DNA of 15,520 nt, taken from Candidatus Hermodarchaeota archaeon. GTDB lineage: Archaea > Asgardarchaeota > Thorarchaeia > Thorarchaeales > Thorarchaeaceae. The notes below the pieces were generated by a model. That model was not told the origin of the DNA, did no database searches, and was given only the letters and a program-made list of their open reading frames with translations. Shown piece after piece: positions 1 to 15,520 of the stretch. Position numbers and translations under genes: made by a program. Positions within the stretch are counted from its first letter, which is position 1; every line of letters starts with the position of its first letter. The stretch covers positions 1 through 15,520 of the forward strand of contig JBHLLF010000053.1 in assembly GCA_048885865.1 (NCBI GenBank). Reading direction: 5' to 3'.

Positions 1-123
1 GTGGTGAATATTGCTCCCACAACTCCTGAAGAAATGAGAACCATCTTGGATGCGAGGTCCACTGATATAACTGATGAGCAAATCGACGAGATAGTGGACA
101 TTGTAAAGAAAATTGTATCTTAA
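1..123 (+). CDS. rpo4: RNA polymerase subunit Rpo4/RpoF, C-terminal part (5'-truncated by window)
   Basis: Frame 1 reads VVNIAPTTPEEMRTILDARSTDITDEQIDEIVDIVKKIVS-stop (TAA 121-123), matching the HRDC-like C-terminus of Rpo4 (P-x-T-x-EE-x-R-x-IL). It lies directly upstream of DUF655-rsmA, the usual archaeal order. Not in the ORF track. Confidence 0.85.
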   Translation: MVNIAPTTPEEMRTILDARSTDITDEQIDEIVDIVKKIVS

Positions 124-160
124 CTCCTTTCGCGGTTCCTCAATCACCTTGAAGTAACAC

Positions 161-168
161 TTTTTATC
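161..168 (+). promoter_or_regulatory. Putative TATA box for DUF655-rsmA-hemK
   Basis: TTTTTATC in the 103-nt spacer, about 60 nt before ATG 227. It could alternatively be a U-tract terminator. Confidence 0.35.
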
Positions 169-226
169 CGTTCAGAACAGACTATTGCCTAATGATGTGG
201 CCTTACAGAGCCGGACGTGAATTGAA

Positions 227-823
227 ATGGAAGGACAACAAGACAGAACATTTGAAACACATGCATATGTCTTGTCAGTCGTTTCTCCGAAAATGTATCT
301 CCGCGACTCTAGGCCCAGAAGTGAAACTATTGTACAAGGAATAGGCGAGTCATTCTTCACACTGTTAGAAATGGTGCCACATCGGGGAGCTAACCTTCAT
401 CCTCAAGAACGTCTTTCTATCGAGAGGGACGCACGAAGCAAAATAGATCACATAAAACGTCGAATCTTCTATGAGGACTTGGCGCCAGAGAGTGAATCCG
501 AACTTCCTCTGGTTGTGGAGATTATCGTGACCAAACATGAACACAAGTACGTTCAATTCTTCAACGAAGCGGCACCCATAACCACAAGACTCCATTCCCT
601 CCAGCTATTACCAGGAATCGGCCAGACATTGATGTGGGCACTGTTGGATGAGAGGAAGAAAGAACCGTTCAAGAGTTTTGAAGATATAGCCGCCAGAACC
701 AAGCTTCAGAACCCGAAGAAGGTCCTCACGGGTAGGATTATCGACGAACTCCAAGAGGACGTCAAACGTTGGCTGTTTGTAAGGCCTCCCAGACGCGACG
801 ACGAAAGAGAACGACCCAGGTGA
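227..823 (+). CDS. DUF655 family putative nucleic-acid-binding protein (OB fold + helix-hairpin-helix)
   Basis: Motifs QGIGESFFTLLE, FFNEAAPITTRLHSLQLLPGIG (HhH) and PFKSFEDI; conserved position between rpo4 and rsmA. Confidence 0.92.
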   Translation: MEGQQDRTFETHAYVLSVVSPKMYLRDSRPRSETIVQGIGESFFTLLEMVPHRGANLHPQERLSIERDARSKIDHIKRRIFYEDLAPESESELPLVVEIIVTKHEHKYVQFFNEAAPITTRLHSLQLLPGIGQTLMWALLDERKKEPFKSFEDIAARTKLQNPKKVLTGRIIDELQEDVKRWLFVRPPRRDDERERPR

Positions 824-1698
824 GACTCCTGACCGAAGAACGCATCCGCTCTCTTCTTCGCAAATTCAACGTCACTCCTGACAAGAATCTAGGTCAAAGC
901 TTCTTGGTCAATCCTGCCACATCTCTAAAAATCATTGAGAGTGCCAATCTTGACTCAGACACTACTGTCCTTGAGATCGGTGGTGGCCTTGGCATGTTGT
1001 CTGAGAGACTAGCAGAAAGTGCAGGCAAAGTCTATGTCGTTGAAGTCGACGAAAGACTAGTCCTAGCGCTTCGAGAAATATTGGAAAACTACCCCAATGT
1101 CGATATCATCCAAGGCGATGCACTCACAGTGGACCTTCCTGATGTGGATAGAGTGGTATCGAATCTTCCGTATAGCATCTCTTCGCCGATTACATTCAGA
1201 CTGCTGGAGGAGGTCAAGTTTGAGTTTGCAATTCTCATGTATCAGAGTGAGTTTGCTCAGAGGCTGATTGCAGAGCCCGGGAGTTCCAACTACTCCAGAC
1301 TCTCAGTGGATGCTCAATATTTGGCCAATATAAAAGAGGTAATGCATGTCCCAGCAACTGATTTCTACCCAATTCCTGCTGTCGATTCAACGGTTGTCAG
1401 AGTCGAAGTCCGTAAGGAGGGCCCCTTTGCTCAGGACAGAAGGATACTGTTCTGGCTGGTTCACGGCATCTATTCCTATCCAAACAAGGTGCTCAGAAAA
1501 GCCCTCAGAATTTGGATGAAGAACTTGAAACTAGAAAGGAAATTGGCTGACGACATCGTTGGAAGGGCCGCAGGGATTATAGAGGGTACCGAACGACTCA
1601 GAGTGCTGAATCAGGAGAAAATCATCATCTTGGCTGACATAATCCTTGATTTGATAGAGGAAGGCCAAATCCCAGACCCAAGAGGGAATTCCGGTTGA
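820..1698 (+). CDS. rsmA: 16S rRNA m6,2A dimethyltransferase (KsgA/RsmA/Dim1)
   Basis: K-x-LGQ-x-FL, SAM motif VLEIGGGLG, VVSNLPYSISS, MYQSEFAQRL, YSRLSV, FYP-x-P-x-VDS. Start moved from the track's TTG 769 to the in-frame GTG 820, which overlaps the DUF655 stop (GTGA). Confidence 0.95.
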   Translation: MRLLTEERIRSLLRKFNVTPDKNLGQSFLVNPATSLKIIESANLDSDTTVLEIGGGLGMLSERLAESAGKVYVVEVDERLVLALREILENYPNVDIIQGDALTVDLPDVDRVVSNLPYSISSPITFRLLEEVKFEFAILMYQSEFAQRLIAEPGSSNYSRLSVDAQYLANIKEVMHVPATDFYPIPAVDSTVVRVEVRKEGPFAQDRRILFWLVHGIYSYPNKVLRKALRIWMKNLKLERKLADDIVGRAAGIIEGTERLRVLNQEKIIILADIILDLIEEGQIPDPRGNSG

Positions 1699-2279
1699 AG
1701 TTCAATAACAAGAGGATAGAGGTCGACGAAGGTGTTTATCCACCCTCTGAAGACACCTACCTTCTGCTAGATGCCATAGAACTGATGCGTGATGATTCAT
1801 TCCTGGAGGTTGGATGTGGAACGGGCCTGATTTCTGTGGCTGCTGCCGAAGTCGCCAAGATAGTGGTAGCAACTGATCTGTCATTAAAAGCTGTCAGGAA
1901 CACGCATCGGAACCTGAAGGGCAATTTGATGGATATACCGTGCATCGTCATTCAATCTGATCTTCTTGGCGCTATAGCAAAAGATGCAAGATTCTCTGTC
2001 ATCGCATTCAATCCACCCTACCTTCCTCAGGACGGGGTCGTGACGGACATGGACCATGCGCTCGTGGGAGGCACTATTGGGGTAGAACTCACTGAGAGGT
2101 TCATCCTTCAGGCAATCTCGCATCTTGAAGAGAATGGACGAATCTACGTTGTTGTATCAAGTCTGGCAGATATCAAGCGTGTTTCAGACTTCATGAGAGC
2201 GCATGGGCTTCAGGTCAATGTTATAGCAGAGACGCAACTGTTCTTTGAATCAATACATGTATTGCGCGGAACCGCATGA
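1695..2279 (+). CDS. HemK2/PrmC (MTQ2-like) class I SAM methyltransferase, putative release-factor glutamine methyltransferase
   Basis: VYPPSEDTYLL, LEVGCGTG and FNPPY motifs; the TTG start overlaps the rsmA stop (TTGA). Confidence 0.9.
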   Translation: MKFNNKRIEVDEGVYPPSEDTYLLLDAIELMRDDSFLEVGCGTGLISVAAAEVAKIVVATDLSLKAVRNTHRNLKGNLMDIPCIVIQSDLLGAIAKDARFSVIAFNPPYLPQDGVVTDMDHALVGGTIGVELTERFILQAISHLEENGRIYVVVSSLADIKRVSDFMRAHGLQVNVIAETQLFFESIHVLRGTA

Positions 2280-2345
2280 GAGGGCTGCACGGACACCTTT
2301 TTATGAAACCCTTATCCACTGGCGAGAGAAGCGAGAGGGATTTGC

Positions 2346-3170
2346 ATGTCTGAGAAGAAGCCTAAGAAGACAGCAGCTAAAAAGACCACCAAAAAGAAAG
2401 CGGCACCAAAGAAGACTACTAAAAAAACTGCTCCAAAGAAGAAGAAGGAAACTACGGTCATGGAGGGCAGTCTGATATACGTAGACTATGTCGCGAGAAC
2501 TAAGGATGACGGCATGATCTTCGATCTTACGCTTGAGGAGGTCGCAAAAGCAGAGAATCTCTACAGCGAAAAGGACCGCTATGAGCCAATCCTTGTGGCT
2601 GTTGGTTCAAACTGGTTGCTGGAGGCCATTGAAGAAGCGCTAGTTGGCATGAAGGTCGATGAGAGTAAGACAATAAGCGTCCCTCCAGAGCGCGGCGCGG
2701 GAAAGCGAGACCCCTCACTTGTGAAGAAGATTGCGAAGATGCGTCTTGAGAAACAGGGGGTCCGGATTCAAAAGGGCGAGAGGGTCACAGTAGGGAGAGA
2801 GCAGGGAGTCATAACCCAAGTTCTAGGGAGGACTGCCATACTCGATTTCAATCCGCCATTGGCTGGAAAGACCCTTGTATTCGATGTGACGGTAAAGGGA
2901 ATAATCAGCGACCCGAATGACAAGATCATGGCTGTTCTCAAGAGAAGACTCCCAGGGGTACCTCCAGACAAGTATTCGGTGACAATAAAGGGGAAGACCA
3001 TTACAATCGAGTTCCCAAAGGAATCACGCTACATCCAGGACTTCCAATATGCTGAGATTGGAGTCGCAATGGATGCCTTGAAGGTCATCCCCAATGCCGA
3101 GAAAGTGATGATGGTTGTGACCTATGAGCGGCCCGAACCTCCACCAGGAGAGGATGCATCTAGCGGTTAG
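2346..3170 (+). CDS. slyD: Long-type archaeal FKBP peptidyl-prolyl isomerase/chaperone (SlyD/FKBP26-like) with Lys-rich N-terminal tail
   Basis: YVDY...IFDLT, P-ILVAVG...EEALVGMK-x-DE...PPE, IF insert domain, DFNPPLAGKTLVFDV, and an extra C-terminal domain. Confidence 0.88.
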   Translation: MSEKKPKKTAAKKTTKKKAAPKKTTKKTAPKKKKETTVMEGSLIYVDYVARTKDDGMIFDLTLEEVAKAENLYSEKDRYEPILVAVGSNWLLEAIEEALVGMKVDESKTISVPPERGAGKRDPSLVKKIAKMRLEKQGVRIQKGERVTVGREQGVITQVLGRTAILDFNPPLAGKTLVFDVTVKGIISDPNDKIMAVLKRRLPGVPPDKYSVTIKGKTITIEFPKESRYIQDFQYAEIGVAMDALKVIPNAEKVMMVVTYERPEPPPGEDASSG

Positions 3171-3195
3171 GCCGCTTTTACACCACTTAGAAACG

Positions 3196-3205
3196 TTTTT
3201 AAAAA
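3196..3205 (+). promoter_or_regulatory. Putative TATA box for psmB-aCPSF1
   Basis: TTTTTAAAAA preceded by purine-rich AGAAAC (BRE-like), about 60 nt before ATG 3267. Confidence 0.55.
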
Positions 3206-3266
3206 GAAATTCGGACCTCGAGTCTGTCACTAGTTCTCCTGCTTTAATCTGCATACAGGGAGTTCA

Positions 3267-3908
3267 ATGAACATGGAACAACCAACGCAGGCACCTAATC
3301 AACTGAAAACCGGAACCACAACTGTAGGTCTAACGGCCAAGGACTGCACAGTCCTGGCCAGCGACACGAGAGCCACAATGGGCTTTCTAATCGCTAATAA
3401 GACTGCAAAGAAGATTTACAAGATAACCGACCGAATTGGTGCTACAATCGCAGGGTCGGTAGCCGATGCGCAGAATATCATGGATCTGCTTAAGGCAGAA
3501 GCCAAGCTATTTGAGATTCAGCGCGGTCGACCAATGCGAGTGAAGGCCTTGACTCGTCTATTGAGCAACATTCTGTTCTCAGGACGCGGCTACTACATGT
3601 TAGGCTGTGTTGTGGGAGGCTTTGACGAGGACGGCCCACAGGTCTACTATCATGACTTCATTGGCTCTGTACTTACCGACAAGTACGTAGCCACAGGTTC
3701 GGGCTCCCCAGTTGCACTCGGTGTTCTAGAAGCAGAATACAAGGAGAATTTCCCCAAGGCAAAAGCCATCGAACTGGCTGTGCGCGCAATCGCCTCTGCT
3801 ATAGAGAGAGATGCTGCCACAGGAAACAACATTCTTGTCAGCGTAATAGACAAAGATGGTTACCAGGAGCTGCCTGCAGAGAAGATCCTGAAGATGTGGA
3901 AGAAATAG
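3267..3908 (+). CDS. psmB: 20S proteasome subunit beta
   Basis: Propeptide ending KTG|TTTVG (catalytic Thr1), ASDTRAT, AGSVADAQ, ATGSGS, RDAATG. Adjacency to aCPSF1 is typical of archaea. Confidence 0.97.
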   Translation: MNMEQPTQAPNQLKTGTTTVGLTAKDCTVLASDTRATMGFLIANKTAKKIYKITDRIGATIAGSVADAQNIMDLLKAEAKLFEIQRGRPMRVKALTRLLSNILFSGRGYYMLGCVVGGFDEDGPQVYYHDFIGSVLTDKYVATGSGSPVALGVLEAEYKENFPKAKAIELAVRAIASAIERDAATGNNILVSVIDKDGYQELPAEKILKMWKK

Positions 3909-3924
3909 TGACTGTGTTTGTATG

Positions 3925-3999
3925 GTTCGCACCGTGCGAACAACACTGGTGAAACAGTGTCCCCCCTTTGGGCACTTGACGTTTCAGTAGCCAAAAGGG
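3925..3999. other. Three consecutive hairpins in the psmB-aCPSF1 spacer (candidate structured RNA)
   Basis: GTTCGCA-ccg-TGCGAAC (3925-3941); ACACTG-gtgaaa-CAGTGT (3943-3960); CCCTTTgGGC...GCCaAAAGGG with an inner stem (3964-3999). Confidence 0.6.
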
Positions 4000-4022
4000 A
4001 GTATTTGTGAAGTGACTTTAGA

Positions 4023-5936
4023 ATGACTTCTGCCGAAAAAACAGAACACGTAGATATTCGAGAGAGTGTTAAGAAGGCACTCCCCCGTTCAGCAGCGGTT
4101 ACCTCCGTTGAGTATGAAGGGCCTGAAATTGCCATCTACTCAAAAGCACCAAAGATCCTCTTGGATGATGGAGACAAAATCAAGGCCCTGGCTCGTAAGA
4201 TGCGGAAACGTCTTGTTGTCAGATCTGCTCCAGAAGTTAGAGTAGGCCATGAAGAGGCAGAAGAGGCAATCAAGAATCTGGTGCCTGCAGATGCTGAAAT
4301 CACATCGATTGATTTCGATATATCAAGAGGCGAGGTCATCATTGAGGCGCAAAAGCCCGGACTTGTAATTGGCAGGAGCGGCGCCACTCTTCGAGAGATC
4401 ACAAGAAGAACATTCTGGCGACCAAGCGTCATGAGAACGCCTCCCATCGAGAGCAAACTGATTAAGCAGATTCGTTACATAGTTCAGTCAGAGGCAGCTT
4501 ACCGAAACAAGATCTTCAGGGATATCGGAAGGAGAATCCATCGGCCCCCTCTGTTGAACAATGGTTGGATTCGACTCACTGCATTTGGTGGCTTCAAAGA
4601 GGTTGGCAGACAGAGCATGTTCTTACAGACGTCGGAGAGCAACATACTCATTGAGTGTGGGGTGAATGTTGGTACGCCAAGCAAAGCTTATCCACGTCTA
4701 GACATGCCCGAATTCAATCTCGATGAGCTGGACGCAGTAATAGTCACTCACGCCCACCTTGACCATTGCGGAATGGTACCCTTTCTATTCAAGTATGGCT
4801 ACAGAGGGCCAGTCTACATGACTGCACCCACTCTGAATCTAGCCACGCTTCTTCAGCTAGACTATCTTGATGTTGCTGAGAGAGAAGGGAAGCTCAGGCC
4901 CTATCGAGATAGGGACGTCAAGGAAGCAATCCTTCACACAGTGACATTGAACTATGGAGAAGTCACTGACATAGCACCTGATGTGCGACTCACCCTTCAT
5001 AATGCAGGACACATACTTGGGTCTGCAATTGTCCACCTTCACATTGGAGACGGCCAGTACAACTTGGCATACACAGGCGACTTCAAGTTTGGGCGAACAC
5101 GATTGCTTGAGCCAGCCACCTTTACGTTTCCGCGCCTTGAAACCCTCATAGTTGAGAGCACATATGGCCATCCGACAGACAAGATGCCACCACGACAGGA
5201 AGTGGAACGTAAGTTTGCATCAATCATCAAAAGAACGGTAGAACGAGGCGGCAAAGTCCTGATTCCGGTGCTTGCCGTGGGTCGGGCACAGGAGATCATG
5301 TTGGTCTTGGAAGACCTTGTAACAAAGAAACGAGTTCCCAAGATACCAGTATACATCGAGGGAATGATCGCCCAAGCGACAGCGATACACACCACTCACC
5401 CAGAGGCGCTAAGCAAGAAAATCCGTGAGATGATCTTTCACCAGGGAATCAATCCATTCCTTAACGAGATATTCGTGCAAGTGGACAGCCATGAACAACG
5501 CGAGGAGATAGTGGAAGGAGAGCCTTGTGTCATAATGGCCACGTCTGGAATGTTGGCAGGAGGGCCAAGTGTGGAGTACTTCAGACTGCTGGCACCTGAT
5601 GAAAAGAATACGCTATGTTTTGTGAGCTATCAGAGCCCTCAGACGCTTGGTAGTAGAATCCAGAAAGGCTGGAAAGAGATTCCGATGAGAAATCGCGATG
5701 GACAACAGGTCATAGTTCCAGTGAATCTGGACGTAGCTACTGTCGAGGGATTCTCTGGGCACTCGGACCGGAAACAGATCCTCAATTTTGTGAAACGTGT
5801 TAATCCTGCTCCAGAAAGAGTCCTCACCTGCCATGGAGAGGCAACGAAATGTCTGAATCTGGCATCAACCGTTCATAAGGCTCTAAATATCGATACCAAA
5901 GCCCTCAGCGTCACGGAGAGTATCAAGCTCCGATAG
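4023..5936 (+). CDS. fttA: Beta-CASP ribonuclease aCPSF1 / transcription termination factor FttA
   Basis: 637 aa; two N-terminal KH domains (YEGPEIAIY, KPGLVIGRSG), metallo-beta-lactamase THAHLDH, NAGHILGS, YTGD, ESTYG, AVGRAQE, ATSGML, FSGHSD, HGE. Confidence 0.97.
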   Translation: MTSAEKTEHVDIRESVKKALPRSAAVTSVEYEGPEIAIYSKAPKILLDDGDKIKALARKMRKRLVVRSAPEVRVGHEEAEEAIKNLVPADAEITSIDFDISRGEVIIEAQKPGLVIGRSGATLREITRRTFWRPSVMRTPPIESKLIKQIRYIVQSEAAYRNKIFRDIGRRIHRPPLLNNGWIRLTAFGGFKEVGRQSMFLQTSESNILIECGVNVGTPSKAYPRLDMPEFNLDELDAVIVTHAHLDHCGMVPFLFKYGYRGPVYMTAPTLNLATLLQLDYLDVAEREGKLRPYRDRDVKEAILHTVTLNYGEVTDIAPDVRLTLHNAGHILGSAIVHLHIGDGQYNLAYTGDFKFGRTRLLEPATFTFPRLETLIVESTYGHPTDKMPPRQEVERKFASIIKRTVERGGKVLIPVLAVGRAQEIMLVLEDLVTKKRVPKIPVYIEGMIAQATAIHTTHPEALSKKIREMIFHQGINPFLNEIFVQVDSHEQREEIVEGEPCVIMATSGMLAGGPSVEYFRLLAPDEKNTLCFVSYQSPQTLGSRIQKGWKEIPMRNRDGQQVIVPVNLDVATVEGFSGHSDRKQILNFVKRVNPAPERVLTCHGEATKCLNLASTVHKALNIDTKALSVTESIKLR

Positions 5937-5938
5937 CA

Positions 5939-6340
5939 TTAAAGCTTGACAAACGATGGAGCGACAATTACGCATGTATCATTGACCAAAGCAATATCAG
6001 CTTGATAGATGCGAGTTTCTCCTCGAACTCGCTCTATGATTCGTTTTAGTTCGAGGTGTGTCTTTTCTTTTCCGTCATTTAGCCGAGATATGTCAAGCAG
6101 TACTATATTCCCTTGGCGAATCTGATTCACAATATACGGTACATCTTCAAGAGAGGCGAGGCGTTTTGACCTGACAAAAATGGACTCCAATTCAGCCAGT
6201 CTTCTGCAGTCGCGTGTCGGGTCAATTTCTGAGTTATCCATAACAGGAGAGAAGATTCCGAGTCCAGGATATTTCGGCTTGGTCTCGGTCTCAGTTGGGG
6301 TTGTGACATCCTTACTCTTGAGTCTAGACAAGAATCTCAA
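5939..6340 (-). CDS. sepF: Cell division protein SepF (archaeal type)
   Basis: N-terminal amphipathic MRFLSRLK, a linker, then the core IRQGNIVLLDIS...LKRIIERV...DIALV...VIVAPS-x-VKL. The TTG start has SD GAGGTGA 6 nt upstream on the minus strand. Confidence 0.85.
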   Translation of the reverse strand: MRFLSRLKSKDVTTPTETETKPKYPGLGIFSPVMDNSEIDPTRDCRRLAELESIFVRSKRLASLEDVPYIVNQIRQGNIVLLDISRLNDGKEKTHLELKRIIERVRGETRIYQADIALVNDTCVIVAPSFVKL

Positions 6341-6425
6341 CTTGATTCACCTCATGTCTATTGCATGGGAGAATCATACTAAGAAAAGACCGAGTATTAT
6401 GACGCCTCGTCTTTGGTGAACAACA

Positions 6426-6432
6426 TTTATAC
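6426..6432 (+). promoter_or_regulatory. Putative TATA box for the helicase gene
   Basis: TTTATAC about 20-30 nt before the GTG 6452/ATG 6461 starts, consistent with a nearly leaderless transcript. Confidence 0.45.
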
Positions 6433-6451
6433 TCCCTCTCGGCATCAATGA

Positions 6452-9142
6452 GTGATAGCGATGTCCAAACAGAGTCTGGATGATGAGCGAGTAGCAAAGC
6501 TACAAGAACAGCTCAAAGCTCTAGGCAACAGATACGCAGTAGAGATACTGCAGGTCTTGAGTCCTAAGACGGGCGATATAATTCCAAGTCTCGGATGGGA
6601 TGGCATAGTCGACGGCGTACTAGAACTGAAGGGATTTCACAAGCCAGATCCGAGCCCAGCTGGCGGCAAGTCTCAGGAGGAGGCAGATTATCAAGAGAAA
6701 CGTCAGCGATTTGTGTCTGGCGGAACATTGTATGAAACAATGAATAAGCTCGCCAAAGTTGGCTTTGTCAATACTATTGGTGAAAGAGGAAGGAAGAATA
6801 GAAGATTCACAATCACTCATGAAGGACGCCTCGCACTCTCTGCAATCGCCGGAATGCGGGGTCCAACGGCTATTGATACAGAGATCCAGAAGGCCGCGAA
6901 AGTCCTCCTGAAACATAAGAACTTCACAAGACTGTTACCTGCACAAGAGAAGTTTCTGGAAGAGGTTGGTGCTGTTGATAGCAACCTCGTGATTCAGATG
7001 CCTCCAGGTTCTGGGAAGACCTTCCTCGCAATGATTGCCATTCTGATCAGGCTTCAAAGAGGAGTGAAATGTCTATATCTGACTCCATACACTTCATTGA
7101 ACACTCAGGTCATCGATGAATATCGAGAGTTGTTTGAGAACCTTGGATACTCTGTTGTGAGGCACGACGGGTCTCATAGAGCAACAGATTCGGATCTGCT
7201 AAACGCCGGGCTAATTGTGTCAGTCCTTGAATCATCCCTCTCTGCTGTTTTGGAGGGGAAATCCTGGACTGATGAAATTGGACTCGCAGTGATTGATGAG
7301 CTTACTGAACTTGACTCTGCAGTAATCAGAAAGGAGCCACAGAGTCTCGGAATGGATAGAAGCACCAAGCTGGACTGTCTAATCACTCAACTGAAAGACA
7401 GCACTCAGCTTATCACATTGTCCTCCCGGTTTGGCAGAACTAGTGAGATTGCAGACTGGCTTGACGCCACTGTATTTAGGCCAAATGTGCGTCTGACCCC
7501 AGATGAGTTCATCGTTAGTGAAGAGGAAGAAGGTATGGTCATCGAGAGCAGCGATGGAACTCAGCGCAGCACCTTCAAGACGAATTCACCTATCGATGCA
7601 ATAATCGAACATATGGAAGATTACCAAGAGCGGGCGGTGCTCATTGTTGTGGGAACGCGTGACTCAGCCGAGGGAATAGCAGAATACATGGCAAAAGTAC
7701 ATCCTAGGCCAATTTCAGAGTCCACTATCTCTCAGATACTTGGACCAGAGAAAGACTTGCCAGTTAGCTTAAGACTGATGATGACTCTTGCCCATGGCGT
7801 TGCATTTCACCATGCAGGATTGGATGTTGATGTGCGTGAGCGATTGGAAGGGAGTATCAAGAATGGAACGGTCAAGACAGTTGTATCCACTACAGGCATC
7901 ACGTCAGGAATCAGCTTCCCATTTGATTGTGTCATGATAGCCTTCGGAACAGGGATGTACTTCTTGGTTTCCAGATCACGATACCTTCAGATCGCAGGGA
8001 GAATCGGCGAATATTACCTCTCAAAGCACGGTGGAAGAGTCTATTTGATGTATGATGGGCCCACCATGCAGTTCAGAGATGTCGAAACACTCAAGGAAAC
8101 GCTTCTACATCGACCCATCGACCCACTTCGTCCAGGCGAGCTTCATCCAGCACTTATTGCGAGCCTGATGATGAGGGAGGCTGTCAAAGGGAGAGCATTC
8201 ACTCGCAAAGATGCCCTCTCCAGATTCCTCAAGTTTGCTGAAGCAACCTTCAGAGGGGACGTAGATGAAGGCTATGCAGAGAATATGACAGAGATGTTTC
8301 TGCAGTTGTTCGATTGGCTGGTTAAGCACGGGGTTCTTGACGCTAAAGATGGCAAATTCAGGATAAGCAAGGAAGCAAAAGCCGCAGTTGGTTCCGGGCT
8401 GAACATTCTCGAATTTCTGGCAGTAAGAGAAACTCTGAAGGACATGCAACCTGACACGGACCAATCTGAGTTTATTGAGATGCTTCTGCGATTCAGTCTG
8501 CCTCAGGGAATCCGTCCTAGAGCCCTGATTCCAACAGATATAGAACTCAAGTTGGCTGAACTAGATCCACCAGATGAGAGGTATGTCAGGTTCAAACAGC
8601 GTCGAGATGATTACAAGAAAGCGGTTCTGCATAGATGGCTTGATGAAATGAGTGTAGAGGACGCAATTGCACTCACCGAGGCGGCTGCAAAGGATGCTTC
8701 GGATGGCAGGCAGTCCATTGGAAGCGATATCGGCGAAGGAGACCTTGAAGCTCTTGTGAACATCTCAAGCAATATCTCATGGAGTATCAGCGAGTTCTTG
8801 CACGCTACGAGGAGAAAGAAGCTGGCTCGACGGTTCGAACTCCTTAGTAATCAACTCAGGTACGGAGTAAGACAGGACCTTGCTGGTTCAGACATCTTCC
8901 ACCTGTTGGTATCCATAGACGACTCCTTTGACAGACATCTATCCAGAACTGAAATCAGGACTCTGTTCGATTGCAGCTATAAATCAATCAATGATATAGT
9001 GAGAAAAGATATTGATGCGAAAAAGCCAGGATTCGCCAGAGACCGGTTTGCCAAGAACTGTGGGTTGGACCCTGATTTAGCCAAGATGGTCTACAAGTCA
9101 GCTCTAGAGCATCTCAAAGCGCGATTTGATGACGACGACTAG
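6452..9142 (+). CDS. N-terminal winged-HTH fused to a divergent Ski2/Hel308-like SF2 helicase
   Basis: Q motif (FTRLLPAQ), Walker A MPPGSGKT, Walker B IDELT, GVAFHHAGL, motif V STTGITSGISFP, motif VI LQIAGRIG. N-terminal LKALGN...ILQVL...GGTLYETMNKLAKVGFV...RFTITHEG resembles ArsR/PadR. The real start may be ATG 6461. Confidence 0.85.
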   Translation: MIAMSKQSLDDERVAKLQEQLKALGNRYAVEILQVLSPKTGDIIPSLGWDGIVDGVLELKGFHKPDPSPAGGKSQEEADYQEKRQRFVSGGTLYETMNKLAKVGFVNTIGERGRKNRRFTITHEGRLALSAIAGMRGPTAIDTEIQKAAKVLLKHKNFTRLLPAQEKFLEEVGAVDSNLVIQMPPGSGKTFLAMIAILIRLQRGVKCLYLTPYTSLNTQVIDEYRELFENLGYSVVRHDGSHRATDSDLLNAGLIVSVLESSLSAVLEGKSWTDEIGLAVIDELTELDSAVIRKEPQSLGMDRSTKLDCLITQLKDSTQLITLSSRFGRTSEIADWLDATVFRPNVRLTPDEFIVSEEEEGMVIESSDGTQRSTFKTNSPIDAIIEHMEDYQERAVLIVVGTRDSAEGIAEYMAKVHPRPISESTISQILGPEKDLPVSLRLMMTLAHGVAFHHAGLDVDVRERLEGSIKNGTVKTVVSTTGITSGISFPFDCVMIAFGTGMYFLVSRSRYLQIAGRIGEYYLSKHGGRVYLMYDGPTMQFRDVETLKETLLHRPIDPLRPGELHPALIASLMMREAVKGRAFTRKDALSRFLKFAEATFRGDVDEGYAENMTEMFLQLFDWLVKHGVLDAKDGKFRISKEAKAAVGSGLNILEFLAVRETLKDMQPDTDQSEFIEMLLRFSLPQGIRPRALIPTDIELKLAELDPPDERYVRFKQRRDDYKKAVLHRWLDEMSVEDAIALTEAAAKDASDGRQSIGSDIGEGDLEALVNISSNISWSISEFLHATRRKKLARRFELLSNQLRYGVRQDLAGSDIFHLLVSIDDSFDRHLSRTEIRTLFDCSYKSINDIVRKDIDAKKPGFARDRFAKNCGLDPDLAKMVYKSALEHLKARFDDDD

Positions 9143-9645
9143 CCTTTGCCGAAATCCCACAACGCATCATTCACATGATGCTTTGACATGATCACTTTTC
9201 CCTCAGATGCCGCTCTCAACTCCTCTGTGGACATCTTTGATATTCCAACAGCCAGAGGTTTGCCATGTCGTTCGTCAACTATCGCGACCACTGATCCTGA
9301 TGCAATTCCATCGTCTATCTTTGTGATTCCTGGACGCATAATGTCTGCGCCATTGACAACGAATCTAACCGCACCCATGTCGACTGTGACTGTGGGAATC
9401 GTGATTACACCTCGCAGTAATGCATGGAGTGTAGGGAGAAGTTTACCGTCGTCCTCGAAGAAGATTATCTCACCTTCATAGAGAATGATATGGTCCCCTG
9501 TGTCGAGGATTCCTTCCTCAAGCTTCACCTTGGGATCAAGACTTGCTGGCTGCGCACCCAATTCCTTCTCTATGCGGTCCATGTACTCTCGCTGAGCACG
9601 CTTCTTCAGCAAATGGCGTTTCTTTATGCGTTCTATCTTCGGCAT
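9139..9645 (-). CDS. PUA-domain RNA-binding protein (DUF1947 + PUA; MCT-1/Tma20-like)
   Basis: KRHLLKK, LLPTL, VTVDMGAVRFVVNGADIMRPGI, DERHGKPLAVG, GKVI...HHVNDALW. Start is either ATG 9645 (MPKIE, preferred) or 9663. The stop overlaps the helicase stop (CTAG). Confidence 0.93.
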   Translation of the reverse strand: MPKIERIKKRHLLKKRAQREYMDRIEKELGAQPASLDPKVKLEEGILDTGDHIILYEGEIIFFEDDGKLLPTLHALLRGVITIPTVTVDMGAVRFVVNGADIMRPGITKIDDGIASGSVVAIVDERHGKPLAVGISKMSTEELRAASEGKVIMSKHHVNDALWDFGKG

Positions 9646-9728
9646 TTTGCTGATGAAGACCATTAGTCCTTTTCAAGGCTGCGAATTGACTTCTGGAAGG
9701 CGAAAAAACGCAAAGCTCCATCGTCATG

Positions 9729-9736
9729 TTTTTAAG
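9729..9736 (+). promoter_or_regulatory. Putative TATA box for lsm-rpl37e
   Basis: TTTTTAAG in the divergent PUA/lsm spacer. Confidence 0.5.
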
Positions 9737-9808
9737 CCAAGTCCGAAAGCTAGCGCGAACGTCAGAGGGCCACGGCCACATGACGTTCCTTCTACGATGG
9801 TGAGGCTA

Positions 9809-10075
9809 ATGAACGCAGGTCGGCCGATGGAACTCCTACAGAACTCGATTGGAGCACAAGTGCTTGTTGAGCTAAAAGGCAGAAAACAGATCAAGGGTCG
9901 GCTGCGTGGGTTTGATCAGCATCTGAACCTCGTATTGGAAGATGCAGAAGAGATCTCATTCGATGCCGAGACTGGTGAGCAGACTGTGACGCAGGTCGCT
10001 AATGTGATCGTCAGAGGCGACAACGTCGTCATTGTGTCACCACCACCCAAACAGGGCAGGAAGAAGAAGGAGTAG
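9809..10075 (+). CDS. lsm: Sm-like archaeal protein (SmAP1/Lsm)
   Basis: RPMELL, VLVELK, Sm1 [19 protein letters not shown], Sm2 IVRGDNVV; immediately upstream of rpl37e. Start is ATG 9809 (GGTGAGG just upstream) or ATG 9797, not the track's 9626. Confidence 0.95.
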
Positions 10076-10083
10076 ACTACGCA

Positions 10084-10272
10084 ATGGGAAAAGGTACACC
10101 AGCAAGAGGTAAGAAAAACAATCCACACCACATACGATGTAGAAGATGCGGTAGAAGGGCGTACCATGTCCGGCACAAGAAGTGTGCAGCCTGTGGCTAT
10201 GGTGCCTCAGCTAAACTCCGTCAGTTCGCCTGGGCTCATAAGAAGGTCCATGGTGTTCGAGTACGAGGATGA
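10084..10272 (+). CDS. rpl37e: 50S ribosomal protein L37e
   Basis: MGKGTP...[13 protein letters not shown]...CAACGYG zinc ribbon. Confidence 0.98.
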
Positions 10273-10410
10273 GCCGCCCAGTTTCATTTCCTATCAGTAA
10301 GAGGGTTTCAGAAGACTCTCACATCTGACGATTTGCCTGAAGTCATTGGACTTCGGGGATGATATCACTAGTTCTCCAGCACCCTCTGTATACGTTCGCC
10401 AGAGCTATCC

Positions 10411-10504
10411 ATCCTCCTCGGAATCTCCGACAAGAAACCCGGTCATCAGTCTTAAAAGACTTGGAGAGTATACGACTTGGGTTCTAATCATTCCTGAGGA
10501 GGAT
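10411..10504 (+). promoter_or_regulatory. Long imperfect inverted repeat sequestering the SD of the gene at 10509
   Basis: ATCCTCCTC-GGAAT (10411-10424) is complementary to ATTCC-t-GAGGAGGAT (10490-10504). Nested stems lie at 10433-10444/10474-10485 and AGTCTT-aa-AAGACT (10448-10461). Confidence 0.5.
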
Positions 10505-10508
10505 TGAA

Positions 10509-12338
10509 TTGAGAAGGTTCGCGTGGATTGGACTAGTCCTTCTATTCTCTATGATAATACACTGTACGGTATCTTCGGAGATTCCCTCTACAAGAGAGTT
10601 TCTTCAGATGACGGATGAGAGTGGTGGAGTTCAGAGTTCATATGCAAATAGAGGACCAATCGCCATCCTTAGTGACGCAGACTTCAGTAGTTATGGATTC
10701 CCCGGAACGGGAGATAAGAGCACACCATATAGAATTGAGGGCTACAATATCACTGACAGCAACTTCGAATTGATAGTAATTGAGAATACTGAAGCGTTCT
10801 TTGTAATCCAGAACAACTACCTTGATAGTATAACCTCATCATTGGATGCAATCTATATACGAAACGCGAAGAATGGGCAGGTGTACAACAATACTGTGGT
10901 CAATAACAGACATGGGATATTCTTGGACAAAGGTTGTCAGAGTATAAACATCACACTCAACGAGGTCTGCAATACATCTCAGAGTGGAATCAGAATTAAC
11001 GGTTCAACAGATGTAAGAATTCGGAATAACGAGGTGTATCAAAACACCTACAATGGCATCTGGGCCAATTATTCGACACATCTCGAGATTTGGAATAATA
11101 CAGTCTATAATGATGAATTGGGTATCTGGCTCAGGAACACAAATAGCTGTCAGGTCTTCGAGAATTTGCTGTTTGGGAATGACAATGCGATGTGGATATC
11201 CAATCAGTCCACCTCGAATAACATCGCCTTCAATCGAGTCTTTGATCCAGCTGACCTGAATCCAAATACATGTGGTATACATCTTTCTCATAATGCAAGT
11301 GGGAACAACATTCTCATCAACACTGTCGAAAACTCTACAGAACATGCGTTCTACGTGGAAACATCATCAGGCAATAACACGATAAAGTGGAACGCGTTCA
11401 AAGGCAACAATGTTGGCGGGACTTCTCAAGCGCTTGATGACGCCTCTGTGAATGTTCAGTACAATTATTGGAGTGATTGGACAACTCCTGATGCAAATTC
11501 TGACCAGATTGTGGACATTCCATATGCGCTTGAAGGAGCTGCAATGAATGAGGACCCATTTCCATTGACCAAGCCTGCAAACGCATCCGTGGTCCACTTT
11601 CTCACACCAATTAGAGTACTATATCCGAATGGTGGAGAGGTGATTACAGACTCTGCCACCATACAGTGGATTCCAAGTTATGATTCAGAGAGTCATGAGG
11701 TCAATTATTCGATCTATGTTTCTAGTAACTCAGGCGTCGATTGGGAAAAGATTGTTGGGAATCTGACTACTACTCAATACGAGTGGAACACGACTGCTGA
11801 ATTGAAGACGACTCATTATCTCATTCGAGTAATTGCTGAATGTTCAGAGGGTCTGAATGTAACAGACGACTCTGATGCGGAATTCTCATTGATACCCCAT
11901 GCTTTATCAGAAGTCATTATCAGGTCGCCAGCTAATTCTGGCCCATTCGATAGGAGCCTCACCATCGAATGGGATGCTGTCGTTGATTCTTGGGGATGGA
12001 TTGTAAGTTATTCTATACAATATTCATCGACTGGAGGCTATGATTGGAATGATCTAGCCTCTGGATTGACTGGTACGAGCTATCAATGGGACATCTCTCA
12101 ACTCGAGGAAGATGACACCTATGTCGTAAAGATCATTGCTTCTGCAGATGGGGGATTATTATCTGAGGCAATCTCAGTCTTATTCTCAATTCAGCATATG
12201 ACGACTACCACTACACCCACGACGCCAACAGTAGGACCAGACTTGACTCCACTCTTGATTGGAGGGGGGATTACAGGCGTTGCGGTAGCGATAGTTGTAG
12301 TGATTATTCTGAAGAAGAAGAGGACAAGCAAGACCTGA
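10509..12338 (+). CDS. Membrane-anchored surface glycoprotein: signal peptide, right-handed beta-helix (NosD/PbH1-like), two Ig/FN3-like domains, Thr-rich linker, C-terminal TM + basic tail
   Basis: TTG start with SD GAGGAGG; hydrophobic N-terminus; GTG-x3-PYRIEGYNI; repeated GI-x-L/I-x-NN-x-V units; NYWSD; YPNGGE; TTTTTPTTPT; GVAVAIVVVIILKKKR. Confidence 0.85.
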   Translation: MRRFAWIGLVLLFSMIIHCTVSSEIPSTREFLQMTDESGGVQSSYANRGPIAILSDADFSSYGFPGTGDKSTPYRIEGYNITDSNFELIVIENTEAFFVIQNNYLDSITSSLDAIYIRNAKNGQVYNNTVVNNRHGIFLDKGCQSINITLNEVCNTSQSGIRINGSTDVRIRNNEVYQNTYNGIWANYSTHLEIWNNTVYNDELGIWLRNTNSCQVFENLLFGNDNAMWISNQSTSNNIAFNRVFDPADLNPNTCGIHLSHNASGNNILINTVENSTEHAFYVETSSGNNTIKWNAFKGNNVGGTSQALDDASVNVQYNYWSDWTTPDANSDQIVDIPYALEGAAMNEDPFPLTKPANASVVHFLTPIRVLYPNGGEVITDSATIQWIPSYDSESHEVNYSIYVSSNSGVDWEKIVGNLTTTQYEWNTTAELKTTHYLIRVIAECSEGLNVTDDSDAEFSLIPHALSEVIIRSPANSGPFDRSLTIEWDAVVDSWGWIVSYSIQYSSTGGYDWNDLASGLTGTSYQWDISQLEEDDTYVVKIIASADGGLLSEAISVLFSIQHMTTTTTPTTPTVGPDLTPLLIGGGITGVAVAIVVVIILKKKRTSKT

Positions 12339-12374
12339 AGAGACGAACGACAAATCAAGGAGAACTGATAATCG

Positions 12375-14228
12375 ATGCGAAGGATAGCAGCCATCCTATT
12401 CTGCCTGACTCTACTCTTTGTGTGTCCACTAACAGCGACATGGTGTTATTTCGACAGCCATAGAAGTAGACAGAGTCAAGAAGTATCAAGAGGCTTCATT
12501 CCAGCCTATGATGAAGCACTTCCTATCCATATTTCCAATGACAGTGATTTCGCAGATCAGGCTTCTGCTAACTCTTGGGATGGCAATGGTTCATTGAGCG
12601 ACCCCTATATAGTCAAGGGATTGAATATCACCACTGCAGGGACCTCCCCAATTCAAATAGGGAACTCAACAGTATTCTTTGAGATTCGGGGATGCCTTCT
12701 AGTTGGGGGCGCAATGGGAATTCTTCTGCAGAATGTGACAAATGCCAAGATCTGGAATAATACAATCCAAGACTCGCAGAGTTCTGGTATACTGGTGACC
12801 GAGTCAGATGATGTTATCGTGGCAAACAACACAATCCAAGACATTAGCGGTCCAGATTCCGCGGGATTGTATTCTCTAGGTTCAGAATATTGTGAATACT
12901 CGAACAACACGATTGATAGTGTGAACGGATGGGGTATTCTTGCAGACTATACGAATAACTGCTCGATCTCTGACAATGTTGTAAGCGATCTCTTGCATGA
13001 TGGTATTCGTCTACGAGACTCCTCTGAGAATAATATAACTCTCAATACAGTCACAAGCGGCATGAGCGGCATCAAGCTTGGAAACTCACATGGATGTAGA
13101 CTGGAAAGGAATCTCGTAGGCTTTAGTCTATCAGATGGCATCTCGATTGAAGCATCGGCGAATTGTGTAATCAAAGGCAATGTTGTGCACGAGAGTGGTT
13201 CTTATTCTCTTGATTTGTCTGGAGATTCTTCAGACATCATTTCAAACACTTTCTACAGGAGTCAGATGCAGGGACTTCGCATTCAATCAGATAACAGCTA
13301 TGTCACGCAGAACAATCTAATAGAGAACAATCTTGGATTTGTGGAAGCTGCTACCTATCTAGATATTTCCGGTTCTAATAACGACATCATTGGGAATTAT
13401 TATGATGCATTGACTTGGCCAGATGATGATGAGAATGATATTGTTGACCACGCGTATCCATTTGGTGGGGGACAGAGCGATTCTGAACCGCATGTCAGGG
13501 TGTTCCTGACAGACTTGATGCATATCCTCACAAAGCCAAGATTGGTCTATCCGAACGAAACGATGGATGGAGAAAGATTCTGGGGGCAGATTCAGATTAC
13601 TTGGAGTGTTTCTAGCGACACATTTGGACACGATGCTACCTACAATGTATCAGCTTCGGCAGATGGAGGATCTTCGTGGATTGAACTTGTTCACGGGCTG
13701 ATTGATACAAATCTGAACTGGAATTCATCAGATTTCTTGGAGAATACTGAATGCAGAATCAGAATTGCTGCACAATGTACTGATGGACTGATTTCAGAGT
13801 ACACGACCAATGCGATGTATGAAGTCAAAAGCCACACCCTGTCAGCCCCGACAGTCCTCACTCCAAATGGTGGTGAAACAATTGGTGGAGATTATGAGAT
13901 CACATGGACTGACTCTGTTGAGTCCTGGGGTCTTATTGTTTCATATGATGTCTTCTATTCCACAGATGCTGGAGAAACATGGAATGTGATAATCAGTACC
14001 TATGATAGCACTTCAATTGCATGGGATGTCAGGGGATTACCAGAAACAGATCAGTATCTCATACGTGTTGTTGCTAGAGGGTCCTCCGGTCTCACCGCAG
14101 AGGATGTGTCTGATTCAGTCTTTTCGGTAAGATGGTCGAGCAACATGATAATCATTGGGTTGGTCGGCGGTGGAGCGATACTGATTGTCATTGCTGTCTA
14201 TGCGCTGCGGCGACGAGGAACTATCTGA
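12375..14228 (+). CDS. Paralogous beta-helix + two Ig/FN3-like domain surface glycoprotein
   Basis: Same architecture: signal peptide, WDGNGS-x2-PYIV-x-GLNI, beta-helix repeats, GNYYD, TPNGGE, C-terminal TM ending LRRRGTI. Confidence 0.85.
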   Translation: MRRIAAILFCLTLLFVCPLTATWCYFDSHRSRQSQEVSRGFIPAYDEALPIHISNDSDFADQASANSWDGNGSLSDPYIVKGLNITTAGTSPIQIGNSTVFFEIRGCLLVGGAMGILLQNVTNAKIWNNTIQDSQSSGILVTESDDVIVANNTIQDISGPDSAGLYSLGSEYCEYSNNTIDSVNGWGILADYTNNCSISDNVVSDLLHDGIRLRDSSENNITLNTVTSGMSGIKLGNSHGCRLERNLVGFSLSDGISIEASANCVIKGNVVHESGSYSLDLSGDSSDIISNTFYRSQMQGLRIQSDNSYVTQNNLIENNLGFVEAATYLDISGSNNDIIGNYYDALTWPDDDENDIVDHAYPFGGGQSDSEPHVRVFLTDLMHILTKPRLVYPNETMDGERFWGQIQITWSVSSDTFGHDATYNVSASADGGSSWIELVHGLIDTNLNWNSSDFLENTECRIRIAAQCTDGLISEYTTNAMYEVKSHTLSAPTVLTPNGGETIGGDYEITWTDSVESWGLIVSYDVFYSTDAGETWNVIISTYDSTSIAWDVRGLPETDQYLIRVVARGSSGLTAEDVSDSVFSVRWSSNMIIIGLVGGGAILIVIAVYALRRRGTI

Positions 14229-14253
14229 CAGAAATGAGAAGCTACTCCTGAGA

Positions 14254-14925
14254 TTAATAGATGTAGGGGAAGAGTCGTTTAGTTCGTCTCATATATTCCT
14301 CATACTCTTCTCCGAACTCAGATAACAATGATTGTTCCTCAATCTCCATTCTCTTTCTGAATATTATGAAATAGACCAATACGAACACGATTGTACCCAA
14401 GTAACCTCGAAATGACAAGCCAAGGCCAATGCGTCCTAGCATTCCTCCTGAGTATAATGGATGGCGGATGTGACTGTAGATTCCCTCGGTCAGGAGGTGG
14501 TGGTCTTCCTTCAATGCAGGAGTCCCGTCCCCATACCTTCCGAGCTGTATCCTGCTCCTCAGAACAAGTATCCCTCCCACAATATAGACAGTGATACCAA
14601 TGTATGAGATAACGGGAGCGTCGAGAGCGATCAAAAATGTCGAGGTCAGAACGAGATGCTCATAGAAGAGAATGCCCAGAAAGAATGGATGTACCAATAA
14701 TAGAAGGCCTACCAACTTAGTTGTGGTGTCAGCATCTTCTAATGGTGTTGAGGGTCGTATCATTATATCTGCAAAAACGACAATCTGGTCTAGAGCGATG
14801 GCAATCAATGTAATCATGTTTAGGTAGATACCACTCGCAAAAAGCAGGAGGCAGATGTTATAGTATGTCAGGTATATCAGAGCCTTCGCAACTTTTCTTA
14901 TCAAAACACCAACCCTCACATTCAT
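14254..14925 (-). CDS. Isoprenylcysteine carboxyl methyltransferase (ICMT/Ste14/PEMT) family membrane protein
   Basis: Several TM helices; H-x-L-x-TEGIYSHIRHPLYSG and R-x3-EE-x2-L-x3-FGEEYEEY-x3-TKRLFP motifs. Confidence 0.88.
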   Translation of the reverse strand: MNVRVGVLIRKVAKALIYLTYYNICLLLFASGIYLNMITLIAIALDQIVVFADIMIRPSTPLEDADTTTKLVGLLLLVHPFFLGILFYEHLVLTSTFLIALDAPVISYIGITVYIVGGILVLRSRIQLGRYGDGTPALKEDHHLLTEGIYSHIRHPLYSGGMLGRIGLGLSFRGYLGTIVFVLVYFIIFRKRMEIEEQSLLSEFGEEYEEYMRRTKRLFPYIY

Positions 14926-15049
14926 CGACCTCTAGCTGGAATAAATGTCTGTTTGCAGGATTCCACTCCGTTATACTGGGAAACCTTCGTGTTTGCTAGT
15001 CATGGTGTGTAGTGGACTCTAAAACACCGATGAACTTATTACAAAGTTG

Positions 15050-15090
15050 TTAACATGCTATTGTTAAATCATTTAACTATGACTGGTTAA
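15050..15090. promoter_or_regulatory. Tandem palindromic operator, 2 x TTAAC-N8-GTTAA
   Basis: TTAAC-atgctatt-GTTAA (15050-15067) and TTAAC-tatgactg-GTTAA (15073-15090), 23-bp period, ending 16 nt before ATG 15107. Confidence 0.7.
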
Positions 15091-15106
15091 ATGAAGAGGG
15101 AGATTG

Positions 15107-15520
15107 ATGTTCAACACACTACGGTACCCAACCAAACGACAGGGAATTATCTGGCTCAGACGACGTCGGAAGGACCGACCGACCGATATCGCTAAGGACC
15201 TGAAAGTATCACGACCCTTTGTCACCATGGAACAGAAGAGAGCCGAGGCTCGAATCAAGAAGCTCATTGAACACACTGCATCAGTCAACCGAGTGAAGAT
15301 AAGACGGATGAGCACTCAATATGGCATTGCGGAGGGGTACTGTCATGCAAATGACTCTCGGACATACATCACCTACTCTCCCAAAATTGGTGTGCTAAGC
15401 TGGTATGACCACATAGGGGACTGTGGTACCTGTGACATAGAGGACCAATGCAAGGCGGCGCTCCACACATTGGCGGAGGAGTGGGAGATCCATCCGCCTC
15501 CGGATATGACTCCAACAGAG
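15107..15520 (+). CDS. Putative HTH transcriptional regulator with Cys/His metal-binding cluster (3'-truncated)
   Basis: Open for 138 codons to the window edge: MFNTLRYPTKRQGIIW...RPTDIAKDLKVSRPFVT (HTH)...YCH...HIGDCGTCDIEDQC. Purine-rich GAGGGAG lies upstream. Missing from the ORF track because no stop falls in the window. Confidence 0.75.
   Translation, partial: MFNTLRYPTKRQGIIWLRRRRKDRPTDIAKDLKVSRPFVTMEQKRAEARIKKLIEHTASVNRVKIRRMSTQYGIAEGYCHANDSRTYITYSPKIGVLSWYDHIGDCGTCDIEDQCKAALHTLAEEWEIHPPPDMTPTE

What the first reader, a model, noticed from the sequence alone, without database searches (positions are those of the whole stretch)
6452..9142. Winged-HTH regulator domain fused to a Ski2/Hel308-like helicase
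Seen: about 130 N-terminal residues (nt ~6500-6850) carry an ArsR/PadR-like pattern (LKALGN-x5-IL-x2-L; S-x-GTLY-x-T-x2-KL-x3-GFV; wing ending RFTIT-x-EG). A charged ~25-residue insertion lies before the recognition helix. A full Ski2-like body follows, with a long helical C-terminal region (LRYGV..., R...LF..., resembling Hel308 domains 4/5). Known: archaeal Hel308/Hjm begins at the Q motif with no regulator-type wHTH in front, and ASH-Ski2 has an N-terminal Cys cluster, which is absent here. Inference: a site-targeted or self-regulating helicase-like protein, possibly an ATP/nucleic-acid-sensing transcription factor. This is the best candidate for an undescribed system in the window.
Basis: partly seen in the sequence, partly recalled or inferred. 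Interest (0 to 1): 0.75.

Follow-up and report, generated by a model that had tools for sequence, protein, structure and literature searches.

The report
Helicase-derived DNA-repair gene switch
One family of Asgard archaea has fused a gene-regulator DNA-binding domain to a DNA-repair helicase that has lost its motor residues, and a matching palindrome in front of its own gene and of the core repair genes suggests that the hybrid senses damaged DNA and switches repair on, a kind of damage regulator I found described nowhere.

Summary
Observation confirmed. The 893-896 aa protein is a PadR/ArsR-type winged helix (predicted to dimerise) joined to a complete five-domain Hel308 fold. It is confined to one Thorarchaeia family (75 of 85 genomes), syntenic, under purifying selection, and extra to a canonical Hel308. 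A palindrome, CTC-N9-GAG, covers its own predicted transcription start. The same box lies just upstream of the TATA boxes of RPA, the herA-mre11-rad50 operon and radA (half-site) in 61 of 65 carrier promoters, and more patchily at MCM-hel308, nre, alkZ and FEN1. It is absent from 49 other Asgard and 144 housekeeping promoters. Best reading (0.55): an ssDNA/ATP-sensing activator of a DNA-repair regulon that represses its own gene. Binding is inferred, not shown, and recent gene-loss strains keep 9 of 10 boxes. The scan noted this family and a repair motif before on other DNA (e1-5555212); I tested it independently here.

The parts
6452..9142 (+). wHTH-pseudo-Hel308 fusion gene (896 codons from GTG 6452; probable start ATG 6461, 893 aa)
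   Evidence: dN/dS 0.04-0.2 in nearly all domain comparisons
6467..6856 (+). N-terminal PadR/ArsR-type winged helix (residues ~6-135); helices 1 and 5 form the predicted dimer interface
6629..6718 (+). Family-specific insertion (residues ~60-89: charged loop plus extra helix) before the recognition helix
6719..6814 (+). Recognition helix and wing (residues 90-121); invariant G90, G91, T92, Y94, E95, M97, K99 and wing R117, F119
   Evidence: 85 sequences; its numbering plus 3
6851..6874 (+). Low-confidence, probably flexible linker between wHTH and helicase body (residues ~134-141)
   Evidence: pLDDT under 50 in the full model
6881..7486 (+). RecA1 domain: Q165, Walker A K189/T190 and Walker B D282/E283 invariant; motif Ia Arg, Ib Thr and motif II His replaced; motif III reads SSR
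   Evidence: 141 family vs 98 canonical Hel308
7295..7306 (+). Motif II DELT (His absent in 141 of 141)
7421..7429 (+). Motif III SSR (Thr to Arg326 in 141 of 141)
7487..8131 (+). RecA2 domain: DNA-contact residues R403, H453, H454, T480 kept; strand-separating beta-hairpin about 5 residues shorter and not formed in the model
7988..8011 (+). Motif VI Q513-R517-E520: arginine finger replaced by Glu in 141 of 141
   Evidence: role of this Arg from 10.1101/758169
8132..9139 (+). Hel308 domains 3-5 (internal winged helix, ratchet, helix-loop-helix); domain-5 arginines R832 (135 of 141) and R836 (141 of 141) kept
6426..6432 (+). Predicted TATA box of the fusion gene
   Evidence: conserved across carriers; TSS not mapped
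6437..6453 (.). 17-bp palindromic box (core CTC-N9-GAG) over the gene's predicted transcription start and ribosome-binding site; proposed autoregulatory site, the same box as in repair promoters
6383..6399 (-). Conserved sepF promoter element, about 59 nt before the sepF start; independent of the fusion gene
   Evidence: kept in genomes that lack the gene; unique in the genome
5939..6340 (-). sepF, divergent neighbour; adjacent to the PUA gene in the outgroup and in gene-loss strains
9139..9663 (-). PUA-domain gene, convergent neighbour (4-nt overlap)

Best explanation
The protein is a one-component regulator of a DNA repair/replication regulon in Thorarchaeaceae. Step 1 (modelled): two N-terminal winged helices dimerise. 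Step 2 (inferred from co-distribution and promoter geometry): the dimer binds CTC-N9-GAG. Step 3 (inferred by analogy with TFB-RF1): at target promoters the box ends 5-8 nt before the TATA box, next to a non-consensus BRE, so the bound dimer recruits TFB and raises transcription of RPA, herA-mre11-rad50, radA, MCM-hel308, nre, alkZ and FEN1. At its own promoter the box covers the start site, so it represses itself. Step 4 (sequence shown, activity inferred): the Hel308 body binds ATP but lacks the arginine finger and the wedge, so it neither translocates nor unwinds. Step 5 (inferred): the body clamps single-stranded or forked DNA through the retained RecA2 and domain-5 contacts, and this ligand switches promoter binding or activation on after damage. 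Rough odds per step: reads the box 0.7; activator rather than repressor 0.7; ssDNA or fork as the signal 0.65; no productive ATPase 0.75.
For: wHTH fold with invariant recognition helix and wing. Homodimer prediction: score 0.42 vs best control 0.00, runs agree in at least 93% of contacts, pLDDT at least 82; the mark was reached by 20 of 30 solved homodimers and 1 of 23 single chains, and the pass may reflect likeness to solved ArsR/PadR dimers. Motif table and the arginine-finger role. The matrix was trained only on the gene's own upstream regions, yet in G000 it picked out intergenic sites before a uvrA-like gene, the herA operon, alkZ, MCM, RPA/DP2, nre and ogt; the exact-core scan added FEN1. 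With a 7-nt spacer, 17 intergenic sites have a start 45-85 nt downstream, against 3-6 for other spacers. A box-plus-TATA scan of about 3,300 genes gave 11 hits: 6 repair/replication operons, a weak DinB-family match and this locus; three of these promoter types were in that scan's training set. Orthologous carrier promoters outside genus g28: RPA 21/22, herA operon 19/22, radA 21/21 (one search corrected for G018); nre 9/25, alkZ 3-4 of 10. None in 49 radA/RPA promoters of other Asgard, 2 of the sister-family outgroup or 144 housekeeping promoters. Older gene-loss genomes keep 1 of 9 boxes. Gene and box have the same phylum-level range. The geometry matches TFB-RF1, a palindrome just upstream of a weak BRE (PMC5937170); the herA-operon and radA BREs are A-poor.
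Against: No binding, expression or biochemical data. Four g3 genomes that deleted the gene still have 9 of 10 boxes. At 90-95% nucleotide identity to carriers this fits a recent loss but gives no support. Genus g28 (one carrier, one of unknown status) keeps only 2 of 6 boxes, so erosion there is not tied strictly to gene loss. The own-promoter box is missing in 16 of 41 carriers (g5, g6, g28, g29). Any other Thorarchaeaceae-specific regulator would show the same phylum-level pattern. The radA site is a half-site. The right half-site overlaps the BRE region, so part of its conservation may come from TFB. Genomes are related, so the counts are not independent.
Confidence: 0.55

Rival explanations
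1. Same protein and same box, but a LexA/CapW-type repressor. The dimer sits over the BRE in undamaged cells and ssDNA binding to the Hel308 body releases it, inducing targets and its own gene together.
For: The box abuts or overlaps the BRE and covers its own start site. PadR and ArsR proteins are mostly repressors (own knowledge). CapW is released from DNA by ssDNA (PMC11662680). Clean loss of the gene would be tolerated.
Against: The box-to-TATA distance is held at 5-8 nt across RPA, herA, radA, MCM and nre promoters. In G342 and G392, where the upstream radA half-site is lost, a full box appears before a second TATA at the same distance. Fixed spacing and weak BREs are typical of activators.
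Confidence: 0.15
2. The box is read by a different Thorarchaeaceae regulator (or an alternative TFB). This protein is a non-catalytic DNA-structure binder (annealer, fork protector or scaffold) and only a member of the regulon; its wHTH binds DNA without sequence specificity or binds a partner.
For: Boxes persist in 9 of 10 promoters of g3 deletion strains and at the G348 herA promoter. Read on the other strand, the own-promoter box has activator geometry toward sepF. Hel308 proteins have annealing activity (PMC13623763).
Against: The recognition helix and wing are invariant, with dN/dS about 0-0.1, and PadR-like. Among G000's TATA-then-box promoters, the box best overlaps the start site here. 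No other candidate regulator with the box surfaced in the scans, though this was not an exhaustive search.
Confidence: 0.18
3. A rewired but active ATPase/translocase: the invariant Arg326 of motif III replaces the lost arginine finger, and the wHTH targets the motor to promoters or stalled complexes.
For: Q motif, Walker A, the Walker B DE, Q513 and R517 are invariant. The gain of Arg326 is as fixed as the loss of the finger.
Against: Both RecA1 DNA-backbone contacts (motifs Ia, Ib), the DExH His and the beta-hairpin wedge are lost, so coupling and unwinding are unlikely even if slow hydrolysis remains. A Glu at the finger position is charge-reversed.
Confidence: 0.07
4. A regulator of the divergent cell-division gene sepF, or an RNA-metabolism factor acting with its neighbours aCPSF1, PUA and Lsm.
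For: Invariant synteny. The box also lies upstream of a TATA-like sequence facing sepF.
Against: The PUA-sepF order is ancestral and the gene sits in it antisense. The sepF promoter element survives loss of the gene. The regulon points to DNA repair.
Confidence: 0.05

Closest known systems
Archaeal Hel308/Hjm (PDB 2va8, 2p6r, 2zj8; NCBIfam NF040935, PRK02362)
   Same: Five-domain fold over the whole body; Q motif, Walker A/B, RecA2 DNA contacts and domain-5 arginines kept.
   Different: Extra N-terminal regulator wHTH; DExH His, SAT Thr, arginine finger, motif Ia/Ib contacts and beta-hairpin lost; 115-137 bits against cut-offs of 887-1216; a canonical copy coexists in the genome; separate clade on a very long stem, exact sister unresolved.
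Brr2 C-terminal cassette (Ski2-like pseudo-helicase)
   Same: Ski2-like cassette that binds nucleotide but is enzymatically inactive and acts as a regulator (PMC8220420); altered motif III.
   Different: An intramolecular modulator of a spliceosomal helicase; no DNA-binding regulator domain; here the dead cassette stands alone.
WYL-domain DNA-damage regulators PafBC, DriD and CapW
   Same: Proposed logic: a wHTH plus a domain that senses ssDNA, controlling repair genes without RecA/LexA (PMC11804915, PMC12340889, PMC11662680).
   Different: Bacterial; the sensor is a WYL domain, not an SF2 helicase fold; they act on bacterial RNA polymerase, not TBP/TFB. No WYL match here.
Orc1-2 of Sulfolobales (archaeal DNA-damage-response regulator)
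   Same: A DNA-metabolism ATPase paralogue with a winged helix turned into a damage-response transcription regulator (PMC6061795).
   Different: AAA+ initiator fold with its native wHTH and a hexamer motif; here an SF2 body with an acquired PadR-like wHTH and a 17-bp palindrome.
TFB-RF1 (PF1088) and PadR/ArsR regulators (RosR, SmtB, CzrA)
   Same: wHTH fold and dimer mode; palindrome just upstream of a weak BRE-TATA (PMC5937170).
   Different: Small stand-alone proteins; the domain here has a ~30-residue insertion, scores below the PadR cut-off and is fused to a 750-residue sensor.
ASH-Ski2/Eta
   Same: Archaeal Ski2-like protein with an N-terminal accessory domain.
   Different: Its N-domain is a four-Cys zinc finger (PMC10946056), absent here; the genome has a separate probable ASH-Ski2 (C99).

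Membership tests
Hel308/Hjm | Five-domain architecture (RecA1, RecA2, WH, ratchet, HLH) | tested here: met
   Foldseek TM 0.79-0.82 over Hel308 chains
Hel308/Hjm | DExH motif II | tested here: not met
   His in 0 of 141 vs 98 of 98 canonical
Hel308/Hjm | Motif III SAT and motif VI with both arginines | tested here: not met
   Arg326 and Glu520 in 141 of 141
Hel308/Hjm | Curated family score (NF040935, PRK02362, PRK00254) | tested here: not met
   115-137 bits vs 887-1216
Hel308/Hjm | Orthology: groups with the lineage's Hel308 and is its only copy | tested here: not met
   Canonical copy on C12 groups with other Hel308; the family is a separate clade with unresolved attachment
Hel308/Hjm | 3'-5' ATP-dependent unwinding | not testable with these tools
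   needs biochemistry
ASH-Ski2/Eta | N-terminal four-Cys zinc finger and DUF5814 C-terminus | tested here: not met
   No Cys in the first 200 residues and no DUF5814 hit; a DUF5814 gene lies on C99
PadR/ArsR wHTH regulators | Winged-helix fold with recognition helix and wing | tested here: met
PadR/ArsR wHTH regulators | Pfam PadR gathering score | tested here: not met
   21 bits vs 27, partial match only
PadR/ArsR wHTH regulators | Homodimer | tested here: inconclusive
   Prediction at the mark, 0.42 vs control 0.00; may reflect likeness to solved dimers
PadR/ArsR wHTH regulators | Sequence-specific binding to a palindromic operator | tested here: inconclusive
   Candidate operator found by comparative genomics; binding not testable here
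WYL ssDNA-sensing regulators (PafBC/DriD/CapW) | WYL (and WCX) domain | tested here: not met
   No WYL match; body is an SF2 fold
WYL ssDNA-sensing regulators (PafBC/DriD/CapW) | ssDNA switches promoter binding or activation | not testable with these tools
   needs purified protein
Orc1-2-type damage regulator | AAA+ Orc1/Cdc6 fold | tested here: not met

The most novel reading that the evidence does not exclude
This is an SOS-like, one-component DNA-damage regulator of Asgard archaea in which a catalytically dead SF2 helicase acts as the ssDNA/fork sensor of a transcription activator controlling radA, RPA and the herA-mre11-rad50 operon. It would be a third chemistry for damage sensing beside RecA/LexA and WYL, and the first archaeal regulon I could find that is centred on core recombination genes.
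Probability: 0.45. Interest if true: 0.88.

Novelty: new variant of a known kind. Interest (0 to 1): 0.72.

Why it matters
Archaea lack LexA, and the first damage-response network described in archaea was the Orc1-2 system of Sulfolobales (PMC6061795). A palindrome fixed in front of radA, RPA and herA-mre11-rad50 across an Asgard family, together with a candidate reader, makes the question of an archaeal SOS-like regulon testable in vitro without culturing the organism. It would also show a repair helicase being reused as the sensor of a transcription factor. My full-text searches and the 2024 survey of archaeal Ski2-like proteins, which included 27 Thorarchaeota genomes (PMC10946056), do not describe this architecture or the box; the library is incomplete.

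Tried and rejected
(1) The most conserved spacer element (6383-6399) as the wHTH site: rejected. It is unique in the genome and kept in gene-less genomes. (2) Function from neighbours: rejected, because PUA and sepF are adjacent in the outgroup G025 and in loss strains. (3) A decaying pseudogene: rejected, dN/dS 0.04-0.2 and invariant substitutions. (4) Origin from the lineage's own Hel308 or from the second Asgard Hel308-like clade: not resolved, stem length 3.5 and an open fork. (5) A stand-alone or differently fused N-domain: only fragments and generic PadR proteins among 1.84 billion representatives and in a length-limited search. (6) G358 as a broken gene: the break is a run of N. (7) G018 as a carrier: wrong at first; it is a deletion with 43 codons left, and the tallies were corrected. 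(8) FEN1 and MCM as family-wide targets: box mainly in genus g1 and a few others; the XPF and DP2 associations are probably by-products of neighbouring genes. (9) Genome-wide pattern counts: too weak to separate genomes. (11) An NCBIfam family search in the own genome failed on the accession. (12) Rfam: no match in the window or the C42 region. (13) Foldseek on the N-domain gave no E below 0.001, though all top rows were wHTH.
Full report
Setting. The window is a whole 15.5-kb contig of a 3.6-Mb genome whose relatives are labelled Candidatus Thorarchaeota. The gene at 6452-9142 lies between a divergent sepF and a convergent PUA gene, downstream of psmB-aCPSF1. The probable start is ATG 6461.

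Residues ~6-135 model as a winged helix (pLDDT 88). The best matches among 48,161 solved chains are RosR (Z 10.6), SmtB (10.1), a PadR protein and CzrA (9.8); the Atlas gives PadR and HxlR clusters. Pfam PadR is hit weakly by 82 of 85 members. The nearest stand-alone relatives are ordinary PadR proteins that share only the recognition helix and wing pattern. A loop plus helix of about 30 residues is inserted before the recognition helix. Two copies of the domain are predicted to pair through helices 1 and 5 (score 0.42, best control 0.00; mark reached by 20 of 30 solved homodimers and 1 of 23 single chains; contacts agree at least 93%, pLDDT at least 82; possibly recalled from solved ArsR dimers). 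After a low-confidence linker the rest matches all five Hel308 domains.

It is an extra paralogue with a narrow range. The genome also holds a canonical Hel308 behind MCM, a second Hel308-like gene, a probable ASH-Ski2 and two Lhr-like genes. In 400 Asgard genomes the N-domain profile hits strongly in 75 of 85 members of the window's family and nowhere else. Among 1.84 billion representatives it finds only family members, fragments, one generic PadR and one spurious repeat. Synteny is invariant in the carrier loci examined. In the sister-family genome G025, PUA and sepF are adjacent, so the gene was probably inserted. It has been deleted again in at least seven genomes from three genera, so it is dispensable. 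All domains are under purifying selection. The tree gives a 100-support clade on a very long stem with no resolved sister.

The motor is rewired. Comparing 141 homologues with 98 canonical Hel308: Q165, K189, T190, D282, E283, Q513 and R517 are invariant, so nucleotide binding is probably kept. The DExH His is absent in all. Motif III Thr is Arg in all. The last Arg of motif VI is Glu in all; this residue is the arginine finger, needed for a hydrolysis-competent state in Ski2-like enzymes (10.1101/758169). The DNA contacts of motifs Ia and Ib are lost, and the strand-separating hairpin is about five residues short. The RecA2 contacts (R403, H453, H454, T480) and the domain-5 arginines are kept. 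This reads as a protein that can bind ATP and single-stranded DNA but cannot unwind (inference). The inactive C-terminal cassette of Brr2 is the precedent (PMC8220420).

The promoter evidence. The best-conserved spacer element (6383-6399) belongs to sepF and survives loss of the gene. A second element, the palindrome CTC-N9-GAG at 6437-6453, lies just downstream of the gene's own TATA box in 25 of 41 carrier upstream regions from 11 genera. In G000 the intergenic hits lie about 40-90 nt before the start of a uvrA-like gene, the operon leading into herA-mre11-rad50, alkZ, MCM-hel308, RPA (divergent from PolD DP2), FEN1 and ogt, further upstream of nre, and also before some non-repair genes such as a pirin and an aldo-keto reductase. 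Spacer 7 gives 17 such sites against 3-6 for other spacers. Requiring a TATA 4-10 nt downstream leaves 11 hits among about 3,300 genes, six of them repair or replication operons; RPA, herA and MCM promoter types were in that scan's training set. radA has the left half-site at the same distance from its TATA box.

Across genomes. In carriers outside genus g28 the box is present at RPA in 21 of 22, at the herA operon in 19 of 22 and at radA in 21 of 21 (with G018 removed). Two of those radA promoters have lost the half-site and carry a full box before a second TATA. nre has it in 9 of 25 and alkZ in 3-4 of 10; MCM and FEN1 in a minority. Controls: 0 of 49 radA and RPA promoters from other Asgard, 0 of 2 in G025, 0 of 144 housekeeping promoters. 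The loss test is mixed. G348, G355 and G357 keep 1 of 9 boxes, but the two g28 genomes that have or may have the gene keep only 2 of 6. Four g3 deletion strains, 90-95% identical to carriers, keep 9 of 10. The regulon is therefore well supported; the assignment of this protein as its reader is likely but not shown. These genomes are related, so the counts are not independent trials.

Mechanism. The box ends 5-8 nt before the TATA box, and the BREs of the herA operon and radA are A-poor (14% A). This is the arrangement of TFB-RF1, which recruits TFB to weak BREs (PMC5937170). At the gene's own promoter the box covers the predicted start, the arrangement of autorepression. I therefore favour an activator whose Hel308 body senses ssDNA or stalled forks in an ATP-bound state, working like the WYL regulators PafBC and DriD (PMC11804915, PMC12340889) with a different sensor (0.55). 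Rivals: another protein reads the box (0.18); a CapW/LexA-like repressor (0.15; PMC11662680); a rewired active motor (0.07); a sepF or RNA role (0.05).

Novelty. It fails membership of Hel308, ASH-Ski2, WYL and Orc1-2 families on defining features. It works like an ssDNA-sensing damage regulator and is built from two known folds. The 2024 survey of archaeal Ski2-like proteins recognises Hel308, ASH and Brr2 groups and does not mention this form in its main text (PMC10946056); targeted searches found nothing. The closest archaeal analogue is Orc1-2 (PMC6061795). I file it as a new variant of a known kind, interest 0.72; if the sensing mechanism is confirmed it would be a new class of damage sensor.

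Noticed in passing
L180 (G000 C42:16450-16630, 19020-19205, 21780-21955): Three copies of a ~150-nt non-coding element within 5.5 kb, 88-93% alike, each with the CTC-N9-GAG palindrome followed by a TATA-like sequence; one lies about 216 nt upstream of the uvrB-uvrA-uvrA operon. No Rfam match. It could be a damage-inducible small RNA or a mini mobile element; the palindrome may just be a hairpin.
   Followed up: partly
window 6383-6399 (- strand): sepF promoter element conserved at 15-17 of 17 positions across the family, independent of the fusion gene and partly present in the sister family; candidate site for a cell-division regulator.
   Followed up: partly
L443 (G000 C10:64700-77020): A second, catalytically intact-looking Hel308-like clade (DEIQ motif II) found across several Asgard groups. 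In G000 it lies in a cluster with a RadA-like paralogue, an XPD-like helicase and several unannotated genes; the RadA-like and XPD-like calls are from sequence features and neighbouring hits only.
   Followed up: partly
L068:1144-3288 (G031): A Ski2-like protein from another Asgard family also has motif III SSR but keeps both motif VI arginines; it does not group with the fusion family.
   Followed up: partly
L179:7046-8335 (G000 C29:18042-19349): First gene of the herA-mre11-rad50 operon occupies the NurA position but has no NurA Pfam match even at E 0.05.
   Followed up: partly
L445, L447-L449 (G018, G395, G393, G397): Repeated precise deletions of the fusion gene in genus g3; three genomes share the same junction at a short microhomology, although pairwise identities suggest they are not each other's closest relatives.
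   Followed up: partly
L178 (G000 C62:1-1336) and L181 (C26:8621-10537): A protein with many tandem HTH repeats and a 638-aa protein without Pfam match both have the box 60-80 nt upstream; possible further regulon members.
   Followed up: no
L173 (G000 C1:52769-57661): A 1630-aa tandem UvrA-like protein with the box upstream, in addition to two UvrA genes in the uvrB operon.
   Followed up: no
L260-L262, L275, L279 (MCM of G392, G355, G357, G343, G342): MCM open frames of 1221-2403 aa instead of about 700, probably inteins.
   Followed up: no
window 10509-14228: Two tandem secreted proteins with apparent parallel beta-helix repeats and a C-terminal membrane anchor, lower in GC (42-45%) and variable between close relatives; domain call from sequence appearance only.
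   Followed up: no
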